DNA from: Escherichia phage vB_EcoM_G4498
Strand: one strand, 5' to 3'
Length of the DNA: 64,000 nucleotides
Sequence record: NC_054918.1
Made by a program: the position numbers and the translations under genes
In this document: positions 1-64,000 of the stretch, piece after piece
Position numbering within the stretch: position 1 is the first letter of the stretch
How the letters are laid out: every line of letters starts with the position of its first letter
The notes under the pieces: model-generated
Database searches by the model: none
What the model was told of the DNA's origin: nothing
The model's input: the letters and a program-made list of their open reading frames with translations, nothing else

Positions 1-32
1 TAATTCACAGTAATTTTAGTCATAATACACCT

Positions 33-224
33 TTAGTCATAATAATCAGTAACAGTCCAAGCTTCATTTCTATTGGACATTATTTTTGTATATTCTGCTT
101 TAAATGCATTCCTAAGCATAGATTCAGTAACTATATGCTCTTCATTAGAAAAATTATTTCTCAGAATATATCGTTTTATTTCAGGAATAGTTAATAGATG
201 CTGTCCAGTTGAATATTCTGCCAC
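33..224 (-). CDS. hypothetical small protein (63 aa), positioned downstream of gene 46
   Basis: ORF in operon orientation; no recognisable motif. Confidence 0.25.
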   Translation of the reverse strand: MAEYSTGQHLLTIPEIKRYILRNNFSNEEHIVTESMLRNAFKAEYTKIMSNRNEAWTVTDYYD

Positions 225-275
225 AGTTCCTCCGTATAAATATGTTTATCACTCGCTGTATCAAAAGGATATGTT

Positions 276-992
276 ATGAATTATAAACTAATTTATGAAA
301 AGTTAATCTCTAATGCTAAATCTCGAAAACTTGATTGCTATACTGAATCTCATCACATTATACCACGCTGTTTAAACGGTAGTGATGATGCTTCAAACTT
401 AGTAGATTTAACGCCAGAAGAGCACTATGTAGCTCATCAACTTTTAGTAAAAATTTATCCTTCTGAACCAAAATTAGTCTATGCTGCTAACATGATGACA
501 GTTTCCACGAAATACGCTAAACGCAACAATAAAACTTTCGGTTGGATTCGTCGTAAACTCTGGGAAATAGAAAAGAACAAAGAATTCTCCCAGGAGACAC
601 GAAAGAAAATGTCTGATGCAGTAGCTAATAAAGCAAGACTAACTTGTCCTCATTGCGGTAAGTCTGGATTAAGCGGGAATATGAATCGTTGGCATTTTGA
701 TAACTGTCCAAATCACCCTAATCCTAAAGTTAGACCACCATTGTCTAAAGAACACAGAAATAATATCTCAAACGGGCTTAAAGCAATCGTTCTTGAAGAA
801 ACATCCTGCGAATTCTGTGGAATGATAGGCAAGAAATGCGTTATCGCAGCGCATAGAAATTTCTGCAAGAAAAATCCAAATGGACGCAAGAAAACTGAAA
901 AGACTGGTACTTGCGTCCATTGTGGTAAAGTTACCACTTTCGGAAATTTATCAAGATGGCATAATGATAACTGTAAATATAAACCTAGCTAA
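276..992 (+). CDS. HNH-family homing endonuclease (Mob-like), free-standing
   Basis: N-terminal HNH motif ...ESHHIIPRCLNGSDDASNLVDLTPEEHYVAHQ...; three C-terminal Cys-rich repeats (CPHCGK...WHFDNC, CEFCG...HRNFC, CVHCGK...WHNDNC); AAAGGA SD before ATG; opposite strand to neighbours, 3' end overlaps gene 46. Confidence 0.75.
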   Translation: MNYKLIYEKLISNAKSRKLDCYTESHHIIPRCLNGSDDASNLVDLTPEEHYVAHQLLVKIYPSEPKLVYAANMMTVSTKYAKRNNKTFGWIRRKLWEIEKNKEFSQETRKKMSDAVANKARLTCPHCGKSGLSGNMNRWHFDNCPNHPNPKVRPPLSKEHRNNISNGLKAIVLEETSCEFCGMIGKKCVIAAHRNFCKKNPNGRKKTEKTGTCVHCGKVTTFGNLSRWHNDNCKYKPS

Positions 993-2673
993 TCTTAGCT
1001 AAACTAAATCTACCAACTTTTTCCATCTGAATATGCTGACCATATTCTTGTGGGTCATGGTCTTTATGCGAAATTATGAAGAAGTTGGTATCCTTCAAAC
1101 CATCTAAAATTTTAGCTACATTTTTAATACCTTCAGCATCAAATGCACCGTCATATACTTCATCAAGAAATAAACAGCTTATTTTAACACCTGAAACTTT
1201 TTCAGCAATATCACGCCAAGTAAATAAAAGAGCAATATCAATTCGCGCTTTTTCACCTTGACTGAATGAAGCATAACTAAAATCTTCACGACCACGGGAT
1301 TTAATTGTCTCATTAAATTCTTCATCTAATGTAAACACATAATCCGCTTCCATTATTTTAAGATAATGGTTAATCTGCTTATTAAATAATGGAATGTACT
1401 TTTTAATAATAGCACCTTTAATACCAGAATCTTTGAGCATATCAGTCAAAATTCCTCGGTGGTATTTTTCCATTACTAAATTAGTTTTTGTCTTAACAAT
1501 TTTATCAAGTTCTTCTTGAAGCAGTGCTATTTCATCAGCATGGTCAATAAACTCAGAAGATGCTTTTTCTATAGCTGCTTTAACTTTTTTAGCTTTATCT
1601 ACTGTCGTGATTAGAGATTGCTTTTTATTGCGAATATCATTTGCCAACGACTGCTGGGTTTTAATATTATCTCGGTATTCATCAACAAGAACTTTTAAAT
1701 TATCACGATGTGTTGAAAGCTGTTCAAACGAATGCGTGCATTCAGAAACTTTATCTTTAATTTTAGAAACAACTTTATCACCGGAACTTAATTGCGACAA
1801 ACAGGTTGGACATAATCCACCTTCGTGATACATATTAATGACTTTATTATATGAGTCAATTTTTGATTTAATTAAAACTGCTTCTTGACCGATTTTATTA
1901 AATGCATCAGTCGGGTCTTCATCCAAAACAATATTAACTAATCTTTCATTAGCTTCTTCTATTTCCGATTTTAGCGTTCTAGCTTCTTTTGCCAAATCAT
2001 CGTACATATTTTGCAGACGAGTAAGATTGTCACCCGTTAATTTTTTCTGGCGTTCAACGTTATCATTATATATTTTAATTTGTTGGATAATACTATCTTT
2101 TTTAACATCAAGCACTTGGTTTTGTGAATTTAATTCACGTATTAGTGCTTTATTAAGCTTATCCATTTCAGCTAATGTTCCTACCTCAAGCAGGTCTTCC
2201 ACAAGCTTTCTTCGCGCAGGGGTCGACAAACCCATGAAAGGGGTATACCCTGCTGTACCAAGGACAACAATCTGCTTGAAACTGGCATATGACATTCCGA
2301 TAAGCTGTTCAAATTCTGCTTGGAAATCTTTACTGCTGGCAGATTCATTAAGACGTGTACCGTTAACGGTGATTTCGAAAACGTTTGGTTTTTGTCCTCT
2401 TTTGATATAGTACTTTTTCTCATCATATTCCATCCACAGTTCAACTAAAAGTTCTTTCTTATTTGTGCTGTTTATTAATTGACCTTTCTTTACATCACGA
2501 AATGGTTTGCCAAAAAGCCCAAATGTGATGGCTTCTAACATAGTAGACTTACCACCGCCATTTCGGCCAGTAATAAGAGTTTTTTGAACCTTATCTAGTT
2601 GAATGTCAATAGGATTTCCACCTACTGACATTATATTTTGATACCTAACTCGGTTTAGTTTAAAATTCTTCAC
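985..2673 (-). CDS. 46: gp46 recombination endonuclease subunit (Rad50/SbcC-like ATPase)
   Basis: 562 aa; Walker A GRNGGGKST; long central coiled coil; position next to 47. Confidence 0.9.
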   Translation of the reverse strand: MKNFKLNRVRYQNIMSVGGNPIDIQLDKVQKTLITGRNGGGKSTMLEAITFGLFGKPFRDVKKGQLINSTNKKELLVELWMEYDEKKYYIKRGQKPNVFEITVNGTRLNESASSKDFQAEFEQLIGMSYASFKQIVVLGTAGYTPFMGLSTPARRKLVEDLLEVGTLAEMDKLNKALIRELNSQNQVLDVKKDSIIQQIKIYNDNVERQKKLTGDNLTRLQNMYDDLAKEARTLKSEIEEANERLVNIVLDEDPTDAFNKIGQEAVLIKSKIDSYNKVINMYHEGGLCPTCLSQLSSGDKVVSKIKDKVSECTHSFEQLSTHRDNLKVLVDEYRDNIKTQQSLANDIRNKKQSLITTVDKAKKVKAAIEKASSEFIDHADEIALLQEELDKIVKTKTNLVMEKYHRGILTDMLKDSGIKGAIIKKYIPLFNKQINHYLKIMEADYVFTLDEEFNETIKSRGREDFSYASFSQGEKARIDIALLFTWRDIAEKVSGVKISCLFLDEVYDGAFDAEGIKNVAKILDGLKDTNFFIISHKDHDPQEYGQHIQMEKVGRFSLAKIS

Positions 2674-3116
2674 AAAAGATTCCTTTTAATGTATCTTTTA
2701 GACCATTCTATCATATCATCATAATCTAAAAAGTATTCATCAAATTCAGCCATGCAAACAACGCCTTGTGCTGTTTTTGATGTAATATAAATTATTCCAA
2801 CATATCTAGAATCTTCTTCGGTATAATCAATGTTTGCTATGAATTCATCATTAATGTCAAATGTCGAAAACTTCACAGTATGCATCCTTAATACAAGATA
2901 CAGCCATATCTCGTAATGATTTAGGTGTGTCATTATCTAAAATGTTGAAGTTAAAAGATACAGCCCAGTCAGTGCAGACTGTAACCTTTTTAATACAATT
3001 ATCTTCAACCTCTAACGGTTCAAACCAATATTCAATAATTTCTTTATGCCCAATATCATCTTTTACTTCGCATTCAAAATGCTGACTCATCATAACATTT
3101 TTAAATTCATCAAAAG

Positions 3117-4136
3117 TCATTGTGTTGCCTCTACATATAGCTGATTTGCATATTGAATAAGTGCTTCACGGTCAGAATCGGTGATGTCTGGAATTGCATT
3201 AATGTATTCTTCCATCAACGTCTGAAGAGATTGAACTTCAACTTCTTCACTGTCATCTGACTCGACAGAGTTATCAATTTTTGACACAACTCGTAATGAA
3301 TGCACAACTTTTTCTAGTTCAGATTCGAACTTCGTTAGATTTTTGTCTACTTCAGTTACTATAACACGTACTGATAGATTTGTAAAATCTTTATAGTCAA
3401 TTTTTCCTTTAAATGGATAATGAATTCTACGATGCCAGGTAGTGTTGTTTGGAATAAATTCCATTCGTTCTGTTTCTGTATCAAACATCCAGAACCCGCG
3501 AGGGTCATTCTCGTCACCTGCAGTTAGTGTCCATGGTGTCCCAATATATCTGACGTTAGCAGCCTCAGAAATAGTATGGAAGTGACCAGACCACACCTCT
3601 TTATAAGTCTTAAGGAAATCAGGTTCAAGACCATGAGATTTCATTCCTTTATAAAAATAAAATCCATTCAGCTCCCAGTGACCAACACAAAAAGAAGCAG
3701 AAGAAGTTTTTATGTGCTCGAGAATTTCACCAGTATTTTCTTCACACATCCAAGGAATTAAATCAATCAAACATCCGTCAAAATCTACTGTAGTAGGCTT
3801 ATCATATACTTTAACATTATGATATTTAGCCAAAAGCTCAGTAGAGGCATTTGGAGTTAAAGTATTTTTAAAGTGCATATCATGGTTTCCTACAACAGTA
3901 TGTAGGGTAATACCAGCATCATCAAGCATTTGAACTATTTCACGAGCGAACTCCATAGTTTTATGCGTGATTGCTTTTCGCACATCAAAAATATCGCCGT
4001 ATTGAATCCAGGTAGTAATTCCATTTTTCTTAGAATATTCTATCGCTTGCTTAATTCCATCCAACTGAATGGATTGAACCCATTCATCATCGGCTTTAAC
4101 ACCTAAATGCCAATCACCTAAATTTAAAATTTTCAT
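3117..4136 (-). CDS. 47: gp47 recombination endonuclease subunit (Mre11/SbcD-like phosphoesterase)
   Basis: 339 aa; metallophosphatase motifs NLGDWHLG and GNHDM. Confidence 0.9.
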   Translation of the reverse strand: MKILNLGDWHLGVKADDEWVQSIQLDGIKQAIEYSKKNGITTWIQYGDIFDVRKAITHKTMEFAREIVQMLDDAGITLHTVVGNHDMHFKNTLTPNASTELLAKYHNVKVYDKPTTVDFDGCLIDLIPWMCEENTGEILEHIKTSSASFCVGHWELNGFYFYKGMKSHGLEPDFLKTYKEVWSGHFHTISEAANVRYIGTPWTLTAGDENDPRGFWMFDTETERMEFIPNNTTWHRRIHYPFKGKIDYKDFTNLSVRVIVTEVDKNLTKFESELEKVVHSLRVVSKIDNSVESDDSEEVEVQSLQTLMEEYINAIPDITDSDREALIQYANQLYVEATQ

Positions 4137-4296
4137 ATATCAAGAACCGTCATTGAAATGCAAAATAAAATTATTGAAATAAATCCATCTGGAGTGCTAA
4201 AGAACCCAATCCAACATGCTCTAGTGAATAGATAAAATGCAAGAAAAAGTATCACATATCCAAGAAATATCATTATATCAAACTCCGTATAAAGCT

Positions 4297-4314
4297 AAAG
4301 GGCCGAAGCCCTTT
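4297..4314. terminator. hairpin AAAGGG-ccgaag-CCCTTT with U-rich flanks on both strands, overlapping a-gt stop
   Basis: inverted repeat seen in sequence; TTTATTTTG on plus side, UUUAGCUUUAU on minus side. Confidence 0.45.
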
Positions 4315-5515
4315 ATTTTGTAATAATGTCAAACTGTTCTTTAAAACAGAAGCTTGAATCTTGGTGCTGATACAAAAATTCATATGCTTTTTCTCGCTCA
4401 CGGTCATAAAGAGCTCGGTCAGATGACAGTTCTTTAATACGTTCAAACGCTGATTCCATATCATTTTCATCAAACCAAATGATACCGCTATCATGCGAGG
4501 TCAAAGGAGTATTATCAACACGGAATTTTAAATTTTCGCCAGTAGATTTCCAAAATACCGGAATTGTTCCACATGCACCAAGCTCGAGATGAGTATATTC
4601 TAAAGAGCGCTGTAGATATTTTTTATCCAACTTACTCAACTGATAACCAAATCCGGATTTACTCATACGTTCAAGCATTTCGCTATTTACATAACGATCG
4701 AGAATTTGCGTTGGTAAATTAGGAGCAATTTTAATTTGGTCTACTTGATGAAGACGATAATACTCGTATGGAATTCCTTTTTCTTTAATAGGAATGAACG
4801 CTGGAGAACGTTCCAGACCTTCCATAATAGTACTTAGTCCTGCAGGTTTAAGATGTTTTTCGTGAAAATCAAACATCTGATAAAAACCTTTCCATGTAGT
4901 CGTACGACCAATCCAACGGTTGACATTCATGTTAATTTCAGAAACATCTTTCCAGTAGGTTGACCGAACCTTCGCAATATCCATAGGAGGCTGAAAGTTA
5001 TATACGGTCGGCGCTTCTTCAATATCATCAAACAGAGAAACAGTTTCTGGATACCATTCTTTCATCAGAACTTTATTAAAATCACCATTATCAGAATGGC
5101 TAAAAATAACATCAGCTCGACGAACAGTTTCTTCTAATCCCAAATTTCGACGCAAAGAAAGAGAAGAATGGTCATGTTGATAAACTACAACACGAACCGA
5201 AGGTTTAATGTTATCAATAATTTTTTTATAGTTATTAATAGTGTCTTCTTCAACTGAAGTAGCAGGAACTGAATTGATAATTAGAATATCACAATCATTT
5301 ACCAGCTTAAGTGTTTTATCGTATTCTTTTGCCAATAAAACCGGAATTGAAAATGATTTATAATCATGCGCACAGTTACGAGTAAATGATTTATCTTTGG
5401 CATAAACCAAAGTTACTTCATGACCATTTTTAATAAACCAATCACGTTGCTCGAGTGAGAATTTTGTTACACCACAACCTTCAAGACCTCGAGCCATAAA
5501 AATACATACTTTCAT
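4313..5515 (-). CDS. a-gt: DNA alpha-glucosyltransferase
   Basis: 400 aa; N-terminus CIFMARGLEGCGVTKFSLEQRDWFIKNGHEVTLVYAKDKSFTR matches T4 alpha-gt as recalled; sits between 47 and 55. Confidence 0.8.
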   Translation of the reverse strand: MKVCIFMARGLEGCGVTKFSLEQRDWFIKNGHEVTLVYAKDKSFTRNCAHDYKSFSIPVLLAKEYDKTLKLVNDCDILIINSVPATSVEEDTINNYKKIIDNIKPSVRVVVYQHDHSSLSLRRNLGLEETVRRADVIFSHSDNGDFNKVLMKEWYPETVSLFDDIEEAPTVYNFQPPMDIAKVRSTYWKDVSEINMNVNRWIGRTTTWKGFYQMFDFHEKHLKPAGLSTIMEGLERSPAFIPIKEKGIPYEYYRLHQVDQIKIAPNLPTQILDRYVNSEMLERMSKSGFGYQLSKLDKKYLQRSLEYTHLELGACGTIPVFWKSTGENLKFRVDNTPLTSHDSGIIWFDENDMESAFERIKELSSDRALYDREREKAYEFLYQHQDSSFCFKEQFDIITK

Positions 5516-5565
5516 TTAATATCCTCTTTGTTTTGGTTTATTTTACCAAAAATTTATAAAGCAAT

Positions 5566-5585
5566 ATAGGAGCCGAAGCTCCTAT
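5566..5585 (-). terminator. rho-independent terminator-like hairpin (ATAGGAGC-cgaa-GCTCCTAT) followed by U-run on minus strand
   Basis: 8-bp stem and tetraloop; downstream minus-strand sequence AUUGCUUUAUAAAUUUUU. Confidence 0.5.
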
Positions 5586-5930
5586 CCGCATAATACGCCA
5601 TACAAAGGCTCATTAGAACTTCTAAATTTTATGCGCTTATATGTTATAGTTCCTTCTGCTTTAGCTTTATCATAAGACTCTTTAAAGCGTCTCATCATTT
5701 CCTCTTTAGAGGAACGAATTTTATTATAATCTATTTCAGAAGTCTGGATGTTCATCTTTCATAACTGCCACCATTTTTTGACTTGATAAGAATCAACCCA
5801 CACTTTCATATTAGGGTCTGCTCTTACAATAGGAGGATTAACTTCTTTAATTGAACTATCATGGTATTCTTTTTCAGAAATTTTCACACAAAGATGACCA
5901 TTCAAAGATTCAGTAAATCCTGCATTAATT

Positions 5931-6248
5931 TTAAGACGCTTGAATTTTACGTGTGTAAGCATCAATCATATCCTCAATTTGCGATCTAGTAGTCTTCCAA
6001 AGAATACTGATGAGTTCATCGTTATATGGCTGTTTTAGAATATCCCGACTTTTCTTGATAGCATATTCGTATTGAGCAAAATTATTATTTTCAGCCGCAA
6101 TCTGAGCATGCTTATAAAGACGATTCAGTTCGCGTTTGTTTTTAGACAATAACTTATTTGCTTTTCTTTCTGCTTCAAGACGGTTCTTTTCTTCAATAGA
6201 AGAAATAAGCTTTTCCACTTCATCATTAATTTCGGGTTTATCAATCAT
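5931..6248 (-). CDS. hypothetical protein (105 aa, charged/coiled-coil)
   Basis: ORF in operon orientation. Confidence 0.45.
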   Translation of the reverse strand: MIDKPEINDEVEKLISSIEEKNRLEAERKANKLLSKNKRELNRLYKHAQIAAENNNFAQYEYAIKKSRDILKQPYNDELISILWKTTRSQIEDMIDAYTRKIQAS

Positions 6249-6249
6249 A

Positions 6250-6468
6250 TTATTTCTCTAATATAAAATAAAAATCATCATCTGTTAAATGATACCTGTA
6301 ATTTAATTCTACACCATTAGATTTAAAAGCGGTATCATACGGATTTTCTGGATCAATATCAATGTCAAGAGCTAAAACTTCCCTGAGATACATTTTAAGT
6401 AAATAGGGAATAGCTTCAACTTCAGGTATTTCTTCCAAGAATCCGGAGAGGTTAATCGTTAGCCTCAT
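6250..6468 (-). CDS. hypothetical protein (72 aa)
   Basis: ORF in operon orientation, abuts gene 55. Confidence 0.45.
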
Positions 6469-7009
6469 ATAAAAAATCCAAACTAGGAGAATCGTCTACA
6501 ACACTTTTCTTTTCAGCCCCCGGTGTTCTATAGGTTGATTCTTCGTAATGCGTCATTTTATCATAGATGTCTTGAATAAAAGTTTCATCTACTAACGCAA
6601 CCATATCGTCGTCACGGCTGTCATAGACATTGTGAACGAAGTAACTATATTTCTTTGCAACTTCCTTACGTTCTTTTTTAATACGTTGGACGAATGCATT
6701 AAAACAAGCTTGAGTTATATATGCATGTGGGTTTTTATATTTCGTTTCATCAAAATTGTGAAGCCCCTTAATAGAAGCTTCTATACCATCTGCAATCATT
6801 TCTTGTTTCCAAGACTGGGTGTATCCTGAAAAGTTGAAACGTTTAGATAAGCCTTCTGCAATAAGCATAATGGCTAATCCGATAGTATCATTCTGACGAA
6901 CTACTTTATTTGGGTCTTTATTATTTGCTAATTCTGTTTTCCAATCAATAATAGCCTGTAAAAGCTCTTTATTGTTTACGTAATTATATTTAGGCTTAGT
7001 TTCTGACAT
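6452..7009 (-). CDS. 55: gp55 late-transcription sigma factor
   Basis: 185 aa from ATG at 7009 (AGAGGTGA SD); sequence [33 protein letters not shown]... matches T4 gp55. Confidence 0.9.
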
Positions 7010-7087
7010 TTTCACCTCTTAGCTCAATTCATAGATCTATTATATCATAATATTTGAAGATCTATCTTAAAGCATAGAGGATATCAG

Positions 7088-7357
7088 TTATCTAAGTAAG
7101 CAGTATGCTTGGAACACTTTCTCCATCATCTTTTTAAATTCATGAATATCTATATAATGACTAGTTAAATCAGCATGATATAAAAAGTCTAAAAACTTTT
7201 CATGTGTGCTAACATATTCACTTTCATTTAATTCAGAAACATGACTTTCCCAATATCCAACACCAGTCTTATTTGGGAAAAATGAAATTTTCATATATTG
7301 GTCAACATAGAAAATGCCATAATTTTCAATAGTAATAGAAATATTAATAAATTTCAT
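7088..7357 (-). CDS. hypothetical protein (89 aa)
   Basis: ORF in operon orientation. Confidence 0.45.
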   Translation of the reverse strand: MKFINISITIENYGIFYVDQYMKISFFPNKTGVGYWESHVSELNESEYVSTHEKFLDFLYHADLTSHYIDIHEFKKMMEKVFQAYCLLR

Positions 7358-7569
7358 ACATTCATCAACTTAGCCGCTTCGAGAGCTGCATCTAGTGAAT
7401 CAAATTGGTCAACATATTCAATCAATTCGCCGTAATTAGCATATAACCACCATTGGCTAAATTCATACTCAAGGATGAATCCGTTTCCTTCAATTTGAGT
7501 TAAACCAATGCCATTTGTATTTACTTCATATCCAGCAAGACGCAAATCGTTAATAAGAGCTTCGTTCAT
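7354..7569 (-). CDS. hypothetical protein (71 aa)
   Basis: ORF with start/stop overlap to neighbours. Confidence 0.45.
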   Translation of the reverse strand: MNEALINDLRLAGYEVNTNGIGLTQIEGNGFILEYEFSQWWLYANYGELIEYVDQFDSLDAALEAAKLMNV

Positions 7570-7571
7570 AA

Positions 7572-7898
7572 TTATACCTTAGCAATTTTCAGGTCTGCAA
7601 ATTTTTTCTTGCGTTGATTTTTCATGCGACGAATAGTTTTATCGGAAATTTCATGCTTTTGATAAGCTTTAGATTCTACACCAAAAGCTTTAACATCAAA
7701 TTCTGACAAGATATATTGAACCAACAATTCACGGACAGTATTGCGTCCAATCTTCTGATCATTCTGTTTCATCGTCTGATGAAGCTCTTTTTCCCATTTA
7801 TCCAAAATTTGAGGAGTTACAATATCGCCTTTTTCTAGCAAAGAAACTACTTTATCGTATGCGTAAGAATTGATGGCGTTTTTAATTTGAATAGTCAT
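7572..7898 (-). CDS. hypothetical protein (108 aa, basic C-terminus)
   Basis: ORF in operon orientation. Confidence 0.45.
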   Translation of the reverse strand: MTIQIKNAINSYAYDKVVSLLEKGDIVTPQILDKWEKELHQTMKQNDQKIGRNTVRELLVQYILSEFDVKAFGVESKAYQKHEISDKTIRRMKNQRKKKFADLKIAKV

Positions 7899-7936
7899 AC
7901 ATTATCCTCAATTGCGTTAAAATTTTATTATCCAAA

Positions 7937-7952
7937 AAGGGCCGAAGCCCTT
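7937..7952 (-). terminator. rho-independent terminator (AAGGGC-ttcg-GCCCTT + UUUUUGG on minus strand)
   Basis: GC-rich hairpin followed by U-run. Confidence 0.55.
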
Positions 7953-8151
7953 AGCTAAACTTTTTGGCACCCTTCCAGCCTTCATACATCATTGCGGCTG
8001 ATATTAATATTGCTCCTGAGCAACTTGAATATTTGTGATTCCAAAACCAGTTTAGAAAAACTTCGTCATCAATACCTTGTGCTATCATATTTTCAAAGAA
8101 CTGACGACGAGCTTCGGCAATTCGCTGCGATAATTTAGATTCAGGATTCAT
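7951..8151 (-). CDS. hypothetical protein (66 aa)
   Basis: ORF in operon orientation. Confidence 0.4.
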   Translation of the reverse strand: MNPESKLSQRIAEARRQFFENMIAQGIDDEVFLNWFWNHKYSSCSGAILISAAMMYEGWKGAKKFS

Positions 8152-8367
8152 TTAAATTTTCCAATTACCGTTTTCATCAATGAATTTAATCCAGTCATTT
8201 ACTGACCACTTAGTTGTATCGCCTTTTGGAGTAACATTTAAAGTATATAGCCCTTGCTTAAAAAGCATTCGTTTGATATTCATATTTTCCTCAGCTGTAA
8301 CGATAACACTCGTTTGATTTACGTTTAGCAACTCGTTGAGAAGTATTATAATCAAAATCATCGTCAA
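8152..8367 (-). CDS. hypothetical protein (71 aa)
   Basis: ORF in operon orientation. Confidence 0.4.
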   Translation of the reverse strand: MTMILIIILLNELLNVNQTSVIVTAEENMNIKRMLFKQGLYTLNVTPKGDTTKWSVNDWIKFIDENGNWKI

Positions 8368-8584
8368 TGTAAACTGATTTTTTCAACTTTCTTACTTCAC
8401 CACGTAATTGGCGATTTAGCTCATCTTTAACTTCTGAATCAATACCTTTCATTCTACGCCATTTATCTGAGCGAAAAATGTTTTCAACCATATCTTTATG
8501 ACTTACACCATCAGGAGCTTTACGCTTTCCGAAATAGTCATAATCACGTACTTTTAAATCTTTACGACGATACGTTTTACCCAT
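8291..8584 (-). CDS. hypothetical basic protein (about 97 aa from MGKTYRRKDL...)
   Basis: ORF; upstream part of track ORF is probably not translated. Confidence 0.4.
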   Translation of the reverse strand: MGKTYRRKDLKVRDYDYFGKRKAPDGVSHKDMVENIFRSDKWRRMKGIDSEVKDELNRQLRGEVRKLKKSVYIDDDFDYNTSQRVAKRKSNECYRYS

Positions 8585-8759
8585 GGAGTTTAATTTCCTT
8601 AGCAACTGAACTAAATACAGCACGGTCACAAATCATGTGTTTATGTAACTTAAGTATAAGATAATAAACATCATAACCATTTACGTAAGTAACGCGAACA
8701 GCATTACCATTAATAAGATAATACTGTCCCTTTTTAATTTCTTTATCAATCATAACCAT
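8577..8759 (-). CDS. hypothetical protein (60 aa)
   Basis: ORF immediately downstream of an early promoter. Confidence 0.4.
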   Translation of the reverse strand: MVMIDKEIKKGQYYLINGNAVRVTYVNGYDVYYLILKLHKHMICDRAVFSSVAKEIKLHG

Positions 8760-8786
8760 ATCAATTCCTCAAAGGCAATTCATGTG

Positions 8787-8818
8787 TTAATAATACCACA
8801 GTTTGAGCTCGCTGTAAA
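8787..8818 (-). promoter_or_regulatory. T4-type early promoter (-35 GTTTAC, 18-nt spacer, -10 TATTAT)
   Basis: minus-strand GTTTACAGCGAGCTCAAACTGTGGTATTATTAAC; member of the repeated promoter family. Confidence 0.5.
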
Positions 8819-8890
8819 CAACTTTGTGAAAAATATTTTAGGGAATGATAAGAAAGGAACGATAGCTTAGAATGGTAATATACAGAATGT

Positions 8891-8914
8891 GAGAAAGAAA
8901 GGCCCAGAGGGCCC
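8891..8914 (-). terminator. terminator-like hairpin (GGCCC/GGGCC) followed by U-rich run, just after nrdH
   Basis: seen in sequence. Confidence 0.45.
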
Positions 8915-8917
8915 GTC

Positions 8918-9226
8918 TTAATCTTCTATGATATCTCTATCATATCCAAGTGAAATGAGAGTTTCTTTGAAGTGTTTAATGTTCTTTTGTCTAGAATCAT
9001 TAATGAAAATGACTGGATAACGAATGTTAAGAGATGTGAATCCAGCTCGTTTAGCAAGAGATACAATCAGTGGACGATCATACTCAATCTTACCATTATT
9101 TGTAAGAACTTTATAGAAAGTAAAAGGAGCATTGAGCTCCTTTAGAAGTTTTGTAACTGATTGACATCCAGGACAACGACCTACTTCATCTGGAATTCCA
9201 TAGACTTCAATCTTATTTTGTTTCAC
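8918..9226 (-). CDS. nrdH: NrdH-like glutaredoxin
   Basis: 102 aa; redox motif CPGC near N-terminus; position next to nrdG/nrdD. Confidence 0.75.
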   Translation of the reverse strand: MKQNKIEVYGIPDEVGRCPGCQSVTKLLKELNAPFTFYKVLTNNGKIEYDRPLIVSLAKRAGFTSLNIRYPVIFINDSRQKNIKHFKETLISLGYDRDIIED

Positions 9227-9228
9227 AA

Positions 9229-9441
9229 CTATTCCTTACTAAGAGCAGCATTCAGCTTGTTAGTAATTTTATCCAGACGCTCATTGAACTCACTAGAAGA
9301 TAATCCCTTTTCTGGAGAAATCAAACTAATCACGAAAAATATAGCAATAAAAGGAATAAGGAAAATAGCTCCAACTGCCATAAACAGAAAGAATGTTACA
9401 GTTGTAAGAAAATCAGCTAAACCTTTACGAAATTTATACAT
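9229..9441 (-). CDS. small membrane protein (70 aa)
   Basis: hydrophobic segment FLTTVTFFLFMAVGAIFLIPFIAIFFVISLI. Confidence 0.45.
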   Translation of the reverse strand: MYKFRKGLADFLTTVTFFLFMAVGAIFLIPFIAIFFVISLISPEKGLSSSEFNERLDKITNKLNAALSKE

Positions 9442-9556
9442 ATTTTACCCTTAATTAATTAACCAAGCATTGATAAGCACTAAACTATACTGCGAATAAA
9501 ATTCTGGACCAAAATGAAAAATCATATCATTTATAGTATCCATAATGTAATTCAAT

Positions 9557-10027
9557 TTAATCATGTTTCCACACCCCATCGGTATTTGACCAAAGTCGCT
9601 GATTATCTGATCCTCGCCACAGCTTTTTAGTCGGAAGATTTTTCTCATACTTCCCATCAATAATAACATCAACATATTTAAGCATTTCTAGTTGTTTAAT
9701 ATCTTCAAACTTATATCCTGTCCACAACCAAATGCTTTTATTGGGATAAAGATTTTTTACTGTTTGAACAATGCAATGAATAACATCTCGATTGTCAGGA
9801 TAGAGAGGGTCTCCTCCAGTTATAGTTAATCCTTCTATATAATCATTATTCAAACATTCAATCAATTGTTCTAGTGTTTCACCAGTGAATGGAATACCAT
9901 TTCTAGCATTCCATGTTGATTTATTATAACACCCTTCACATTTATGCAAACAACCTGTAACGAAAAGAACGACCCTGCAACCAGGGCCATTCACAAAATC
10001 GCAAGGATAAAATCTATCATAATTCAT
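9557..10027 (-). CDS. nrdG: anaerobic ribonucleotide reductase activating protein (radical SAM)
   Basis: 156 aa; Cys-rich radical-SAM-like segments GCRVVLFVTGCLHKCEGC. Confidence 0.85.
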   Translation of the reverse strand: MNYDRFYPCDFVNGPGCRVVLFVTGCLHKCEGCYNKSTWNARNGIPFTGETLEQLIECLNNDYIEGLTITGGDPLYPDNRDVIHCIVQTVKNLYPNKSIWLWTGYKFEDIKQLEMLKYVDVIIDGKYEKNLPTKKLWRGSDNQRLWSNTDGVWKHD

Positions 10028-11841
10028 TGGTGCTTAACCCTATGCATGATTTCTTTATTTTTACCGAGATTAAATCCGCGTTCGTTCGGATTTCCCAAAT
10101 AACCGCATGTTCTTCTTATGGTATTCATCTTTTTAGGATCAGTTTCTCCACAAATAGAACAAACAAATCCGTTTTCAGTAGGAATCATTTCATGGGTACT
10201 TCCGCATGTAAAACATTTATCTACTGGCATATTAACACCAAAATAATCTAAATGTTGTGCAGCATAATCCCATACAGCCTCAAGACCTTTTAGGTTATTT
10301 TTCATATCAGGAAGTTCAACATAAGAAATGTGACCACCTGTCGCAATGAAATGATATGGCGCTTCACGAGAAATCTTTTCAAACGGAGTAATATTTTCTT
10401 CTACTGAAACGTGGAAACTGTTAGTGTACCAGCCTTTATCGGTAACATCTTTTACACTTCCATATTTTTCTGTATCAAGTTTACAGAAGCGGTAACAAAG
10501 GTTTTCAGCAGGAGTCGAATATAAACTAAAAGCAAATCCGGTTCTTTCAGTCCACTGTTTAAGATGAGCATTCATTTTAGTTAAAATTTCTTGTCCAATA
10601 TCACGACCGACAAGAATATTCAATTCGTGAATACCAATGTATCCCAAAGACACTGAACTTCTGCCGTTTTTAAATAACTCAATTATATCGTCATCAGGTT
10701 TAAGACGAACCCCGAATGCACCTTCTTGGTAAAGAATAGGAGCAACAGTCGCTTTAACTCCTTTTAAGGAACTAATTCTACACATCAAAGCTTCAAAACA
10801 CAGATCCATTCGTTCATTAAATAGCTCAACAAATTTCTGCTCATTGAATTGAGTTCCAATATAAGAATCTAATGCGATGCGAGGAAGATTCAATGTTACA
10901 ACACCAAGATTATTACGTCCATCAAGAATTTCATTACCGGTTGAATCTTTCCACACACTCAAAAAACTGCGGCAACCCATTGGAGAAACAGGAATAGATG
11001 AACCGGTGATAGCTTTGTTATTCTTAGCCGAAATGATGTCAGGATACATTCTTTTGCTTGCACACTCTAAAGCAAGCTGTTTAATATCATAGTTAGGATC
11101 GTCTTTATAAAGATTAACACCTTCTTCAACGAACATAACAAGCTTAGGGAAAATAGGAGTTATCCCATCACGACCAAGACCTTTAATACGATTTTTCAGA
11201 ATTGCTTTCTGAATCATTCGTTCAGTCCAGTCAGTTCCTGTACCAAATGTAATTGTTACAAAAGGTGTTTGTCCGTTTGAACTAAAGAGAGTATTTACTT
11301 CATATTCATAAGCTTGGAATGCATCGTATACATCTTTTTCTGTTTTAGATTGAGCATAATTTAACGCATCAGCGATTTGCCATTTTTCTGCATCCTCAAT
11401 ATGTTTTGCATAGGTGCGTTTAACATAAGGAGAAAGTACTTTATCTACATTAGCAAAAGTCGTTCCGCCGTATTGATGGGAAGCAACCTGTGCAGTAATT
11501 TGTGCCATAATTGCAGTAGCAACACCGATTGATTTAGGAGTTTCAATCTGTGCATTACCAAGCTTAAATCCATTCTCAAGCATTCCTTTTAAATCTACTA
11601 AACAACAATTAGTAAATGGAAGAGCAGGGGAATAATCAATATCGTGGAAATGGATAATTCCGCTTTCATGCGCTTTCATAATAAAAGACGGGACCATATT
11701 TTTGGCAATGTGTTTAGACACAATACCAGCCATAAGGTCCCGTTGAGTTGGAAAAACACGAGAATCTTTATTAGCATTCTCATTCAAAAGGTCTTTATTA
11801 GTTTTATGAATCAATCCTTCAATTTCTTTTTCAATTGTCAT
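10024..11841 (-). CDS. nrdD: anaerobic ribonucleoside-triphosphate reductase
   Basis: 605 aa; C-terminal glycyl-radical motif RRTCGYLG and Zn ribbon CFTCG...CSICG; continuous ORF (no intron). Confidence 0.9.
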   Translation of the reverse strand: MTIEKEIEGLIHKTNKDLLNENANKDSRVFPTQRDLMAGIVSKHIAKNMVPSFIMKAHESGIIHFHDIDYSPALPFTNCCLVDLKGMLENGFKLGNAQIETPKSIGVATAIMAQITAQVASHQYGGTTFANVDKVLSPYVKRTYAKHIEDAEKWQIADALNYAQSKTEKDVYDAFQAYEYEVNTLFSSNGQTPFVTITFGTGTDWTERMIQKAILKNRIKGLGRDGITPIFPKLVMFVEEGVNLYKDDPNYDIKQLALECASKRMYPDIISAKNNKAITGSSIPVSPMGCRSFLSVWKDSTGNEILDGRNNLGVVTLNLPRIALDSYIGTQFNEQKFVELFNERMDLCFEALMCRISSLKGVKATVAPILYQEGAFGVRLKPDDDIIELFKNGRSSVSLGYIGIHELNILVGRDIGQEILTKMNAHLKQWTERTGFAFSLYSTPAENLCYRFCKLDTEKYGSVKDVTDKGWYTNSFHVSVEENITPFEKISREAPYHFIATGGHISYVELPDMKNNLKGLEAVWDYAAQHLDYFGVNMPVDKCFTCGSTHEMIPTENGFVCSICGETDPKKMNTIRRTCGYLGNPNERGFNLGKNKEIMHRVKHQ

Positions 11842-12311
11842 TTTAAACTCTTTCTAAGCTGCTTCTTAAATGAAGCTATTAACTGTGTTTTAGTGTCAGA
11901 TTCATTATATTCAAATCCTCTTTGAAGCATCTCAGCCATCATTTCCTCTTTTCCTAAACGAGAAAATTCCTTTGATTTATCTCCAACAAAGTTAGGGTGA
12001 ATATTATTTTGGGTGTAATCGGATTTTAAGTAAGTAAGTAAATTTTCTAACCATTCAAGATAATCAACACCTTGTCCCTTTAAGCCAGAACGATTAAATT
12101 TATGCTTCATTTGACCTTCTGCGGCATTGCATAGATTACAAAGCAATCCACGCACCTTTCCTGCTTTTGGTCCATTTAATTCATGGTCATGGTCGAGGTG
12201 ATTAGCTTGAACATCAGGATTTAGTTCTCGTTGGCAAATTAAGCATTTACCGTTTTGTGCATTATAAAATTTTTGTTTTTCTTCTTTATATAATTTGCCA
12301 GTCAATAACAT
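11838..12311 (-). CDS. 49: endonuclease VII (Holliday junction resolvase)
   Basis: 157 aa; near-identical to T4 endo VII as recalled (KCLICQRELNPDVQANHLDHDHELNGPKAGKVRGLLCNLCN). Confidence 0.9.
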   Translation of the reverse strand: MLLTGKLYKEEKQKFYNAQNGKCLICQRELNPDVQANHLDHDHELNGPKAGKVRGLLCNLCNAAEGQMKHKFNRSGLKGQGVDYLEWLENLLTYLKSDYTQNNIHPNFVGDKSKEFSRLGKEEMMAEMLQRGFEYNESDTKTQLIASFKKQLRKSLK

Positions 12312-12353
12312 AATAAAACCCTTACCTTAAATAGATAAGGGTATTTATTATTT

Positions 12354-12839
12354 TCAAGTATTGTAAAACATTTGATGCAATCGCTTATATTGCTGAATCA
12401 TTCGGTCAGAAAAAGAAATTTGAGTTTCAAGCCATTCAATGTATTCTGCAGCAGCTTGCATCAGGTTACCTTCATAGCCATCGTTATTTTCTTGTGCAGC
12501 TAATTTAGCTAATGCGTATGAAATACGTTCACCTTGAAAATCGGCTTTAGGCTTCTGAACAACTTGATTAGTTCGCTCTACAACTTCTTCAATTTCGCCA
12601 TTTTCGACTGATTCAGTATTCCACAAACACCAATACGTAATTGGCTTATCGTAGATGTTAATAATCTTTCCGTCGGAAAGTTCAATTTCAATAATTCCAG
12701 TATCAGGTTCTATATCATCTTCGCATTCTTTTGCAAGTTCACGAACTTTAAAGACAGTACCTGCACTAAGTTCCGGCCAGTAATTACACAGCCCTGTATC
12801 AGCACGATTAATTCTAAACCACTTATCTACTGTAATCAT
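12354..12839 (-). CDS. pin: hypothetical protein, possibly Pin (Lon protease inhibitor) by size and position
   Basis: 161 aa from ATG at 12839 (GGAG SD); immediately upstream of gene 49 as in T4; no sequence confirmation. Confidence 0.4.
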   Translation of the reverse strand: MITVDKWFRINRADTGLCNYWPELSAGTVFKVRELAKECEDDIEPDTGIIEIELSDGKIINIYDKPITYWCLWNTESVENGEIEEVVERTNQVVQKPKADFQGERISYALAKLAAQENNDGYEGNLMQAAAEYIEWLETQISFSDRMIQQYKRLHQMFYNT

Positions 12840-12962
12840 GTCCCATCTCCATATCAATTAAATCATTTATCGTTGGTTCATTATATACTGTTTCTTCATC
12901 AGTGTAAACCGGTTCTTCCGACTCTGGCTCTACAGTTTCCCATCTAGCCGCCCACCAAGGTT

Positions 12963-13283
12963 TTATAGCGTAATCCATTCTCGTACTGTCTGAGTTACTA
13001 CACGTTCTCGAAGCTCGACTAGTTCAACAGTCGGAACTGCATAATACCAGTCAGAATGATAAGAACCCGAACGGCATTCATTTACGGAAACATGTACGTT
13101 ATGTTTTGGACTAAAATAAACACACTGACGATATTGACATTTGCCGTCTTGCACCCAGTCTTCTATTTCGACAGGTTTAAGATAATCGGAAAAATCGAAA
13201 TCATAGTTTTCTGAAAATGCATCATGGTCTTCAATGATTTCACTCAGAACTGCATCAACATCTAATTTATTTTCAGTATTCAT
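12963..13283 (-). CDS. hypothetical acidic protein (106 aa)
   Basis: ORF in operon orientation. Confidence 0.45.
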   Translation of the reverse strand: MNTENKLDVDAVLSEIIEDHDAFSENYDFDFSDYLKPVEIEDWVQDGKCQYRQCVYFSPKHNVHVSVNECRSGSYHSDWYYAVPTVELVELRERVVTQTVREWITL

Positions 13284-13293
13284 TTTTCACCAA

Positions 13294-13503
13294 TTAATTT
13301 CGCAATTTATTAAGTTCTTCATAATCAATCCAGGATTCTAATCCTGATGGCAAATCAGATTCAATTTCCCAAAGAAGTTCTTCAATTTTATGAAGACGAT
13401 CTAGTTCTTCAGCAGGAATAGTAACCACTGACGGAGCTCTTGCTACATTAATATCGTAAATCATATTTACCCCAGTTTGACCATACAATCGCCGTATTTC
13501 CAC
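13294..13503 (-). CDS. hypothetical protein (69 aa)
   Basis: ORF. Confidence 0.4.
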   Translation of the reverse strand: MEIRRLYGQTGVNMIYDINVARAPSVVTIPAEELDRLHKIEELLWEIESDLPSGLESWIDYEELNKLRN

Positions 13504-13682
13504 TTAGAAATAGACTTTTCACCATTAGAATAATAAACTTCAAGTTTAGCACGATTATTTTTAATTTGAATAACCTTTGCTGCCATCAAAGTTCCATACC
13601 CATAATAAACTGCAACTTCATCACCTACATATACCGCGCTTCCGCGGTAATCGTGAATATAGTCAGTTCCTTCGAGCATCAT
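13467..13682 (-). CDS. hypothetical protein (71 aa)
   Basis: ORF overlapping neighbours at both ends. Confidence 0.4.
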   Translation of the reverse strand: MMLEGTDYIHDYRGSAVYVGDEVAVYYGYGTLMAAKVIQIKNNRAKLEVYYSNGEKSISKWKYGDCMVKLG

Positions 13683-13942
13683 TTAAAATATTCTCGCAGT
13701 TGGTCAAATCCACCAATATGACTTCCATCAGGAGCAAATACCTGGGGCATTGTCAAGCCGATTTGAGTATCACGACCTAATTTAGTCAGAAGCTCAGCGA
13801 TTTTCTCATCATCAAAAACACCTTTTTCCGGCATAATGTTGATAAATTCAAACGGCTGTTTCTTCACGATCAAAAGACGTTTTGCATTATCGCAATACAC
13901 ACATTTATGAATGTTACTATCATAACCATATACTTTAAACAT
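13679..13942 (-). CDS. nrdC: thioredoxin (glutaredoxin-like)
   Basis: 87 aa; active site CVYC; near-identical to T4 NrdC as recalled. Confidence 0.9.
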   Translation of the reverse strand: MFKVYGYDSNIHKCVYCDNAKRLLIVKKQPFEFINIMPEKGVFDDEKIAELLTKLGRDTQIGLTMPQVFAPDGSHIGGFDQLREYFK

Positions 13943-13943
13943 A

Positions 13944-14186
13944 TTATTCCTTAATTCCTAGTACTTGTTTAAAAGTCTCGTCGTAATCAAGACTTTGGCC
14001 CGTTTGTTCTTTATGTTTGTATATAATATCACTTACTTCTGATAGCATATTTTTATATGAACGAGTTAAAGCAGATTTAAGCACGCTGTATCTATCAGGA
14101 AATTTACCATGTTCATTATAATAAGCTATTGCTAATTCACGGACTGCCTTTTCAGCAGCCTCCATATATTCTTTACGCTTGGTCAT
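13944..14186 (-). CDS. hypothetical protein (about 80 aa from [15 protein letters not shown]...)
   Basis: ORF; N-terminal extension in the track is unlikely. Confidence 0.4.
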
Positions 14187-14490
14187 TTTCTTCTCGGTCA
14201 AATCGGTGTTTACAATGGCGACATTTATAACGAAGATTACTAGTCTGCCAATGGACCAATTGCACCTGTTCAGTTCCACATTCAGGGCAATTAGGAACGT
14301 TTTTAGAAGCACGTTCGCGACGTTCAACCATAACCATAATGGCATCCCAAGCAGGAGGTTTAAAGTCTAAATCGTCACAACCATGAATCTTTCCACGCAT
14401 TTCCAAATCGTCTTCTTCACCAGCCATAATAATTTTAATTAGACTAGAATTACTTGAAGCTGCAATGTCTTCTAATAGACGCTTTTTCAT
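14173..14490 (-). CDS. hypothetical protein with C-terminal zinc ribbon
   Basis: CPECG...CRHCKH motif. Confidence 0.45.
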
Positions 14491-15416
14491 TTCAATACCT
14501 CAATAGCATTACGTAAACCATTTGCTTTTGCATTAAGAGCTTTTAACAATTTGGTGTGTTCTGCAATTTGGGCTTCAACTTCAATCAAACGAGCATTGAG
14601 ATATTCGCGTTCTTCACTCAGATTATCAACCTTTTCTACTTTAGGCTCTTTTACAACTGTCTTATATGTATTAGGGTTCTTCAGTTTAATTAGAATGCGT
14701 GAACTGTATAACATTGAACCATTATTTTCGGTTTCGTCATACATTTCTACTACATCCATAATTTTTAACATCATGCGGAGTTTATAAGACAACGAACGAA
14801 TAGTTTTGTTGTGCTTATTAATTTCTTTAGCTGTCATGGTGCCGAGATTACGTGAGTAATAATAAGGAACCTGGATATTAATTAATACTGATGAACCACC
14901 TGGCTTGTGTGTTACTTCATCAGCAATAACCCAGTCCTTAACATGAACTGTATTTGTACGGTCATCACCCGCGGTAAACAGTTTGCGAGCATGCTTAAAA
15001 AGCATATTCACTTGGTCATTGAATTGACAAGCAAATTTATCAGCAAATTTAGTTTCAGGAATGGTAGATAACCAATCAGCCAAATGGGTCTTTTTAACAT
15101 CGTTAACAATAGTAAATTCAACCAAATCGGTTATAGATGTCGCAGATTTAACAAAGTTCGGCTTCATAAAGTTTTTAATGTTATCGTGAGCTACAGTAGA
15201 AGATAACATACGAGAACGTTTAAACCATTCAAGCAAATTGCCTAACGAATGAGAATAAGCGTTTTGAGTATCTTTACAGATATGATTTTCCTGGCTAACA
15301 TATTGAAGGAAATCACGAAGAATATTATTGATTACTGCTCTGTGTCCGATCTGATAATTACGATGTTTAGTAATAAGACTGTCAAAATAATCAATATAAT
15401 GTTTACGAGTTTTCAT
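14487..15416 (-). CDS. hypothetical protein (309 aa) with C-terminal coiled-coil tail
   Basis: C-terminus [42 protein letters not shown]; first of four similarly built tandem genes. Confidence 0.55.
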   Translation of the reverse strand: MKTRKHYIDYFDSLITKHRNYQIGHRAVINNILRDFLQYVSQENHICKDTQNAYSHSLGNLLEWFKRSRMLSSTVAHDNIKNFMKPNFVKSATSITDLVEFTIVNDVKKTHLADWLSTIPETKFADKFACQFNDQVNMLFKHARKLFTAGDDRTNTVHVKDWVIADEVTHKPGGSSVLINIQVPYYYSRNLGTMTAKEINKHNKTIRSLSYKLRMMLKIMDVVEMYDETENNGSMLYSSRILIKLKNPNTYKTVVKEPKVEKVDNLSEEREYLNARLIEVEAQIAEHTKLLKALNAKANGLRNAIEVLK

Positions 15417-15470
15417 GTTCTTCTCACTTGGTTAATGATTTATACTCCGAGCCATCCTTGGCTTTAAATT

Positions 15471-16472
15471 TTACTTAATTAACTGTAAAGCCTGTTCTAA
15501 ACGATCAAGACGATTAACAGATTCTTCCCAAATCCTTTTAGCCTGCTCATATTCTTTCTGCGCTTTATTAGAAATTTCTAGAACTTCTTTATAAGCTTTT
15601 TCTAATGCAATAACTTCTGGACGAATTTCTACCTGTTCAGGTGAATCATCAAGACATTCCATTAGTTCCTCAAGGGTAGTTTCTTCTTTAGGAGTATTCA
15701 CAATTTCATCACATTTTTGTTGGTAAATTTCTTTATTAGTCGGTGAGTACGCACACTTTACTTCACGAAGACTAATTATAATTTTATATCCTTCCCATCC
15801 ACACATATTTTTGAAAGGATATGTATGAATACTTTTTACAGTTTCCATACAGCCCAAAGCCGTCTCTAATTGATGAGTTATAGTGCTAGCAATTGAGAAA
15901 AATTTATTAATGTTCTTTTGATTAGCTGCTGGTGTAAAAAATCCATAATTCACAAAAATAGCTACTTTATTTTTATCAAGCTCATATTCTTTTACGATAA
16001 TCATATCAGAAGCCAAAGGATGAATTTGACGATAATCGCCATAACATAATTTAGAAGCTGATTTTAGAATTTGTCCTTTGAAAAGTCTGAAATTACTAAT
16101 CCAACGACGAGTAAAAATATTCTCAGGGTCTTCTTTGATATTAAGATGATAAGAATTAACATCACCGAACCAATTATATCCTACTACATCTTTGGTTCGT
16201 TTAATTTCTTTCCCAAAATTACCAAGAATATCCCGATTAACCAAATATGAAAGAAGACGAGATCCTTTAAAGGTTTTCTTAATGGCATCTTTATTTGTAC
16301 GACTAGAAATTTCATGAACTTCATGAATAAATTTGCCGGAAGAAACAATACTTGCATCAATATTATTGAGCCATTGATTGATAATAGAAAGAACACTATT
16401 TTGGCCAAACAGCGGTATAACTTTATCATCAATAACGCTATTGAATGATTTGATATATTCGTTACGAGTCAT
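15471..16472 (-). CDS. hypothetical protein (about 333 aa) with C-terminal coiled-coil tail
   Basis: start at MTRNEY (GAGGAG SD); C-terminus KAQKEYEQAKRIWEESVNRLDRLEQALQLIK. Confidence 0.55.
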   Translation of the reverse strand: MTRNEYIKSFNSVIDDKVIPLFGQNSVLSIINQWLNNIDASIVSSGKFIHEVHEISSRTNKDAIKKTFKGSRLLSYLVNRDILGNFGKEIKRTKDVVGYNWFGDVNSYHLNIKEDPENIFTRRWISNFRLFKGQILKSASKLCYGDYRQIHPLASDMIIVKEYELDKNKVAIFVNYGFFTPAANQKNINKFFSIASTITHQLETALGCMETVKSIHTYPFKNMCGWEGYKIIISLREVKCAYSPTNKEIYQQKCDEIVNTPKEETTLEELMECLDDSPEQVEIRPEVIALEKAYKEVLEISNKAQKEYEQAKRIWEESVNRLDRLEQALQLIK

Positions 16473-16498
16473 ATTAATCTCCTCAGTAGAAAGTAAGA

Positions 16499-16530
16499 AC
16501 ATTATACCACATCCTTGTGGCGAAGTAAAC
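16499..16530 (-). promoter_or_regulatory. T4-type early promoter (-35 GTTTAC, -10 TATAAT)
   Basis: minus-strand GTTTACTTCGCCACAAGGATGTGGTATAATG. Confidence 0.55.
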
Positions 16531-17549
16531 TAGTTCAGTGCATTTAGTGCGTTGTTCAGTTTAGAACGTTGCTTCGTGAGATTTTTGACTTTTTCTTGAG
16601 CTTTTTCTAGCATCTTTTCAGCTTCTAGCACTTCATTGGTCGCTTTAACGAGTTCATCATCTACTGCCTTGATAGACTTCTCAATCGCATCCGCGTGCCA
16701 TTTTTCAACAGGTTTAAGACTCGGATTTTCAATAGGAAGAAAATTCACTTTATTGAATTTCCATGCATCTTTATTGCCTGAACTATACATCCAAAATTTA
16801 GGATCGTTTGATGAGTAATTAGATAAATTTAAGTTATCTTGCACTTCTTGCTTTTTCTCTTGCGGGACTTCATCCTTTCTCAAAAAATCGTATTTAAATG
16901 AAACGATCATATCAAGTTCATATGTTGTTGTATGTTCCCAATTTCGCTCAAAACGAGGTAAAATCTTAGAATGAACAGCGGCAACAACATCCATATACTT
17001 AAATGCTTCTGTCAACTGCGATTTAAGGCATTCGCAAATTGAAAGAGAATTTTTTGTATTAGGTTTAAAGCTAATTCGTGCAGTTCTATTATTTTCTTTT
17101 AATGGTCTTACTTCCATCTGAAGAGTATAACCATCAAATTTCAGGTTCTTTAAGTTAATGTCAGAACCTTTTAATCGACTAGCCGTCGACAAAATTTGCT
17201 TTAATTGTTTACGGAATAGAGCAATAAATCTCCATTCAATACGATAATGATTTGGATTGAAAAATCCAGATGATAAATCGACCTTACTCTGACCAACACC
17301 TTGAACAAACAGAGGATTTTTATAATCAATAGTTTTACAGAAATCGGTGAGCTGCTCACGAGCAGTCATTTGTGTAATATACCCCGCTTTACTAAAATGA
17401 CGTAACCATTCACTGCTATTCATATATTTAAAGTGAATATCACGATTAACTTTATCAGGGTCTAAATTATTTTGGCACAAAAATGTCATAACATCACGAG
17501 TATAGCTGGCATTACGAACCATATCTTCAATTTGAGAACGAGTTTTCAT
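16530..17549 (-). CDS. hypothetical protein (339 aa) with C-terminal coiled-coil tail
   Basis: C-terminus VLEAEKMLEKAQEKVKNLTKQRSKLNNALNALN. Confidence 0.55.
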   Translation of the reverse strand: MKTRSQIEDMVRNASYTRDVMTFLCQNNLDPDKVNRDIHFKYMNSSEWLRHFSKAGYITQMTAREQLTDFCKTIDYKNPLFVQGVGQSKVDLSSGFFNPNHYRIEWRFIALFRKQLKQILSTASRLKGSDINLKNLKFDGYTLQMEVRPLKENNRTARISFKPNTKNSLSICECLKSQLTEAFKYMDVVAAVHSKILPRFERNWEHTTTYELDMIVSFKYDFLRKDEVPQEKKQEVQDNLNLSNYSSNDPKFWMYSSGNKDAWKFNKVNFLPIENPSLKPVEKWHADAIEKSIKAVDDELVKATNEVLEAEKMLEKAQEKVKNLTKQRSKLNNALNALN

Positions 17550-17557
17550 GGTGTTCC

Positions 17558-18445
17558 TTAAGATTTAAGTAAATCAACAATTTTAATTAACTTTTCACGC
17601 TCAGATTTAGCTTTACTACTCAATCCAGATAGTCTGAAAATTTCATCGTCATACTGTTGAATAGAAATATTCAGCTCTTCAATTTGCTTATTAAAATAAT
17701 CAATTTGCTCAGAATGTTTTTCATTACTGCGAACTGGTACAGGTTTTGTAGGCAATTTAGTTAAACTGGATTCATCCGGGCGATAAATTAAAATACAACT
17801 TGAACCAATCGGGCATTTAGCACCAGACACATATTCTAATGTTCCGGCTTCTTTTAAAACTTCAAAAGCTAAACAGAGATGATGCCCCATATTAACATAA
17901 TCTGTAGAGCGAGCTCTGACGTAATAATCATCGCCGCGAATACTAAATTTAAAGCATTTAAGGTCTTCTGTATTATTGGTCTTAAAAATCATTTGTTTAT
18001 CTAGACCTTTAGCTAATCGAGCGCCTAATGCTAATAATCGTCGTTGATTTTCCCACAAATCTGCGATCATTTGGTCAAATGATAATTTCGGCATTAGTCG
18101 ACCGTAAAGATCATAGCCTTTATTATAATTGCGAAGAATTTCACTTGCATTAATACGAGACAATGCTCCAATTTTATTAAGGGCTTTCATAATGCGATTA
18201 GATAAACCCATTCCAGACCCGTTTGTTCGCTGTAAATGTTTTTCTAATCCAAATCCAATATCAACTTTAAACTTATCTAAAATTTCTGCATGAACATCTC
18301 TGTCAATAACATTCAAATCCAAAGTTGGGTTAAATCTATGAAAAAATTTATCTGGCTCTCCACGACGAAGTACAGTCCATTCATTCAATTTTTTATTAAC
18401 TAAAGATTTAATTACTGCATTGACATTATTAATTACTACTGACAT
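17558..18445 (-). CDS. hypothetical protein (about 295 aa) with C-terminal coiled-coil tail
   Basis: start at MSVVINN (GAGGAAAAT SD); C-terminus QIEELNISIQQYDDEIFRLSGLSSKAKSEREKLIKIVDLLKS. Confidence 0.55.
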   Translation of the reverse strand: MSVVINNVNAVIKSLVNKKLNEWTVLRRGEPDKFFHRFNPTLDLNVIDRDVHAEILDKFKVDIGFGLEKHLQRTNGSGMGLSNRIMKALNKIGALSRINASEILRNYNKGYDLYGRLMPKLSFDQMIADLWENQRRLLALGARLAKGLDKQMIFKTNNTEDLKCFKFSIRGDDYYVRARSTDYVNMGHHLCLAFEVLKEAGTLEYVSGAKCPIGSSCILIYRPDESSLTKLPTKPVPVRSNEKHSEQIDYFNKQIEELNISIQQYDDEIFRLSGLSSKAKSEREKLIKIVDLLKS

Positions 18446-18452
18446 ATTTTCC

Positions 18453-18860
18453 TCACTCAATTTCAATTTTACTAAATACGCAGAATATGATGGAAAAGAC
18501 TATATAAGCACCGCATACAGATTGAACTAATACCATTCCAAAGAACCAAACAATATTATCAAACAATGTCTGTTTTACGTCGAAAGGACGTAAACTTACA
18601 GTAATATTATCGCCTTTTTCTATTGATGAATACATCTCTGGGGAAATATATTCGCTAAATCTATAACCGTCTTTGAGTTCATATACGGCAATAAACGATA
18701 AACTAGACCCCTTTCCTTGAGTTCCTGTAAGGGTATTAACTACAGTAACATCATAATCTTTATAATGCATATAATCATTAATTGCGTAATAACCATATGC
18801 AATTACTATACATAAACAACATATCAATAAATTCAATCTTTTAATTATCAACTGTTTCAT
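18453..18860 (-). CDS. membrane protein (135 aa, N- and C-terminal hydrophobic helices)
   Basis: hydrophobic segments LLICCLCIVIAYGYYAI and IVWFFGMVLVQSVCGAYIVFSIIFCVF. Confidence 0.5.
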   Translation of the reverse strand: MKQLIIKRLNLLICCLCIVIAYGYYAINDYMHYKDYDVTVVNTLTGTQGKGSSLSFIAVYELKDGYRFSEYISPEMYSSIEKGDNITVSLRPFDVKQTLFDNIVWFFGMVLVQSVCGAYIVFSIIFCVFSKIEIE

Positions 18861-18915
18861 AATAATCTCAATTAAAAGGGCTTAGAACCATTATACCATC
18901 CTTGGTATAAAGCGG

Positions 18916-19443
18916 TTATGCGAGTACCGTCTTTAACCGTTCTTCAAACTTCCGAAGAGTATTTTGGCGTTCAGCTCTTTGCTTTTTGTAAGTTTCAATA
19001 CGCTCTGAAATGAGAGTGTATCGTTCATTTACTGATTCTTTCATAAAATCAGGAATTTCACGAGAAGCTTTAATCTCGTCAAATTTATCAATAACAGCTT
19101 GCTCTTCAGCAATTAAGTTATCATACATCAAAATATCTTTCTTGATGAACTCAATATCTTCTTGAGTTACACGAGATAATTTAGATGCTTTATCCTTTTT
19201 GTACTGTTCGTTAGTATCACGAGACCAGTGTAATGTACGATTTTTATTCATATTCTTGTAAATTTCTACAATACCAATCTCATCGATAATAACGATCCAA
19301 TTCCAACGGGATTTGTAAATTTGTCCTCCATCAACAGTGATTTCACCTCCGATTGAGATGTCATTAAAGAACTTGCTTTGTGCTTCAGATTTAAATTTAC
19401 CATCATTGTAGTTTACCAAGTTGAAAATATCTTTAGCATTCAT
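18916..19443 (-). CDS. hypothetical protein (about 175 aa) with coiled-coil C-terminus
   Basis: start at MNAKDIFN (GGAGGA SD) just downstream of an early promoter. Confidence 0.5.
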   Translation of the reverse strand: MNAKDIFNLVNYNDGKFKSEAQSKFFNDISIGGEITVDGGQIYKSRWNWIVIIDEIGIVEIYKNMNKNRTLHWSRDTNEQYKKDKASKLSRVTQEDIEFIKKDILMYDNLIAEEQAVIDKFDEIKASREIPDFMKESVNERYTLISERIETYKKQRAERQNTLRKFEERLKTVLA

Positions 19444-19469
19444 TTTCTGTTCCTCCGTAGTTGATAGTT

Positions 19470-19501
19470 GTATAGTACCACAGAGGAACGGTCTTGTAAA
19501 C
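19470..19501 (-). promoter_or_regulatory. T4-type early promoter (-35 GTTTAC, -10 TACTAT)
   Basis: minus-strand GTTTACAAGACCGTTCCTCTGTGGTACTATACAACTATC. Confidence 0.5.
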
Positions 19502-19503
19502 AA

Positions 19504-19818
19504 CTAAAAGAAACTTCTTTCACAATTTTTTCCACTGAACCACGCACTCACTGCTTTCTTAGTCTCAGGAGCAGTGTTATCCATAAACCATTCAAAGGCA
19601 GCCTTTTTATGATTCTGGAGGGCTTCTCGGGCTTTAATCTGCTCACGGTCTATTAACACTAACATATGAGCCTTTCTTGTCACCAGGGGCTTCTTATGAT
19701 TTTTTGAATACTCCCAATCATTTGTCCATCGCATCGTTGTTGCGAATTGAAGTACAGCTTCCTTAATCTTAGTTTCGTAAATTTCACGAGCCTTTGAGTA
19801 TAACATCACTACCTCCAT
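19504..19818 (-). CDS. hypothetical protein (104 aa)
   Basis: ORF in operon orientation. Confidence 0.45.
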   Translation of the reverse strand: MEVVMLYSKAREIYETKIKEAVLQFATTMRWTNDWEYSKNHKKPLVTRKAHMLVLIDREQIKAREALQNHKKAAFEWFMDNTAPETKKAVSAWFSGKNCERSFF

Positions 19819-19907
19819 TTACCAGTTTAATTCTAGTCATCTTTTTGATGGCAGTCCATATAATCTATTTCTGAACTGCCTTTTTGTCATAGAAATCCTC
19901 TTATGAA

Positions 19908-20876
19908 TTATTTCAGAAGAGTAACCTCAGCGATTTCTTCCCAACCGTTTTTGTCGGTCATAATAAAGTCAGCAAGATAAAGCGCAGTACGCAGTGAAAC
20001 ATTGCGTAAACGATTAACATTGACTTTCATCCATGATAATGCTTTATAAGTTTCTTCATCAGAAAGACCACGCTTTTGCATCATGTCAGTTGAAAGAATA
20101 ACATCTTCAACCCTGACCATAATTTCTTCATTAGTGTGAACACCCAAATCCAAATAAACTGAGCGGGACACTAATGCTTGTAAATGTGGAGCAAGTTTAG
20201 TACCACGGTCTAATTCGCGGTCAATGTCAACGTTTGTGATAAAAACAATCGTTCCTTTAAATTCAAACTCACGCTCAATGCCTTTTTCTTCTAAGTAAGA
20301 AGATGCAGTGCTCCAGCAGACTTTACGGGTCTCTCCAGTGTCCAGAGCAGCTTTCAGAAGATTAAGAATGTCCATATCAGAGAAAACATCCACATCATCA
20401 ATCAAAAGGACAGAATTCTCTTCACGATTATTCCAGAGCTGTTCATAAAGACCGATACCAGAGATTTTACCGTTAATGCTTTTATATTCAATGTATCCAA
20501 TATCATTTGCTTTATTTAAAGCTTTATCTAAAGAATACGTTTTACCAATGCCTGCTGCGCCAGAGATAATTAATGAACGAATGTTTCCGTTAATAATACC
20601 ATTCGTCATCATTCCCATAACATTAAATCTTTTATTAATACGGGTTTTCATATCTTCATATGATTCTTTAACTTCTTCAACTTTTACGCCATCATATGAA
20701 ATGTCTGATTTGTAAACCCAAACACCGCGACGTTTACCGTCAATTTCAACAAAAACTTTACCATCTCCTTGTGCATCTACCGGAGCATTATCAGGGAACC
20801 ACTCACCTAAGAGTTCAAAAGTTCCAGAGATTTCTTTACCGAAGTAGATACCCTTATTGATAGTTACAGTTTTCAT
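19908..20876 (-). CDS. P-loop NTPase (AAA-like ATPase)
   Basis: start at MKTVTINKG (GGAG SD); Walker A GAAGIGKTY, Walker B-like VLLIDDVD. Confidence 0.6.
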   Translation of the reverse strand: MKTVTINKGIYFGKEISGTFELLGEWFPDNAPVDAQGDGKVFVEIDGKRRGVWVYKSDISYDGVKVEEVKESYEDMKTRINKRFNVMGMMTNGIINGNIRSLIISGAAGIGKTYSLDKALNKANDIGYIEYKSINGKISGIGLYEQLWNNREENSVLLIDDVDVFSDMDILNLLKAALDTGETRKVCWSTASSYLEEKGIEREFEFKGTIVFITNVDIDRELDRGTKLAPHLQALVSRSVYLDLGVHTNEEIMVRVEDVILSTDMMQKRGLSDEETYKALSWMKVNVNRLRNVSLRTALYLADFIMTDKNGWEEIAEVTLLK

Positions 20877-20909
20877 TTTATTCTCCAAATCCGTATCAGT
20901 TGATAGTTG

Positions 20910-20940
20910 TATAGTACCATAAAGCTTTATGCTTGTAAAC
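20910..20940 (-). promoter_or_regulatory. T4-type early promoter (-35 GTTTAC, -10 TACTAT)
   Basis: minus-strand GTTTACAAGCATAAAGCTTTATGGTACTATACAACTATC. Confidence 0.5.
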
Positions 20941-20961
20941 AACTTTGTGAAAAAATTTTGA

Positions 20962-20988
20962 AATAAAAAAGGGAGCCCGAAGGCTCCC
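20962..20988 (-). terminator. rho-independent terminator (GGGAGCC-ttcg-GGCTCCC + UUUUUUAUUUC)
   Basis: perfect 7-bp GC stem with tetraloop then U-run on minus strand, right after stop of upstream gene. Confidence 0.65.
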
Positions 20989-20990
20989 TA

Positions 20991-22004
20991 TCATTTATAA
21001 TAACTTCGATGGTTTTCAAGATAGACCTTCTCAAGGAAGTCATCCCAGAAACCCATGTCAACTTTTTGTTGCATACCGTTCTTAGAAGCTTCAGTAGATG
21101 CTGCTTCTACTTGATCGACCACATCTTCCAAAAACTCTTGAACCGTTTTAAATGGATGTTTACCCAACTTCACGTCGAGAATAAATGGAGCATCTTGGAG
21201 TGGATAAATCAAGTCGCCAGTTTTGTAAATTTCCAATAGTTGAAGTCCACCACGACAAGCATGACTCAGAGCTTTCCAGTCAATACCTTCGTTGGCTTCG
21301 GCCTTACGAGCGCGTTCACCGTATTCAGCATCTAATTTGTTCAGTGACTGCTTAAGCTCAATAAGAGAAAGCGTTGTCTGATATTTACGACCCAACACAG
21401 TGTAAAACGTCTGTGGGCCTGTTTTCTCATGATTATGAAACACCCATTCACAGAATTCGTTTTCTGGAAGACGATGCTTAATATCTTCAACTTTAGTGCG
21501 ACGCTGCTTAATAGAACCATCTTCTTGGTAATCAATCCATTGCTCAGGGATTTGATTAACTACTTTCAATACATCACGTAATGCAGCCAAACGAGAACCC
21601 TTGACACCGTATTTAGAAGCTTGCTTACGGACATATCCTAAATAGGATTTCATGTTAGTCGTATAAAAACGAGAACGGTTGTCTTGAATAAACTTCCACA
21701 CATCAGGCAAATCAGATTTAACCACTAGCTCAGGTGGAGTGTGAAGCATATCTAATGCTACAGTTTCACCATCTGCTGCTAATTTAAAGAAATATTTAAG
21801 ACTGTATAGTTCATGGTCAATATCATCTTTAGTGTTTTTAGATGATGTGTTGTTAGTGTTTTTACTCATGTGCTCTTTGACATTTCCGATAAGAATATCA
21901 CGAGCAGGAGGAACAAAAATTTCTTTAAAATCTACATCAGATTCTGGGGTAGAAGTTCCATAAAGATGACTACCAAAATAGCTTTTCATTACTGTTTTCA
22001 TCAT
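20991..22004 (-). CDS. nucleotidyltransferase-fold protein (Pol-beta superfamily-like)
   Basis: 337 aa; N-terminal motif YFGSHLYGTSTPESDVDF (G-S...D-x-D) with a later acidic strand ETVALDML. Confidence 0.55.
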   Translation of the reverse strand: MMKTVMKSYFGSHLYGTSTPESDVDFKEIFVPPARDILIGNVKEHMSKNTNNTSSKNTKDDIDHELYSLKYFFKLAADGETVALDMLHTPPELVVKSDLPDVWKFIQDNRSRFYTTNMKSYLGYVRKQASKYGVKGSRLAALRDVLKVVNQIPEQWIDYQEDGSIKQRRTKVEDIKHRLPENEFCEWVFHNHEKTGPQTFYTVLGRKYQTTLSLIELKQSLNKLDAEYGERARKAEANEGIDWKALSHACRGGLQLLEIYKTGDLIYPLQDAPFILDVKLGKHPFKTVQEFLEDVVDQVEAASTEASKNGMQQKVDMGFWDDFLEKVYLENHRSYYK

Positions 22005-22462
22005 TCAGCCTTATATTCAATAACAGGACATACTTTAGCTTTACGAGCTTTTAAAAATTCGACGATAATCGATTTCTTGGGTTGAATAGGAGGTAAACCT
22101 TTATACGCTCTATCAATATTTTCTACGTGTAAAGCATAATCCTTTTTCCATTTATAATCTTTATATTTTTCATGCAAATGTGCAGGAATAACAAATGAAC
22201 CGATAATAAGTAAAACAACCAAAAGCGCAAGTATAAATGCCGATGGAAGAAGAGTCCATAAACTACCGAAAATAAGCCAACGATGTAGGCTTTCTGCACA
22301 AATAATTGTTAGCCCTACGAGTATAGCACATCCAAAAATAGAAACGAAAAATGTAGGAATGGCAATAGACCAAAAATATGCGCATAGTGTCTTAGGTCGT
22401 TGCCATTCATCGTTAAACAATTTGAATAATTTATAATGCCAAGAGTTTTCATTAATAATCAT
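22001..22462 (-). CDS. integral membrane protein (153 aa)
   Basis: multiple hydrophobic helices (FFVSIFGCAILVGLTIICA, LPSAFILALLVVLLIIGSFVI). Confidence 0.5.
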   Translation of the reverse strand: MIINENSWHYKLFKLFNDEWQRPKTLCAYFWSIAIPTFFVSIFGCAILVGLTIICAESLHRWLIFGSLWTLLPSAFILALLVVLLIIGSFVIPAHLHEKYKDYKWKKDYALHVENIDRAYKGLPPIQPKKSIIVEFLKARKAKVCPVIEYKAE

Positions 22463-22464
22463 AA

Positions 22465-22986
22465 TTATCCTTTCATTGAAGGCGTAACAGTTGTTAAATA
22501 CTTAATCATAGCTTCAGCTTCTGATTTTGATAATGAAATTTCTCCATTGTTTTGACGAATAGAAATAAAATCCGGATGACGGTCACCACCAGCTTTTAAA
22601 ACACACATATAAGTATCAACTTCATCTTCAATATTTGAAATGATTGAAGCAGTTCCACATGAATGCGGTTTTTGATAAATCAATGCAGCCTTTCTTCCGC
22701 CATTTGACTGTTCATAAACTTTTAATACATCAAACAAATCACTTCTTTTATCAATAGCTAAAATGTTATTTTCATCTTCAATGTTAAATCCTTCGGATAC
22801 TTCATAAAGTGTCACCCATAAATCGCCAATATCAATAACAGCGTTCACTTTTCCATGATTTTCAAGAGCATGACAAATTTTCTTGATTTCGTCATAACTC
22901 ATTTTAATAATATCATCTCCTTGAATAAGAAAGATGTCATTTTTAAATTCAACACGAATTAAACCACTTCCACTTGAAATAAACAT
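22465..22986 (-). CDS. hypothetical protein (173 aa), paralogue of the next gene
   Basis: C-terminus SKSEAEAMIKYLTTVTPSMKG resembles the neighbour's TKDEAIALKTYLDSVIPTMISK. Confidence 0.5.
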   Translation of the reverse strand: MFISSGSGLIRVEFKNDIFLIQGDDIIKMSYDEIKKICHALENHGKVNAVIDIGDLWVTLYEVSEGFNIEDENNILAIDKRSDLFDVLKVYEQSNGGRKAALIYQKPHSCGTASIISNIEDEVDTYMCVLKAGGDRHPDFISIRQNNGEISLSKSEAEAMIKYLTTVTPSMKG

Positions 22987-22992
22987 ATTTCC

Positions 22993-23547
22993 TCACTTTG
23001 AAATCATAGTTGGAATGACAGAATCAAGATAAGTCTTTAGCGCAATAGCTTCGTCTTTGGTAAATGTGACAATATGTGCTCGAGAATCATCATTTTGGCG
23101 AACAAGTACGACATCGCCATCTTCATAAGAAGTCTTGACATCCAAAGTCGTAGTATAGTTTGCAGCTACTGGATTAATAATGTTAGCACCGCGATCTTTA
23201 GCCCATTGAAGTTTAGCCTTTTCGGGTGTTTCGACTGTTTCAGATTCTAAGAATTCTTTCACCTTGGCAACGAATGTTGCCCAATTGTTGATAGAAAGAC
23301 ACATAAATTCAGTTTCAATATTACCGCCGTAAAGGCCACGATAAAAACGAACTTGGAGGTCGCTTGTAATATTAGTTACACCGGTAACTCCTGAGGGAGC
23401 ATAAGATAAAATCGCAGCCAGTTCCATAGGAAGAATAGTAATACTATCGTCTTCCTGCGTCAGAACGTATACATTATCACGTTTTTCGATAACCAGGTCA
23501 CCGAACAAATCAGTTGTTTCAATTACAGCTTTCATATTATTTACCAA
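22993..23547 (-). CDS. hypothetical protein (184 aa), paralogue of previous
   Basis: shared C-terminal motif and similar length. Confidence 0.5.
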   Translation of the reverse strand: MVNNMKAVIETTDLFGDLVIEKRDNVYVLTQEDDSITILPMELAAILSYAPSGVTGVTNITSDLQVRFYRGLYGGNIETEFMCLSINNWATFVAKVKEFLESETVETPEKAKLQWAKDRGANIINPVAANYTTTLDVKTSYEDGDVVLVRQNDDSRAHIVTFTKDEAIALKTYLDSVIPTMISK

Positions 23548-23722
23548 TTAAAGTTTCAATATAAGAATCAAGATTTACTTTAGCTTCTTCCATAAGAGTT
23601 TTGTATTTAATCTTGTTAGCATGTCCGGAGAAAGCTGATTCATCAATAATTGTTGATGTATGAACAGCTTTACTATACGTCTCAATTAATTCTCTTAATT
23701 TAAAAGCCTGCTCACTTGTCAT
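23537..23722 (-). CDS. hypothetical protein (61 aa)
   Basis: ORF in operon orientation. Confidence 0.4.
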   Translation of the reverse strand: MTSEQAFKLRELIETYSKAVHTSTIIDESAFSGHANKIKYKTLMEEAKVNLDSYIETLIGK

Positions 23723-23826
23723 TACATACTCCTCTGAATCATATCAATAATGTTGTTTACCAAATTATAAGTAAACATTGGGTAATTATATTGAATCATC
23801 ACATACACAACAAACAAAACTTTCAT
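23722..23826 (-). CDS. small hydrophobic peptide (34 aa, MKVLFVVYVMIQYNYPMF...), not in the ORF track
   Basis: AAGGAG SD 7 nt before ATG; stop overlaps start of next gene (TAATG); sits right after an early promoter. Confidence 0.4.
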   Translation of the reverse strand: MKVLFVVYVMIQYNYPMFTYNLVNNIIDMIQRSM

Positions 23827-23852
23827 TCTCTTCTCCTTGGCAGTTGACAAGA

Positions 23853-23884
23853 TTACTATACCATAACCTTGCCAACTTGTAAAC
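23853..23884 (-). promoter_or_regulatory. T4-type early promoter (-35 GTTTAC, -10 TATAGT)
   Basis: minus-strand GTTTACAAGTTGGCAAGGTTATGGTATAGTAATC. Confidence 0.45.
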
Positions 23885-24049
23885 CATTAAATGACGTTTT
23901 CGATAAAATTCTGAAGCTTTGTATGAGCATCAACCATGATTTTCAATTCTTCTTTAGCGAAAGCCGTACCTCTTTCCCGAGCAGAATACTCATAGTCAGA
24001 AACTGCATTAGCATATTCTTCAATTAGCTTCATTAAAAACATCTGCTTT

Positions 24050-24244
24050 TCAGTTTTCATTATTCCACCTAATCATTTCAAGATATTGAACTAACTTAGC
24101 TTTGGATTTATCCAAATCCTTTTTAGCTGCTTCTATACCGTCGTATGAATATCCTTCACAATGCTCAACTGCTAATTGATATGAATCTATTTCAATATCA
24201 CGTGCTAATTTAATGATTTTTTCAAACTGTTCACGTGTTAGCAT
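24050..24244 (-). CDS. hypothetical protein (64 aa)
   Basis: ORF. Confidence 0.4.
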   Translation of the reverse strand: MLTREQFEKIIKLARDIEIDSYQLAVEHCEGYSYDGIEAAKKDLDKSKAKLVQYLEMIRWNNEN

Positions 24245-24246
24245 AC

Positions 24247-24486
24247 TTAAACTCTCGTATTATGATCGATAATTTCATCAAGAAACATATCTAACGCTTC
24301 TACAGCATTATTAACTTTATCTTCAAGTTCTTCAATACTTTTATTTGCAATGCCTGACGAAAACCAAGCAAAGTCACTAAGTTCCTCGTCTGCTTTACGA
24401 ATTAAAGCTACTAATTCCTTAATTTTATCTGCTTGTTCGATACTAATCATTATTCCACCACATATGAAAGAGAGAATATTGCACAC
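24247..24486 (-). CDS. hypothetical protein (79 aa or shorter)
   Basis: ORF. Confidence 0.4.
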
Positions 24487-24638
24487 GCCATGTGAGTTGC
24501 AACTTCATCACACATATTATAACGTTTCTTAAGAAGTTCTACAAGTTCTTCACTAGTAACTTCATCCATGTCGACGAAAAAATCACCATTAATGATGACG
24601 TAGATATTTCCTTCTTGATTGAGTGCTTCAATTTTCAT
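24450..24638 (-). CDS. hypothetical protein (about 62 aa from [10 protein letters not shown])
   Basis: GAGGAG SD; downstream of an early promoter. Confidence 0.4.
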
Positions 24639-24664
24639 GATGTTCTCCTCTTTATCCGATAGTT

Positions 24665-24696
24665 GTATAGTATCACAGCTCAAACGGAAAGTAAAC
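24665..24696 (-). promoter_or_regulatory. T4-type early promoter (-35 GTTTAC, -10 TACTAT)
   Basis: minus-strand GTTTACTTTCCGTTTGAGCTGTGATACTATACAACTATC. Confidence 0.5.
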
Positions 24697-24704
24697 CGGT
24701 AAAA

Positions 24705-24728
24705 TGAAAAAAGTCTCCCGAAGGAGAC
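24705..24728 (-). terminator. rho-independent terminator (GTCTCC-ttcg-GGAGAC + UUUUUU)
   Basis: hairpin then U-run on minus strand, directly after stop of upstream gene. Confidence 0.6.
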
Positions 24729-24733
24729 TAATG

Positions 24734-25120
24734 TTATTCGAGGGAAAGAAGATACTTACTCTGATAAAACATTCCAGTAATATCATCTATCGTGCTTTGG
24801 ATGGCTGGAGGCATTTCTTTATAAATGCTGTTAGATTGGTCTAGTATGCGATCAATCATTTTAATTGTGTCGGTAGGAAGTTTACTGGCATCTGGAATTG
24901 AAGGTGTGTATTTTCTACCAGAATACCCCAAATATTGCTCACCAAATTTATCAATCAAATCTGGCAACTCGGAGAAAATAAAATCGTATGCTTTGTGTCT
25001 AGCATAATTTTTAGTTTCAAAATGTGCAGAATGAAAATAAGCTTGTGCAGCCATTAATAAACCTAAGTATTCATCTGCCTTTGAAGGTTTTCCACTTTGT
25101 GAAAAGTCGCTGAATTTCAT
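24734..25120 (-). CDS. hypothetical protein (128 aa), adjacent to rI
   Basis: ORF. Confidence 0.5.
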
Positions 25121-25410
25121 TCAGTCTCCAATTTAATGTTCATAATTCTAGCGTATGATTGTGCCATCTCCGCGCCTCGTTCTATACATTCAAAATCAGA
25201 AGAGCACGGGTCATTTTTATAGGTCGTTCTCATAAAACTATAGAACTGTTCAGACGATTCTACGCTTTTATTTTCAAAAAGCATATAAACGTGCCTAATA
25301 CCAGATTCCATAAATTTATCAAAATGAGGATCGACATTCGCTTCAATCGATGGAGATAAAACAAATGACAATCCTAGCATGGCAAAAAGTGCCGTTGCTT
25401 TTAAGGCCAT
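25117..25410 (-). CDS. rI: lysis-inhibition regulator rI (periplasmic, signal-anchor)
   Basis: 97 aa; N-terminal hydrophobic MALKATALFAMLGLSFVLSPSIEA; matches T4 rI as recalled; adjacent to tk. Confidence 0.8.
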   Translation of the reverse strand: MALKATALFAMLGLSFVLSPSIEANVDPHFDKFMESGIRHVYMLFENKSVESSEQFYSFMRTTYKNDPCSSDFECIERGAEMAQSYARIMNIKLETE

Positions 25411-25422
25411 AAAGGCCTCCTA

Positions 25423-25635
25423 TCATTTTTGTCCTGTATTTACTTTATGCCGATGCACGGCCTTAACTTTATCAAGGTATTTTTCAAAATTTCGCAATCT
25501 AGTATAGTCTGCCGGAGATTGGTTGAGTGATACTTCTCGACGCAAAGCTGAAATGATATTTCCAACTTCCCTACGAATTTCATCTAATTGAAGCACAGTA
25601 AGATTGCGAAGTTGCTTTTCAGTTAATTGTAGCAT
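25423..25635 (-). CDS. hypothetical protein (70 aa)
   Basis: ORF between tk and rI. Confidence 0.45.
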
Positions 25636-25677
25636 ATATACCCCTTTAGTTAGATAAACCTATTTATAACTTTTGCA

Positions 25678-26259
25678 CTAACCGAGCTTTTTAGTTAATT
25701 CATTCCAATGTTTTCTACACAAAGAAACATAAATTTCATCACCAATACAGATTTGATTACCTTCTTTAACTGGTGTTCCATCTTCCATTAATCGAGCTGT
25801 CATAATCGCTTTTTTACCACAATGACAAACTGCCTTTAGTTCAATAAGTTTATCTGCAATCGCTAAAAGTTCTTTAGAACCTTCAAATAATTTTCCAGCG
25901 AAATCAGTCCTTAGCCCATAAGCCATAACAGGAACATTATATGTATCAACAATTCGGCTCAATTGATGCACCTGTTCAGTTTTTAAAAACTGAGCTTCAT
26001 CTACAAATACGCAATGAATATCTTTTTGTGCTTCAGCCCATTTATAGAACTCGAAAATATCCATATCATCTGTAATAATATTCGCTTCCTGCTTAATTCC
26101 AATGCGAGAAACGACTTCACAGACAGAATCGCGAGTATCAATAGCAGGCTTAAGAACTAATACACTCATTCCACGTTCTTTATAATTATGTGCAGCAGTC
26201 AAAAGAGAAGCAGATTTTCCAGCATTCATTGCTGCATAAGTAAAAATTAAACTCGCCAT
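25678..26259 (-). CDS. tk: thymidine kinase
   Basis: 193 aa; P-loop YAAMNAGKSASLL; C-terminal Cys cluster CHCGKKAI...CIGDEIYVSLC. Confidence 0.9.
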   Translation of the reverse strand: MASLIFTYAAMNAGKSASLLTAAHNYKERGMSVLVLKPAIDTRDSVCEVVSRIGIKQEANIITDDMDIFEFYKWAEAQKDIHCVFVDEAQFLKTEQVHQLSRIVDTYNVPVMAYGLRTDFAGKLFEGSKELLAIADKLIELKAVCHCGKKAIMTARLMEDGTPVKEGNQICIGDEIYVSLCRKHWNELTKKLG

Positions 26260-26268
26260 ATCACCTTC

Positions 26269-26454
26269 TTAAAGCGTATTCACATAAGCTATTAATTCAT
26301 TTTCTTTCTTATCAAACCGATCAGCAAATTCTTCCTGCTGTTCGGGAGATAGCGGGCCGTATTCATCATAAAAGGTGTTTGCTTCTGTATGCTCATCTAG
26401 AAGTTCATGGATAAGCTCAAACAATTTATCTTTTTGTTCTTTGCTTAGACTCAC
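26269..26454 (-). CDS. hypothetical acidic protein (61 aa)
   Basis: ORF. Confidence 0.4.
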   Translation of the reverse strand: MSLSKEQKDKLFELIHELLDEHTEANTFYDEYGPLSPEQQEEFADRFDKKENELIAYVNTL

Positions 26455-26623
26455 AGTATGTCAATCCCCAAAAGTTTTAAAATGACTCGTTTCTGATTCA
26501 TAACCGCTACGATTGAATGACCGTTAGGGTCTTTTTGACCCGATCCAATTATAAATCCTTTTTGTGCAGAAAGTTCAATCAAAACATCAAGTTCACGTAA
26601 TAATTGATATTTTAAATCATCAT

Positions 26624-26851
26624 TCATTTTGGTTTACCTTCTTTAACGAAATCAGGATAAGGATAAAATCCCGAATAAAATCCTTCACCTTTATGATTGA
26701 TGCATCCTTTATTAGAACAATAGCACCAATAATCGAAATCACAAGCCATTTCATCATTACATAAAGCAAAAACAACAGGCCATTTACACTTTTCACAATG
26801 GGCATTTTTAAGAATACTAGTTTGGCTCATAACCATGTAACCTTTAAGCAA
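26624..26851 (-). CDS. small Cys-rich protein (75 aa)
   Basis: HCEKCKW...CNDEMACDFDYWCYCSNKGC. Confidence 0.4.
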   Translation of the reverse strand: MLKGYMVMSQTSILKNAHCEKCKWPVVFALCNDEMACDFDYWCYCSNKGCINHKGEGFYSGFYPYPDFVKEGKPK

Positions 26852-27054
26852 TATTCTTCTACGTGCTGTTTACGACCTTTCTTATCAATAAAGGTATATT
26901 CAACGAATGTTCCAATGTAGTCTTTATCTACATCATGTGGACTATTAATTGGACATTTAGTACGGCAAATGCGTTCCCATTGACGAATAATTACTGCTTT
27001 ATTCTTTGGGTCATATGGATGTGGATAATGTATATTCATAATAATGGTTCCCAA
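26827..27054 (-). CDS. hypothetical protein (75 aa)
   Basis: ORF. Confidence 0.4.
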   Translation of the reverse strand: MGTIIMNIHYPHPYDPKNKAVIIRQWERICRTKCPINSPHDVDKDYIGTFVEYTFIDKKGRKQHVEEYCLKVTWL

Positions 27055-27503
27055 TCAACAATCACAATTTCTAATTTAGAGGAATATGCATCTAAAATCC
27101 CCTCAATAATATCCCAGTTCCCTTTACCTATGCCTGCACCAATCCTAGGCATATAGATTGTAGGTTTAATCAGTTTATTTTCACCAAACTCATTTAATTC
27201 TAACATACAATTCATTAAAGCGGAATACTCAAAATTTGGCCCTGGTTGAAATTGAGTATAAAGGTTGAAGCAATACGCTTTATGAGTCCTAAAGTATTTT
27301 TCATAGACTGAGTAAGAACCGAGTTTAGTTACATCACCCCATTCAGTCTGTAATTTATCAGCTTCCAAAATTTTAGGGAAAGCTTTGGTTAATTGACCCG
27401 CTACGCCTGAACCCATAGTATGAAAACAATTACATCCATGCGCAATATTTTTACCTTCAGCGAAAAGGGCGACAATATCGCCCTTGATATATTTTACAAT
27501 CAT
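27036..27503 (-). CDS. macro-domain-like protein (putative ADP-ribose binding/processing)
   Basis: 155 aa; KGDIVAL...IAHGCNCFHTMGSGVAGQLTKAFP and PRIGAGIGKG resemble macro-domain motifs (VVNAAN...GGGVAGAI; G-I/V-Y/F-G). Confidence 0.5.
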   Translation of the reverse strand: MIVKYIKGDIVALFAEGKNIAHGCNCFHTMGSGVAGQLTKAFPKILEADKLQTEWGDVTKLGSYSVYEKYFRTHKAYCFNLYTQFQPGPNFEYSALMNCMLELNEFGENKLIKPTIYMPRIGAGIGKGNWDIIEGILDAYSSKLEIVIVDWEPLL

Positions 27504-27847
27504 CTAGTACTCAATCCTCGATTATAAGAATCTACCAAACGGTCAACCATTGAATGACAAGCGGCTTTATCTTTCTCCTCCGCAACTGAGCATTCTAAGG
27601 TATTCCACTTTTTAGCATATCGTTTTAATAATGTATCGTTTTTGTATCTGCTTGATTTATCTCTTTCTCCGTCTTTATATGCATATATTAATTTCTGTGC
27701 AAATTCAGCTTGGCATGCTTTATTTTTCCCACAATAATCTGCCGCAGTGCGGTTTACATATTCTCTAATTTCAGTATATGATGTATCTGCTGATGCAGAA
27801 GCAGAAAATGAAATTAATCCTATACATAAAACCAAAATTTTAGTCAT
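27500..27847 (-). CDS. small secreted protein (115 aa), in the position T4 assigns to vs
   Basis: N-terminal signal-peptide-like MTKILVLCIGLISFSASASA; several Cys. Confidence 0.45.
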   Translation of the reverse strand: MTKILVLCIGLISFSASASADTSYTEIREYVNRTAADYCGKNKACQAEFAQKLIYAYKDGERDKSSRYKNDTLLKRYAKKWNTLECSVAEEKDKAACHSMVDRLVDSYNRGLSTR

Positions 27848-28385
27848 TTACTATTTCCAAAAGTTTATTATTTTTAAGGTAATTAGCCTTTTCTAGGACT
27901 TCAGAAGCATATTTAGAACCTGCTTTAACATTCCATCCCGAATTATAAGAGGATATTGCTTTTCTTATATCGCCCTTATGTATATTTAACCAATAAGAAA
28001 GTTCAATGTACGCCCAGGAAGCTGAATTGGATCGTTTATTCAACATTCTTTTTATTTCAGCATCAGTCATATTATAACCAAGTTCCTTAACTCTCGCTCG
28101 CATAGTAGGCAAATAATTTTGGAACATTCCGTAGGCGTGATGCTTTGGTTTAGATTTTAAATTAACTCCGCCAGAGCTTTCTTGCCATAAAATGGCTGCC
28201 ATTATATGACCTAATCCGCTCTTGTGGATATTTTTGTGTGTTTTATATTTTCCATCCTTAGAAAATTGTTCCCCGAATTGATACGCGTAACGCATGTTAT
28301 CGAGTTGGACATTACTGAAAGTATGCTCGGAGCTATGTGCCATCATTGAAATGGCCAATAGACCAGCGAGTAGTGCTTTTCTCAT
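27840..28385 (-). CDS. secreted lytic-transglycosylase-like protein (SLT domain)
   Basis: signal peptide MRKALLAGLLAISMMAHS; SLT-like motifs QESSGG and AYGMFQ. Confidence 0.5.
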   Translation of the reverse strand: MRKALLAGLLAISMMAHSSEHTFSNVQLDNMRYAYQFGEQFSKDGKYKTHKNIHKSGLGHIMAAILWQESSGGVNLKSKPKHHAYGMFQNYLPTMRARVKELGYNMTDAEIKRMLNKRSNSASWAYIELSYWLNIHKGDIRKAISSYNSGWNVKAGSKYASEVLEKANYLKNNKLLEIVND

Positions 28386-28392
28386 GCTTACC

Positions 28393-28854
28393 TCATTGAG
28401 TTTTAATTACTGCTTTAGAAGCCTTTCCTGGTAAACGACGACTGTTAATAATTGCCATCCTACATTGAAGCGACGGGTCTTTGAACTTCTCATTAGGTTT
28501 ACAAACTGTAAATCCGAGCCAAAGATTTCCATCTGTGATTTCTAAACGTCCAGGACGATATTCAACCCCATCAATAAAATCCTCGTCAATGTCAGGACGC
28601 GGAGGCATACTTAGGAATTCATTAACTTCTAAAACATGGTCTTTTATTTTATGGAATAATTCAAAAACGTATGTCTCATCAATCTCCCGTTGAATTGCGC
28701 GATCAAGAAGATGCTGAGAATATTTTAGATGAAACGATGAGACTCCTGCTGCTTTTGATGCCTCACGAATCTCATTGTTAATTTGACGAAACTCCGACTC
28801 AAAGTGACGACGAAGCTTATTTCGACGGATAAAAACTTCTGTATTGATAGTCAT
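28393..28854 (-). CDS. regB: RegB sequence-specific endoribonuclease
   Basis: 153 aa; sequence matches T4 RegB as recalled. Confidence 0.85.
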   Translation of the reverse strand: MTINTEVFIRRNKLRRHFESEFRQINNEIREASKAAGVSSFHLKYSQHLLDRAIQREIDETYVFELFHKIKDHVLEVNEFLSMPPRPDIDEDFIDGVEYRPGRLEITDGNLWLGFTVCKPNEKFKDPSLQCRMAIINSRRLPGKASKAVIKTQ

Positions 28855-28879
28855 GTTGTTCTCCTCTTAACTGATAGAA

Positions 28880-28911
28880 AAATTATACCACAGTCAAGAG
28901 GAAAAGTAAAC
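28880..28911 (-). promoter_or_regulatory. T4-type early promoter (-35 GTTTAC, 18-nt spacer, -10 TATAAT)
   Basis: minus-strand GTTTACTTTTCCTCTTGACTGTGGTATAATTTTTC upstream of regB. Confidence 0.6.
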
Positions 28912-28913
28912 AG

Positions 28914-29234
28914 TTATTCTTTAAATCTAATCAATTTATTCATAGACTTTGAAACTTCTGCACGAACCTCATGTAGATTTTTGAGCTGTTCAAGACGCTG
29001 CGTATAGTAAGCAATTTCATCTTCTTCGAGACAGTCCTGTGAATCTTCTTTAAGATAACGTGCATAGTCCTGAAAAGCGTTACGAACTACTTCCTGGAAA
29101 TCATCAAGACTTTGAATTTTCTTAGGAGCAGCAGATACACGACGAGGGGCAGTATAATACTCATAACCAAACCCTGCGCTTAATTGAGCCATTAGTATTT
29201 TTCCTCTGGTTGGAACACTGCACGACAAGCCCAC
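28914..29234 (-). CDS. hypothetical protein (106 aa)
   Basis: ORF. Confidence 0.45.
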
Positions 29235-29494
29235 ATACTGGCTTCTTTGAGTTTCGTTTTAGCAATAGTTAACTGATCGAGGCTTTCAGCATAATTCTTC
29301 GCGAATTCACAGTCTTCACAATTATCTAGTGCTTCCCAGAATTCATCGTATAAAGCGTCAAAGATAAGTCCTAAACGAACTTCAGCGTCTTTGATTGCAT
29401 TCACTTTACCGATTTTCTCTTCAGTATGTGGCTTATAACCCTTAATATCTTCAATCATATTTGACTTCCTCACCAGTACATAAATCATATTCAA
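29192..29494 (-). CDS. hypothetical acidic protein (100 aa)
   Basis: ORF. Confidence 0.4.
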
Positions 29495-29672
29495 CTAAAC
29501 GAATGGGTTCATGAATGCCATATCCCTGAACAGAAATTTCTGTCGTAGGATAAATTCCATCAATATCACCCATATTCCACGCTTCATTAAATTGCTGTTC
29601 GCCTGAATTACTAAACCACTCGGCGAAAGCATTTAGCACATCTTCAGAACCTTCAATAATTATCTTTGCCAT
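29451..29672 (-). CDS. hypothetical protein (73 aa)
   Basis: ORF. Confidence 0.4.
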   Translation of the reverse strand: MAKIIIEGSEDVLNAFAEWFSNSGEQQFNEAWNMGDIDGIYPTTEISVQGYGIHEPIRLVEYDLCTGEEVKYD

Positions 29673-30034
29673 TACAAACTCTCGGTAAAGGTACGAGCGA
29701 TAACGTCGCGCTGCTGTTCCGGAGTCAGAGAGTTAAAGCGAACTGCATAACCGGATACACGGATGGTCAGCTGCGGATATTTTTCCGGATGCTTAACTGC
29801 ATCTTCCAGAGTTTCACGACGCAGAACGTTAACGTTCAGGTGTTGACCACCTTCAATTTTAACTGTAGGCTGTGGCTCAATTTCAATTTCACGGGCATGC
29901 AAACCATAGAAAATTTCTGGGTCTACAAAAGAGTCCTCTTTAAAGGTTTTAGAAACGATAATTCGTGCTTGAATACCATCTTCAAAATAAATAGTACCTT
30001 TATGTGTTCCTTCAAGAATTTGATATGCTTTCAT
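29672..30034 (-). CDS. autonomous glycyl radical cofactor (GrcA/YfiD-like; T4 Y06I homologue)
   Basis: 120 aa; C-terminal [60 protein letters not shown] is the glycyl-radical domain (RVSGY). Confidence 0.8.
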
Positions 30035-30041
30035 ATAAACC

Positions 30042-30371
30042 TCAATTAGAAAATAAATTTATCCAGGATTGTTCTTTAATTAAAAATGGCTCAGAATCAT
30101 ATGCCATTAAACTTTGGGTAATTAACCCTTTAAAAGGTCCATCAATAAATTCCATGGTAAAATATGGAATTTTATTCATTAGCCGTGCATTAGGAGCAGT
30201 ACATAAAACTCTGCATCCTTTGAATACACCTTTTTGTAATTTGTATTGCTTGGGATAAAATTCGCTCAAAATGTTATTATTTGCTAAAATTTCAAAATGA
30301 TTCACCAATTTATTTTTAATAGTTTTTGGCGAAAAATAAAGATATTCGAAAAGCTGAGTGTCTGTCATCAT
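30042..30371 (-). CDS. hypothetical protein (about 109 aa)
   Basis: ORF; start likely at internal MMTD. Confidence 0.4.
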
Positions 30372-30907
30372 TGCATTCCGATTATGAAAAACTGTGGACG
30401 AGTAATACCACCAATGCAACAGTTAATATTACAGCAGTGGTGTACAGTGTCAATATGGACACTATAAATCTTATCCATATCAGGAGATTTGACAGGCTCA
30501 TCAATTATATATAAAATTCGCGAAAGCGATAAACCTCTGAACTTGCTTCCTTTATTACCAATAAAACTGCGCACAGAATCAGTAAATAAACGAAAACGTA
30601 TATCATCATTAGAATAACGCGAAAATTCCTTTTTAATGTTATTTGCAGAAATTTTAGCGTAAGCTGAAGTATTAGAAAGAACAATAACTGTTCCGCCATC
30701 ATATAACCAATTAGCAGCAAAATTAGTCACAGCAATTGATTTACCGGATTGACGTCCACCATCTATACGAAGTGTGCAATACTGTTTAAGTAAGTCTTCA
30801 AATGGTGGGATATAATCGTTTTTACAAATTTCTTCTACTCTAGCATCAGAATGGTGTGTAAAAGCATTCATCAGGGATAGATAAGGACCAGTTAAAAATG
30901 TTCTCAT
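30368..30907 (-). CDS. small P-loop NTPase-like protein (about 179 aa)
   Basis: Walker A-like GGRQSGKS, Walker B-like LYIIDEP. Confidence 0.45.
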   Translation of the reverse strand: MRTFLTGPYLSLMNAFTHHSDARVEEICKNDYIPPFEDLLKQYCTLRIDGGRQSGKSIAVTNFAANWLYDGGTVIVLSNTSAYAKISANNIKKEFSRYSNDDIRFRLFTDSVRSFIGNKGSKFRGLSLSRILYIIDEPVKSPDMDKIYSVHIDTVHHCCNINCCIGGITRPQFFIIGMQ

Positions 30908-31048
30908 TTTATTCTCTCTAGGTTTGGGCCATTCCGTGGCGCATGAATTGTCCATTTCTGTATTTACCCATTACCGCACTTGGGCTCGACCTTATTACAT
31001 GTTGGCGGGAATCCCTCACAAAATCATGAGGTCCAGGTTGTTCCCATG

Positions 31049-31522
31049 TTATTTGAACGATTTAACGTACTGAATAGAACCTTTACTATTCACAAAGGCA
31101 ATTTTACCATTTTTGTTATACATAGTAGCAGTACGTTGATAACCGTAAGTTTGTTTACCAGATTGATAACCAACTAATGCGAAATTATCTTCACCCATTT
31201 TATTCTGTTTAGCGCGAATGCGTTCATGACCATGTGCCATAAGAACCTTAGCATCACCAGTTGCAATGGATCGACGAGTTTTTTCATCTTCAGCTGTATT
31301 AACAAAGTCGTCAAATGAATCAAATTTAGCATGAGATTTATTATACAGTTTTCCATCTACTGCATAATTATATCCTTGTACATCCATCTCAACTTCTGTA
31401 CCATCATCTAATACAGCAGTAATTTTCTGTCCTTTTTTAAATTTCAAAAGATCAGTAAAAGATTCAGCAATAATTTGAGAATTAATAGCTGCCTCAGTAA
31501 TAAATTCTTGATATGTTTTCAT
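31049..31522 (-). CDS. internal-protein-like protein with capsid-targeting leader (157 aa)
   Basis: N-terminus MKTYQEFITEA; AAAGGA SD. Confidence 0.65.
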   Translation of the reverse strand: MKTYQEFITEAAINSQIIAESFTDLLKFKKGQKITAVLDDGTEVEMDVQGYNYAVDGKLYNKSHAKFDSFDDFVNTAEDEKTRRSIATGDAKVLMAHGHERIRAKQNKMGEDNFALVGYQSGKQTYGYQRTATMYNKNGKIAFVNSKGSIQYVKSFK

Positions 31523-31630
31523 GTATATCCTTTAAATGTAAATAGTTTTATTCTTTAAGTTTTGGACAATTCACACGCATGAATTGTCCGTTTCTATATT
31601 TACCCATTACCAGGTTCGAACTCGGCTTTA

Positions 31631-32212
31631 TTAAGAATTACCGCGGGCTGCATTAGCAACGGCGTAAGCGTACTGAACATTAGCGTCTTTAAACGTACCT
31701 TTAGAGGTATCTATTTCTGCCCTAAAGCCGCCTTTAGTCATAACATCGGCAAATTCTTTACGGAAAGCCATTGCATCAAGACTTCTCCATGATGATTTGT
31801 GCTTGGCAAATTCAAGACCTGCGAAGTTGACAGCTTTAGCCAATTTATTATCAATGACCCATTTACCGGCTTTAGGCACAAACTTCGGGCCTTTTTGTTT
31901 AGAGAACAGTTTTAAATTCCAGCGACGAAGGTCACTGTCGGCTTTAACAAAAGCTGCGTCTAAGTTACTAGCAACAACATCTTCAATATGAGCAAATTTA
32001 AGTCCGTCAACTTCAATATTTAAATCGGTACGCCAGCGAAGTCCTTCCCATGCGAAGGCTTTAAAGTCAGAAGCCTTTGTAGCTAAGTACCGTTCAATAG
32101 GAGCTGTTTTAGGGTCAAAGCCGTTTCCCGATCGGTAGGTCCACTCATCTTTGTTAATGCCTTTGGCCTTTACTACAGAAGCTTCGGCAATAAATTCTTG
32201 ATAGGTTTTCAT
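31631..32212 (-). CDS. ipIII: internal protein III-like (193 aa) with capsid-targeting leader
   Basis: N-terminus MKTYQEFIAEA; 193 aa as T4 IPIII; AAGGAAA SD; own early promoter. Confidence 0.6.
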   Translation of the reverse strand: MKTYQEFIAEASVVKAKGINKDEWTYRSGNGFDPKTAPIERYLATKASDFKAFAWEGLRWRTDLNIEVDGLKFAHIEDVVASNLDAAFVKADSDLRRWNLKLFSKQKGPKFVPKAGKWVIDNKLAKAVNFAGLEFAKHKSSWRSLDAMAFRKEFADVMTKGGFRAEIDTSKGTFKDANVQYAYAVANAARGNS

Positions 32213-32238
32213 GTGTTTCCTTGTTTGTTTTGATAGAG

Positions 32239-32270
32239 TAATTATACCATATTAATACTTAAGCGTAAAC
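32239..32270 (-). promoter_or_regulatory. T4-type early promoter (-35 GTTTAC, -10 TATAAT)
   Basis: minus-strand GTTTACGCTTAAGTATTAATATGGTATAATTACTC. Confidence 0.55.
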
Positions 32271-32273
32271 CGT

Positions 32274-32534
32274 TTAAGCTTTACCGCCAGAAATAATTCC
32301 GAAGTTGTTAAAATCATATCCAATATCGTCAACATCTACTTTAGGACTTGCTACAACATAAGCAATTTCACTACGTTTTGCACAGGTGTTGATTTCTTTA
32401 CCATCGCCACCTAAGAAAGAATACCCATTACGTTTTAATGAGCCAAAGTCTTCCGCATCACCAATGAAAGCTTTAACTTTAAATTTAGAACCTTTGGCAT
32501 CTGCTTCAACGATAAATTCTTGATACATTTTCAT
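32274..32534 (-). CDS. internal-protein-like protein with capsid-targeting leader (86 aa)
   Basis: N-terminus MKMYQEFIVEA; AAGGAAAA SD directly after denV remnant stop. Confidence 0.6.
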   Translation of the reverse strand: MKMYQEFIVEADAKGSKFKVKAFIGDAEDFGSLKRNGYSFLGGDGKEINTCAKRSEIAYVVASPKVDVDDIGYDFNNFGIISGGKA

Positions 32535-32540
32535 TTTTCC

Positions 32541-32651
32541 TTAGTAAATTGATTTACCAAAGTATTTGTACCAAGTCGGACGTTGATCAATTTTTTCATC
32601 TAAGCGTGCTTGATTTATCGCAATGGACGCTTCGGACGGGTCATAATTTCC
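32541..32651 (-). pseudogene. denV: denV (endonuclease V, pyrimidine dimer glycosylase) 3' remnant, last ~36 codons only
   Basis: translation [36 protein letters not shown] matches the T4 DenV C-terminus as recalled; upstream sequence is promoter/IP-gene DNA, not denV. Confidence 0.6.
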
Positions 32652-32671
32652 TCCAAGTAGTTGATGAATGT

Positions 32672-32701
32672 ATAGTATCAAAACCCTTGGAGGAAGTAAA
32701 C
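32672..32701 (-). promoter_or_regulatory. T4-type early promoter (-35 GTTTAC, -10 TACTAT) inside the denV-remnant ORF
   Basis: minus-strand GTTTACTTCCTCCAAGGGTTTTGATACTATACATTC. Confidence 0.45.
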
Positions 32702-32703
32702 AA

Positions 32704-33944
<1,241 letters not shown>

Positions 33945-33963
<19 letters not shown>

Positions 33964-34307
33964 TCACTCACAAACTCTTTCATTGATTCATTTTCAATAT
34001 AAGACATGTAGCTATTATATTCTTTTAATTGTATTTTGTAATATTTTTTTCTTTGCCAATTTATTTTAAAATTATCATAATGAAAATATAACATGGTACC
34101 AAAGAATGAAAATAATGAAATAATTTTAGTATAGTGAAGTTCACTCCAAACTTCTGTTATATTTACTGTGCCGTCGATGTTTAAAATAAGACAGTCAATT
34201 AACAATCCAAAAAGACTACCCGCAAGAGCTGCAGCCAACGCCACAGCAAAAATTAAAAATGACTCAGGAAGCGAATATTTGACTTTATTTAGTTTTGGCT
34301 TTTGCAT
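33945..34307 (-). CDS. membrane protein (120 aa)
   Basis: hydrophobic segments FLIFAVALAAALAGSLFGLLIDCLIL. Confidence 0.45.
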
Positions 34308-34702
34308 CGTGATTCCTTAACAAATTTCATAATTTCATTAAATTCATACTCAGCAAGTTTAATCTGGTGTTCCTTTTTAATCTTTTTACACTGTGCTTTC
34401 CAATCACGTACGCGTTTACGATAATGCCTTCCTTGATACCAGTATCCTACCCAATTTATAGGTACTAATAAAAATGGAACTATTAATGGAAGAATTAGCA
34501 TTAACACAAGTATTTCGCCAGAATCAATATCAGTCATAACATCTAAAACACCTCCAATAATCAATAGAATTACAAATGATATAAGTATAACAGGACCTAT
34601 TAATACATCAGTAGAAATTATCTGACGCTTTAATTCATACTTCAACGGTTTACTTGGAAGGTATAGTGATGGTTTTGACATATTCTCTACATTCCTTAAC
34701 AA
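34289..34702 (-). CDS. membrane protein (137 aa, two TM helices, basic C-terminus)
   Basis: VLIGPVILISFVILLIIGGVL and LVLMLILPLIVPFLLVPINWVGYWY. Confidence 0.45.
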   Translation of the reverse strand: MLRNVENMSKPSLYLPSKPLKYELKRQIISTDVLIGPVILISFVILLIIGGVLDVMTDIDSGEILVLMLILPLIVPFLLVPINWVGYWYQGRHYRKRVRDWKAQCKKIKKEHQIKLAEYEFNEIMKFVKESRCKSQN

Positions 34703-35258
34703 ATTTTTCTAGTAATAAATCACTTTCAAAATTAGGATTTTCCACTAATTTATCAAAAAGATCATCAACAATATTCAAGATATTTCTTTTACTAAGAATA
34801 CGTTTATTTTCATGCTTCGTTTCAGAATCAACTATAAGAGTAAAGAAATATTTCTTTCCCTGAAATTTTACTGTAGTATCAATATAGAATAAATTTGACT
34901 TTTGTAAGTTACGTTTAAACCATGCGTCACTTAAACTATAAACACCGAGATAATCAAAATCGTCGTTTAAATAACAAACTGTCCATTCAGGAGAAATGAA
35001 ATCAGTAAATTCAACATCAAAATCGCATGTCAATGAATAAATTGATTCAATACTGTTAATAAGTATTCCAGGACGTATTAAAGACTTTTTACCTCTGGAA
35101 AATCTTCCAGAAAGGCTTTCGTCTGTTTCATATGAAGAACCCCAATAATAATTACGTCCTTCTGCCATGCGTTTAAGAGCATTTAGCAATTGGTCTGGAA
35201 CATCAACCTGTCTTTGGAACTCTTCAAACATTGAATTGAAATCACTTTGCATTTTCAT
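34650..35258 (-). CDS. hypothetical protein (202 aa)
   Basis: ORF. Confidence 0.45.
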   Translation of the reverse strand: MKMQSDFNSMFEEFQRQVDVPDQLLNALKRMAEGRNYYWGSSYETDESLSGRFSRGKKSLIRPGILINSIESIYSLTCDFDVEFTDFISPEWTVCYLNDDFDYLGVYSLSDAWFKRNLQKSNLFYIDTTVKFQGKKYFFTLIVDSETKHENKRILSKRNILNIVDDLFDKLVENPNFESDLLLEKFVKECREYVKTITIPSK

Positions 35259-35299
35259 TCCTATTTACTCCAAGTAATAGGGGCCTAAGCCCCTTATCA

Positions 35300-35893
35300 T
35301 TATTTCAGAGAATTAATGTATTCCTGAACATCGGCAGAGGTAGTTTCAACCCCAGAAATATTACCATTAAAGGTTTCAACTCGAGCAAGAGTATCTTCAA
35401 TATCAACCTTAGTCAGCGCTGCAATTTCAACTACATCATCAGCAGTACTAATTCCAAGGGCATTTGCTGCACGAGTTTCACGGATATATTCCAATTTAAC
35501 TGCAAGTTCTTGGCGAGCATCATCTAACTCAACTACTTTCTTGGCGATTTCAATTCGCATTTCAGCATAACCATCAGCTTTAGTAGTCAACTGTTCAGCT
35601 GTTCGACGATATAGCAAACCAAGTTTAGCATGCATTGTTACATCTTGACCTTCAGAAAGAAGCTTGCGAATTTCACGCTCTTTTGATTCGGCCTGCTTAT
35701 TCTTTTCGACAATAAGTTCACGAATACGCTTTTCTTCATTAATAGATTTAACAGAAGCAGTTTTTAGATCTTTAATCTTATCAAGTAGTTTTGCTGCCGC
35801 AGCAGTATACTGTTCTTCAACGGATAAATTTTTAGCCATAGCAGAACCAAGTTTAGTGCGAATAAACTCAACAATTTTCTTCAGTGTGTTCAT
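35300..35893 (-). CDS. coiled-coil protein (197 aa), weakly PspA/IM30-like in architecture
   Basis: long heptad-rich helical sequence; no diagnostic motif. Confidence 0.45.
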
Positions 35894-36169
35894 AGTATTT
35901 CCTTAGGTTAATTAAGATTTAAAATCCATAAGAGTATTATTTGTAAACTATTTCAACATCGCCTTTTGCTGCTTTATAACCTTCAGCCCAAGATACAACC
36001 GAGTTTTTATCCGAAGATTCAAATTCTGGCATTGGGCTTTCGCCAATGTTCACGCAGTATGTTTCTTCATTTTCGTCAAACCAAATAATTAAAGTAGTCA
36101 TTTATTTCTCCGTTTCTGTATTTGTTTTGATAAGTCTATAATAACACCGTCCTTGGTGTTTGTACACAA

Positions 36170-36433
36170 TTATTTCATATTATTGAAATATTCTTCTGCG
36201 ATTTCATCGTTATCATGGTAAACTTTAGAAGACAGTTTAACATAACCTTCAGCAGTGAACATGTTAATCACAACCTTTACAGTATACCACTGACCATCTT
36301 CATTACCCATTACTGCGTAAGTTTCAAACATCGGATGATCAGGACCGATAACTTTAATATCATTCACTGTACGACCGAAATCTTCTGAAACACATTTCAT
36401 AAAGAAGTTGAACAGTTCACCGTAATTATCCAT
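36170..36433 (-). CDS. hypothetical protein (87 aa)
   Basis: GGAGAA SD before ATG at 36433; downstream of an early promoter. Confidence 0.5.
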   Translation of the reverse strand: MDNYGELFNFFMKCVSEDFGRTVNDIKVIGPDHPMFETYAVMGNEDGQWYTVKVVINMFTAEGYVKLSSKVYHDNDEIAEEYFNNMK

Positions 36434-36474
36434 TTTATTCTCCAAGTTGTTTTCTGTATCAGTAGTTGATATTG

Positions 36475-36506
36475 ATATAGTACCATAGAAGAACAGGGAT
36501 GTAAAC
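36475..36506 (-). promoter_or_regulatory. T4-type early promoter (-35 GTTTAC, -10 TACTAT)
   Basis: minus-strand GTTTACATCCCTGTTCTTCTATGGTACTATATC. Confidence 0.5.
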
Positions 36507-36626
36507 AGTTTTGTGAAAAATTTTTAGGGAATTTTAGGGCGGGGAGGGGCAATTAAAAGGTAGGATAATATATTATAAAGGATATAAACTAAATGATGCC
36601 TAGAGAGGCCCGGAAAGGCCTAGATA

Positions 36627-36653
36627 CCAAAAAGCCCTATCATTTAGATAGGG
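36627..36653 (-). terminator. rho-independent terminator (CCCTATC-taaat-GATAGGG + CUUUUUGG)
   Basis: hairpin and U-run immediately after stop of upstream IP-like gene. Confidence 0.6.
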
Positions 36654-36661
36654 ATTTAAAA

Positions 36662-37225
36662 TTATTTACATAGTTTAGTTATTATAGCTTCTGCAGCAGC
36701 TTTTAGCTTAGATGCGGTGTTAATACGATTTTTAATTTCAGTATATGCATCGCCAAGAACATCAAGGCTATCAGAATAAACACTTACACTATTGCGTTCG
36801 CTATTTGAAATAGAACCTTTAGTTTTACGATCAAAATCGGTATACACGTCTTGAAGATCGCGGGCTGCCTTCTTTGCATCATCCAATGCATCAAGAGCTT
36901 TATTCAAAGCATTGACATATTTTTTAGTGTCAAACATATTCTTAGAAATTTTAACAGGTGCACGTTCAGGAGTAGCTAATGCAGATTTAGAAACCTGAGC
37001 GCCAGATGCCAATTTCTTAGAAATTTTGAAAAATGCTTTATTGAAACTATTTTCTTGGCTCATCGTAAAAGAACTGTTATCGATGTTATACATTTCAATA
37101 GCTTTAGCTTTCCACTTAAGAAAATCGCCCCGGTCTTTTGGGTCCAAGTGGAAGAATACTTTAGTAAGATCTGCTTCAGATGGTAATTTTGCTGCTTCAG
37201 TTAAAAATTCGGCATAGGTTTTCAT
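36662..37225 (-). CDS. internal-protein-like protein with capsid-targeting leader (187 aa)
   Basis: N-terminus MKTYAEFLTEAA; AAGGA SD. Confidence 0.6.
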   Translation of the reverse strand: MKTYAEFLTEAAKLPSEADLTKVFFHLDPKDRGDFLKWKAKAIEMYNIDNSSFTMSQENSFNKAFFKISKKLASGAQVSKSALATPERAPVKISKNMFDTKKYVNALNKALDALDDAKKAARDLQDVYTDFDRKTKGSISNSERNSVSVYSDSLDVLGDAYTEIKNRINTASKLKAAAEAIITKLCK

Positions 37226-37294
37226 TTAAAATCCTTGAAATAATTTATTGGTTATTAATTATTTATTATCCGTAACAGCATTCTCTGAGTGATT

Positions 37295-37327
37295 CAAACT
37301 AAAAAGCCCCAACCTTTCGGTCAGGGC
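37295..37327 (-). terminator. rho-independent terminator ending the tRNA/stable-RNA transcription unit
   Basis: minus-strand GCCCUGACC-gaaa-GGUUGGGGC followed by UUUUUAGUUUG. Confidence 0.65.
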
Positions 37328-37380
37328 TAAGCCTTGCGGCAACCTTGTCGGGGTTCCACCTGCTAAGGCAAGTGTTTGTA

Positions 37381-37546
37381 CGAAACGCCGGGATTTGAAC
37401 CCGGTTATTAAGTAGTTGACGCTACTCAATATTTTTAAAAGGCCATATCTCGACCATATCCGAACGTTCCGTCAAAAACGCTACTCGGCTTATGGCAAAG
37501 ATATTTCCTCGAATCGATAATTCGGTGCGCCGTTTCTGCTGTAATA
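37381..37546 (-). ncRNA. candidate tRNA-like stable RNA (cf. T4 species 1/2 RNAs)
   Basis: non-coding stretch; minus-strand T-arm-like CCGGGTTCAAATCCCGG followed by CGTTTCG that can pair with GAAACG about 160 nt upstream; boundaries uncertain. Confidence 0.35.
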
Positions 37547-37635
37547 GTAAAGAGCCAGAACACAGTAAAACTGTGGGAGGAAACTATACTCCAGGGAACA
37601 TCAGTCCGACGACTTACCGGTAGCGACCCGGTTTC

Positions 37636-37986
37636 TTAATATTCTTTTAAAGCATCAATCTGTTCACGGCGTTTACGCCATAAATCAATTGCTTCATACG
37701 CGGATTCAGCATTTCGAATTAGCCGGCATTTATGTAAAGACTTATGATTTTGATATTGCGTAAATAACGAAATTTTATCTAAAAGGTCTTTACGATCAAA
37801 ATATTCGTAACCATCTAAACCAAATGAACGATTTTTGAGAAATTGCCAATGACCATATTCGTTTTCGACATAAACATAATCTGCATGCTGATAAAGTAAA
37901 TTAATTACACGTTCAGAAATAACAGTATCGTTATGATTAAAATAGAATGTTAAATCATGAACTACTAAATAGACATTACCTTTCAT
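37636..37986 (-). CDS. hypothetical protein (116 aa) between tRNA-Arg and the stable-RNA region
   Basis: GAGG SD before ATG at 37986; the longer track ORF would overlap tRNA-Arg. Confidence 0.5.
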   Translation of the reverse strand: MKGNVYLVVHDLTFYFNHNDTVISERVINLLYQHADYVYVENEYGHWQFLKNRSFGLDGYEYFDRKDLLDKISLFTQYQNHKSLHKCRLIRNAESAYEAIDLWRKRREQIDALKEY

Positions 37987-38004
37987 ATTTTCCTCACTTA
38001 TAAT

Positions 38005-38081
<77 letters not shown>

Positions 38082-38085
38082 TATT

Positions 38086-38160
38086 TGGCGGACGTGATAG
38101 GATTCGAACCTATAACCAATCGCTTAACAGGCGATCGCTCTGCCATTGAGCTACACATCC
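38086..38160 (-). tRNA. tRNA-Asn: tRNA-Asn (anticodon GTT), CCA encoded
   Basis: acceptor GGATGTG/CACGTCC, anticodon stem ATCGC/GCGAT, loop CUGUUAA, T-loop GGTTCGAATCC. Confidence 0.8.
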
Positions 38161-38164
38161 AAAT

Positions 38165-38251
38165 TGGTGGGGAGCGATGGAGTCGAACCACCCGAGTCGC
38201 AATGACAATGGATTTACAGTCCACACCGCTACCTCTACGGGATAACTCCCC
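38165..38251 (-). tRNA. tRNA-Tyr: tRNA-Tyr (anticodon GTA), long variable arm, CCA encoded
   Basis: acceptor GGGGAGT/GCTCCCC, anticodon loop CUGUAAA, long variable arm as in bacterial tRNA-Tyr. Confidence 0.75.
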
Positions 38252-38260
38252 TAATTAATT

Positions 38261-38335
38261 TGGTGGCCCTGGGTGGAATTGAACCACCATCTGGCGATTA
38301 TGAGTCGCTTGCTTGAACCTTCCAGCTACAGGGCC
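38261..38335 (-). tRNA. tRNA-Ile: tRNA with anticodon CAT (T4 tRNA-Ile position; Ile2 via lysidine, or Met)
   Basis: acceptor GGCCCTG/CAGGGCC, anticodon loop CUCAUAA; directly adjacent to tRNA-Thr as in the T4 Thr-Ile precursor. Confidence 0.8.
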
Positions 38336-38336
38336 T

Positions 38337-38412
38337 TGGTGCTGATTGACGGAATCGAACCGCCGACCTTCTCATTACAAGTGAGTTGCTCTACCTACTG
38401 AGCTAAATCAGC
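38337..38412 (-). tRNA. tRNA-Thr: tRNA-Thr (anticodon TGT), CCA encoded
   Basis: acceptor GCTGATT/AATCAGC, D-stem GCTC/GAGC, anticodon loop CUUGUAA. Confidence 0.85.
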
Positions 38413-38417
38413 AAAAC

Positions 38418-38507
38418 TGGCGGAGGCGATAGGATTTGAACCTATGAGTCGCCGGAGCGACTGCCGGTTTTCAAGACCGGTGCATTAAACCACTCTGCCA
38501 CGCCTCC
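38418..38507 (-). tRNA. tRNA-Ser: tRNA-Ser (anticodon TGA), type II, CCA encoded
   Basis: acceptor GGAGGCG/CGCCTCC, anticodon stem CCGGT/ACCGG, loop CUUGAAA, long variable arm. Confidence 0.85.
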
Positions 38508-38509
38508 AG

Positions 38510-38584
38510 TCTCCGTGACAGGATTTGAACCTACGACATTCTGCTCCCAAAGCAGACGCTCTACCAAACTGAGCTACACGGAGT
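38510..38584 (-). tRNA. tRNA-Pro: tRNA-Pro (anticodon TGG), CCA not encoded
   Basis: acceptor CTCCGTG/CACGGAG, anticodon loop UUUGGGA; abuts tRNA-Ser (dimeric precursor arrangement). Confidence 0.85.
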
Positions 38585-38593
38585 AAATTAAAT

Positions 38594-38667
<74 letters not shown>

Positions 38668-38672
38668 AAATT

Positions 38673-38759
38673 TGGTGCGAGAAGTGGGACTCGAACCCAC
38701 AAGGAAATCATTCCGCAGCATTTTAAGTGCTGTGCCTTTACCAATTTGACCATTCTCGC
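38673..38759 (-). tRNA. tRNA-Leu: tRNA-Leu (anticodon TAA), type II, CCA encoded
   Basis: acceptor GCGAGAA/TTCTCGC, anticodon stem CAGCA/TGCTG, loop CUUAAAA, long variable arm. Confidence 0.85.
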
Positions 38760-38760
38760 G

Positions 38761-38833
38761 CTGGGAATAAAGGACTCGAACCTTTGCATCCTGGAATCAA
38801 AATCCAGTGCCTTACCAACTTGGCTAATTCCCA
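38761..38833 (-). tRNA. tRNA-Gln: tRNA-Gln (anticodon TTG), CCA not encoded
   Basis: acceptor TGGGAAT/ATTCCCA, anticodon loop UUUUGAU; 1 nt from tRNA-Leu (dimeric precursor arrangement). Confidence 0.85.
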
Positions 38834-38929
38834 ATTATTAACAAAGGCTCTCTAACAAGAACCCTTGATGATAGAGGGTATTATCAGTGCGGTATGAGTT
38901 AATAATAACAAATAATTCTTAAAGCATAT

Positions 38930-39217
38930 TTACCATTTATGATGATACGTATTTACGATACATTCAAGACCCAAAGGATTCTTGAAAATATCATATTCAA
39001 GAGGACCTTTTTCTGTTTCAATAAAGAAATCAAAATTTACTGTATTAAATTTACGGTCTTCCTTTACTAATTTAACTTGAGAAGATGAACGATCAATGTA
39101 AACCTTTTCAACTTCAAAACACGTTAAAATGCCATAATCATCGATCAAGGCTTTAGCTGCATCTTGATCATATTTATATCCATTTTCAATGGATGATACT
39201 TTAGCATAAAGAATCAT
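38930..39217 (-). CDS. hypothetical protein (95 aa)
   Basis: ORF. Confidence 0.45.
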   Translation of the reverse strand: MILYAKVSSIENGYKYDQDAAKALIDDYGILTCFEVEKVYIDRSSSQVKLVKEDRKFNTVNFDFFIETEKGPLEYDIFKNPLGLECIVNTYHHKW

Positions 39218-39229
39218 TATCAGCCTCTA

Positions 39230-39628
39230 TCAACGATAGTATGAGTATGGGCATTTACGATTTGCCACCAGTGAAACGATTGGAACCATAATCTGGTTTA
39301 TTTCATTTTCTTTAATAATATCACGCAGCTTATCTTCTGTTTCAGCATACGCAATTAAATCATCATACCCACCACAAGGATAATAATTATCACCTGCGAA
39401 TAAAAGAAAATTTACCTTAGATGGATTTACGTAATAATGGTCTTTAGGATATTTAGTTCCTCTCCAATCAGTTACTTCAACATAACGGTAAGAAAATCCA
39501 TTTTTACTTTCAATCCAACTCCACGCTTCAAAAGGAGTATTAAAAACTTTATCAGGTATTAAATTACCTTCAAAATGAGAAGGATTTGCATAATCCCCGG
39601 CATAAACATAATATTCGTTAATACTCAT
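39230..39628 (-). CDS. hypothetical protein (132 aa)
   Basis: ORF. Confidence 0.45.
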   Translation of the reverse strand: MSINEYYVYAGDYANPSHFEGNLIPDKVFNTPFEAWSWIESKNGFSYRYVEVTDWRGTKYPKDHYYVNPSKVNFLLFAGDNYYPCGGYDDLIAYAETEDKLRDIIKENEINQIMVPIVSLVANRKCPYSYYR

Positions 39629-39814
39629 TTATTCACCTTTAGAAATTTTATCCATAACGATAGCGATTAAACCAATTAAAAATGCTACTACAAGTGAAAA
39701 CACATTTTCTGCTGTAGTTAATAATCCGCATATAAATCCAGCAAACATTGAAAAACTAAAAGCGGAAGCAGAAATTGCAATAGCAACATTTCGAATTAAT
39801 TCACAGCGTTTCAT
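39629..39814 (-). CDS. small membrane protein (61 aa)
   Basis: start at MKRCELIRN (GAGGAG SD); hydrophobic helices. Confidence 0.45.
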   Translation of the reverse strand: MKRCELIRNVAIAISASAFSFSMFAGFICGLLTTAENVFSLVVAFLIGLIAIVMDKISKGE

Positions 39815-39840
39815 TTTATTCTCCTCAGTAGTTGATAGGG

Positions 39841-39872
39841 TAATAGTATCACAACTAAAACCACATGTAAAC
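39841..39872 (-). promoter_or_regulatory. T4-type early promoter (-35 GTTTAC, -10 TACTAT)
   Basis: minus-strand GTTTACATGTGGTTTTAGTTGTGATACTATTACC. Confidence 0.5.
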
Positions 39873-39875
39873 AAT

Positions 39876-40112
39876 TTATTCAACACCAGCGGCTTTCAAA
39901 AGTTTCTTAAGATTGGCAACACCTTGAGCAGAAAATGTGACCTTTCCACCTTTTTCACTGATAGAACCAACCAATTTAGCAAGTTTATCATTAGGAATTT
40001 TTTTAAAATCAGCCAATGTCCCATCAAAGGTTTTTGAAACAAAAGGCAGTTCATCTTCATGTCTTTTAGCTTCTACAATAAATTTTTGATATGTTTCCAT
40101 TTTAGTTTCCAT
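39876..40112 (-). CDS. internal-protein-like protein with capsid-targeting-like leader (about 74-78 aa)
   Basis: N-terminus (METK)METYQKFIVEAK; start may be the second ATG at 40100. Confidence 0.5.
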   Translation of the reverse strand: METKMETYQKFIVEAKRHEDELPFVSKTFDGTLADFKKIPNDKLAKLVGSISEKGGKVTFSAQGVANLKKLLKAAGVE

Positions 40113-40135
40113 TTAGATGTTTTGTTTTGATAGGG

Positions 40136-40167
40136 TAATAATATCACTACCCCATCTAAAAGTAAAC
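40136..40167 (-). promoter_or_regulatory. T4-type early promoter (-35 GTTTAC, -10 TATTAT)
   Basis: minus-strand GTTTACTTTTAGATGGGGTAGTGATATTATTACC. Confidence 0.5.
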
Positions 40168-40177
40168 GGTTTATAAA

Positions 40178-40486
40178 CTATTTTATTCCGCGTGATGCAA
40201 TTGTGTTCTGCCGTTTAACGCCAGTTTGTTTAAAGTCATGATTGTCGATTTGATCGGTACGAGCAACTCCGAATGATGATTTGATTTTAGCCTTAGATCC
40301 TTTAGTTATAGAAATAAACATCTCGGAAGCCCCTTTCTTAAAGTCCGAGGCGATTACTTCAACGCCGTTCTTAGCAAGTGACTTCAGAATTGCCTCTGCA
40401 TACTCATCGTCAAGACTCGTCTGAGTATTAATAACGAATGTCTTTGGCGCAGCCGCTTCATTGATAAATTCTTTAAATGTTTTCAT
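40178..40486 (-). CDS. internal-protein-like protein with capsid-targeting-like leader (102 aa)
   Basis: N-terminus MKTFKEFINEAA; AGGAAAA SD. Confidence 0.55.
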   Translation of the reverse strand: MKTFKEFINEAAAPKTFVINTQTSLDDEYAEAILKSLAKNGVEVIASDFKKGASEMFISITKGSKAKIKSSFGVARTDQIDNHDFKQTGVKRQNTIASRGIK

Positions 40487-40515
40487 TTTTATTTTCCTAA
40501 TTAATTTTGATGAGA

Positions 40516-40547
40516 TAATAGTACCACAACCCTATTTAAAAGTAAAC
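40516..40547 (-). promoter_or_regulatory. T4-type early promoter (-35 GTTTAC, -10 TACTAT)
   Basis: minus-strand GTTTACTTTTAAATAGGGTTGTGGTACTATTATC. Confidence 0.5.
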
Positions 40548-40820
40548 TCATTTTAAATAAATTGCGTATTTTTTATAACCCGCTGACTCATGACGAAGAC
40601 CATTATCATTAGCAAAACGCTCAATGTTGTTAATTTGATTCTGGTCAAGTTCAGAGATGTCAAACACGAAAAAGTTACGTTTGTTACCAACTGTTACATA
40701 GTCAGTTAAATCAATATCATATAGGTAATTGATGTCAGCAATCAAAGTCTTGACAGCTTTGCTAATTTTTACTTTTTCGTTAAAAGCAGCTTCAGCAATA
40801 AATTCTTGATACGTTTTCAT
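40548..40820 (-). CDS. ipI: internal protein I-like (about 90 aa) with capsid-targeting leader
   Basis: start at MKTYQEFIAEAAF (GGAGAA SD); immediately downstream of 57B as T4 ipI. Confidence 0.6.
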   Translation of the reverse strand: MKTYQEFIAEAAFNEKVKISKAVKTLIADINYLYDIDLTDYVTVGNKRNFFVFDISELDQNQINNIERFANDNGLRHESAGYKKYAIYLK

Positions 40821-40854
40821 TTTATTCTCCAATTTCACATTTGTTTTGATAGGG

Positions 40855-40886
40855 TAATAGTATCACTACTAAAACCCCGTGTAAAC
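40855..40886 (-). promoter_or_regulatory. T4-type early promoter (-35 GTTTAC, -10 TACTAT)
   Basis: minus-strand GTTTACACGGGGTTTTAGTAGTGATACTATTACC. Confidence 0.5.
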
Positions 40887-40898
40887 AACTTTGTGAAA

Positions 40899-41583
<685 letters not shown>

Positions 41584-41584
<1 letters not shown>

Positions 41585-42309
41585 TATAGTACCTTTAGTG
41601 TATTTTTAATTTTAGAAAAAAGTTCTTCAAGAGAACCATCGTTTGTAATTACTAAATCGCCATCACGAATTGGCAATCCAGCTTCTGTAATATGTGTATC
41701 ATTGGATTTTTGACCAGGACGAACTACATGAATTACTGTAGCACCCATCGCCCTAGCCGCATCCATTTCATGATCTTGACGGGTATCAGGAACGATATAA
41801 TAATCATAACCTGAGTTAAATTTATCAAGATAATCTAAAGCAAATAATTTTACCCAGTACATGCGGTCGAAGTTATTAACAATCAAATCCGTACCTAGGG
41901 CTTGCATCAGACGACGGACTGACCATTGATCTTCAATATTATTTATAACGTCAATAATCTTGTTAAATGCTACGGAATTAACTGATTCTTGTCCTTCGTC
42001 ATCAAAAACAAACACACCTTTAATTGGGCTTTTACCATTAAGATAGCAAAATGCTTGTTCCATAATGGTGATTACTTCTAATTTAGTCAGATTTAAATTA
42101 GTCTCACGATCATAGTCAATTCCTTCAAACTCTTTACGAGTTAAGCAAGGATAGTCAGTGTTTGCTGCAAATACTCCCCATGCATAAGCCAATGCATCCT
42201 TAATAGGACCAGCAAGTTGGTATTTAATTGCAGAATAATTGCTCATGATAAAATCAGCAGTAGTATCTTTTCCACTACGCTTTACACCGCTTAAAAAGAT
42301 TAGTTTCAT
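41584..42309 (-). CDS. 1: gp1 deoxynucleoside monophosphate kinase
   Basis: 241 aa from ATG at 42309 (GAGGAG SD); P-loop GVKRSGKDT. Confidence 0.85.
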
Positions 42310-42358
42310 GTGTTTCTCCTCAAATTTAATTAAGATTATAACACACAAAACTGAAGCA

Positions 42359-42889
42359 TTAAACTTCTGCTATAATTTTTCCATCTTTTTCTACTTGAAA
42401 ATAGGTGTAAGGAATCGTTGCTGTACATACTAAAGCCGGGTCTGAATCTTCCGTGTAGCTAAATTCTACTTCAGACAGGTCAGAAACCCAAGGCTTATAA
42501 AAATTTATTGACATCACGATTTCAGTTTTGCTATTATCTAAGATGTAAAGCGTAATGTACTCAGGACCTGTTTTTTGGGCAGTATTTTCACCTGTAAGAT
42601 AGTTGCTAGTTCCTAGCATCCATTCATACATTCCTATCCATGACTTAAGTTCTTCATCAACTATAAATCTCACAATGAGTGGATCATACTCGAATGTAAC
42701 ACCTGGACGTTGTGCTCGGCCCAGTCCAAACGGCCCAGTCACGGTATCAGTAACAGGTATTCTAATTCCTGGAATAGGAACTGACTGAGCATTTAAAGTA
42801 AAAGCAGACGTAGTATTACTATGTGGTATTGATACTACAAAGTTAGTTGTATTTGCTTGGTTAAAAATTTGTTGCAGAGCTTGCGACAT
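42359..42889 (-). CDS. 3: gp3 tail tube terminator / tail completion protein
   Basis: 176 aa from ATG at 42889 (GAGGAA SD); size and position as T4 gp3. Confidence 0.75.
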   Translation of the reverse strand: MSQALQQIFNQANTTNFVVSIPHSNTTSAFTLNAQSVPIPGIRIPVTDTVTGPFGLGRAQRPGVTFEYDPLIVRFIVDEELKSWIGMYEWMLGTSNYLTGENTAQKTGPEYITLYILDNSKTEIVMSINFYKPWVSDLSEVEFSYTEDSDPALVCTATIPYTYFQVEKDGKIIAEV

Positions 42890-42995
42890 ATATTCCTCAT
42901 AATGCTTTATAACTATTGGTGGTATAATGGGTCTAAGTCCCTTCCATTCAATTCCATTTAGAACAAACAACAGAAAAGAATGGAAGATAATAGAA

Positions 42996-43820
42996 TTAGA
43001 TATTTGACCAGACTTTGTTTGCAGAGAAACGTTTTCCTTTTGAAACGAACTGCTGAAGTGGCATTAACACAACGTTCGCCCAGTCTTTCGGGGCGATTTC
43101 AACAAGGCTACCCATAATATTACCAGGTATATATGCCTTAATCATTTGGTCTGCACCCCTAAATCCTTTCACTTGACTCCAATCAATTTTTAATTTCGTT
43201 TTATTAGTAATAGTAGGTGTATTTGCATATTGCTTTAAAAGCTCTTCTAGGAATTGCTGACGAGCTTTAGGTGGAATATAGTGCAAGTTCAATCCGTACA
43301 TTAAGTTATGCTTACCTAAACCAAGATAAATTATCAAAGGAAATTTATCCCAGTAAGGAAGAGTTTCCTTGTGTTTAGCATCATAAGCAAAAGCATATAT
43401 TCGTCCCGGCTGCGGGCGAACAACTTTATGTCCTTTTACTTGCTTAATAGTTTCAGCAAACCACTTTCTGGTTTTATTATTAATTGCTGCACCTTCATTA
43501 CGAATTTTATCGCGCAATGTTTGTCTGAATGAATTTATCATAAGCAGTTGTCTTTCTTGCTTATTGAGTTTATTCATTGGTTTTGATTCAAGCTTTTGAA
43601 TCTTTTCAGCTGTTTTAATTCCTGAAGCATATTTTGACATTGCCGAAGTAAACGTAGAATATTTAATTCCTCTTTCTTCAGCAAATTGCTTTCCTGTCAT
43701 TCCTTTTGCTTTGGCCTTTTTGTATTCAAGACCTATCTGAATCCATTTCTTTTCGTTTAATGATTGCTTAACCTTTGGAACTTGGGGAGTGCTTTCATTA
43801 ATTATTTGAAAAATAGCCAT
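42996..43820 (-). CDS. 2: gp2 DNA end-protector protein
   Basis: 274 aa; size and position as T4 gp2. Confidence 0.8.
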
Positions 43821-44272
43821 TATGCCCCCTTAAAGCCAAGAGCTCGTAATCCATCTTCTGTTAGAATTCTAAATTTTATTCCACGCTTTTCAGCTAAAGA
43901 TTGTGCTGCTTTCCATTTGTCAGTATTAACAGAATATGTATAAATTTCATTCATAAATCTTTTCTTCGCTGCAGTTGTTAGATGTGCCGGTTTAACTGGT
44001 GGTTGTGTTTCTTTTTTAGGTTTTATTTCAATAAAAAATTCTTGTCCAGAAGAATCTTTCATCCAAATATCCATGAAGTATCTACGTTTTTTCCCTTCTG
44101 CATTACAAAAATAAGGAATTACTGCTGTTTCACTACCCCATGCAATAATTTCTGGATTTTTATCTAACCATTCAAAAAAGAATTTTTCCCAATTTGATCT
44201 ATACGTAATTTTTTTAGGGTCACCTCTATATTTTGATATATTTTTAGGAACCCATTTTCCAGAATATGCCAT
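43820..44272 (-). CDS. 4: gp4 head completion protein
   Basis: 150 aa; size and position as T4 gp4; AAGGAG SD. Confidence 0.8.
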
Positions 44273-44283
44273 TGGATTCTCCT

Positions 44284-44291
44284 TATAAATA
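44284..44291 (+). promoter_or_regulatory. late promoter TATAAATA upstream of gene 53
   Basis: exact T4 late-promoter consensus about 30 nt before the gp53 start. Confidence 0.6.
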
Positions 44292-44298
44292 GATAATA

Positions 44299-44306
44299 TA
44301 TTTATA
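44299..44306 (-). promoter_or_regulatory. late promoter TATAAATA (minus strand) upstream of gene 4
   Basis: exact consensus on minus strand about 27 nt before the gp4 start; divergent with the gene 53 promoter. Confidence 0.55.
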
Positions 44307-44319
44307 AACAGGAGGGCCC

Positions 44320-44910
44320 ATGCTCTTTACATTTTTTGATCCGATTGAATATGCGGCCAAAACGGTGAATAAAAACGCGCCGACTATTCCTATGACAGAT
44401 ATTTTTAGAAACTATAAAGACTATTTTAAACGTGCTCTTGCGGGATACCGCTTACGTACTTATTATATTAAAGGTTCACCACGCCCGGAAGAATTAGCAA
44501 ATACTATATATGGAAATCCACAGTTATATTGGGTTTTATTGATGTGTAATGATAATTATGATCCGTATTATGGATGGATTACTTCACAAGAAGCAGCTTA
44601 TCAAGCATCTATACAAAAATACAAAAATGTAGGTGGAGACCAAATAGTATATCATGTGAATGAGAACGGTGAAAAATTTTATAATTTAATATCATACGAT
44701 GATAATCCACATGTTTGGTATGATAAAGGCGATAAAGCTAGAAAATATCCTCAATATGAAGGAGCGCTTGCTGCGGTCGATACGTATGAAGCGGCTGTTC
44801 TTGAAAATGAAAAACTTCGTCAAATAAAAATAATAGCAAAATCAGACATCAATTCATTTATGAACGACCTTATACGTATAATGGAGAAATCTTATGGAAA
44901 TGATAAGTAA
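44320..44910 (+). CDS. 53: gp53 baseplate wedge protein
   Basis: 196 aa; size and position as T4 gp53. Confidence 0.85.
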   Translation: MLFTFFDPIEYAAKTVNKNAPTIPMTDIFRNYKDYFKRALAGYRLRTYYIKGSPRPEELANTIYGNPQLYWVLLMCNDNYDPYYGWITSQEAAYQASIQKYKNVGGDQIVYHVNENGEKFYNLISYDDNPHVWYDKGDKARKYPQYEGALAAVDTYEAAVLENEKLRQIKIIAKSDINSFMNDLIRIMEKSYGNDK

Positions 44911-46621
44911 TAACCTTAATTGGTTTGTTGGTGTTGTTGAAGATAGAATGGACCCATTAAAATTAGGTCGTGTTCGTGTTCGTGTGGTTGGTCTGCATCC
45001 ACCTCAAAGAGCACAAGGTGATGTAATGGGTATTCCAACTGAAAAATTACCATGGATGTCAGTTATTCAACCTATAACTTCTGCAGCAATGTCAGGAATT
45101 GGAGGTTCTGTTACAGGGCCAGTAGAAGGAACTAGAGTTTATGGTCATTTTTTAGACAAATGGAAAACTAACGGAATTGTCCTTGGCACGTATGGTGGAA
45201 TAGTTCGCGAAAAACCGAATAGACTTGAAGGATTTTCTGACCCAACTGGGCAGTATCCTAGACGTTTAGGAAATGATACTAACGTACTAAACCAAGGCGG
45301 AGAAGTAGGATATGATTCCTCTTCTAACGTTATTCAAGATAGTAACTTAGACACCGCAATAAATCCCGATGATAGACCACTATCAGAGATTCCAACCGAT
45401 GATAATCCAAATATGTCAATGGCTGAAATGCTTCGCCGTGATGAAGGATTAAGATTAAAAGTTTATTGGGATACCGAAGGATATCCGACAATTGGTATTG
45501 GTCATCTTATCATGAAACAGCCAGTTCGTGATATGGCTCAAATTAATAAAGTTTTATCAAAACAAGTTGGTCGTGAAATTACTGGAAACCCAGGTTCTAT
45601 TACGATGGAAGAGGCGACGACTTTATTTGAGCGTGATTTGGCTGATATGCAACGTGACATTAAATCACATTCTAAAGTAGGACCAGTCTGGCAAGCTGTC
45701 AACCGTTCTCGTCAAATGGCGTTAGAAAATATGGCATTTCAGATGGGTGTTGGTGGTGTAGCTAAATTTAACACAATGTTAACTGCTATGTTAGCAGGAG
45801 ATTGGGAAAAAGCATATAAAGCCGGTCGTGATTCATTGTGGTATCAACAAACAAAAGGCCGTGCATCCCGTGTTACTATGATTATTCTTACGGGAAATTT
45901 GGAATCATACGGTGTTGAAGTGAAAACTCCAGCTAGGTCTCTATCGGCAATGGCTGCTACTGTAGCTAAATCTTCTGACCCGGCTGATCCTCCTATTCCA
46001 AATGACTCGAGAATTTTATTCAAAGAACCAGTTTCTTCATATAAAGGTGAATATCCATATGTTCACACAATGGAAACTGAAAGCGGTCATATTCAAGAAT
46101 TTGATGATACCCCTGGGCAAGAACGATACAGATTAGTTCATCCAACTGGAACTTATGAAGAAGTATCACCGTCAGGAAGAAGAACAAGAAAAACTGTTGA
46201 TAATTTGTATGATATAACCAACGCTGATGGTAATTTTTTGGTAGCCGGTGATAAAAAGACTAACGTCGGTGGATCAGAAATTTATTACAACATGGATAAT
46301 CGTCTTCACCAAATAGATGGAAGCAATACAATATTTGTACGTGGCGACGAAACTAAGACGGTTGAAGGTAATGGAACTATTCTAGTTAAAGGTAATGTTA
46401 CTATTGTAGTTGAAGGCAATGCTGACATTACAGTTAAAGGAGATGCTACCACTTTAGTTGAAGGAAATCAAACTAATACAGTAAATGGAAATCTTTCTTG
46501 GAAAGTTGCTGGGACAGTTGATTGGGACGTTGGTGGTGATTGGACAGAAAAAATGGCATCTATGAGTTCTATTTCATCTGGTCAATACACAATTGATGGA
46601 TCGAGGATTGACATTGGCTAA
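44894..46621 (+). CDS. 5: gp5 baseplate hub / tail-associated lysozyme (cell-puncturing device)
   Basis: 575 aa; internal lysozyme domain EMLRRDEGLRLKVYWDTEGYPTIGIGH paralogous to e; C-terminal beta-helix repeats (VEGNGTILVKGNVTIVVEGNADITVKGD). Confidence 0.95.
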   Translation: MEMISNNLNWFVGVVEDRMDPLKLGRVRVRVVGLHPPQRAQGDVMGIPTEKLPWMSVIQPITSAAMSGIGGSVTGPVEGTRVYGHFLDKWKTNGIVLGTYGGIVREKPNRLEGFSDPTGQYPRRLGNDTNVLNQGGEVGYDSSSNVIQDSNLDTAINPDDRPLSEIPTDDNPNMSMAEMLRRDEGLRLKVYWDTEGYPTIGIGHLIMKQPVRDMAQINKVLSKQVGREITGNPGSITMEEATTLFERDLADMQRDIKSHSKVGPVWQAVNRSRQMALENMAFQMGVGGVAKFNTMLTAMLAGDWEKAYKAGRDSLWYQQTKGRASRVTMIILTGNLESYGVEVKTPARSLSAMAATVAKSSDPADPPIPNDSRILFKEPVSSYKGEYPYVHTMETESGHIQEFDDTPGQERYRLVHPTGTYEEVSPSGRRTRKTVDNLYDITNADGNFLVAGDKKTNVGGSEIYYNMDNRLHQIDGSNTIFVRGDETKTVEGNGTILVKGNVTIVVEGNADITVKGDATTLVEGNQTNTVNGNLSWKVAGTVDWDVGGDWTEKMASMSSISSGQYTIDGSRIDIG

Positions 46622-46631
46622 TATACTTCCA

Positions 46632-47150
46632 ATGAGCGCTGATTTAGGAGAATCCATGGAAGGTTCTTCTATCGACGTCACCTTTACCGCTCAATTAGAA
46701 ACAGGTGAAACGTTAGTATCTATAAATATAACTAGTTACGAAGAAACTCCTGGAGTTTCAGTAGAAGAAAATCGCTTATATGGAACGTATGAATCTGTAT
46801 TTGGATTTGGAAATGACGCATTGAAATATCGTTTAGATGATGAATTTAAAACTGCTGCTTCATGGGAAGACCTTCCAACTGATTCTAATACTCAGTTATA
46901 TTTATGGAAAGCTCCTCAAAACCTCCAGAAGACATTCACTTATGAAGTAACATTAATATATGACTACCAAGAACAAAGTGAATCTGGAGGTTCTGGCAGT
47001 AATTCTAGGTCATCTTCTGATACTACTGAACCAACCGATCCTCCAGCTCCAATAAGAAAAACCCTTGTTAAAAATTACACAAAAACTATAGTTGGAAATT
47101 GGAGTCGTTGGGCTAATAAATTGAGAAGCTATGTATATGAGAGGCCATAA
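46632..47150 (+). CDS. hypothetical protein (5.1-like, about 172 aa)
   Basis: ORF between 5 and 5.4; start uncertain (ATG 46596 or 46632). Confidence 0.5.
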
Positions 47151-47444
47151 ATGTCAGGATTAAGTTATGATAAGTGTGTTACTGCTGGCCATGAAGCGTG
47201 GCCTCCAACAGTTGTGAATGCTACACAAAGCAAAGTATTCACTGGAGGAATTGCTGTTCTAGTAGCAGGCGATCCAATTACAGAACATACAGAAATTAAA
47301 AAGCCATATGAAACACATGGCGGAGTGACACAACCTAGAACTTCTAAGGTATATGTCACTGGAAAGAAAGCTGTTCAAATGGCTGATCCAATATCATGTG
47401 GTGATACTGTGGCTCAGGCATCATCTAAAGTATTCATTAAATAG
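47151..47444 (+). CDS. 5.4: gp5.4 PAAR-repeat spike-tip protein
   Basis: 97 aa; size and position as T4 gp5.4. Confidence 0.8.
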
Positions 47445-47452
47445 GATTTAAA

Positions 47453-49435
47453 ATGGCAAATACCCCTGTAAATTATCAATTAACAAGAACAGCAAATGCT
47501 ATTCCCGAGATATTCGTCGGGGGTACGTTTGCTGAAATAAAACAAAACCTCATTGAATGGCTTAATGGCCAAAATGAATTTTTGGATTATGATTTTGAAG
47601 GCTCAAGATTAAACGTTCTGTGTGACCTTTTAGCTTATAATACATTATACATTCAACAGTTTGGTAATGCTGCTGTGTATGAAAGCTTTATGCGTACTGC
47701 TAACTTACGAAGTTCAGTTGTTCAAGCTGCACAAGATAATGGATATTTACCTACTTCAAAATCCGCTGCGCAGACCGAAATTATGTTAACATGCACCGAC
47801 GCATTGAATAGGAATTATATTACAATTCCTCGCGGAACTCGCTTTTTAGCATATGCAAAAGATACTTCTGTTAATCCATATAACTTCGTTTCTACCGAAG
47901 ACGTTATTGCTATTCGTGATAAAAATAACCAATATTTTCCGCGTTTAAAATTGGCCCAGGGACGTATAGTAAGAACTGAAATCATTTATGATAAATTAAC
48001 GCCTATTATCATTTATGATAAAAATATTGATAGAAACCAGGTTAAATTATATGTTGATGGAGCGGAATGGATTAACTGGACGAGAAAGTCAATGGTTCAT
48101 GCTGGTTCTACATCAACAATTTATTATATGCGTGAAACTATTGATGGAAACACTGAATTCTATTTTGGCGAAGGTGAAATTTCTGTTAATGCTTCTGAAG
48201 GAGCTTTGACTGCTAATTATATTGGAGGTCTTAAACCTACTCAGAACTCTACGATTGTTATTGAGTACATTAGTACTAATGGTGCTGACGCGAACGGAGC
48301 AGTCGGATTTTCATACGCAGATACATTAACAAATATAACTGTCATCAATATTAATGAAAATCCAAACGGTGACCCAGATTTTGTTGGAGCAGATGGAGGT
48401 GGTGATCCAGAAGATATTGAGCGTATTCGCGAATTGGGTACTATTAAACGCGAAACCCAGCAACGATGCGTAACTGCGACTGACTATGATACATTCGTTT
48501 CAGAGAGATTCGGTTCTATTATTCAGGCAGTTCAGACTTTCACTGATTCTACTAAACCCGGGTATGCATTTATTGCTGCTAAACCTAAATCAGGACTGTA
48601 TTTAACTACCGTACAGCGTGAAGATATTAAAAATTATCTCAAAGACTATAATTTGGCTCCTATTACACCATCAATTATTTCTCCTAATTATCTTTTTATT
48701 AAGACTAATTTAAAAGTCACATATGCTTTAAATAAACTGCAAGAATCCGAGCAGTGGCTTGAAGGTCAAATAATTGATAAAATTGATCGCTATTATACCG
48801 AAGATGTAGAAATTTTTAACTCGTCTTTCGCTAAATCTAAGATGTTAACTTATGTAGATGATGCAGATCATTCTGTCATTGGTTCATCAGCGACTATTCA
48901 AATGGTTCGTGAAGTACAAAACTTCTATAAAACACCTGAAGCAGGTATTAAATACAATAATCAAATAAAAGATCGTTCTATGGAATCTAATACGTTTTCA
49001 TTTAATTCTGGACGAAAGGTTGTAAATCCTGATACTGGTTTAGAAGAAGATGTATTATATGACGTTCGTATAGTATCAACAGACCGAGATTCTAAAGGAA
49101 TTGGTAAAGTTATTATTGGTCCATTTGCTTCTGGCGATGTTACAGAAAATGAAAACATTCAGCCATATACAGGCAATGATTTTAATAAATTAGCAAATTC
49201 TGATGGACGCGACAAATACTATGTTATCGGTGAAATAAATTATCCGGCTGACATGATTTATTGGAATATCGCTAAAATTAATTTAACATCTGAAAAATTT
49301 GAGGTTCAGACTATTGAATTATATTCTGACCCAACCGATGATGTTATCTTTACCCGTGATGGTTCACTGATTGTATTTGAAAATGATTTACGTCCACAAT
49401 ACTTAACTATCGATTTGGAGCCTATATCACAATGA
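47453..49435 (+). CDS. 6: gp6 baseplate wedge protein
   Basis: 660 aa; size and position as T4 gp6. Confidence 0.9.
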   Translation: MANTPVNYQLTRTANAIPEIFVGGTFAEIKQNLIEWLNGQNEFLDYDFEGSRLNVLCDLLAYNTLYIQQFGNAAVYESFMRTANLRSSVVQAAQDNGYLPTSKSAAQTEIMLTCTDALNRNYITIPRGTRFLAYAKDTSVNPYNFVSTEDVIAIRDKNNQYFPRLKLAQGRIVRTEIIYDKLTPIIIYDKNIDRNQVKLYVDGAEWINWTRKSMVHAGSTSTIYYMRETIDGNTEFYFGEGEISVNASEGALTANYIGGLKPTQNSTIVIEYISTNGADANGAVGFSYADTLTNITVININENPNGDPDFVGADGGGDPEDIERIRELGTIKRETQQRCVTATDYDTFVSERFGSIIQAVQTFTDSTKPGYAFIAAKPKSGLYLTTVQREDIKNYLKDYNLAPITPSIISPNYLFIKTNLKVTYALNKLQESEQWLEGQIIDKIDRYYTEDVEIFNSSFAKSKMLTYVDDADHSVIGSSATIQMVREVQNFYKTPEAGIKYNNQIKDRSMESNTFSFNSGRKVVNPDTGLEEDVLYDVRIVSTDRDSKGIGKVIIGPFASGDVTENENIQPYTGNDFNKLANSDGRDKYYVIGEINYPADMIYWNIAKINLTSEKFEVQTIELYSDPTDDVIFTRDGSLIVFENDLRPQYLTIDLEPISQ

Positions 49436-52400
49436 CAGTAAAAGCACCTTCAGTCACTAGTCTCAGAATTTCCAAGTTATCCGCAAATCAGGTGCAAGTA
49501 CGCTGGGATGACGTTGGTGCTAATTTCTACTATTTTGTAGAAATCGCTGAGACAAAAACAGACTCGGGGGAAAATCTCCCGAGTAATCAATACCGATGGA
49601 TTAATTTAGGATATACAGCAAATAATAGTTTCTTTTTTGATGATGCTGATCCACTAACATCATACATCATTAGAGTAGCTACGGCGGCGCAAGATTTTGA
49701 GCAGTCTGATTGGGTTTATACAGAAGAGTTTGAAACTTTTGCTACGAATGCTTATACATTTCAAAACATGATTGAAATGCAATTAGCCAATAAATTCATT
49801 CAGGAAAAATTTACTCTTAATAATTCTGATTATGTTAATTTTAATAATGATACTATAATGGCTGCATTGATGAATGAATCGTTCCAATTCAGCCCATCAT
49901 ATGTTGATGTTTCATCAATCAGTAATTTTATTATTGGTGAAAATGAGTATCATGAAATACAAGGTTCCATTCAGCAAGTATGTAAGGATATTAACCGAGT
50001 TTATTTGATGGAATCAGAAGGGATTCTATATCTTTTTGAGCGCTATCAACCCGTAGTTAAAGTATCTAATGATAAAGGACAAACCTGGAAAGCTGTAAAG
50101 CTCTTCAATGACCGTGTAGGATATCCTTTATCTAAGACAGTATATTACCAATCTGCAAACACAACATACGTTCTAGGATACGACAAGATTTTCTACGGCC
50201 GCAAATCTACTGATGTTAGATGGTCAGCTGATGATGTCAGATTTAGTTCACAGGATATAACATTCGCTAAACTTGGTGACCAATTGCATCTAGGATTTGA
50301 TGTAGAAATTTTTGCCACTTATGCGACTTTACCAGCTAATGTATACCGCATTGCAGAAGCTATTACTTGCACGGATGATTATATCTATGTTGTTGCCAGA
50401 GATAAAGTTAGATACATAAAAACGAGTAATGCACCTATAGATTCTGACCCATTATCTCCAACATATTCGGAAAGACTTTTTGAACCTGATACTATGACTA
50501 TAACCGGAAATCCTAAAGCAGTATGCTATAAAATGGATTCTATCGGTGATAAAGTTTTTGCTCTTATTATTGGTGAAGTTGAAACATTAAATGCCAATCC
50601 GAGAACTTCAAAAATAATTGATTCTACTGATAAAGGAATATATGTTTTAAATCATGACGAAAAGACATGGAAAAGAGTTTTCGGTAATACCGAAGAAGAA
50701 AGAAGACGTATTCAACCCGGATATGCGAATATGTCAACTGACGGTAAATTAGTTTCTCTGTCTTCGAGTAATTTTAAATTTTTAAGTGATAATGTTGTTA
50801 ATGACCCTGAAACTGTGGTGAAATATCAGTTAATCGGTGCTGTTAAATATGAATTTCCTCGTGAATGGTTAGCTGATAAGCATTATCATATGATGGCATT
50901 TATAGCGGATGAAAAATCTGATTGGGAGACTTTTACTCCTCAACCAATGAAATACTACGCAGAACCGTTCTTTAACTGGTCTAAAAAATCTAACACACGT
51001 TGTTGGATAAACAACTCTGATAGAGCTGTAGTAGTTTATGCTGATTTAAAATACACCAAAGTTATAGAAAATATTCCGGAAACATCACCAGATAGATTAG
51101 TTCATGAATATTGGGATGATGGTGATTGTACTATAGTAATGCCAAATGTTAAATTCACTGGATTTAAAAAATACGCATCAGGAATGCTTTTCTACAAATC
51201 CTCTGGTGAAATAATTTCTTACTATGATTTTAACTATCGTGTGAGAGATACAGTAGAAATTATTTGGAAGCCAACTGAAGTATTTTTAAAAGCATTTTTA
51301 CAAAACCAAGAGCATGAGACTCCTTGGTCACCAGAAGAAGAGCATGGATTAGCTGATCCTGATTTAAGACCATTGATTGGCACAATGATGCCTGATTCTT
51401 ATTTGCTACAGGATTCGAATTTTGAGGCATTTTGCGAAGCATATATTCAGTATCTTTCTGATGGATATGGAACTCAGTACAATAATTTACGAAATTTAAT
51501 TCGTAATCAGTATCCTAGAGAAGAACATGCGTGGGAATATCTGTGGTCAGAGATATATAAAAGAAACATTTATTTGAACGCGGATAAGCGAGATGCTGTA
51601 GCAAGATTTTTTGAATCACGCAGTTATGATTTTTATTCTACTAAAGGAATTGAAGCATCATACAAGTTTCTTTTTAAAGTTCTTTATAATGAAGAAGTTG
51701 AAATTGAAATTGAATCTGGGGCTGGTACTGAATATGACATAATCGTTCAATCTGATTCTTTGACTGAAGATTTAGTAGGACAAACGATTTATACAGCCAC
51801 AGGAAGATGTAATGTTACTTATATAGAAAGAAGCTATTCTAATGGTAAATTGCAATGGACCGTAACTATTCATAATCTTTTGGGAAGATTAATTGCTGGT
51901 CAAGAAGTTAAAGCAGAAAGACTCCCTAGTTTTGAAGGCGAAATTATTCGTGGAGTTAAAGGAAAGGATTTGCTTCAAAACAATATAGACTATATTAATA
52001 GAAGTAGATCATACTATGTAATGAAAATTAAATCCAATTTGCCTTCTTCCCGCTGGAAATCTGACGTTATTCGTTTTGTTCATCCAGTAGGATTTGGATT
52101 TATAGCAATTACCCTTTTAACGATGTTTATTAATGTTGGTTTAACTCTTAAACATACAGAGACTATAATTAATAAATACAAAAACTATAAATGGGATTCT
52201 GGATTACCTACTGAATATGCTGATAGAGTAGCTAAATTAACTCCAACCGGTGAAATTGAGCATGATTCAGTAACAGGTGAAGCAATTTATGAGCCTGGCC
52301 CAATGGCTGGTGTAGAATATCCTCTTCCTGATGACTATAATGCTGAAAATAATAATTCAATATTTCAAGGTCAATTGCCGTCTGAACGACGTAAATTAAT

Positions 52401-52530
52401 GAGTCCCCTATTTGATGCTTCTGGAACAACATTTGCGCAATTTAGAGATTTAGTTAATAAACGTCTAAAAGACAATATAGGAAATCCAAGAGACCCTGAA
52501 AATCCAACACAGGTTAAAATAGATGAATGA
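49432..52530 (+). CDS. 7: gp7 baseplate wedge protein
   Basis: 1032 aa; size and position as T4 gp7. Confidence 0.9.
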   Translation: MTVKAPSVTSLRISKLSANQVQVRWDDVGANFYYFVEIAETKTDSGENLPSNQYRWINLGYTANNSFFFDDADPLTSYIIRVATAAQDFEQSDWVYTEEFETFATNAYTFQNMIEMQLANKFIQEKFTLNNSDYVNFNNDTIMAALMNESFQFSPSYVDVSSISNFIIGENEYHEIQGSIQQVCKDINRVYLMESEGILYLFERYQPVVKVSNDKGQTWKAVKLFNDRVGYPLSKTVYYQSANTTYVLGYDKIFYGRKSTDVRWSADDVRFSSQDITFAKLGDQLHLGFDVEIFATYATLPANVYRIAEAITCTDDYIYVVARDKVRYIKTSNAPIDSDPLSPTYSERLFEPDTMTITGNPKAVCYKMDSIGDKVFALIIGEVETLNANPRTSKIIDSTDKGIYVLNHDEKTWKRVFGNTEEERRRIQPGYANMSTDGKLVSLSSSNFKFLSDNVVNDPETVVKYQLIGAVKYEFPREWLADKHYHMMAFIADEKSDWETFTPQPMKYYAEPFFNWSKKSNTRCWINNSDRAVVVYADLKYTKVIENIPETSPDRLVHEYWDDGDCTIVMPNVKFTGFKKYASGMLFYKSSGEIISYYDFNYRVRDTVEIIWKPTEVFLKAFLQNQEHETPWSPEEEHGLADPDLRPLIGTMMPDSYLLQDSNFEAFCEAYIQYLSDGYGTQYNNLRNLIRNQYPREEHAWEYLWSEIYKRNIYLNADKRDAVARFFESRSYDFYSTKGIEASYKFLFKVLYNEEVEIEIESGAGTEYDIIVQSDSLTEDLVGQTIYTATGRCNVTYIERSYSNGKLQWTVTIHNLLGRLIAGQEVKAERLPSFEGEIIRGVKGKDLLQNNIDYINRSRSYYVMKIKSNLPSSRWKSDVIRFVHPVGFGFIAITLLTMFINVGLTLKHTETIINKYKNYKWDSGLPTEYADRVAKLTPTGEIEHDSVTGEAIYEPGPMAGVEYPLPDDYNAENNNSIFQGQLPSERRKLMSPLFDASGTTFAQFRDLVNKRLKDNIGNPRDPENPTQVKIDE

Positions 52531-53527
52531 TTCAAGTGTTATCTATCGTGCGATAGTTACTTCAAAATTTAGAACAGAAAAAATGTTGAATTTTTATAAT
52601 TCAATTGGGAGTGGTCCGGATAAAAACACTATCTTTATCACATTTGGAAGATCAGAACCGTGGTCATCAAATGAAAATGAGGTGGGCTTTGCTCCACCTT
52701 ATCCAACTGATTCTGTATTGGGTGTAACTGACATGTGGACTCATATGATGGGAACCGTAAAGGTTCTTCCATCTATGCTTGACGCAGTTATTCCTCGTCG
52801 AGATTGGGGAGATACTAGATATCCGGATCCATACACATTTAGAATTAACGATATTGTAGTGTGTAACTCAGCTCCTTACAACGCTACTGAATCAGGCGCA
52901 GGCTGGTTAGTATATCGTTGTTTAGATGTTCCTGATACCGGAATGTGCTCAATAGCATCTTTAACTGATAAGGATGAATGCCTTAAATTAGGCGGAAAAT
53001 GGACACCTTCTGTTAGGTCAATGACTCCTCCTGAAGGTCGAGGAGATGCTGAAGGAACAATTGAACCTGGGGACGGGTATGTATGGGAATATCTATTTGA
53101 GATTCCACCCGATGTATCTATAAATAGATGCACGAATGAATATATCGTGGTTCCTTGGCCTGAGGAATTAAAAGAAGACCCGACTAGATGGGGATATGAA
53201 GATAATCTCACTTGGCAACAAGATGATTTTGGATTAATTTACCGTGTTAAGGCAAATACTATCCGTTTTAAAGCATATTTAGATTCAGTTTATTTTCCTG
53301 AAGCTGCATTGCCAGGAAATAAAGGATTTAGACAAATATCAATAATCACGAATCCTCTTGAAGCTAAAGTTCATCCAAATGACCCAAACGTTAAAGCTGA
53401 AAAGGATTATTATGACCCAGAAGATTTAATGAGGCATTCGGGCGAAATGATTTATATGGAAAATAGGCCACCTATTATTATGGCAATGGATCAAACAGAA
53501 GAAATCAATATTCTGTTTACATTTTAA
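52523..53527 (+). CDS. 8: gp8 baseplate wedge protein
   Basis: 334 aa; size and position as T4 gp8. Confidence 0.9.
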   Translation: MNDSSVIYRAIVTSKFRTEKMLNFYNSIGSGPDKNTIFITFGRSEPWSSNENEVGFAPPYPTDSVLGVTDMWTHMMGTVKVLPSMLDAVIPRRDWGDTRYPDPYTFRINDIVVCNSAPYNATESGAGWLVYRCLDVPDTGMCSIASLTDKDECLKLGGKWTPSVRSMTPPEGRGDAEGTIEPGDGYVWEYLFEIPPDVSINRCTNEYIVVPWPEELKEDPTRWGYEDNLTWQQDDFGLIYRVKANTIRFKAYLDSVYFPEAALPGNKGFRQISIITNPLEAKVHPNDPNVKAEKDYYDPEDLMRHSGEMIYMENRPPIIMAMDQTEEINILFTF

Positions 53528-53532
53528 ATTAA

Positions 53533-53556
53533 GGGAGCCCATGGGCTCCCTTTTTT
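53533..53556 (+). terminator. rho-independent terminator after gene 8 (GGGAGCCC/GGGCTCCC + TTTTTTC)
   Basis: perfect GC-rich inverted repeat followed by T-run. Confidence 0.7.
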
Positions 53557-53559
53557 CTT

Positions 53560-53567
53560 TATAAATA
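53560..53567 (+). promoter_or_regulatory. late promoter TATAAATA upstream of gene 9
   Basis: exact consensus about 25 nt before the gp9 start. Confidence 0.6.
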
Positions 53568-53591
53568 TTATAAACTCATAAGGAAACCGCT

Positions 53592-54458
53592 ATGTTCATT
53601 CAAGAACCAAAGAAATTGATTGATACCGGCGAAATTGGTAACGCTTCTACTGGTGATATCTTATTCGACGGTGGTAATAAAATTAATAGTGATTTTAACG
53701 CAATTTATAATGCGTTTGGCGATCAGCGTAAAATGGCAGTAGCAAATGGCACCGGAGCTGATGGTCAAATTATCCATGCTACTGGATATTATCAAAAACA
53801 CTCTATTGCTGAGTATGCAACTCCAGTAAAAGTTGGCACTAGACATGATATTGATACCTCTACTGTAGGTGTTAAAGTTATCATTGAAAGAGGAGAACTT
53901 GGCGATTGTGTTGAATTCATTAACTCTAATGGATCAATATCAGTTACTAATCCTTTAACGATTCAGGCTATTGATTCAATTAAAGGTGTTTCAGGTAATT
54001 TGGTAGTAACTACTCCATATAGTAAAGTTACTTTACGCTGTATTTCATCTGATAATTCTACGTCGGTTTGGAATTATTCTATTGAAAGCATGTTTGGTCA
54101 AAAGGAATCACCGGTTGAAGGTACGTGGAATATTTCTACATCTGGATCAGTTGACATTCCATTGTTTCATCGCACTGAATATAACATGGCTAAATTGTTA
54201 GTTACATGCCAGTCAGCAGATGGAAGAAAAATTAAAACAGCAGAAATAAATATTCTTGTGGATATTGTTAATTCAGAGGTCATTTCTTCTGAATATGCTG
54301 TCATGCGAGTTGGGAATGAAACCGAAGAAGACGAAATCGCTAATATTGCATTTAGTATTAAAGAAAATTATGTAACGGCGACTATAAGTTCTTCAACTGT
54401 CGGTATGAGAGCAGCAGTTAAAGTTATCGCTACGCAGAAAATCGGGGTGGCTCAATAA
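53592..54458 (+). CDS. 9: gp9 baseplate protein (long tail fibre socket)
   Basis: 288 aa; size and position as T4 gp9. Confidence 0.9.
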   Translation: MFIQEPKKLIDTGEIGNASTGDILFDGGNKINSDFNAIYNAFGDQRKMAVANGTGADGQIIHATGYYQKHSIAEYATPVKVGTRHDIDTSTVGVKVIIERGELGDCVEFINSNGSISVTNPLTIQAIDSIKGVSGNLVVTTPYSKVTLRCISSDNSTSVWNYSIESMFGQKESPVEGTWNISTSGSVDIPLFHRTEYNMAKLLVTCQSADGRKIKTAEINILVDIVNSEVISSEYAVMRVGNETEEDEIANIAFSIKENYVTATISSSTVGMRAAVKVIATQKIGVAQ

Positions 54459-56263
54459 TGAAACAAAATATTAATATCGGTAATGTTGTAGATGATAGTA
54501 CCGGTGACTACCTGCGTAAAGGTGGTATAAAAATAAATGAAAACTTTGATGAGCTTTATTACGAGCTTGGTGACGGTGATGTTCCATATTCAGCTGGTGC
54601 CTGGAAAACTTATAATGCTTCATCAGGACAAACATTAACAGCAGAATGGGGAAAATCATATGCCATTAACACTTCATCTGGAAGAGTAACTCTACAACTT
54701 CCTAAAGGAACTGTTAATGATTATAATAAAGTAATTAAAGCTAGGGATGTATTTGCAACATGGAATGTTAATCCAGTTACTCTAGTAGCCGCTTCTGGTG
54801 ATACTATTAAAGGATCATCGTCATCAGTTGAAATTAATGTTCAATTTAGCGATTTAGAATTAGTTTATTGTGCTCCAGGACGTTGGGAATATGTCAAAAA
54901 CAAACAAATTGACAAAATTATTAGTTCAGATATTAGTAATGTAGCACGTAAAGAATTTTTAGTCGAAGTTCAAGGACAAACAGACTTTTTAGATGTTTTC
55001 CGTGGAACTAGCTATAATGTTAATAACATCCGAGTAAAACACCGTGGTAATGAATTATATTACGGCGATGTATTTAGTGAAAACAGTGACTTTGGCTCTC
55101 CCGGAGAAAATGAAGGAGAATTGATTCCTCTTGATGGATTTAATATTAGGTTAAGACAGCCTTGTAATATTGGTGACACTGTTCAAATTGAAACATTTAT
55201 GGATGGTGTATCACAATGGAGAAGTTCATATACAAGACGCCAAATAAAAGTACTGGATTCAAAACTAACGTCAAAAACGTCTTTAGAAGGAAGTATTTAC
55301 GTTACTGATTTATCAACAATGAAATCAATTCCATTTTCTGCATTTGGATTAATTCCTGGAGAACCTATTAATCCTAATTCTCTTGAAGTTCGTTTTAATG
55401 GAATTTTACAACAACAAGCTGGAACAGCAGGATATCCTCTGTTTTTGTGTGAAGGTGCTAACTCAGATACGCAAGCAGGATGTATATCTCTTGGTGGTGA
55501 ATGGAAAGAATCGAACACAGATTATTCTATAGAATATGAAGATGGAAAACCTGTCAGTCTTTTATTTGATAGAAAATTTGAATCAGGTGATATAATCGTT
55601 ATAACATGGTTTAATAATGATTTAGGAACTCTTTTAGAAAAAGATGACATTATTGAATTAACTGATGACCGTTATGTTAGTAAAGGATCATCTACTGAAG
55701 TTACTGGGGATGTAGCCTTAACAGATTTTGATAAAATCGGTTGGCCAAATGTTGAAAAAGTTGATTCTTATACTAGAACGTATAATTCAATATCATCTAT
55801 TTTCGACAGCATTTATCCTGTTGGTTCAATTTATGAAAATGCTATAAACCCAAATAATCCGGTGACTTATATGGGATTTGGTTCATGGAAATTATTTGGT
55901 AAAGGACAAGTTTTAGTAGGATGGAATGATGATGTTACGGATCCAAACTTTGCTTTAAACAATAATGATTTAGATTCTAGCGGAAATCCTTCACATACTG
56001 CCGGTGGAACAGTTGGTACAACATCAGTAACGCTTGAAAACGCAAATCTTCCTGCGACTAAAACTGATGAAAGAGTTTTAATTGAAGACGAAAATGGATC
56101 AGTTATTATTGGAGGATGTCAATATGACCCAGACGAAACTGGTCCTATATATACAAAATATCGTGAAGACTACGCAACAACAAACTCTTCACATACTCCT
56201 CCTACTAATATTAGTAATATTCAACCGTCTATTACTGTATACCGTTGGATAAGGATTGCATAA
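54458..56263 (+). CDS. 10: gp10 baseplate wedge protein
   Basis: 601 aa; TAATG overlap with gene 9. Confidence 0.9.
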
Positions 56264-56922
56264 TGAGTTTACTTAATAATAAAGCGGGAGTTATTTCCCG
56301 CTTAGCAGATTTTCTTGGTTTTAGAACTAAGAAAAATGATATTTCGGTTATGAATAATCAGCCGGTAGGCGCTGTAACAATTTCACAAATAGCAAAAGGT
56401 TTTTATGACTCAAATGTAGAATCTGCTATCAATGATGTTAGAAATATGGCAGAGCAACAGGTTGGAGCTGTATTAATTAATATAAGCGGCGTATCTCCTA
56501 CTGGCGTGCAACAAACCGACTATTGGTCATTTGAAGGAACTGTTACTGATACTTCAGCCAAACCAGGTGACCCAGTTATTGTTAACATGTTTGGTATTCC
56601 AGTTAAAGCTACTAATGGAATGACTTCAATTGAATTTACTAGTGCTGTTAGAACAGCTCTACAGGAAATGGTTGTAAAATTTATTGCAATTGATTCATTT
56701 GAAGACCATCCTACCATAGGGAATAAAATACAAGTTAAGTATTTAGATAACCAAGAACATATCTTAGAACAATACTCTGATAAAGGAATTACTTTCAAAC
56801 AAGAAATAATTTCTCCTTCTAAACCCGGGTATGGAACTTGGCAATTATTAGGTGCGCAAACTGTTACGCTAGATAGTCACACACAACCTACAGTATTTTA
56901 TTATTTTGAGAGAATAGCATGA
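56263..56922 (+). CDS. 11: gp11 baseplate wedge / short tail fibre attachment protein
   Basis: 219 aa from ATG at 56263 ([19 protein letters not shown]...); track start at 56245 is an upstream TTG. Confidence 0.9.
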
Positions 56923-58469
56923 GTAACAATACATATCAGCACGTATCAAATGAATCAAAATATGTTAAATTCGATCCAGTAGGATCGAATTTTCCTGGCA
57001 CTGTTACGACAGTACAGTCTGCATTATCAAAAATAAGTAATATCGGCGTAAATGGTATTCCTGATGCAACTATGGAAGTTAAAGGAATAGCAATGATTGC
57101 ATCAGAGCAAGAGGTTTTAGATGGAACAAATAATTCTAAAATCGTTACACCAGCTACATTAGCAACAAGATTATTGTATCCAAATGCTACTGAAACTAAA
57201 TATGGTTTAACGCGCTATTCAACAAATGAAGAAACATTAGAAGGCTCAGATAATAATTCATCAATAACGCCGCAAAAACTGAAATACCATACTGATGATG
57301 TGTTCCGAAATAGATATTCATCTGAGTCATCAAACGGGGTTATTAAAATATCATCTACGCCTGCGGCTTTGGCTGGTGTTGATGATACTACGGCGATGAC
57401 TCCGCTAAAAACCCAAAAACTCGCAATAAAATTAATTTCACAAATAGCTCCTTCCGAAGATACTGCATCAGAATCTGTGAGAGGTGTGGTTCAATTATCA
57501 ACTGTTGCGCAAACTCGTCAAGGAACTCTCCGCGAAGGATATGCAATTTCTCCGTATACCTTTATGAATTCTGTTGCAACACAAGAATATAAGGGTGTTA
57601 TACGTTTAGGAACACAATCGGAAATTAACAGTAATTTAGGAGATGTTGCAGTAACAGGTGAAACACTAAATGGTCGAGGAGCTACTGGTTCTATGCGTGG
57701 AGTAGTTAAATTAACGACGCAAGCCGGTATTGCCCCTGAAGGTGATAGTTCTGGAGCATTAGCGTGGAACGCAGATGTAATTAATACGCGTGGTGGACAA
57801 ACTATTAATGGTTCTTTAAATTTAGACCATCTTACAGCAAATGGAATTTGGTCACGCGGTGGAATGTGGAAAAATGGCGATCAACCTGTTGCCACTGAAA
57901 GATATGCGTCCGAACGAGTTCCGGTTGGAACTATTATGATGTTTGCGGGTGATTCAGCACCTCCAGGTTGGATTATGTGTCATGGTGGAACCGTGTCAGG
58001 TGACCAATTTCCTGATTATAGAAACGTAGTTGGAACAAGATTTGGTGGCGATTGGAATAATCCTGGCGTTCCTGATATGCGAGGTCTTTTCGTCAGAGGA
58101 GCTGGCACAGGCGGTCATATTTTAAATCAACGAGGACAAGATGGTTATGGAAAGGATAGACTTGGCGTAGGATGTGACGGAATGCATGTTGGTGGTGTTC
58201 AAGCACAACAAATGTCATACCATAAACACGCCGGTGGTTGGGGGGAATATAACAGAAGTGAAGGCCCATTTGGCGCGTCTGTTTATCAAGGATATCTTGG
58301 AACTAGAAAATATGCCGACTGGGATAATGCTTCATACTTCACTAATGATGGATTTGAATTAGGCGGACCGAGAGATGCCCTTGGTACACTTAATCGTGAA
58401 GGATTAATTGGTTATGAAACTAGACCATGGAATATATCATTAAACTATATTATTAAAGTTCATTACTAA
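56919..58469 (+). CDS. 12: gp12 short tail fibre protein
   Basis: 516 aa; size and position as T4 gp12; ATGA overlap with gene 11. Confidence 0.9.
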
Positions 58470-58478
58470 GGATTACAA

Positions 58479-59936
58479 ATGATTGAATTAAAAGATTTAC
58501 CTTTTGTTGATAGCGTTCCTGATGAAGGTCAGGAACGTATTTCATGGATTAAAAATGGTGAAGAAATACTAGGAGCTAGCACTAAGTATGGAAACGATGG
58601 ATCAATGAATAGACCAATTGTTTCCGTGTTTAAAAATGTTGAGGTTCTTGACGAAAATATAGGAATTCTTAAAACTGCCATTGAAACATCGCAGAAAGAT
58701 ATTAAAACAATTCAAGGAGTTTTAGATGTATCAGGAGATATAGAAGCACTATCGCAGATCAGTGTTAATAAAAATGACATATCAAATTTAAAGACACTTA
58801 CTAATGAACACACTGATATATTAACTGGAACTAATAATACAGTTGACAAAATTATTGCTGATATAGGTCCATTTAATGATGAAGAAAACTCTGTTTATAG
58901 AACAATTAGAAATGATTTATTGTGGATTAAACAAGAACTAGGGCAATATTCTGGCCAAGACATTAACGGTCTTCCTGTTGTTGGTAATGCTAGCACAGGA
59001 ATGAAACATAGAATAATAACAAATAGTACATTATTATCTTCACAAGGCATTCGTTTAAGTGAATTAGAAAATAAATTTACTGAATCTGACGTAGGATCAT
59101 TGACGGTTGAAGTTGGTAAATTACGCGATGAACTTGGTAATAAACCAGTAGATTTTGGACCAAATATTTATAATAGATTAAACACTATAGATGATAAACA
59201 AACTTTAATAAATTCTGATATAGCAGAAATTAAATCTTCTATTGGATACCCAGAAAATGTTTCTATAATAACAGAAATTAATAATAACAAAAGTAGCATT
59301 GAATCTATTAATAATGAATTAAATCAGAGTGAAGGTGTTAAACAGCGCTTAACGGCTATTGAAACTTCTATAGGTTCAGATGATATTCCTTCTAGTATTA
59401 AAGGAAAAATTAAAAATCACACAACTTCTATTGAGTCTTTAAACGGAATTGTTGGTGAAAACACTTCGTCTGGTTTAAGAGCGAATGTTTCGTGGTTAAA
59501 TCAAATTGTTGGAACTGACTCCAGCGGAGGACAACCGTCTCCTTCTGGATCTCTATTAAATAAAGTTTCAGTGCTTGAAGGAGAAGTTTCAGTTTTAAAC
59601 AATAATGTTCAAAATATACAAGTTGAAATAGGAAATAATAGAACAGGAATTAAAGGTCAAGTTATTGAACTTACTTCACTTATAAATGGAAATAATCCTG
59701 ACGGATCAACTGTTGAAGAACGAGGATTAACTAATTCTATAAAAACGAATGAAACTAACATTGCGGCAGTCACGCATGAAGTAAATACAGCTAAAGACAA
59801 TATATCCTCTTTACAGAGCAGCGTTCAAGCTCTACAAGAAGCGGGTTATATTCCTGAAGCTCCAAAAGATGGCCAAGCTTACGTTCGTAAAGACGGCGAA
59901 TGGGTACTACTTTCTACCTTTTTATCACCAGCATAA
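58479..59936 (+). CDS. wac: fibritin (whisker antigen control)
   Basis: 485 aa coiled-coil; C-terminal foldon [27 protein letters not shown]. Confidence 0.95.
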
Positions 59937-59939
59937 CAT

Positions 59940-59955
59940 GGGGCCGCAAGGCCCC
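59940..59955 (+). terminator. terminator-like hairpin after wac (GGGGCC-gcaa-GGCCCC)
   Basis: 6-bp GC stem with GNRA loop; downstream T-run is weak. Confidence 0.4.
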
Positions 59956-59967
59956 AAAGGATTTTAA

Positions 59968-61669
<1,702 letters not shown>

Positions 61670-61710
61670 TAAATATTATAAACTAATTAAAGCCCAGATT
61701 AGGAGAAATC

Positions 61711-64000
<2,290 letters not shown>

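Follow-up and report, generated by a model that had tools for sequence, protein, structure and literature searches.

Mob-type enzymes are the least understood of the T4 homing endonucleases: MobE is the only one with demonstrated activity, although MobA has been reported to nick (PMC2988022). MobE nicks nrdB ~125 nt inside this neighbouring gene and co-converts the flanks (PMC2790892). In the stretch of DNA analysed here (the window; 64,000 nucleotides of Escherichia phage vB_EcoM_G4498, NC_054918.1), a stand-alone open reading frame related to these enzymes lies between genes 45.2 and 46, antisense to both neighbours, in the following arrangement:

33..224, minus strand: gene 45.2, the left neighbour, with a GTG start and one extra Ala codon in endonuclease carriers
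219..1002, no strand assigned: cassette segment replacing ~65-80 bp of T4 sequence, for a net gain of ~705 bp
276..992, plus strand: endonuclease ORF of the Mob type (MobE-like) with an HNH domain, 238 aa, ATG start
985..992, no strand assigned: 8 nt shared by the endonuclease gene and gene 46 where they converge at their 3' ends
985..2673, minus strand: gene 46, the right neighbour, convergent with the endonuclease ORF

Comparison with described endonucleases

The initial annotation had read this ORF as a free-standing HNH homing endonuclease, and the searches agree. Its protein matches phrog_655, "homing endonuclease", at 9e-69, and BLASTP against T4 proteins retrieves MobE (1.6e-33), MobB (2e-29), MobD (4e-23) and MobC (4e-22), these four being the Mob proteins in the set. 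MobE is the closest T4 paralog, with 35% identity across the full length. The initial annotation had suggested a comparison with MobA-E and I-Hmu-type endonucleases; the nearest T4 relative is MobE rather than MobA-D or I-HmuI. An intron-encoded gene can be ruled out, as no Rfam group I intron family is matched in positions 1-3200 at E values up to 1.

The resemblance to MobE extends over the whole protein, both having an HNH domain with "MNY..IY" at the N-terminus, helices of the NUMOD3 type and, at the C-terminus, a C2HC finger that reads CPHCGK..N..RWH.D.CK. It also extends to the setting, both genes being free-standing in a spacer beside a conserved gene, polymorphic in T-even phages and associated with co-conversion of the neighbour (PMC2790892). 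Nevertheless, the two differ in several respects. The gene described here occupies the 45.2/46 site, with a target probably in gene 46, whereas MobE occupies the nrdA/nrdB site with its target in nrdB. In the present protein there are three fingers with approximately two NUMOD3-like helices, in contrast to the single finger of MobE and its NUMOD3-rich region scoring above the Pfam cut-off. Finally, the gene lies on the strand opposite to its neighbours, preceded by a late-promoter motif of its own, while mobE lacks a promoter and shares its transcript with nrdA. The search for an internal terminator was negative.

MobB, MobC and MobD share the homologous N-terminal HNH domain (37-53% identity over the first 70-140 residues), but their C-terminal regions are unrelated, none has a C2HC finger, and their insertion sites differ from 45.2/46 (PMC2988022). 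I-TevIII has zinc fingers (PMC1865063). At a greater distance, I-HmuI of SPO1 and I-TevIII of RB3 also have a modular layout, with an elongated DNA-binding part after the HNH nuclease; in contrast to the 45.2/46 endonuclease they are intron-encoded, they differ from it in the order and type of their DNA-binding modules, and neither surfaced in sequence or fold searches against solved structures. I-HmuI is a nickase.

The gene itself is already known. Its ~99% identical counterpart RB32ORF054w is recorded in GenBank as "homing endonuclease, similar to mobB", and it is labelled in public genome records such as those of RB32, RB33, RB51 and RB68. Its novelty is consequently low, and its annotation value is that of a routine Mob-like HNH homing endonuclease call on which many GenBank records agree. 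Within an incomplete coverage of the literature, we found no paper devoted to the 45.2/46 endonuclease gene or to the C2HC finger present in Mob proteins, and the papers searched contained no experimental characterisation of the target or of the finger array.

The HNH domain and the DNA-binding region

The domains of the predicted protein are distributed as follows:

345..437, plus strand: HNH catalytic core, residues 24-54 (E24, H26, H27, N41, H50, H54)
585..623, plus strand: NUMOD3-like helix 1, residues 104-116, FSQETRKKMSDAV, model helix 106-117
645..707, plus strand: C2HC finger 1, C124-x2-C127-x12-H140-x3-C144 (C124-PHCGKSGLSGNMNRWHFDN-C144)
741..779, plus strand: NUMOD3-like helix 2, residues 156-168, LSKEHRNNISNGL, S-x-E-h-R-x-x-h-S pattern, model helix 158-170
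807..866, plus strand: C2HC finger 2, C178-x2-C181-x11-H193-x3-C197 (C178-EFCGMIGKKCVIAAHRNF-C197)
912..974, plus strand: C2HC finger 3, C213-x2-C216-x12-H229-x3-C233 (C213-VHCGKVTTFGNLSRWHNDN-C233)

The N-terminal HNH motif noted initially, ESHHIIPRCLNGSDDASNLVDLTPEEHYVAH, is present, and the alignment of 29 homologs shows no variation at its residues E24, H26, H27, N41, H50 and H54. Searched as a profile, the family aligns these residues to the HNH motif of EcoKMcrA (E 0.0013) and also reaches a group II intron maturase (0.0088), IscB and Cas8-HNH, in addition to an NCBIfam match to the IscB HNH region (3.7e-5). In the predicted model, this part of the protein forms two strands and a helix (E24-27, E42-45 and H47-60). 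The Pfam HNH model (PF01844) scores 14.8 bits (E 0.032), below its cut-off of 21.4; it matches 13 of the 29 homologs at E <=0.01, and T4 MobE lies above the cut-off with 24.6 bits. Therefore, the membership of this protein in the HNH group rests on its homology to MobE and on the motif itself and not on the Pfam score; its nuclease activity is predicted.

The three C-terminal Cys-His repeats are exactly those initially described, with the spacing C-x2-C-x12/11/12-H-x3-C, compatible with C-x2-4-C-x12-H-x3-5-(H/C). The four ligands of finger 3 (C213, C216, H229 and C233) are invariant among the 29 homologs and the residues of finger 1 are at least 90% conserved in the same alignment; as the repeats are kept in orthologs, they do not represent a chance pattern. 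The AlphaFold model (mean pLDDT 88) proposes a beta-hairpin and a helix for each repeat, finger 1 comprising strands 121-123 and 130-132 followed by helix 133-143, and it is thus plausible, from the spacing and the model, that they are C2HC beta-beta-alpha fingers. The best Foldseek matches are zinc-finger arrays, although weak ones (TRAF6, E 0.011, probability 0.96; CTCF, E 0.028), and no Pfam zinc-finger model reaches its cut-off on these fingers. Fingers 2 and 3 jointly match phrog_27406 (2e-10) and phrog_12324 (4e-8). T4 MobE contains one finger of the same type at residue 206, CPHCGKKVNKGNALRWHYDKC, and the number of fingers among homologs ranges from one to three.

On the first helix, the Pfam NUMOD3 model (PF07460) gives 12.4 bits (E 0.16), under its cut-off of 20.4, and matches 10 of the 29 homologs, the best at 7e-20. 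The second helix has no significant Pfam match and is assigned by reading its pattern. The repeats resemble TRAF-type and classical beta-beta-alpha (C2HC/C2H2) fingers in their C-x2-C-x12-H-x3-C spacing and predicted hairpin and helix, and, by analogy, the whole protein would resemble engineered zinc-finger nucleases, in which a nuclease is tethered to a finger array. Here, however, long linkers and NUMOD3-like helices lie between one finger and the next, instead of canonical TGEKP-type linkers. The zinc-finger DNA-binding module proposed in the initial annotation is a plausible reading of the spacing and the modelled structure, in which the fingers would be expected to bind DNA.

The subthreshold Pfam scores, together with the overlap of the ORF with the gene 46 stop codon and the existence of defunct endonucleases in T4, such as I-TevIII, could be taken to indicate a decaying, inactive relic that persists since its deletion would harm the overlapping end of gene 46. 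The invariance of the catalytic residues argues against this. Likewise, the dN/dS values among Tequatrovirus endonuclease alleles are 0.03-0.11, showing that the protein is under purifying selection; a range of 0.03-0.28 accompanies the 14 orthologs examined, all of which are intact, full length and free of stop codons across five or more lineages. We therefore regard a relic as extremely improbable. On the basis of its sequence, the ORF is a real and intact selfish homing endonuclease gene of the MobE type.

Insertion site and distribution

T4 lacks an endonuclease at this site, as the initial annotation stated: in NC_000866, 45.2 and 46 are only 55 bp apart, which represents the empty site. 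A comparison of the region downstream of gene 46 across T-even phages was suggested as a way to delimit the insertion, and the comparison with T4 places the cassette at 219..1002. The left flank is identical to T4 at 218 of 218 positions up to position 218, and similarity resumes at ~1003. The T4 sequence displaced by the cassette runs from the start codon of 45.2 through the spacer between the genes to the final codons of gene 46; 45.2 begins VAEYST... in the window vs MEYST... in T4. On the other side, the overlap noted initially between the 3' end of the endonuclease gene and that of gene 46 on the opposite strand amounts to 8 nt; in orthologs, the overlap with gene 46 is 4-17 nt, or else a gap of a few to ~20 nt lies between the two genes.

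The distribution of the gene agrees with the mobile insertion suggested initially, and clearly not with universal conservation at this site, which had been named as the observation that would speak against it. The endonuclease was found in 58 of 655 related phage records (~9-11% of close relatives), and filled and empty sites coexist in Tequatrovirus and in JS98-like, FL31-like and L045/L029-type phages. In IMG/VR, the site is filled in only one of 30 gp46 loci. All 15 orthologous loci, with 36-99% identity, lie between 45.2 and 46 and are convergent with 46, and several genera of the Tevenvirinae have orthologs of 36-64% identity at the 45.2/46 junction. A match to the three-finger region was obtained in 172 phage records and, among the matches listed, nearly all adjoin gene 46. 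These sequence distributions support the interpretation of the endonuclease as a mobile insertion at 45.2/46 in a minority of T4-like phages.

A recoded 3' end of gene 46 linked to the endonuclease

The neighbouring end of gene 46 differs from T4 well beyond the cassette:

985..1215, minus strand: recoded gene 46 3' end, from Walker B to the gp46 C-terminus, linked to the endonuclease

Identity to T4 is 75-82% in this patch and 94-100% in most other gene 46 sequence, and the tail of gp46 reads ...GRFSLAKIS* in the window vs ...GRFTVMV* in T4. The patch is present at >=95% identity in exactly 58 phage records, the same number as carry the endonuclease, and in none at 90-95%. In four independent pairs of filled and empty sites, the patch is 50-83% identical and the gene 46 body 95-100%, with a patch length of ~180-210 nt, or 330 nt in one pair. 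The similarity of the patch follows that of the endonuclease and not that of the gp46 body: between FL31 and L047 the values are 69 for the endonuclease, 81 for the patch and 56 for the gp46 body, and between FL31 and the window they are 57, 68 and 81, respectively. No sampled genus matches the Tequatrovirus patch at more than 74%, leaving its donor without a candidate among them. Gene 46 and its neighbours carry further mosaic patches unrelated to the endonuclease and, therefore, local divergence alone is no proof of homing. Nevertheless, the comparative evidence points to co-conversion of this flank together with the endonuclease gene, with a footprint on the gene 46 side in four lineages and none on the 45.2 side.

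Candidate marks of the carrier alleles were also considered. In window coordinates, the MKKVGRF block is at 1006-1026, the Walker-B block at 1153-1167 and the edge of the patch at ~1190-1240. There is no one substitution that distinguishes every filled gene 46 allele from every empty one. A universal "immunity" change at the AAG-AAA (Lys-Lys) codons preceding GRF is ruled out, since two of the carriers (L042 and L043) keep MKK. Similarly, the change of the Walker-B Phe to Tyr or Met is found in none of the 29 empty alleles but in only 8 of the 12 carrier alleles, Phe being retained in the carriers MHG19, L019, L045 and L046, and is consequently not diagnostic.

We consider it likely that this gene encodes an active free-standing Mob endonuclease, similar to MobE, that homes via the 3' end of gene 46. 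In the layout proposed, an N-terminal HNH nuclease would be followed by NUMOD3-like helices interleaved with three C2HC zinc fingers, and a T4 late promoter belonging to the gene would drive its transcription on the late strand. During co-infection with an endonuclease-free relative, the enzyme would nick or cut within approximately the last 240 bp of the relative's gene 46, a stretch that encodes conserved Rad50-like ATPase motifs. Phage recombination would then repair the lesion using the endonuclease-carrying genome as the template, and the cassette, together with the adjacent ~200 bp of gene 46, would be copied into the 45.2/46 junction. With its gene 46 end recoded and its tail rewritten, the carrier would presumably be resistant to its own enzyme. 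The position of the target, the type of lesion (nick or double-strand break) and the resistance of the carrier allele are putative elements of this scheme.

An elaboration of this scheme, which we find possible although rather doubtful, is a two-part drive consisting of a "zinc-finger nickase" and a linked resistance allele, the recoded ~200 bp of gene 46. The target would then lie deep in gene 46, ~150-230 bp away from the insertion point, either in the vicinity of the block coding for Walker B or where the patch ends distally. The tight linkage of the patch would arise because any recombinant that combined the endonuclease with a sensitive site would be cut by its own enzyme. If this were the case, the number of fingers (one to three) would set the length and specificity of the target, making the family a natural re-targetable scaffold.

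Alternatively, the target could be the insertion point itself, at the start of 45.2 or in the 45.2-46 spacer, with the gene 46 patch representing hitch-hiking divergence of the donor. The cassette does replace the T4 spacer and the 45.2 start codon, so that insertion would destroy a target located there, as with intron-encoded enzymes, and carrier-specific base changes are densest at the very end of gene 46, in its final codons and tail. However, empty-site genomes from different genera do not share a conserved spacer, while orthologs down to 36% identity still occupy the same site, and the asymmetric footprint described above is not the one expected from such a target. In addition, characterised free-standing phage endonucleases cut inside the conserved neighbouring gene (PMC2790892, PMC2988022). 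A target at the insertion point therefore seems unlikely to us, and we retain homing via the 3' end of gene 46.

As a study system, the locus has modest value. A single insertion site is kept across several genera. The linked patch lies in an essential Rad50-like gene and has sharp boundaries, so that only ~240 bp need to be considered for the cut site. The DNA-binding region contains a C2HC finger, in one to three copies, for which there is no Pfam model. With these three clear features, a mapping experiment would be short and interpretable. Although the gene is ordinary, there is something to learn from its three zinc fingers and from the footprint in gene 46.

Upstream region and transcription

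Two elements precede the endonuclease gene:

235..242, plus strand: T4 late-promoter consensus TATAAATA, beginning 41 nt upstream of the endonuclease ATG
243..275, plus strand: conserved 5' leader TTTATC-N-GCTGTATCAAAAGGA, which includes the Shine-Dalgarno-like AAGGA at 265-269, 6 nt ahead of the ATG

The TATAAATA motif at 235..242 is the only plus-strand match in the first 44 kb. Across the window, the motif occurs 12 times for a chance expectation of 10.65, not above chance, and a single match is not significant alone. Its position is shared by other carriers, at -41 to -53 in RB32, MHG19, FL31 and L019, and variants with one mismatch occur in other lineages. Neither a sigma-70-like promoter nor an intrinsic terminator was found flanking the ORF in positions 1-1500. 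The leader is conserved at the nucleotide level in 8 of 12 lineages, even though the proteins are only ~56-68% identical between lineages. Folding in seven lineages revealed no significant RNA structure (z -1.0 to +0.7), ruling out a hairpin that hides the ribosome-binding site as in mobE and I-TevI. Operator mimicry of the I-TevI kind is also ruled out: the alignment of the leader and late-promoter region with the gene 46 3' end of empty sites, in both orientations, was no better than with shuffled controls in 15 comparisons, with two borderline values that are not meaningful.

On the plus strand, the first strong terminator-like hairpin is at 4296-4315, preceded by a weak one with a 5-bp stem at 2966-2981. 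Owing to this lack of a near terminator, late transcription may continue across gene 46, and possibly 47, in the antisense direction. Such transcripts, perhaps reaching 47, would be compatible with the idea that the gene is not, or not only, a mobility enzyme and is kept for a role beneficial to the phage, for instance the exclusion of competitor genomes, the regulation of 45.2/46 by DNA binding or a late antisense transcript across 46-47. The strong purifying selection, the nucleotide-level conservation of the leader, for which we have no explanation, and the precedent of I-TevI, an endonuclease that doubles as a repressor (PMC2988022), point in the same direction. Nevertheless, if the gene were beneficial, one would expect to find it commonly, instead of in a small fraction of close relatives; the linked patch and the co-transfer across genera are signatures of homing, and the leader is unlike the presumed target. 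We thus hold a role of this kind to be quite improbable in comparison with homing via gene 46.

The initial annotation also described the endonuclease as the sole plus-strand gene in the first 44 kb, which holds among ORFs of at least 110 aa. Three other plus-strand ORFs of this size exist there (2027-2410, 29666-30049 and 32549-33013), none with a PHROG match, and at least two of them are antisense to minus-strand ORFs, namely gene 46 and a phrog_1209 ORF at 29672..30034.

The MobE-like endonuclease gene and its family

Adjoining gene 46 lies a cassette for a MobE-like HNH homing endonuclease, which public genomes already annotate. The initial annotation described it as a free-standing HNH endonuclease gene with three Cys-His repeats, converging on gene 46. 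We re-found the ORF and its motifs, and the reading as a mobile homing endonuclease is supported by MobE homology, insertion polymorphism and a linked patch, the recoded 3' end of gene 46 next to the cassette (window 985..1215, minus strand).

Features at the 45.2/46 junction
33..224, minus strand: gene 45.2, left neighbour of the endonuclease ORF
235-242, plus strand: T4 late-promoter consensus TATAAATA, upstream of the endonuclease ATG
265-269, plus strand: Shine-Dalgarno AAGGA of the endonuclease ORF, 6 nt ahead of the ATG
276..992, plus strand: endonuclease ORF, ATG start, 238 aa
985..2673, minus strand: gene 46, Rad50/SbcC-like, 562 aa, convergent with the endonuclease ORF

The convergent ends of the endonuclease ORF and gene 46 overlap by 8 nt. 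The protein starts with the Mob-type signature MNYKLIYEKLI, contains the motif ESHHIIPRCLNGSDDASNLVDLTPEEHYVAH and carries three C-x2-C-x11/12-H-x3-C repeats in its C-terminal part (residues 124-144, 178-197 and 213-233). Within the first 44 kb, none of the other plus-strand ORFs of 110 aa or longer matches a PHROG, and at least two run antisense to minus-strand ORFs; for ORFs of this size, the description of this gene as the only plus-strand gene in that region was therefore accurate.

Over its first 3.2 kb, the window shares 98-99% identity with a group of Tequatrovirus genomes, slur07, RB32 and RB33 among them; their records label the ORF "homing endonuclease", "similar to mobB" or "putative site-specific intron-like DNA endonuclease". 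Since two mob-like HNH genes are listed for RB32 (Petrov et al., 2010; PMC2993671), the gene was already known as an annotation; no experimental work on this 45.2/46 gene was found in the literature searched. The protein matches phrog_655 "homing endonuclease" in PHROGs (9e-69) and lies under every Pfam threshold (HNH, 14.8 bits vs 21.4; NUMOD3, 12.4 vs 20.4). Against the T4 Mob proteins, BLASTP recovered a full-length match to MobE (35% identity, 1.6e-33), while MobB, MobD and MobC match via the N-terminal domain only. Unlike the window's endonuclease, MobE passes Pfam HNH and NUMOD3, and it has at its C-terminus a single copy of the same finger type, CPHCGKKVNKGNALRWHYDKC; in contrast, MobB, MobC and MobD are devoid of this C2HC finger. 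An alignment of the protein's homologs (29 sequences) shows no variation at E24, H26, H27, N41, H50, H54 or any of the four finger 3 ligands, and the resulting profile hits HNH motifs in EcoKMcrA (E 0.0013), in a group II intron maturase, and in IscB and Cas8-HNH.

An AlphaFold2 model built with this 29-sequence alignment (mean pLDDT 88.4, pTM 0.51) indicates well-defined predicted modules whose mutual orientation is undefined in the model. Residues 24-60 are modelled as two strands and a helix and each Cys-His repeat as a hairpin followed by a helix, with helices 106-117 and 158-170 situated between modules. Pfam searches of the endonuclease and its homologs retrieved no model for this finger. 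The more distant homologs checked in the alignment have one or two fingers each, alternating with NUMOD3 repeats, and because of this variable number and alternation the predicted DNA-binding region looks modular.

All 14 orthologs have intact ORFs. Tequatrovirus alleles have dN/dS values of 0.03-0.11, and deeper comparisons with estimable dS give 0.11-0.28; judging from these values and the intact ORFs, the protein is probably functional and not a relic.

Insertion polymorphism and site fidelity

In T4, only 55 bp separate 45.2 from 46. The window and T4 are identical over the left flank (218/218) up to position 218, from where about 780 bp stands in for the start codon of T4 45.2, the spacer and the last gene 46 codons. 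Both neighbouring ends are altered: 45.2 starts with GTG and one additional Ala codon in carrier genomes vs ATG in T4, and gp46 ends in ...GRFSLAKIS* vs ...GRFTVMV*. Far from being universally conserved at this site, the gene is carried by just 58 of the 655 phage records that matched, and the site is filled in only one of 30 IMG/VR loci retrieved via gp46. Together with the empty T4 site, the 58/655 distribution supports the mobile insertion initially proposed. Within the replaced T4 spacer (~4258-4295) is an inverted repeat, AGAGATTAT...ATAATCTCT, possibly a terminator or an element for RNA processing.

In Yersinia phage MHG19, Mosigvirus FL31 and mar005p1, a JS98-like contig (L019), Klebsiella Squirrel_ER27 and seven metagenomic contigs, orthologs with 36-64% identity likewise follow 45.2 and converge on gene 46. 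Their ends overlap gene 46 by 4-17 nt or leave a gap of a few to ~20 nt. Searching by tblastn with the three-finger region alone gave 172 phage records at a coverage of at least 80%; among the matches listed, nearly all adjoin gene 46, including Karamvirus-like (Cronobacter, Enterobacter) and Slopekvirus-like (Klebsiella) ones, some labelled "Mob-like HNH homing endonuclease". A two-fingered relative, P0039 (~40-45% identity), is located off-site (locus L049, 2501-3229) between RecA/UvsX-like and AAA_33 kinase-like genes, convergent with the latter, an example of re-targeting in this family.

A short palindrome, AAGCCTCA(T/A)TAAGAGGCTT, lies exactly at the endonuclease/gene 46 stop junction in FL31, L019 and two further loci (L042, L044), and may be a bidirectional hairpin; the Tequatrovirus junction is without it. 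Enterobacteria phage Aplg8 and Tequatrovirus LF73P1 have a second element of ~870 bp just upstream of gene 46 (window ~2673, between 46.1 and 46), so that gene 46 is flanked on both sides by inserted elements. In Aplg8 it encodes a second "homing endonuclease" ORF (2989-3843, minus strand, 284 aa) with zero Pfam or NCBIfam matches. Among the records PV654520.1 and PV654517.1, one named "Pseudomonas phage vB_PSGBLB0006" (stated host P. aeruginosa) contains this Tequatrovirus region at 98% identity with an endonuclease 99.6% identical to the window's, which suggests a mixed sample or a wrongly assigned host.

A linked patch in gene 46

The 200 bp of gene 46 adjoining the endonuclease are 75-82% identical between the window and T4, vs 94-100% for most of the remaining gene. 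In all, four independent filled/empty pairs with 95-100% identity in the body of gene 46 show this pattern.

Extent of the patch, counted upstream of the GRF codon
Window vs T4: 0-210 nt
FL31 vs L010: 30-180 nt
L019 vs a JS98-like genome: 0-210 nt
L045 vs L029: 0-330 nt

At 95% identity or more, the window's patch was found in exactly 58 phage records, the same count as for the endonuclease, with none at 90-95%; RB68, the most divergent of the 58, also has the endonuclease gene. Pairwise similarities such as those of FL31 show a patch that appears to track the endonuclease and not the gp46 body (FL31 vs L047: endonuclease 69%, patch 81%, body 56%; FL31 vs window: 57%, 68% and 81%). Global rank correlations did not separate the patch from the gp46 body, and the case is thus built on these specific comparisons of FL31, L047 and the window. 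By these comparisons, the endonuclease gene probably travels jointly with ~200 bp of gene 46, even across genera. Homing with obligatory co-conversion from a gene 46 cut site to the insertion point would leave exactly such a linked patch, and MobE provides a precedent (PMC2790892). No patch-like footprint was seen on the 45.2 side between the window and T4. In the literature searched, there was no mention of a three-finger C2HC array, long-term 45.2/46 fidelity or a bounded linked recoding of gene 46; we infer all three, the recoding being sharply bounded, from sequence comparison.

Other short window segments also diverge strongly from T4 (4603-4802, 3803-4102 and 2603-2702, respectively), with identities of 67-79% in alpha-gt, 83-91% at the gene 47 5' end and 87% at the 46/46.1 junction; therefore, mosaic patches are not unique to the endonuclease flank. 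The empty-site locus L010 (IMG/VR, 121,442 bp) agrees with the carrier FL31 over the 30 nt preceding GRF (ATG AGC AAA GTT) and has an extended tail, TVMTVS*, but is unlike FL31 30-180 nt upstream. Possible readings are a resistant empty site, loss of the endonuclease, or just an allele native to its genus.

Candidate target and expression

The last codons of empty sites are near-uniform in nucleotides (...ATG AAG AAA GTT GGN CGN TTY ACN GTN ATG GAA). Bases rare among empty alleles occur in carriers mainly at the Lys codon before GRF, in the tail and at the codon after Walker-B LDEV, where Phe is encoded in 29/29 empty alleles and Tyr or Met in 8 of 12 carrier alleles. The distal edge of the patch adjoins an invariant block coding IDIALLFTWRDIA (window 1205-1239). 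These features put the putative target in about the final 240 bp of gene 46. Neither substitution is a universal carrier mark: Lys-Lys is retained in carriers L042 and L043, and Phe in four carrier lineages.

TATAAATA occurs 12 times in the window (10.65 expected), so a single match is not significant, but four diverged lineages carry it at -41 to -53, and others have one-mismatch variants. The gene 45.2 ribosome-binding site GGAGGAA (227-233, other strand) adjoins it (window 222-234 region). The leader between TATAAATA and the ATG (243-275), TTTATC-N-GCTGTATCAAATAAGGA, is conserved in nucleotides among the window, L003, FL31, L019, L042, L043 and L047, whose proteins are only ~60% identical; it has no significant folding or hairpin and no resemblance to the gene 46 end, the presumed target. 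Neither a sigma-70-type promoter nor a terminator was found flanking the ORF. Plus-strand terminator-like hairpins comprise a weak 5-bp one at 2966 and a first strong one at 4296, and late transcription may thus, speculatively, extend antisense across gene 46 and perhaps gene 47.

Follow-up and report, generated by a model that had tools for sequence, protein, structure and literature searches.

The window, that is, the whole 64,000-nucleotide stretch analysed, belongs to a T4-like Tequatrovirus genome, and megablast gives 98.5% to a Tequatrovirus annotated with nrdC.2-nrdC.6. Four adjoining ORFs of 295-339 aa, all on the minus strand, correspond to nrdC.3, nrdC.4, nrdC.5 and nrdC.6. The initial annotation had described them as tandem minus-strand genes of similar length that end in heptad tails; the ORFs and the heptad scores agree with this description, and every C-terminal peptide that it quoted is found in the ORFs. 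The genes and the elements between them are as follows.

14487-15416, minus strand: nrdC.3 paralogue, 309 aa; phrog_1435, E 2.6e-115
15417-15470, minus strand: spacer between nrdC.4 and nrdC.3; its promoter-like TATAAA is weak and no close match to the consensus
15471-16472, minus strand: nrdC.4 paralogue, 333 aa; phrog_1435, E 4.7e-166
16501-16529, minus strand: T4-type early promoter before nrdC.4, TTTACT-17-TATAAT with an extended -10 TG; 10/12 consensus
16530-17549, minus strand: nrdC.5 paralogue, orthologue of the T4 anti-DSR1 factor, 339 aa; Pfam DUF7235, E 1.8e-126
17558-18445, minus strand: nrdC.6 paralogue, the most divergent member, 295 aa; phrog_2257, E 1.6e-152

The second ORF carries the name nrdC.4 in the KMB39 and T4 annotations. 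Its true start is the ATG at 16472, preceded by a GAGGAG Shine-Dalgarno sequence; the start of the 343-aa automatic call falls within the -10 box of a promoter. Judged from the sequence, nrdC.3-6 are read from the early-gene strand. They are accessory genes, and others have shown that all four are dispensable on K-12. The product of the window nrdC.5 is 92.7% identical to T4 NrdC.5 over 331/340 residues and is encoded at the syntenic position, which makes the two genes orthologues; both proteins belong to DUF7235 and no material difference separates them. By comparison, the window nrdC.3 has 60% identity to T4 NrdC.3 versus 76% to the Mosigvirus allele.

Although no phage is better studied than T4, nrdC.3-6 are still labelled hypothetical or, wrongly, thioredoxin. 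The thioredoxin/glutaredoxin label of many GenBank records, which would call for a thioredoxin-fold domain and its CxxC motif, was rejected, as the Pfam and NCBIfam matches include no Trx or Grx family, and the label is a carry-over from the gene name nrdC.x. A comparison with T4 nrdC.10/nrdC.11, which had been proposed as a check, is irrelevant, since these are different neighbouring genes.

In the family databases, nrdC.5 is a member of DUF7235 (PF23882), with 422 bits against a gathering threshold of 30 bits and an alignment that spans positions 1-307 of the 307-position model; nrdC.3, nrdC.4 and nrdC.6 have no match to this model. The nrdC.3 and nrdC.4 window proteins both match phrog_1435, and precomputed PF26897 labels are carried by 64/64 database homologues of nrdC.4 and by an nrdC.5::nrdC.3 chimera, while PF26899 labels, also precomputed, are found on 105/105 homologues of nrdC.6. 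The array is thereby distributed over PF26897 (nrdC.3/nrdC.4), PF23882 (nrdC.5) and PF26899 (nrdC.6), with PHROGs 1435, 2351 and 2257, and the Pfam and PHROG databases hold these as three unrelated families. Searching the PDB, NCBIfam and Pfam with the array sequences gave no meaningful match. A HMMER search of a library of 1.84 billion returned only 17 representatives, all from T4-like phages and none from bacteria, and a search for loci related to that of nrdC.5 returned close relatives only.

The N-terminal bodies had been described as different from one another, which would agree with a history of domain shuffling, in which unrelated bodies gained a common C-terminal coiled-coil module, used by all of them for docking or hetero-oligomerisation. 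This description does not hold, as the bodies are divergent, colinear homologues. BLASTP directly links nrdC.3 with nrdC.4 (E 3e-7), and pairwise comparisons of nrdC.4 with nrdC.5 and of nrdC.5 with nrdC.6 gave no significant match, so that profiles were required. With hhalign, nrdC.3 matched the nrdC.4 family at 98.1% (E 7e-14) and nrdC.5 at 77% (E 2e-5). The shallow alignments of the separate families gave just E 0.004-0.2 among themselves, and this was resolved by adding divergent relatives from other genera. One of these relatives, the Klebsiella-phage protein P0237, acts as a bridge: it matches the nrdC.4 family at 93.4% over 230 columns and the nrdC.5 family at 94.5% over 234 columns. 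A super-profile built without nrdC.6 matched the nrdC.6 family at 94.7% (E 5.6e-8), over 90 columns only, and the nrdC.6 ORF was its top non-member among the 245 window ORFs. The joint alignment of the four families is coherent from an N-terminal M(K)TR motif through a C-terminal AL..LK motif.

The four proteins have a common predicted layout that consists, from the N- to the C-terminus, of a helical region, an α/β core, a disordered and indel-rich linker, and an amphipathic heptad helix. The core is composed of a β-meander, a helix pair and a ββαββ unit. AlphaFold2 models were obtained for two members, nrdC.5 (pLDDT 74) and nrdC.6 (pLDDT 79), and when compared without superposition they have their secondary-structure elements in identical order. 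Four Foldseek targets are common to the two models, and all are uncharacterised 300-335-aa proteins of the T4-like phages Mineola, Acj61, PM2 and fHe-Yen9-01. Taken together, the profile-profile bridges, the models and the shared Foldseek targets indicate that nrdC.3-6 form one superfamily, proposed here, which unites three separate Pfam families of unknown function.

In the nrdC.5 model, the predicted core resembles the phage tail-terminator fold, and the tail terminator or completion proteins similar to it are lambda gpU (3fz2), T5 p142 (8bcp), P74-26 (9oab) and SaPI1 (9mu2). A morphogenetic role in neck or tail assembly, akin to that of the terminators, is nevertheless extremely improbable. 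The array proteins have no sequence similarity to tail terminators, no Pfam terminator match and no similarity to any late gene of the window. Unlike terminators, they are encoded by non-essential genes in the early region, on the early-gene strand and with an early-promoter consensus, and beyond the core they carry extra parts, namely a helical region at the N-terminus, a linker that is disordered and a coiled-coil tail, with no sign of ring assembly.

The C-terminal tails were scored with a custom heptad score and shuffles, coiled coil being defined by hydrophobic periodicity at positions a and d over at least four heptads within a helix. All four proteins end in such a helix, 45-57 residues long; the coiled coil of the initial annotation is therefore real, and longer than the 35-40 residues given there. 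The linker and the tails map as follows.

14490-14624, minus strand: nrdC.3 heptad tail, last ~45 aa; a/d 0.90 versus 0.12
15474-15620, minus strand: nrdC.4 heptad tail, residues 285-333; family a/d 0.84 versus 0.27
16533-16703, minus strand: nrdC.5 coiled-coil helix, residues 283-339; family a/d 0.94 versus 0.21
16710-16862, minus strand: nrdC.5 linker, residues 230-280, disordered, pLDDT below 50, the least conserved part of the family (0.60), with indels in the joint alignment
17561-17722, minus strand: nrdC.6 heptad tail, residues 242-295, with a kink at SGLSS; a/d 0.78 versus 0.24

Heptad periodicity is present in all four C-termini, with shuffle p values of 0.0025 (nrdC.3), 0.029, <0.0005 and 0.0105, none above 0.029. 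In the last 35 aa, 70-90% of the a/d positions are hydrophobic versus 8-20% elsewhere, and for the nrdC.4, nrdC.5 and nrdC.6 alignments the family-level values are 0.78-0.94 versus 0.21-0.27 over 49-57 residues. Among the 93 window ORFs of at least 100 aa, the four genes rank 1, 3, 6 and 12 by C-terminal heptad score. The AlphaFold2 model of nrdC.5 has a single 56-residue helix (283-338, pLDDT 81-90), and that of nrdC.6 has helices at 242-271 and 277-294. The tail has a putative role in oligomerisation, and a monomer model would fit just as well with a long helix that docks onto a partner.

These tails provide the main arguments for shuffling. The heptad register, counted from the C-terminus, is identical in the four proteins, and the tails have in common a C-terminal A-h-x-x-h-K motif. 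The tail is also the best-conserved segment inside each orthologue group, as in the nrdC.4 family (0.79 versus 0.68 for the body). In addition, the adjoining nrdC.8 ends in a heptad tail, and in the metagenomic protein P0235 the exact nrdC.5 tail follows an unrelated head of 120 aa, the origin of which was sought and not traced. However, the tail profile matched the family only, both among the 245 window ORFs and among 184 ORFs of five related loci, with nrdC.8 at E 1.6, and P0235 occurs in none of 50,697 genomes of isolate phages and appears to have arisen by rearrangement. With colinear, homologous bodies, models of common topology and searches that reach identical Foldseek targets, shuffling is largely refuted for the bodies and, overall, has little probability. 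The earlier idea of a modular family thus stands as regards the family and its shared coiled-coil tail, and falls as regards unrelated bodies on a docking tail. Instead, the array arose by whole-gene tandem duplication and divergence. No DNA-level repeats linking the paralogues were found, which indicates that the duplications are old. At the sequence level, further membership was rejected for nrdC.8 and also, in Kanagawavirus, Marfavirus and Jiaodavirus phages, for neighbours of 257 aa and 140 aa.

The copy number varies from one to four by genus, and phage LYE-01 is without nrdC.4. The most widely kept member is nrdC.6, found in 740 phage records versus 552-580 for nrdC.4 and nrdC.5. Identity to T4 has a trough over the array, with 60-93% for nrdC.3-5 and 96.5% for nrdC.6 versus 98-100% in more distant flanking genes. 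Similarly, dN/dS is 0.30 for nrdC.3, 0.24 for nrdC.4 and 0.16 for nrdC.5 versus 0.02-0.14 for the flanking genes, while nrdC.6 (0.07) evolves slowly, unlike a typical arms-race gene. Gene-wide dN/dS is below 1 throughout and gives no support for positive selection.

Functional evidence within the array concerns nrdC.5 alone. T4 nrdC.5 restores infection and plating on dsr1 hosts (Srikant et al. 2022, PMC9391042); that study reports the phenotype only, with no fold, mechanism or link of nrdC.5 to nrdC.3, nrdC.4 or nrdC.6. In the same neighbourhood, gp49.2 is an anti-OLD protein (PMC13096335) and nrdC.1 is anti-Septu (preprint 10.1101/2025.11.20.689424); in the HIDEN-SEQ main text, nrdC.1 is the only gene from this locus named as a new anti-defence gene. 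The best explanation overall, which we consider probable, is that nrdC.3-6 are ancient tandem duplicates that form a diversified counter-defence family. The published anti-DSR1 role of nrdC.5 is consistent with the initial suggestion of diversified binders. The body of each paralogue would bind and block a different host immune protein, and nrdC.5 has already been shown to neutralise the NAD-depleting sensor DSR1. By oligomerising the protein, the coiled-coil tail would confer avidity for oligomeric sensors. Direct target binding and the role of the tail are inferred here, as are the anti-defence roles of nrdC.3, nrdC.4 and nrdC.6. Since nrdC.5 defeats DSR1, each of these three may well be a counter-defence factor still to be discovered, and they become priority candidates as inhibitors of other defence systems.

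An alternative is that counter-defence falls to nrdC.5 alone and that the array is no repertoire for immune evasion; the other three would be redundant copies in part, or would serve some other purpose early in infection, for instance in taking over the host or in regulation. It would account for the lack of a reported phenotype for nrdC.3, nrdC.4 and nrdC.6, and for the strong purifying selection and wide retention of nrdC.6. Against it, all four genes are dispensable on K-12, proven anti-defence genes surround the array, and nrdC.3 and nrdC.4 evolve fastest, with presence/absence variation, so that this alternative is unlikely, though the most serious of those weighed. Far less probable is a catalytic or indirect action, on NAD metabolism or host gene expression, in place of stoichiometric sensor binding. 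DSR1 does act by depleting NAD, and enzymes are what other phages use against such systems (NARP pathways), but the Pfam, NCBIfam and PDB sequence searches revealed no enzymatic domain, the fold matches are structural proteins, and no catalytic-looking invariant motif exists across the four families, where the joint alignment has only T3, R4 and F70 as invariants.

For the diversified counter-defence family, a functional analogy, and only that, is provided by DSAD1 of phage SPbeta, which inhibits DSR2, a NADase sensor of the SIR2 type; published structures have DSAD1 bound to the sensor region. However, DSR2 is triggered by a tail tube protein, and for DSR1 the reported trigger is not a tail protein but the major capsid protein (PMC12803255). 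Because of this trigger, a simple model in which nrdC.5 mimics the trigger of DSR1 is unsupported and was set aside. It is conceivable, though rather doubtful, that the array encodes decoys, expressed early and derived from the fold of a virion protein of the tail terminator or neck type, with the coiled coil for multivalency. Each paralogue would then have its own target among the pattern-recognition proteins of the host and would fill the fold-recognising TPR-type sensor of that target without activating it, with DSR1 and Avs families as candidates; for one Avs family, sensing of tail terminators has been reported (PMC12803255). Tandem duplication among the coliphages would then follow how varied these sensors are in E. 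coli, and, if this idea is true, it would be a case of a virion fold being put to new use by a phage, so that immune receptors which recognise folds are blinded. In any case, the map of body, linker and tail offers a concrete basis for dissecting NrdC.5 action.

Like the array, gp49.2 and NrdC.1, the products of other polymorphic T4 anti-defence genes, are non-essential and encoded in the early region of the same neighbourhood, but they are small, single-copy and unrelated proteins. The window copies are 96% (gp49.2) and 98.8% (NrdC.1) identical to their T4 counterparts.

The array is a known T4 gene set, one member of which has a published anti-defense phenotype; what is added here is the paralogy of its members, their common body-linker-coiled-coil architecture, and a tail-terminator-like core. 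The window is from a T4-like phage; its 4.1-kb array region shares 98.5% identity with that of Escherichia phage vB-Eco-KMB39, and at least 80% of it is covered in 461 phage records. The four ORFs bear the same names in both vB-Eco-KMB39 and T4, and they are flanked by nrdC/nrdC.1/nrdC.2 on one side and by nrdC.7-nrdC.11 on the other.

Features of the array
14487-15416, minus strand: nrdC.3, 309 aa
15471-16472, minus strand: nrdC.4, 333 aa
16529-16501, minus strand: T4-type early promoter consensus of nrdC.4, TTTACT-17-TATAAT with extended -10 TG
16530-17549, minus strand: nrdC.5, 339 aa
17558-18445, minus strand: nrdC.6, 295 aa

The true start of nrdC.4 is the annotated ATG at 16472, which is preceded by a GAGGAG Shine-Dalgarno sequence; the ATG of the mechanical 343-aa ORF sits within the -10 box of the early promoter. 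In many phage records every nrdC.x gene, the four of the array included, is labeled "thioredoxin" (window 14173-22004). This label appears to be inherited from the gene name, and none of the nrdC.3-nrdC.6 products contains a thioredoxin or glutaredoxin domain. By exact-sequence look-up, nrdC.4 (333 aa) and nrdC.5 (339 aa) fall into one 90%-identity cluster, which is impossible by their identity and may be due to chimeric bridging sequences in the clustering.

According to the initial annotation, the N-terminal bodies of the four proteins differ. This view was not borne out: BLASTP, hhalign and a super-profile indicate divergent paralogues, and AlphaFold2 (AF2) models agree. The nrdC.3 and nrdC.4 products share a PHROG and match each other by BLASTP (E 3e-7) and hhalign (98.1%), which also linked nrdC.5 to nrdC.3 (77%, E 2e-5) and, colinearly across 238 columns, to nrdC.4 (E 5.5e-4). 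When the joint nrdC.3/4/5 profile was run with HMMER across the whole library, only 17 representatives among 1.84 billion were retrieved; one of them, a protein of Klebsiella Marfavirus phages, matches both the nrdC.4 family (93.4%, 230 columns) and the nrdC.5 family (94.5%, 234 columns). The joint alignment is coherent, running from an N-terminal M(K)TR..(Y)I through F-K-x-S-R-h-L-S and W-x-x-x-F-R...I-L-K-x-A-S-K-L-x-x-G-D to a C-terminal A-L-x-x-L-K. The outlier is nrdC.6, for which family-to-family comparisons reach only E 0.003-0.2. A super-profile built from 27 varied nrdC.3/4/5-type sequences matched its family at 94.7% (E 5.6e-8), over a 90-column core that holds the body motifs of the joint alignment, and ranked the nrdC.6 ORF as the top non-member among 245 window ORFs. 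It is concluded that PF26897, DUF7235, and PF26899 constitute a single superfamily confined to T4-like phages. The paralogues have no DNA-level similarity to one another, so the duplications that produced the array are old.

The AF2 models of nrdC.6 (pLDDT 79) and nrdC.5 (pLDDT 74) place their elements in the same order, with N-terminal helices followed by a small beta-meander, a helix pair, a ββαββ unit, a disordered linker, and a C-terminal helix. With Foldseek against BFVD, both retrieved the same uncharacterized 300-335-aa proteins of distant T4-like phages (E 1e-3 to 5e-7), namely those of Klebsiella Mineola, Acinetobacter Acj61, Pectobacterium PM2, and Yersinia fHe-Yen9-01, in agreement with the profile evidence for paralogous bodies. 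For none of the four products was there an enzymatic domain, a relative in the PDB, or a match in NCBIfam.

The heptad tails quoted earlier for the four proteins were all found in the sequence, and their periodicity was borne out by heptad scores, family alignments, and AF2 helices; the proposed length of 35-40 residues was too short, as the coiled-coil segment is longer. In the last 35 residues, scored in the best register, a/d positions are 70-90% hydrophobic versus 8-20% elsewhere (p by shuffling: nrdC.3, 0.0025; nrdC.4, 0.029; nrdC.5, <0.0005; nrdC.6, 0.0105), and the register counted from the C-terminus is identical in all four. The nrdC.4, nrdC.5, and nrdC.6 family alignments keep the pattern across 49-57 residues (a/d 0.78-0.94 versus 0.21-0.27). 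The nrdC.5 tail is predicted as a single 56-residue helix, that of nrdC.6 as two helices with an SGLSS kink between them. C-terminal heptad score places the array proteins at ranks 1, 3, 6, and 12 of the 93 window ORFs that are 100 aa or longer. Conservation within every orthologue group is highest in the tail and lowest in the linker. A tail-only profile matched no further protein in the window and five related loci; thus, the tail is not a module common to unrelated bodies.

Another heptad-periodic C-terminus occurs in nrdC.8 (18916-19443, 175 aa, rank 4 of 93), for which no profile similarity to the array family was seen, and high C-terminal heptad scores were given by minus-strand ORFs at 35303-35902 (200 aa, rank 5) and 36665-37225 (187 aa, rank 2). 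A 175-aa protein of Klebsiella phage KPV15 matches the nrdC.5 model weakly (E 4e-3). Two further sequences carry the tail, one a 173-aa metagenomic protein with an unrelated 120-aa head joined to an exact 53-aa nrdC.5 tail, the other a 67-aa ORF that is nearly all tail; their heads were not found in isolate phage genomes.

Regarding function, a T4 deletion mutant regained plating on E. coli with the SIR2-type defense gene dsr1 when T4 nrdC.5 was expressed (PMC9391042), and the T4 protein tested is 92.7% identical to that of the window. Of the array's neighbors, gp49.2 inhibits OLD (PMC13096335) and nrdC.1 inhibits Septu (preprint 10.1101/2025.11.20.689424). Orthologues of both lie just downstream of the array, at 12963-13283 (gp49.2, 96% to T4) and 13944-14186 (NrdC.1, 98.8%), so that the 49.1-nrdC.6 stretch looks like an anti-defense island. 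Transposon insertions are tolerated in all four array genes of T4. The best-supported reading is that the array is a diversified counter-defense family, whose products would act by binding host immune proteins and would be made oligomeric by the coiled coil; the direct binding, what the tail does, and any anti-defense function of nrdC.3, nrdC.4, and nrdC.6 are inferred. The main value here lies in a clear, testable prediction, namely that the three uncharacterized paralogues are inhibitors of other defense systems.

A decoy role is suggested by a recent preprint reporting that TPR-type sensors, including that of DSR1, recognize virion-protein folds and that tail terminators are sensed by one Avs family (PMC12803255). 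The alpha/beta core of the nrdC.5 model resembles the tail-terminator fold, with a moderate score in a moderate-confidence model; the model was built without templates and from an alignment lacking terminators, and the resemblance thus stems from the model itself. DSR1 is reported to be triggered by the major capsid protein, and simple trigger mimicry of DSR1 is therefore not supported. Overall, the decoy role seems improbable.

The syntenic site holds one copy in Kanagawavirus, Marfavirus, and Jiaodavirus phages, three in Mosigvirus-type phages and Dhakavirus, and four in Tequatrovirus. Within Tequatrovirus the number is polymorphic, as phage LYE-01 (locus L014, 2011-4922) has nrdC.6, nrdC.5, and nrdC.3, without nrdC.4. 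A 167-kb contig encodes an in-frame nrdC.5::nrdC.3 fusion with its junction at a short KVN/QVN match. The T4 reference nrdC.6 (AF158101; locus L010, 7022-7849) encodes 275 aa with a frameshifted C-terminus and no coiled-coil tail; in T4T and most relatives the protein has 295-296 aa and the tail is present. A 378-aa nrdC.6 homologue in Shigella phage Sf25 has an internal duplication of ~85 residues spanning the beta-domain and linker, which may be genuine or an artefact of assembly.

At the protein level, the window matches T4 with an amino-acid identity of 98-100% for the more distant flanking genes, 92.5% for nrdC.7, 96.5% for nrdC.6, 92.7% for nrdC.5, 91.3% for nrdC.4, 60% for nrdC.3, and 89.6% for nrdC.2. 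The window nrdC.3 is nearer to the Mosigvirus-type allele (76%) than to that of T4, a pattern suggestive of inter-genus exchange. Against seven relatives, dN/dS averages 0.30 for nrdC.3, 0.24 for nrdC.4, 0.16 for nrdC.5, and 0.07 for nrdC.6, versus 0.02-0.14 for flanking genes; nrdC.3-5 thus evolve faster, and positive selection on them is not demonstrable by these means. Among close relatives, nrdC.2 and nrdC.3 (14173-15416) occur as two deeply divergent alleles (dS ~1). The window lacks a match to T4 gene 49.3, whose place (13294-13682) is taken by two different small ORFs of 69 and 71 aa. The mobD.1 homologue (22996-23532) is 47% identical to that of T4, the T4 mobD homing-endonuclease gene being left out of the comparison.

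Follow-up and report, generated by a model that had tools for sequence, protein, structure and literature searches.

Tk.4 (AdfM) of a T4-like Escherichia phage, a macrodomain predicted to remove thymidine-linked ADP-ribose without a catalytic lysine

DarTG systems stop phages via ADP-ribosylation of DNA, and phage-encoded ADP-ribose erasers, which decide which phages infect which strains, matter for phage host range and phage therapy. The catalytic residue of the DarG macrodomain is K80, equivalent to K84 of TARG1, and the K80A substitution eliminates activity as well as rescue. On its own, the DarG macrodomain is enough to rescue DarT toxicity, a precedent for a lone macrodomain sufficing. 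In addition, the macrodomain SCO6735 of Streptomyces coelicolor efficiently cleaves thymidine-linked ADP-ribose from DNA and protects against DarT; its Q85A and Q85E variants have no activity, and the mechanism proposed for it is water-mediated and lysine-independent (PMC9411070). Among phage proteins, gp104 of PhiKZ, a DarG2-like antitoxin of chimalliviruses that was independently named AdfM, removes T-ADP-ribose in vitro, protects the phage and is imported into the phage nucleus (Cell Rep 2026, PMC13309987). In T4, AdfN and AdfA act on the guanosine-linked ADP-ribose of DarT1 and give no protection against DarTG2. T4 lacking adfA and adfN remains DarTG2-resistant, which predicts a further factor.

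In a genome-wide transposon screen (HIDEN-SEQ), tk.4 was the sole significant hit, the one T4 gene that the phage needed on a host with DarTG2, and a clean tk.4 knockout made T4 DarTG2-sensitive; the gene was renamed adfM, an anti-DarT factor that is a macrodomain (bioRxiv 10.1101/2025.11.20.689424). The authors noted the structural similarity of Tk.4 to M. tuberculosis DarG and said that an enzymatic release of ADP-ribose from the DNA “seems likely”; their T4 tk.4 genetics come from a preprint and one DarTG2 system (bioRxiv 10.1101/2025.11.20.689424). Our literature search turned up no biochemical assay performed on T4 Tk.4. An A1pp/macro match in tk.4 orthologues was reported already in 2006, the gene has been annotated as macro/A1pp since the T4 genome papers, and the protein has been the anti-DarTG2 factor AdfM since 2025. 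The macrodomain and the anti-DarTG2 role are already known, and the contribution here is a refinement rather than a discovery, concerning the lysine-less chemistry, the collision of two proteins under the name AdfM, and the two alleles of the gene.

The window analyzed here is the whole stretch of 64,000 nucleotides of Escherichia phage vB_EcoM_G4498 (NC_054918.1). The protein of interest is 154/155 identical (99.4%) to T4 Tk.4 (NP_049723) and of equal length, the sole substitution, A139 where T4 has T139, lying away from the conserved motifs. Identity to T4 is 99-100% for the genes tk, tk.3, vs, vs.1 and regB as well, and their order is that of T4, so that tk.4 lies between vs and tk.3 in the conserved series regB-vs.1-vs-tk.4-tk.3. 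As far as identity and gene order can tell, the ORF is the orthologue of T4 tk.4 and, for practical purposes, the same gene. Hundreds of Tequatrovirus (T4-like) genomes match a 3.7-kb region at 97-99% identity; in their records the ORF is variously labeled tk.4, “macro domain protein”, “phosphatase” or “Poa1p-like”, and the T4 reference record states “contains A1pp phosphatase motif”. A 2026 preprint on phage T2 calls tk.4 a “putative thymidine kinase”, a mislabel from the gene name; it also reports that the host sRNA ArcZ pairs with the tk.4 transcript and that Tk.4 protein is present in the infected-cell proteome. The features of the locus are listed in Table 1.

Table 1. Positions of tk.4, its motifs and surrounding features in the window, unless another sequence is named.
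Feature	Position	Strand	Remarks
tk.4 / adfM CDS	27036..27503	minus	155 codons plus TGA stop; single macrodomain, no second domain (ORF list, sequence)
First ADP-ribose-binding loop, codons 22-36, H-G-C-N-C-F-H-T-M-G-S-G-V-A-G	27396..27440	minus	contains N25 and M-G-x-G33
Codon D49, family-invariant Asp	27357..27359	minus	72/72 and 79/79; Tyr in DarG, SCO6735 and BT1257
Codons Y82-T83-Q84	27252..27260	minus	Q84 at the catalytic Lys position (HMM and MAFFT alignments)
Second (diphosphate-binding) Gly-rich loop, codons 119-130, P-R-I-G-A-G-I-G-K-G-N-W	27114..27149	minus	alignment
ATGA overlap, vs stop / tk.4 start	27500..27503	minus	minus-strand sequence ...GAGTACTAGATGATTG...
ATGA overlap, tk.4 stop / tk.3 start	27036..27039	minus	sequence ...CCATTATTATGAATATAC...
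Best sigma-70-like match, TTTACT-17-TATAAT with TG	28882..28910	minus	consensus scan; directly upstream of regB
Vs, “valyl-tRNA synthetase modifier”	27500..27847	minus	MTKILVLCIGLISFSASASA...
Vs.1, SLT lytic transglycosylase domain	27840..28385	minus	MRKALLAGLLAISMMAHS...
Interval between tk and tk.3	26269..26851	minus	unlike T4
61-aa ORF	within 26269..26851	minus	52% identical to T4 Tk.2; Pfam DUF7438
58-aa ORF	within 26269..26851	minus	no T4 match in that region
75-aa Cys-rich ORF	26624..26851	minus	Pfam PF23895 “Phage zinc binding domain”, E 3e-29
NUDIX protein, 151 aa	33508..33963	minus	adjoins the lysozyme gene, the T4 NudE position
Allele-variable segment, T4-type versus HY01-type tk.4	27020..27470	.	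sliding DNA identity
HY01-type allele	2501..2980 of the phage HY01 locus (L003)		counterpart of window 27020..27470

The immediate neighbors of tk.4 in the window are vs and tk.3, with no darT-like gene adjoining it; the ORF on its 3' side encodes 70 aa, 100% identical to T4 Tk.3, with a match to Pfam DUF7202. The sigma-70-like match upstream of regB might mark the start of a regB-vs.1-vs-tk.4 transcript, and a scan of the minus strand from regB to tk.4 found no terminator-like site. The consensus scan yielded 19 promoter-like sites in the region versus 19.2 expected by chance; with such sites at chance level, the promoter/terminator scan was set aside as a timer of tk.4 expression. Co-transcription with regB, vs.1 and vs early in infection is plausible from the arrangement of the genes.

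Several neighboring features are worth recording in their own right. Although both of its flanks are 99-100% identical to T4, the interval between tk and tk.3 differs from that of T4, which consists of tk.1 and tk.2. Phage HY01 has the Cys-rich ORF at 100% identity, and the matching T4 segment lacks it. Judged from these matches, the interval is a small mosaic replacement, mostly common to phage HY01. Both Vs and Vs.1 begin with a hydrophobic, signal-peptide-like N-terminus, which for Vs is odd in a supposed modifier of a cytoplasmic tRNA synthetase. T4 NudE has been reported to hydrolyze ADP-ribose (PMC9503650), and the NUDIX protein at the corresponding position could dispose of free ADP-ribose released by Tk.4.

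Tk.4 scores 27.7 bits with the Pfam Macro profile (PF01661) versus a gathering threshold of 22, covering profile positions 2-113 of 118. Its AF2 model has a pLDDT of 95.9 and displays the three-layer alpha/beta macro fold. The preliminary description of this DNA had called the 155-aa ORF macro-domain-like, and both the profile search and the structure prediction that it had pointed to found that similarity, the protein passing all profile and fold tests. Both Gly-rich ADP-ribose-binding loops are present (M30-G-x-G33 and P119-x-I-G-x-G124), and the segment PRIGAGIGKG, which had been noted in the sequence as resembling an ADP-ribose-binding motif, indeed falls within the second one. By structure as well as by profile, Tk.4 is nearer to the ALC1-like class, comprising TARG1, DarG, Poa1p and SCO6735, than to MacroD-type, viral or PARG-type macrodomains.

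The residue pattern of the pocket was derived from HMM and MAFFT alignments with true PDB sequences, using 72 family members from a protein/phage collection and 79 cellular relatives. Among the 72 members, the first loop has G23, N25, G33 and A35 invariant and H22, C24, C26 and M30 conserved to at least 90%; the second has P119, I121, G122 and G124 invariant and W130 conserved to at least 90%. All 79 cellular relatives keep H22, G23, N25 and G33, together with D49, N80, Y82, Q84, P119, G122, G124 and W130. The first loop aligns with H24-V25-C26-N27 of SCO6735 and with N22 of DarG, and substitution of this Asn impairs each protein in which it has been made, namely N22A in DarG, N23A in PhiKZ AdfM (PMC13309987) and N27S in SCO6735 (PMC9411070). 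The second loop aligns with residues 117-122 of DarG, where G119E reduces activity, and G126 aligns with D125 of TARG1. D49 is matched by Tyr, part of an “AY” motif, in DarG and BT1257. At the catalytic position, N80-L-Y-T-Q84 of Tk.4 aligns with N76-F-P-T-K80 of DarG and Y-L-I-T-K84 of TARG1, such that Q84 takes the place of DarG K80 and TARG1 K84 and coincides with Q85 of SCO6735. This Gln is invariant in 72/72 collection homologues and in 79/79 cellular homologues.

On the whole, the best explanation is that tk.4/adfM encodes a lysine-independent remover of the thymidine-linked ADP-ribose left by DarT2, a prediction to which we assign a probability of about 0.75. The stand-alone 155-aa macrodomain, whose gene is packed tightly with regB, vs.1, vs and tk.3, would be made early in infection. 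Upon infection of a cell with the toxin-antitoxin defense DarTG2, freed DarT2 ADP-ribosylates thymidines in single-stranded phage DNA and thereby blocks replication. Tk.4 would most likely bind the ADP-ribose via its two Gly-rich loops and hydrolyze the thymidine-ribose bond, restoring normal DNA and allowing replication to continue. The chemistry is expected to be SCO6735-like rather than DarG-like: because an invariant Q84 replaces the catalytic Lys, no lysyl intermediate would form during catalysis, and Gln84 and Asn25 would hold the distal ribose and a water molecule in place. The preliminary description had raised anti-defense against DarT-type DNA ADP-ribosyltransferases as one of two possible roles; this idea fits the published genetics of T4 tk.4 with DarTG2 (bioRxiv 10.1101/2025.11.20.689424) and is supported by them together with the near-identity of the window protein to T4 Tk.4. 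Weighing against the explanation are the missing catalytic Lys of DarG and Lys/Asp dyad of TARG1, the missing counterparts of K34, K89 and the longer mobile loop of SCO6735, the low scores on DarG models and the single difference from T4 at residue 139. Net charge was also considered, as an argument against DNA binding, given that Tk.4 has a pI of 5.9 (family median 5.8) and SCO6735, Taq DarG and TARG1 have values of 8.9-9.7. This argument was dropped because the pI is also low in the PhiKZ-type AdfM, a proven ADPr-DNA hydrolase (5.05), and in the Mtb DarG macrodomain (6.7).

The same pocket bears on whether hydrolysis is the main activity at all. Tk.4 might neutralize DarT2 mainly by binding and inhibiting the toxin as an antitoxin mimic, with hydrolysis secondary or absent, which we regard as unlikely. 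The catalytic Lys is indeed absent from Tk.4, the ICP1 phage factor AdfB acts through direct DarT binding, and the dead Q85A variant of SCO6735 continues to inhibit DarT in vitro, a stronger effect than that of mutants of DarG or TARG1 (PMC9411070). However, the DarG macrodomain alone carrying K80A fails to inhibit DarT, and the ADP-ribose loops as well as the Asn and Gln of Tk.4 are invariant in 72 + 79 homologues, both alleles included. Because the pocket is invariant to this extent, selection appears to act on catalysis or ligand binding and not on a toxin interface.

The labels carried by database entries would instead make the substrate a small ADP-ribose derivative, Tk.4 being either an ADP-ribose-1''-phosphate phosphatase, as is yeast Poa1p, or an O-acetyl-ADP-ribose deacetylase. 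We consider this even less likely than neutralization by binding. In the alignment, H22 and T29 of Tk.4 match H23 and S30, residues that have been probed in Poa1p structures, but where Tk.4 has Gln84, Poa1p has Ser. The labels “phosphatase” and “O-acetyl-ADP-ribose deacetylase” stem from domain names, not from assays, and the sole reported phenotype is specific to DarTG2. Moreover, to our knowledge, ADP-ribose-1''-phosphate is not produced by the RNA repair pathway of T4.

T-even phages also encode three ADP-ribosyltransferases, Alt, ModA and ModB, for which an eraser would be a logical partner, and the second role offered in the preliminary description was the regulation of such phage-driven ADP-ribosylation. 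That Tk.4 reverses or tunes their modification is nevertheless very improbable. Alt, ModA and ModB make arginine-linked ADP-ribose, a linkage on which no member of the TARG1/DarG/SCO6735 class is known to us to act. None of alt, modA and modB adjoins tk.4 at the locus. Macrodomains specific for arginine belong to another family (PMC10951314), and tk.4 reads in the transposon screen were reduced specifically with DarTG2 (bioRxiv 10.1101/2025.11.20.689424), leaving the regulatory role unsupported. CmdTAC, which acts by mRNA ADP-ribosylation, was rejected as a target: it defends robustly against wild-type T4, and because this phage carries tk.4, Tk.4 evidently does not neutralize CmdTAC.

The macrodomain of ALC1 (CHD1L), known as a binder and not as a hydrolase, also possesses Gln at the position equivalent to Q84, in keeping with a role of Tk.4 as a non-catalytic ADP-ribose reader. 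Such a role is hardly credible. In ALC1, the Asn (HCVD) and the G-x-G loop (RIGHATKG) are both gone; Tk.4 retains the Asn and the second G-x-G loop, as does the active SCO6735. Moreover, one would not expect replication to resume when the adduct that blocks it is simply bound.

Comparison with phage HY01, a member of the same genus, revealed that the tk.4 locus is dimorphic. Window and HY01 proteins share 58% identity for Tk.4, as against 95.7-99.5% for RegB, Vs.1, Vs and Tk; correspondingly, the sliding DNA identity to HY01 is 36-87% inside the allele-variable segment and 96-100% outside it. Tk.4 of Mosigvirus moha, from another genus, is 83% identical and diverges in step with its neighbors. 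The T4-type allele (at least 95% identity) is found in 219 phage records and the HY01-type allele in 276, and the invariant residues are all kept in both. From this pattern, the dimorphism looks like cassette exchange at the locus. An arms race between proteins would account for two diverged alleles more easily than a small substrate that never changes, which is a point in favor of toxin binding. With both forms of the locus present in natural phages, findings made on the T4 allele may not apply to HY01-type phages, which are roughly as numerous.

Relatives of Tk.4 also occur in cells. When one genome was scanned for each prokaryotic species, at least 527 loci proved to encode relatives of 35-43% identity; many of these loci lie on chromosomal contigs of megabase size from Alphaproteobacteria, Desulfobacterota, Cyanobacteria, Bacteroidota and others. 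All 79 that were analyzed are single-domain proteins of ~150 aa. Their 131 immediate neighbors are heterogeneous, the largest cluster (n=8) being a semialdehyde dehydrogenase of Desulfobacter-type genomes, upstream of which the Tk.4-type gene lies. No DarT family is among the 25 most frequent Pfam families of these neighbors (one gene on each side, crude ORF calling). A conserved DarT partner of the cellular homologues was therefore rejected, a rare one being possible, and the lack of a recurring DarT neighbor also speaks against toxin binding as the main function. The neighbors include NADAR (n=3) and NAMPT/NAPRTase (n=2) proteins, which may represent small NAD/ADP-ribose-processing clusters. 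One close “bacterial” homologue (P0073), from a Bacilli MAG (GCA_051648945.1), was rejected as such: its 44-kb contig JBOFGC010000414.1 encodes Rnl1, a Dda-like helicase, PNKP, a T4 spanin and a dCMP deaminase around the Tk.4 homologue and is a T4-like phage contig. Because this contig proved to be phage, some other “cellular” loci may likewise be phage or prophage.

These distributions invite a broader proposal, which we put forward tentatively and with some doubt. T4 AdfM would stem from an older, widespread family of Gln-type stand-alone macrodomains with lysine-independent chemistry, not from a captured DarG; the alleles would differ in target, and the cellular members would guard against thymidine ADP-ribosylation. 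The family has the signature H-G-C-N ... D49 ... N-x-Y-T-Q ... P-x-I-G-x-G, and its members number in the thousands among phages and at least in the hundreds among bacterial chromosomes. The alleles, exchanged among Tequatroviruses that are otherwise nearly identical, would be directed, for instance, at different DarT2 variants via a toxin-binding component, or at another defense that uses a nucleic-acid ADP-ribosyltransferase.

At the catalytic position, Tk.4 resembles the Gln-type stand-alone macrodomain SCO6735 (PDB 5e3b) and its close relative BT1257 (PDB 2fg1/2afc), which both read “N-M-I-G-Q” there and are ~25-29% identical to Tk.4. In the chain numbering of 5e3b, H24, V25, N27, K34 and Q85 of SCO6735 sit exactly at the published mutant positions. 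Tk.4 equals SCO6735 at H22/H24, N25/N27 and Q84/Q85, that is, in the H-x-C-N motif and the Gln. However, it is devoid of the DNA-binding lysines K34 and K89 of SCO6735; S32, which is Ala or Ser in the family, aligns with K34, and the loop following Q84 (F-Q-P-G-P-N) contains no Lys, whereas the mobile loop of SCO6735 is five residues longer. In addition, D49, Y82 and T83 are invariant in the Tk.4 family, but are replaced by Tyr, Ile and Gly in SCO6735 and BT1257. SCO6735 is also a cellular, DNA-damage-induced gene and not a phage gene. Altogether, the residue pattern puts Tk.4 in the lysine-less, SCO6735-like branch, not in the DarG-like one.

Compared to the DarG2 macrodomains of T. aquaticus (PDB 5m31/5m3e) and M. 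tuberculosis (PDB 5m3i), with ~20-23% identity, Tk.4 has Gln84 in place of K80, and its single domain is accompanied by neither the C-terminal DarT-binding domain nor the adjacent darT of DarG2. Likewise, the catalytic dyad K84/D125 of human TARG1/OARD1 corresponds to Q84/G126 in Tk.4. The NCBIfam DarG model (NF048014) gives Tk.4 30.4 bits versus an equivalog cut-off of 250, with profile positions 2-147 of 338 matched, and the PADLOC DarG model gives it 36 bits. SCO6735 reaches 28.6 bits on DarG models, about the same as Tk.4 (30-36). Further countermeasures of T4 against DarTG are AdfN (gene 30.3, NADAR) and AdfA (61.2), the folds of which are unrelated to that of Tk.4; AdfN is, like Tk.4, an orphan “antitoxin-like” glycohydrolase. 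Neither of their genes was seen in the part of the window that was examined.

PhiKZ AdfM, represented in our comparison by the orthologue from Pseudomonas phage U5, is like T4 Tk.4 a phage-encoded stand-alone macrodomain acting against DarTG2 under the same name. It is nevertheless of the Lys type, with N23/K78 and the motif “FPTK..W”, where Tk.4 reads “LYTQFQPG”, and the two share ~20% identity (pairwise E 0.005). The PhiKZ-type AdfM scores 131.5 bits with the PADLOC DarG model and 136 bits with the NCBIfam DarG model, compared to 36 and 30 bits for Tk.4. In view of these differences in DarG motif and scores, PhiKZ AdfM has the look of a captured DarG macrodomain, unlike Tk.4, and the two AdfM proteins represent, on sequence grounds, two distinct branches within the class. 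Among phage records, 291 encode DarG-like proteins and 2845 encode Tk.4-like ones. Because Tk.4 lies in the lysine-less, SCO6735-like branch, mechanistic expectations drawn from K80 of DarG or K78 of PhiKZ AdfM should not be transferred to T4 Tk.4.

Follow-up and report, generated by a model that had tools for sequence, protein, structure and literature searches.

The DNA analysed here (the window, 64,000 nucleotides) carries, between its stable-RNA genes and e.8, a lone gene of 187 codons whose product begins like the internal head proteins of phage T4. Does this gene encode another internal protein, packaged in the head and injected with the DNA, and what would such a protein do in the cell? 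Internal proteins are the first phage proteins in the host cytoplasm, and all those with a known target block a type IV restriction enzyme. We propose, with about as much confidence as doubt, that its product, so far without a label, is an internal head protein of T4-type phages that is injected and probably acts against host defence. What is new is a third locus together with a whole protein family, a candidate for orphan defence phenotypes against T-even phages.

A leader-bearing gene at a third locus

Judged by its letters, the window is Tequatrovirus DNA. Over the 2 kb around the gene, identity is 99.6% with Escherichia phage HY03 and 92-96% with many further Tequatrovirus genomes. The order of genes on the minus strand is as in T4, passing through ten tRNA genes (38833-38005), a 116-aa ORF, rnaD, rnaC (37379-37517; 97.8% identical to T4), the 187-aa gene and e.8, and continuing beyond e.8 with e.6 and e.5, onward to nudE and e, and then to the ip gene cluster. 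An earlier note on this DNA had pointed to a leader-bearing ORF of 187 aa at 36662-37225, and the ORF is real. It is a complete coding sequence on the minus strand (36662..37225), with an ATG start and 187 codons followed by TAA, and the N-terminus of its product reads MKTYAEFLTEAAKLPSE, or at greater length MKTYAEFLTEAA.

The gene indeed lies apart from two other clusters of leader-bearing genes, as had been stated, at a distance of about 3.7 kb from four of them (31049-32985) and about 2.7 kb from another three (39876-40820). The classical ip loci are situated beside 57B (the ipI locus) or beside e/denV (the ipII/III locus). The 187-aa gene is at neither, and its place between the rnaC terminator and e.8 is a third site. 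Position at a classical locus is a habit of the internal-protein class, not a functional requirement.

In HY03, RB14, Bas37, G50 and other genomes the gene is annotated as a hypothetical protein. The annotators of RB14 named Ip4, Ip5 and ipI yet left the 187-aa gene 'hypothetical'. For the locus tags RB69ORF149c, Shfl2p135 and bas37_0243 we found no mention in the literature.

The leader is predicted to target the capsid

Codons 1-10 (37196..37225, minus strand) encode MKTYAEFLTE, which by comparison with the T4 leader MKTYQEFIAE is a predicted capsid-targeting propeptide. In the T4 record, MKTYQEFIAE heads both ipII and ipIII and MKTFKEF...ITE heads ipI, in agreement with the three leader-bearing genes that the earlier note had counted in T4. 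According to the account in PMC9026906 of the IPIII mutagenesis by Mullaney and Black (1996), residue 4, which must be aromatic, and residue 7, which must be Phe, serve in targeting, and residues 8 and 10 serve in processing. The leader in the window has Y4, F7, L8 and E10 followed by Ala, and thus matches T4 IPII and IPIII at all mapped functional positions. The gp21 motif is (L/I)-x-E at the end of the propeptide with a small residue behind it, and cleavage is predicted after Glu10 (LTE/A; L8-T9-E10/A11). Since LTE at residues 8-10 is the sole [LI]xE in the whole protein, gp21 would take off the leader and nothing else.

Throughout the window we searched for ORFs of at least 40 aa headed by the pattern M-x-x-[YFW]-x-[EDKQ]-[FIL]-[LIVM]-x-[ED]. 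Eight ORFs matched, all on the minus strand, against a mean of 0.01 and a maximum of 1 in 200 block shuffles. Four of them belong to the cluster beside e, three to the ipI locus, and the eighth is the 187-aa gene. The figure of nine leader-bearing genes given earlier for the window must therefore be lowered to eight (4 + 1 + 3); looser patterns add none.

The leader is also kept in relatives of the protein. In the family alignment, 24 of 24 distinct N-termini, from Tequatro-, Mosig-, Karam- and Winklervirus and from Klebsiella phages, retain [YF]4, [FI]7 and [LI]8, and E10 is nearly invariant. A chance resemblance, the one objection that the earlier note had raised against itself, is very unlikely in view of eight leader ORFs against 0.01 in shuffles and of functional positions that are kept family-wide. 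Its description of the leader as capsid-targeting-like stands, backed by the match at the four mapped positions, their retention throughout the family, the sole [LI]xE motif and the core of a late promoter upstream.

A predicted late transcription unit of one gene

Intrinsic-terminator-like hairpins flank the gene on both sides, on its own strand, as reported earlier. The accompanying statement that the gene lies directly upstream of the stable-RNA terminator is correct in plus-strand coordinates and incorrect in the direction of transcription, in which the gene comes immediately downstream of the tRNA/rnaD/rnaC terminator. That terminator (37305..37328, minus strand) ends the tRNA/rnaD/rnaC unit and forms the upstream boundary of the cassette described below. 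It consists of a 10-bp stem with 6 G-C pairs followed by TTTTT, has a folding energy of -17.7 kcal/mol, and its sequence is also that of the terminator behind rnaC in T4. At the downstream boundary of the cassette, the gene has an intrinsic terminator of its own (36635..36653, minus strand), with a 7-bp stem followed by CTTTTT and a folding energy of -10.5 kcal/mol, which is annotated as a terminator in phage G50.

A late-promoter-like box, AATAAATA (37260..37267, minus strand), is located 34 nt upstream of the ATG, the T4 consensus being TATAAATA. An A for T at -13 is the variant seen most often in T4 late promoters, present in 9 of the 50 listed in PMC2988020. A Shine-Dalgarno sequence, AAGGA (37232..37236, minus strand), was read 6 nt before the ATG. 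A MotA middle or sigma-70 early promoter for the gene is not supported, as the 73 nt between the terminator and the ATG contain no GTTTAC-N17-TAnnnT. Early promoters of this form do precede the genes of the ipI locus and e.8.

Across the window the late-promoter motif is not enriched, with 18 occurrences found against 24.5 expected by chance. Because this count is not above chance, support for the promoter comes from comparison, through its conserved position, and not from statistics. In each of six lineages checked, the start codon is preceded at 25-38 nt by an ATAAATA core, which itself follows a terminator hairpin. The boxes upstream of the homologues read TATAAATA in Karamvirus and in Mosigvirus JQD51, CATAAATA in a Klebsiella phage, GATAAATA in Winklervirus and in RB14, and AATAAATA in RB69.

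From the motif and its conservation we infer late transcription of the 187-aa gene. The strong rnaC terminator would shield the gene from early and middle transcription, and a late mRNA carrying this single gene would start from the AATAAATA box as a gp55-type promoter and be ended by the gene's own terminator.

A conserved family under purifying selection

Alleles of the gene are found in 163 phage records, all labelled 'hypothetical protein' or 'Phage protein'. Their amino-acid identity ranges over about 86-99.5% and reaches 95% or more in 162 records. A word-indexed search had suggested an orphan family in which all members are at least 90% identical. This was overturned by an exhaustive phmmer search, which recovered a 204-aa relative that starts with MITFNEFLNE and aligns end to end at 30% identity. 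When this relative was used as the query, tblastn returned about 349 phage records, from Tequatro-, Mosig-, Karam-, Winkler- and Dhakavirus and from T4-like phages of Klebsiella, Kosakonia, Erwinia and Serratia. The bodies of the aligned family members are about 15-25% identical to that of the window protein. The protein matches phrog_2280 ('unknown function') with E = 3.1e-53, its residues 1-181 covering profile positions 1-178 of 178, and the same profile is matched by 26 of the 26 aligned family members.

In four of four diverse genomes the homologue occupies the same place, between the tRNA cluster, which it follows directly, and the e.8/e.6/e.5 block. Syntenic homologues of about 20-30% identity are present in Mosig-, Karam- and Winklervirus and in T4-like Klebsiella phages, and all those examined keep the leader and the upstream ATAAATA core. 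Among the Tequatrovirus alleles, dN/dS is 0.03-0.13, indicating a constrained protein under purifying selection. The gene is not a stray extra leader-bearing copy but belongs to a conserved syntenic family. Since it is syntenic across genera, the empty site of T4 is most simply explained by a deletion.

Exchange and decay are visible as well. In RB69 the flanks are 68-76% identical to the window, whereas the gene is the Tequatrovirus allele at 97% amino-acid identity, a disparity that argues for recent exchange. The ORF of the RB69 reference copy is split by a 1-nt deletion, and split or truncated copies are present in the records of G4500, KRT47, ESh32 and HZ_ZJUN4.

A gene of 157 aa (bas37_0244, G50_00134, PhiZZ6 gp136 and KAW3E185_00141) is a distant full-length paralogue (hhalign 96%, E = 2e-9). 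It shares the insertion point, a terminator of its own, a TATAAATA or AATAAATA box and the leader MKSY[AT][QE]FL[NT]E. It differs in that its product is shorter and about 22% identical, and in that the gene is absent from the window and dispensable in Bas37, as judged by Tn-seq.

A cassette bounded by repeats

The gene is part of a 672-nt cassette (36629..37300, minus strand) without counterpart in T4 and T2. The cassette is bounded by the 9-nt repeat GGGCTTTTT and contains the AATAAATA box, the Shine-Dalgarno sequence, the ORF and the ORF's own terminator, so that it forms a self-contained unit. At the T4 junction, ggttggggcttttt is followed directly by ggtatctaagcc, and the rnaC terminator runs straight into the e.8 promoter region. 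In the window, ggttggggcttttt is followed by agtttgaatc and then the gene, behind which gatagggcttttt joins ggtatctaggcc. BLAST breaks the T4 intergenic region into two blocks on either side of the cassette and finds no T4 ip gene that matches the 187-aa gene.

Four states of occupancy were found at the site. It is empty in T4, T2, PST and Mosigvirus LF82-4. In PhiZZ6 it holds the 157-aa leader gene only, with a TATAAATA box and two flanking copies of the rnaC terminator. The 187-aa gene alone is present in the window, HY03, RB14 and RB69, and both genes stand in tandem in Bas37 (KarlGJung) and G50. A similar gene, of 154 aa, was noted at the site in Mosigvirus KAW3E185. The polymorphism occurs within both Tequatrovirus and Mosigvirus, and such polymorphism of occupancy is typical of ip genes.

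All junctions of the site carry terminator repeats, which are 9 to 36 nt long. Going by these sequences, recombination between two GGGCTTTTTGGTAT repeats can in principle turn a Bas37-like layout into that of T4, and recombination between two 31-nt terminator copies can likewise turn it into that of the window. The arrangement recalls the PeSL/PmSL cassettes (Arbiol 2010; Comeau, Arbiol and Krisch 2014, PMC4122927), which also are single genes between repeated terminator stem-loops with a promoter directly behind, and whose presence or absence is explained, as here, by recombination between repeats. The two differ in the repeated unit, which at this site is a copy of the rnaC terminator of 31-36 nt, and in the promoter. 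PeSL/PmSL elements carry early or middle promoters, whereas the promoter behind the stem-loop here is of the late type; the term 'late promoter' does not occur in PMC4122927. With a late-type instead of an early promoter, the cassette is a variant of the described PeSL element, and this combination of terminator and predicted late promoter would carry the model of stem-loop/promoter shuffling over to late genes.

The predicted mature protein

After removal of the leader, the protein would begin at Ala11 with the peptide AAKLPSEADLTK and comprise 177 aa, with a mass of 19.6 kDa, a pI of 9.4, a net charge of +8 and 25 Lys. Mature IPIII is similar, with 183 aa, 20.4 kDa, pI 9.7 and +10.

Its structure was modelled using AlphaFold2 with a 26-sequence alignment (mean pLDDT 79); a single-sequence model with a pLDDT of 60 was discarded. 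Residues 11-75 (37001..37195, minus strand) form an N-terminal helical domain at pLDDT 73-88, with helices at 17-24, 35-46 and 55-73; its helical part spans 12-73, and the domain is conserved across the family. Residues 76-98 (36932..37000, minus strand) make up a basic linker with a net charge of +3 that is predicted to be disordered (pLDDT below 50 at 77-90). The linker varies in length among homologues, other genera having a longer one with a high content of Pro, Ala and Lys. Residues 99-187 (36665..36931, minus strand) are confidently modelled as a C-terminal three-helix bundle, which itself covers 101-186.

No Pfam family scored above its cut-off, the best being cytochrome b562 at 17.5 bits against a cut-off of 30, and NCBIfam gave no match to the 187-aa protein. 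A profile search of PDB sequences reached E = 0.026 at best. Foldseek against the PDB yielded no match with E < 2, though the structure of IPI* is solved, and against BFVD it returned family members only. In these searches we saw no similarity of sequence or fold to any known anti-restriction protein. Resemblance of the 187-aa protein to two others encoded in the window, the Ip4-like protein and IpIII, is limited to the leader.

Comparison with known internal proteins

IPIII of T4, the window orthologue of which is encoded at 31631-32212, offers a direct comparison. The two proteins are alike in a 10-residue MKTY-EF[IL]-E leader followed by Ala and in a single gp21 motif, and both genes are on the minus strand in the e/tRNA region. 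Past the leader homology is undetectable, hhalign giving a probability of 50% over the first 26 residues only. The genes also differ in their control, ipIII standing behind an early-type promoter (GTTTAC-N17-TATAAT) whereas the 187-aa gene has only the late-type box behind a strong terminator. In contrast to the 187-aa protein, Ip3 has a known target, GmrSD of ECOR17, a strain on which growth requires IPIII.

Ip1 inhibits GmrSD of CT596. Ip2, which acts on GmrSD/BrxU of ECOR21, and Ip3 each block a further, unrelated GmrSD enzyme with no cross-protection, and ip4-10 were assayed in the same study with no targets found (Silas et al. 2025, PMC12373910). The leader-bearing Bas37_0260 inhibits McrBC (preprint 10.1101/2025.11.20.689424). 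With Ip1, Ip2 and Bas37_0260 the 187-aa protein has the packaging leader alone in common, which is the rule in this class, and their genes, too, reside in polymorphic cassette-like loci. Those three are small, at about 75-100 aa, and are encoded at the ipI or ipII/III loci; in contrast, the gene described here is larger, sits at a third locus and is conserved across genera. More generally, the known ip genes are strongly variable and dispensable, whereas the 187-aa family keeps its place from genus to genus and is strongly constrained by purifying selection. The ip1-ip10 catalogue of recent screens appears to come from the two classical loci, and one of ip4-10 may be the 187-aa protein.

If the protein follows the course of IPIII, as analogy with the IPIII mutagenesis suggests, MKTYAEFLTE would lead it into the scaffolding core of the assembling prohead. 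There the gp21 prohead protease would cut once after Glu10, leaving a lysine-rich protein of 177 residues that would stay with the packaged DNA and enter the host with it. In the cell it would most likely disarm a DNA-directed host defence, by analogy with the action of Ip1-3 on GmrSD and of Bas37_0260 on McrBC. We hold packaging and processing to be very probable, and comparative evidence supports packaging well. For an anti-defence role, taking packaging as given, the analogy leads us to a lesser degree of belief, somewhat on the favourable side.

An 'Essential' score in Bas37 and a possible housekeeping role

KarlGJung is Bas37, in which the orthologue of the 187-aa gene is bas37_0243. The supplementary table of a Tn-seq preprint (10.1101/2025.11.20.689424) gives insertions at 1 of the 48 TA sites of this gene and scores it 'Essential'. 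The genes around it are scored Non-essential, with hits at 29 of 34 sites in the 157-aa paralogue (bas37_0244), 23 of 23 in e.8 (bas37_0242) and 33 of 38 in bas37_0245. Insertions were likewise tolerated in bas37_0260 (15 of 15 TA sites hit) on the restriction-deleted strain. Mean read counts for bas37_0243 are 0.2, comparable to the 0.0 of true essential genes. Unusually low counts were discarded as a mark of bas37_0243, because true essential genes likewise show 0.0, and multi-mapping reads were discarded as a cause of the score, the gene being single-copy in every record. The authors of the preprint do not comment on the score. Possible explanations are that the Bas37 background really requires the gene, that truncated products are toxic, or that the library stock had lost the gene.

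The score bears on whether the protein, although targeted to the prohead core and trimmed in the same manner, is a packaged housekeeping component and not an anti-defence factor. It might neutralise the charge of DNA, organise the genome, make contact with the capsid or portal, or aid the exit of DNA, and be indispensable in some phage backgrounds. The family keeps its position in at least four genera as well as in phages of Klebsiella, Kosakonia and Erwinia; the dN/dS values are low; the mature protein is lysine-rich and basic, with the Pro/Ala/Lys-rich linker of other genera; the Bas37 orthologue behaves like an essential gene amid saturated neighbours; and T4 Ip3 has been observed on the inner capsid wall and on residual DNA (preprint 10.64898/2026.03.06.709160). 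The score in Bas37 fits a housekeeping component better than a strain-specific anti-restriction factor. However, T4, T2, PST and LF82-4 are fully viable with an empty site, the gene is disrupted in RB69 and in the four other records with split or truncated copies, and the 'Essential' score, left undiscussed by its authors, has trivial alternative explanations. Absence and disruption of the gene in these phages argue against universal essentiality. We consider a housekeeping role doubtful, though deserving of attention.

A more far-reaching possibility, which takes the Bas37 transposon data at face value and which we hold to be a little less likely again, is that no other capsid-targeted internal protein before this one has proved necessary to a T-even phage on ordinary E. 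coli K-12. The product would then either counter an unrecognised barrier that even restriction-deleted K-12 possesses and that is evaded by T4 and T2 in other ways, or be a conserved DNA-handling component of the head. In either event a cassette of late promoter and terminator downstream of the tRNA genes would be the ancestral layout, since lost by T4. If the Bas37 score is real, the accepted view of internal proteins as dispensable accessories would need revision, and one could test directly for a structural role or for a hidden barrier in E. coli K-12. Conservation and the Tn-seq score together lift the gene above a routine extra ip gene.

It is improbable that the protein is not packaged at all and works late in the cytoplasm, its leader a relic of shared ancestry or of recombination with ip genes. 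Packaging is a prediction in this family, as we found no virion proteomics in the literature that covers any of its members: the fPS phage paper contains none, the Sfk20 paper has SDS-PAGE only, and the ECLFM1 paper gives no protein list. In the region examined in ValerieMcCarty03 there is no homologue. Leader DNA is, moreover, a known joint for recombination among ip genes (Repoila 1994, as related in papers that cite it), so that a leader could be gained passively. Yet a relic would decay, and the four functional positions persist in proteins whose bodies are about 20% identical. The leader DNA of the gene is identical to the other seven leaders at just 22-28 of 36 nt, which speaks against a recent recombination scar. 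The lack of a second [LI]xE in 177 residues suggests exposure to gp21, and the predicted late timing matches the assembly of proheads.

Least probable of all is a factor of the core that serves in assembly only, like gp67, gp68 or the scaffold, shaping or filling the head before being expelled or degraded; other prohead core proteins are likewise gp21 substrates (PMC9026906), and a role in assembly could account for the Tn-seq score, but T4 and T2 lack the gene despite nearly identical head genes, and the single protease motif would leave the protein whole through maturation, in contrast to scaffold proteins, which are cut to small peptides.

The 187-aa leader gene and its relation to HY03

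The 187-aa gene with a predicted capsid-targeting leader (36662-37225, minus strand) differs from its allele in the related T4-like phage HY03 by a single nucleotide. This sole difference lies in codon 186 (36668-36670), which specifies Cys in the window (within KLCK) and Gly in HY03, RB14 and Bas37; the G50 orthologue has Asp at the same position. The window matches the HY03 record (NC_031047) up to the end of a neighboring 116-aa ORF, near window position ~37990 and at position 5990 of the HY03 locus, where the identity breaks off. Past that point, the HY03 record has an opposite-strand Alt-like gene in place of the tRNA cluster; NC_031047 may be rearranged here, or the break may be an artefact of its assembly. 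Because the identity stops here, the window is not simply HY03.

A fragment of the 187-aa product occurs in P0011, a metagenome-derived protein of 118 aa, where residues 97-122 are fused in frame to unrelated sequence. P0011 may be a record of a natural deletion beginning within the gene.

The 116-aa ORF and the tRNA cluster

In T4, tRNA-Arg and rnaD are immediate neighbors, whereas in the window the pair is separated by the 116-aa ORF (37636-37986, minus strand). This ORF is kept in RB69 (ORF150c), Bas37 (bas37_0245) and G50, and is hypothetical in every annotation. Its longest reading, from a TTG start at 38034, would overlap tRNA-Arg.

The tRNA cluster itself (38005-38833) comprises 10 tRNA genes in contrast to 8 in T4, the additional ones being tRNA-Asn and tRNA-Tyr, and contains no segB homing endonuclease. 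The gene with the CAT anticodon was called as Met in the window, although its T4 and RB14 counterparts are annotated as Ile.

Orthologues of e.5 and e.6

The e.5 and e.6 orthologues (34650-35258 and 35300-35893, both on the minus strand) are annotated as 'conserved hypothetical'. Their Bas37 counterparts, bas37_0239 and bas37_0240, showed strong depletion (log2 fold changes of -3.6 and -6.5, respectively; q = 0) in one comparison from the HIDEN-SEQ transposon-sequencing tables, between K-12 and a clinical isolate, apparently the CFT073 sheet. Therefore, the e.5/e.6 orthologues may be host-specific fitness or anti-defence genes.

Leader genes at the e and ipI loci

A further leader gene, of 93 aa (32704-32985), adjoins lysozyme gene e, and its ATG shares bases with the TGA stop of e in the sequence ATGA (32982-32985). 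This overlap suggests that the two genes would be translationally coupled. Immediately upstream of e lie two TATAAATA boxes (33484-33504).

At the ipI locus, three leader genes of 90, 102 and 74 aa are arranged in tandem (39876-40820, minus strand), and every one of them has a separate early-type promoter (GTTTAC-N17-TAnnAT) in front of it. Past the leader, none of the three displays orthology to T4 ipI. The third begins with METYQKFIVE, a weaker leader in which position 6 is K.

What the first reader, a model, noticed from the sequence alone, without database searches (positions are those of the whole stretch)
37331..37635. About 300-nt non-coding stretch with tRNA-like T-arm and acceptor-like pairing: candidate stable RNA
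Between the ORF at 37,636-37,986 and a strong terminator (37,295-37,327) lies a stretch with no ORF. On the minus strand it contains CCGGGTTCAAATCCCGG (a canonical T-stem-loop) followed by CGTTTCG, which can pair with GAAACG about 160 nt upstream. T4 encodes two stable tRNA-like RNAs (species 1 and 2) of unknown function in its tRNA region; this may be the counterpart, relocated downstream of tRNA-Arg.
Basis: partly seen in the sequence, partly recalled or inferred. Interest (0 to 1): 0.45.

Follow-up and report, generated by a model that had tools for sequence, protein, structure and literature searches.

The report
T-even phage stable RNAs rnaD and rnaC
This non-coding stretch holds the two small stable RNAs long known from phage T4 (species 2/rnaD and the tRNA-like species 1/rnaC) at the end of the phage's tRNA gene cluster, so the feature is real and well structured but already known, and its function is still unsolved.

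Summary
On the minus strand, 37,639-37,296 holds four elements in order: rnaD (species 2 RNA, ~37,639-37,523), rnaC (species 1 RNA, 37,517-37,379), a conserved 50-nt trailer, and an intrinsic terminator. The order after tRNA-Arg is the same as in T4, RB3, Aplg8 and T2L, whose GenBank records annotate these RNAs. It was not relocated. The only difference from T4 is a 116-aa ORF (T2L "trna.2") between tRNA-Arg and rnaD.

rnaC is 97.8% identical to T4 rnaC. It folds far better than shuffles (z = -5). Over 19 distinct homologues from at least four genera, 98% of cells pair and 25 of 45 pairs show compensatory changes.

rnaD is not tRNA-like. It has a conserved core and a swappable middle domain.

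Function is unknown in the literature I could search. Most likely both RNAs are cut out of the tRNA operon transcript by host tRNA-processing enzymes and act in trans as accessory RNAs.

Side results: two invariant, complementary loops in rnaC, and rnaD-like RNAs in tRNA clusters of unrelated phage groups.

The parts
38005..38833 (-). Context: cluster of 10 tRNA genes (Gln, Leu, Gly, Pro, Ser, Thr, Met, Tyr, Asn, Arg) upstream in the same orientation
   Evidence: ARAGORN; Rfam RF00005
37636..37986 (-). Context: 116-aa ORF, the homologue of T2L 'trna.2', inserted between tRNA-Arg and rnaD. Its stop codon overlaps the 5' end of rnaD. Function unknown.
   Evidence: ORF list; phrog_3355, unknown function, E 5.6e-52; no Pfam hit; T2L annotation
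37523..37639 (-). rnaD (species 2 RNA), T2-type variant, ~117 nt. P1 hairpin 37,632-37,616. P2 pairs CGUCG 37,611-37,607 with CGGCG 37,532-37,528. P3 pairs UGUU 37,600-37,597 with AGCA 37,540-37,537. The middle domain is variable.
   Evidence: Mapping from RB3, Aplg8 and T2L annotations; 5' 50 nt 98% and 3' 27 nt 93% identical to T4, with no similarity in the middle; P1, P2 and P3 co-vary
37518..37522 (-). Spacer AAUUA, the 5' leader of rnaC. It is conserved as AUUAU-type leaders before the next tRNA or tRNA-like gene in other phages.
   Evidence: Alignments
37379..37517 (-). rnaC (species 1 RNA), tRNA-like, 139 nt (T2L annotation maps to 37,516-37,377). Acceptor-like helix: 37,516-37,510 with 37,387-37,381, including two conserved U.U mismatches. 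Long arm 37,509-37,440 with apical loop UUUGACGG at 37,476-37,469. Second hairpin ~37,430-37,407 with loop CGUCAA at 37,421-37,416. T-arm 37,404-37,388.
   Evidence: 97.8% identity to T4 rnaC; fold z = -4.97; covariation; invariant loops
37329..37378 (-). Conserved 3' trailer between rnaC and the terminator, with a predicted hairpin CACUUGC-CUUA-GCAGGUG. It is retained in phage VR5, which lacks rnaC.
   Evidence: Invariant across four phages in A1; fold z = -2.9 together with the terminator; VR5 comparison
37296..37328 (-). Intrinsic terminator of the tRNA/stable-RNA operon
   Evidence: Terminator scan: 10-bp stem, GAAA loop, T-run; annotated as a terminator in Aplg8 and DalCa

Best explanation
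The stretch encodes the T-even phage stable RNAs rnaD (species 2) and rnaC (species 1), followed by a conserved trailer and the operon terminator. Shown here: sequence homology and synteny with the annotated T4, T2L and RB3 genes, and a strongly covariation-supported fold for rnaC. That fold is a cloverleaf-like tRNA mimic. It has a 7-bp acceptor-like helix stacked on a canonical T-arm. A ~70-nt arm sits where the D-arm would be, and a 10-bp hairpin sits where the anticodon arm would be. rnaD has a conserved core (P1, P2, P3). Inferred biogenesis: both RNAs are co-transcribed with the ten tRNA genes and released by the host tRNA-processing machinery. RNase P would cut at the 5' side of the rnaC acceptor helix, which also creates the rnaD 3' end for exonucleolytic trimming back to P2. 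tRNA 3'-end or RNase E-type cleavage would make the rnaD 5' end, and the rnaC 3' end would be trimmed. The placement of homologues fits this: they are wedged between tRNA genes within 1-7 nt. Inferred function (about 0.25 confidence): they are dispensable, host-specific accessory RNAs acting in trans. rnaC would act as a tRNA mimic that binds or titrates a tRNA-recognising host or phage factor, presenting its invariant loops. rnaD would act as a spacer-derived RNA whose exchangeable middle domain sets its specificity.
For: Identity. The 381-nt segment matches 810 phage records, with rnaC and rnaD annotated under the match in T4, RB3, Aplg8 and Kha5h. The T2L record shows the same layout. rnaC is 97.8% identical to T4.
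Structure. rnaC MFE is -50.6 kcal/mol, z = -4.97. RNAalifold gives 45 pairs, 17 of them compensatory, over 7 sequences. On 19 distinct sequences 98.4% of cells pair, 25 of 45 pairs change on both sides, no shuffle of 500 reaches this, and slid controls give 38-47%.
Biogenesis context. In Erwinia phage COW86c and Salmonella phage Melville, rnaC sits between tRNA-Trp and tRNA-Gly. rnaD-like elements abut tRNA genes in every locus examined. A T4 northern blot detects RNAC, and RNAC and RNAD are classed as late RNAs (PMC9697503).
Pointers to a trans function. The single-stranded loops UUUGACG and CGUCAA, the AAAAU linker and the GUACAA trailer are invariant across genera. rnaC is cleanly absent from phage VR5. 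A convergent SNP arose in rnaD when a T4-like phage adapted to E. coli ECOR34 (PMC12685909).
Against: No expression or processing data exist for this particular phage. RNase P dependence and dispensability rest on my recollection of the 1970s-80s T4 literature, which I could not retrieve. Reviews state that the biological roles are unknown (PMC3014915; PMC9697503). rnaD alone does not fold better than shuffles (z = -0.5). The invariant loops do not vary, so they give no covariation test. The alignment used was fitted to the model, which favours the structure. No binding partner or target is identified.
Confidence: 0.88

Rival explanations
1. The two RNAs are only cis-acting by-products. They would be structured spacer and terminal modules that organise or protect the polycistronic tRNA precursor (an RNase P/RNase E entry site, a 3'-exonuclease block) and have no trans function once released.
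For: They lie at the 3' end of the tRNA operon, just before the terminator. rnaD-like elements always sit as spacers abutting tRNA genes. No role has been found in 50 years.
Against: In other genera rnaC is internal to the cluster, not terminal. VR5 keeps its tRNAs, rnaD and terminator without rnaC. Invariant loops and covarying arms go well beyond what RNase P recognition needs. The RNAs accumulate as discrete stable species late in infection.
Confidence: 0.25
2. rnaD and/or rnaC act by base pairing, as antisense or sponge RNAs like the E. coli 3'ETS-leuZ spacer-derived sponge. The conserved loops or the exchangeable rnaD cassette would pair with host or phage RNAs.
For: The rnaD middle domain is a swappable cassette with conserved C-rich loops (YCCCUCA, UCCUCCC) shared across phage families. 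A host-adaptation SNP, by my coordinate estimate, falls in this middle region. The precedent of tRNA-spacer sponges is from my own knowledge.
Against: No target was identified. E. coli genomes show no similarity to the locus, although that search does not test short antisense matches. The two invariant rnaC loops are complementary to each other, which points to an internal or dimer contact rather than an external target.
Confidence: 0.15
3. The region encodes small proteins; some GenBank records annotate 42-50 aa 'hypothetical proteins' over it.
For: Short ORFs exist: 56 aa at 37,259-37,429, 42 aa at 37,435-37,563, plus two on the plus strand. Record PQ306573 annotates CDSs across rnaD and rnaC.
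Against: The ORFs are short, lie in different frames, and one runs through the terminator. Variation follows base-pairing rules, with 25 compensatory pairs. T4, T2L and RB3 curators annotate ncRNAs. A stable RNA is detected by northern blot in T4.
Confidence: 0.02
4. rnaC is a decaying tRNA pseudogene and rnaD is junk spacer.
For: There is a weak partial tRNA model match of 13.9 bits. One record labels it 'tRNA-OTHER' (H24).
Against: Sequence and structure are conserved across Tequatrovirus, Dhakavirus, Karamvirus, Gelderlandvirus and an Erwinia phage, with compensatory changes in the non-tRNA arms. The rnaD core is conserved across unrelated phage groups.
Confidence: 0.03

Closest known systems
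Bacteriophage T4 rnaC (species 1 RNA)
   Same: 97.8% identical over 139 nt. Same position after rnaD and before the terminator. Same T-arm, acceptor-like helix, long arm and second hairpin.
   Different: Three substitutions, including G to A in the T-loop (UUCAAAU instead of UUCGAAU). Not annotated in the closest GenBank record, HY03.
Bacteriophage T4/T2L rnaD (species 2 RNA)
   Same: The 5' ~50 nt and 3' ~27 nt match T4. The whole RNA matches the T2L 'species II RNA' annotated in AJ880101. Same position after tRNA-Arg.
   Different: The middle ~50 nt are unrelated to T4's and instead resemble the element in Phapecoctavirus 536P1 and Certrevirus PBES02. An ORF separates it from tRNA-Arg.
Canonical tRNA and tRNA-like RNase P substrates (tmRNA tRNA-like domain, mascRNA, bacterial Y RNA YrlA)
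   Same: A 7-bp acceptor helix is directly continuous with a 5-bp T-stem and a UUCRAAU loop. The element is embedded among tRNA genes, so it is probably matured by the same enzymes.
   Different: No anticodon arm with a 7-nt loop, no normal D-arm, no encoded CCA (the 3' end reads GUACAAA), and two conserved U.U mismatches in the acceptor. It scores below the Rfam tRNA threshold, and ARAGORN finds neither a tRNA nor a tmRNA.
Spacer- or trailer-derived RNAs of bacterial tRNA operons (E. coli 3'ETS-leuZ sponge, RtT RNA of tyrT); comparison from my own knowledge
   Same: Stable small RNAs are released as side products of tRNA operon processing. rnaD-like elements are wedged between tRNA genes.
   Different: No sequence similarity and no Rfam hit. 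No sRNA target is known. rnaD has a conserved structured core across phage families.

Membership tests
T4 rnaC (species 1 RNA) | Sequence homology to T4 rnaC over its full length | tested here: met
   139/139 nt aligned, 97.8% identity; covariance model score 172.7 bits
T4 rnaC (species 1 RNA) | Position in the tRNA region: after tRNA-Arg and rnaD, before the operon terminator | tested here: met
T4 rnaC (species 1 RNA) | tRNA-like fold (T-arm plus acceptor-like helix) conserved in homologues | tested here: met
   98.4% of cells paired, 25/45 compensatory pairs
T4 rnaC (species 1 RNA) | Accumulates as a stable ~140-nt RNA in infected cells, matured by RNase P | not testable with these tools
   Northern blot shown for T4 only (PMC9697503); RNase P dependence is from memory of older literature
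T4/T2L rnaD (species 2 RNA) | Homology of the 5' and 3' ends to T4 rnaD (the criterion used in the T2L record) | tested here: met
   5' 50 nt 98%, 3' 27 nt 93%; T2L annotation note
T4/T2L rnaD (species 2 RNA) | Full-length similarity to T4 rnaD | tested here: not met
   The middle ~50 nt are not alignable to T4. This is the T2-type variant, which is full-length similar to T2L
Canonical tRNA (Rfam RF00005) | Score at or above the gathering threshold; cloverleaf with anticodon arm | tested here: not met
   13.9 bits against 29, T-arm and acceptor only; ARAGORN finds nothing
tmRNA | tRNA-like domain plus tag reading frame and pseudoknots | tested here: not met
   ARAGORN tmRNA search negative; no Rfam tmRNA hit at E <= 10
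Self-cleaving ribozymes (hammerhead, HDV-like and others), considered for rnaD | Match to an Rfam ribozyme model; complete catalytic core | tested here: not met
   No Rfam hit at E <= 10. By inspection, CUGA...GAAA flanks a two-way internal loop. The hammerhead NGA is replaced by a covarying helix (UG/CA switching to AG/CU), and the loop is not conserved in Karamvirus or Jiaodavirus

The most novel reading that the evidence does not exclude
rnaD may belong to a so far undescribed, horizontally exchanged family of structured RNAs. They would be matured by 'tRNA punctuation' in the tRNA clusters of unrelated large enterobacterial phages (Straboviridae, Vequintavirinae, Stephanstirmvirinae), and their swappable middle domain would set specificity. 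rnaC may be a closed tRNA mimic locked by a six-base-pair loop-loop contact. Both would then be RNA-based host-range or counter-defence factors rather than processing debris.
Probability: 0.2. Interest if true: 0.6.

Novelty: already known. Interest (0 to 1): 0.25.

Why it matters
The finding itself is a correct re-discovery of the T4 species 1 and species 2 RNAs. These were sequenced in the 1970s and are annotated in T4, T2L and RB3, so it adds no new kind of element. It matters in two smaller ways. First, these RNAs are missing or mis-annotated as proteins in many phage records, including the closest relative HY03, and no Rfam family covers them. Second, their function is a 50-year-old open question. 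The comparative results here give concrete, testable handles on it: the covariation-backed rnaC fold, the invariant complementary loops, the modular rnaD found in several phage families, and natural rnaC-minus phages.

Tried and rejected
1. It does not co-vary and is absent where rnaC follows a tRNA.

2. Reading rnaD as a ribozyme or motif was rejected by inspection, and no Rfam model matches.
 - Hammerhead (CUGAUG...GAAAC): the core is incomplete, and the 'UG' pairs with 'CA' and co-varies.
 - k-turn, hairpin-ribozyme loop A and HDV-like topologies: these do not fit the helices.

3. Search for a host origin: blastn of the locus against 5,426 complete E. coli genomes gave no match.

It is uninformative.

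5. The first broad IMG/VR patterns were mostly chance matches and were filtered by covariance model or by script.

6. A second T-loop-like 11-mer at 63,934-63,944 has no stem and no Rfam hit. It is a chance match inside coding DNA.

7. No sigma-70-like promoter excess and no TATAAATA box lies between tRNA-Arg and rnaD. The nearest late-promoter-like box is at 39,178-39,171.

8. I first took the window to be phage HY03, from a 100% match of 381 nt. HY03 has no tRNA genes next to this segment, and the best 4-kb match is only 96% (Shfl2). The window is therefore another mosaic Tequatrovirus.

9. Literature searches found only three held papers that mention both rnaC and rnaD. None assigns a function.

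Full report
**What is in the sequence**

Read on the minus strand, the region downstream of ten tRNA genes (38,833-38,005; Gln, Leu, Gly, Pro, Ser, Thr, Met, Tyr, Asn, Arg) contains the following, in order.
- A 116-aa ORF at 37,986-37,636.
- About 305 nt without any ORF of 60 aa or more.
- A clear intrinsic terminator at 37,328-37,305 followed by a T-run.

The T-loop 11-mer GGTTCRAWTCC occurs 7 times in the window against 0.09 expected. Five of the sites are in the tRNA genes, one is this site, and one at 63,934 is a stem-less chance match. ARAGORN predicts no tRNA or tmRNA in the stretch. Rfam's tRNA model matches only the T-arm plus acceptor, at 13.9 bits against a threshold of 29, and no other family gives a credible match at E <= 10.

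**Identity**

A blastn search of 37,660-37,280 against 50,697 phage records hits 810 records, almost all T4-like. It is 100% identical to Escherichia phage HY03 and 98.3% to T2. The features under the match are annotated 'rnaC' and 'rnaD' in T4, RB3, Aplg8 and Kha5h.

The annotated loci show the order tRNA-Arg, rnaD (species 2 RNA), rnaC (species 1 RNA), terminator. A four-way alignment transfers the coordinates.
- rnaD is roughly 37,639-37,523.
- rnaC is 37,517-37,379.
- The terminator is 37,327-37,296.

rnaC is 97.8% identical to T4 rnaC over all 139 nt. rnaD matches T4 only at its 5' 50 nt (98%) and its 3' 27 nt (93%).

The T2L tRNA-region record AJ880101 (Brok-Volchanskaya et al. 2008, PMC2330249) annotates exactly the layout seen here: tRNA-Arg, 'trna.2' CDS, rnaD and rnaC. 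Its rnaD note reads 'putative; predicted by 5'- and 3'-end homology with T4 species II RNA'.

The RNAs are not relocated, because in T4 they also follow tRNA-Arg directly. The difference is the inserted ORF (phrog_3355, unknown function, no Pfam domain), whose stop codon overlaps the rnaD 5' end.

The window is not HY03 itself. HY03 has no tRNA genes next to this segment, and the best 4-kb match is 96% to Shigella phage Shfl2. HY03 leaves the two RNAs unannotated. Some records place small 'hypothetical protein' CDSs over them.

**Structure of rnaC**

The 139-nt RNA folds to -50.6 kcal/mol against -32.0 +/- 3.8 for shuffles (z = -4.97). Homologues were collected from three sources.
- Tequatrovirus and Dhakavirus (FB).
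- Karamvirus (myPSH1140, UFV01), an Erwinia phage (COW86c) and Gelderlandvirus (Melville).
- IMG/VR contigs.

RNAalifold on seven sequences gives 45 pairs, 17 of them with compensatory changes. On 22 sequences (19 distinct) aligned to a covariance model, the counts are as follows.
- 98.4% of cells form standard pairs.
- 25 of 45 pairs change on both sides.
- None of 500 shuffles reaches this level.
- Sliding the 3' partner by 1-3 columns drops pairing to 38-47%.

One caveat applies: that alignment was fitted to the model, which favours the structure.

The fold is a cloverleaf-like tRNA mimic with four parts.
- A 7-bp acceptor-like helix, CGAUUCG (37,516-37,510) with CGUUUCG (37,387-37,381). 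It has two conserved U.U mismatches, and one A-U pair switches to G-C in 8 of 19 sequences.
- A ~70-nt arm closed by AGG/CCU in the place of the D-arm. It has an invariant AUGG just before the closing strand, which may be a G18-G19 analogue (my inference).
- A 10-bp hairpin in the place of the anticodon arm, with a 6-nt loop.
- A canonical T-arm whose third pair switches from G-C to U-A.

It does not co-vary: FB has UAAACG with CGUAUCG. It does not exist where rnaC follows tRNA-Trp (COW86c, Melville).

**A new detail in rnaC**

The apical loop of the long arm (UUUGACGG, 37,476-37,469) and the loop of the second hairpin (CGUCAA, 37,421-37,416) are invariant in all 19 distinct sequences. They are perfectly complementary over six bases, with a duplex energy of -6.9 kcal/mol. 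Random loops of these sizes and this composition give a match this long in 0.3% of trials. This suggests a loop-loop (kissing) contact, within one molecule or between two. Because neither loop varies, there is no covariation proof. The linker AAAAU and the 3' trailer GUACAA(A) are also invariant.

**Structure and distribution of rnaD**

On its own the window's rnaD does not fold better than shuffles (z = -0.5). Comparison nevertheless shows a conserved core, listed 5' to 3'.
- A 5' hairpin P1 (CCGGG/CCGG here, CAGGG/CCCUG in 536P1, UCGGG/CCCGA in W70).
- The sequence AAG, then the P2 5' strand UCGUCS.
- An internal loop, then P3.
- An invariant CCCUG.
- A variable domain.
- The sequence CAC, then the 3' strand of P3.
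- The P2 3' strand SGGCG.

Over 19 sequences the P2 closing pair is G-C in 9 and C-G in 10. P3 shows UA/AU, UG/CG/GC and UA/CG exchanges. RNAalifold on seven members with one type of middle domain gives 21 pairs, 11 of them compensatory, including a distal hairpin with a conserved YCCCUCA loop.

The same core occurs outside the T4-like phages.
- Vequintavirinae: W70/A73 and Certrevirus PBES02.
- Stephanstirmvirinae: Phapecoctavirus 536P1. The unclassified PsgM04F carries a near-identical (98.8%) element.
- Within the T4-like phages, but in other genera: Karamvirus and Jiaodavirus.
- IMG/VR contigs of 142-178 kb.

In every case the element is wedged between tRNA genes. Its 3' end lies 1-7 nt before the next tRNA or tRNA-like gene. 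Only tRNA models match in those loci at Rfam's thresholds.

The middle domain behaves as a swappable cassette. The window's T2-type cassette (…UCCUCCCACAGUUUUACUGUGUUCUGG…) is shared with 536P1 and PBES02, and another type is shared by W70, Karamvirus and Jiaodavirus.

I considered hammerhead, k-turn, hairpin-ribozyme and HDV-like readings of the CUGA…GAAA internal loop and rejected them. The 'UG' after CUGA pairs with, and co-varies with, the 'CA' before GAAA. The loop is not conserved across the family, and no Rfam ribozyme model matches.

**Surroundings**

The 50 nt between rnaC and the terminator are invariant among T4, RB3, Aplg8 and the window. They fold into a small hairpin. Dhakavirus VR5 keeps them although it lacks rnaC through a clean excision at the GAA/AAA boundaries. 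DalCa-type phages carry an extra 157-aa ORF and a duplicated terminator after the trailer. The locus is thus a hot spot for insertions and losses, like T4's segB nearby. A late-promoter-like TATAAATA lies at 39,178-39,171, upstream of tRNA-Gln, and none lies between tRNA-Arg and rnaD. E. coli genomes contain nothing similar to the locus.

**How it most likely works**

Shown here: identity, fold and genomic placement.

Inferred biogenesis: the RNAs are transcribed with the tRNA genes as far as the terminator and are cut out by host tRNA-processing enzymes. The acceptor plus T-arm minihelix of rnaC is the standard RNase P recognition unit. The leader AUUAU places a U just before the helix. The 3' end reads GUACA instead of NCCA, as in T4 tRNA precursors that lack an encoded CCA (PMC11143913). 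RNase P cleavage at rnaC would also release the rnaD 3' end, which would then be trimmed back to P2.

In T4, RNAC is detected by northern blot, and RNAC and RNAD are classed as late RNAs 'of yet unknown functions' (PMC9697503). A 2010 review likewise says their roles are unknown (PMC3014915). My searches of the held library found no paper assigning a function.

Three observations point the same way. Single-stranded loops are invariant. Some phages have lost rnaC naturally. A convergent SNP arose in rnaD when a T4-like phage adapted to E. coli ECOR34 (PMC12685909); by my estimate from the coordinates quoted in that paper, the SNP falls in the middle region. On this basis I think the most likely function is a dispensable, host-specific trans-acting role. 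rnaC would be a tRNA mimic that binds or titrates a tRNA-recognising factor, and rnaD would be a spacer-derived RNA whose cassette sets specificity. I put this at about 0.25. The main rival is a purely cis role in precursor processing or stability (also about 0.25). A base-pairing or sponge role follows (0.15). Coding and pseudogene readings are very unlikely.

**Verdict**

The feature is real, correctly guessed and already known: T-even species 1 and 2 RNAs, in the T2-type arrangement already deposited as AJ880101. Novelty: already known. Interest is low to moderate. The added value lies in the corrected acceptor pairing, the covariation-backed model, the complementary invariant loops, and the observation that rnaD-like RNAs occur in the tRNA clusters of several unrelated phage groups and lack an Rfam family.

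Noticed in passing
window 37,523-37,639 (-); loci L004 1496-1614, L005 1489-1593, L014 974-1091, L015 977-1081, L016 974-1078, L017 1017-1135, L066, L069, L109, L111, L119, L130, L144, L250, L251: RNAs with the rnaD core also occur outside T4-like phages, in Vequintavirinae and Stephanstirmvirinae, and in Karamvirus, Jiaodavirus and 142-178 kb IMG/VR contigs. The core is a P1 hairpin, UCGUCS/SGGCG, a covarying P3 and an invariant CCCUG. Each copy is wedged between tRNA genes. No Rfam family matches them, and none of the held papers I searched mentions them.
   Followed up: partly
window ~37,590-37,545 (-), the middle of rnaD: The middle domain of rnaD is a swappable cassette. The window's T2-type version (UCCUCCCACAGUUUUACUGUGUUCUGG) is unrelated to T4's but is shared with Phapecoctavirus 536P1 and Certrevirus PBES02. 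Other types are shared between W70, Karamvirus and Jiaodavirus. C-rich loops (YCCCUCA, CCUCC) recur.
   Followed up: partly
window 37,476-37,469 and 37,421-37,416 (-): Two rnaC hairpin loops, UUUGACGG and CGUCAA, are invariant in 19 distinct homologues and perfectly complementary over 6 nt (chance about 0.003). This is a candidate kissing-loop contact. Covariation cannot test it because neither loop varies.
   Followed up: partly
window 37,329-37,378 (-); L010 1320-1400; L249 885-1540: The 50-nt trailer after rnaC is as conserved as the RNAs. It is retained in phage VR5, which has lost rnaC by a clean excision. DalCa-type phages have an extra 157-aa ORF and a duplicated terminator inserted after it.
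   Followed up: partly
window 37,636-37,986 (-): A 116-aa ORF (T2L trna.2, phrog_3355, no Pfam domain) is inserted between tRNA-Arg and rnaD. Its stop codon overlaps the rnaD 5' end, so the rnaD 5' end cannot come from tRNA-Arg 3' processing as it may in T4.
   Followed up: partly
L372 (HY03 KR269718 54,309-57,289); L373 (PQ306573): HY03 is 100% identical over the 381-nt RNA segment. It leaves rnaD and rnaC unannotated and has no tRNA genes beside them; a 214-aa ORF on the other strand lies there instead. The window is therefore a different mosaic relative. Other records annotate 42-50 aa 'hypothetical proteins' over the two RNAs.
   Followed up: partly
window 63,934-63,944 (-): GGTTCAAATCC, a T-loop-like 11-mer, occurs with no flanking stem and no Rfam match. 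It is a chance occurrence inside coding sequence.
   Followed up: yes
window 39,171-39,178 (-): TATAAATA, a T4 late-promoter-like box, lies about 340 nt upstream of the first tRNA gene (tRNA-Gln). It is a possible late promoter for the whole tRNA/rnaD/rnaC operon. The box count in the window is not above chance.
   Followed up: no
window 36,662-37,225 (-): The 187-aa ORF downstream of the terminator belongs to phrog_2280 (unknown function). It has only a sub-threshold Cytochrome b562-like Pfam hit (17.5 bits against a 30-bit cut-off). It differs from T4's e.8 at this position.
   Followed up: no
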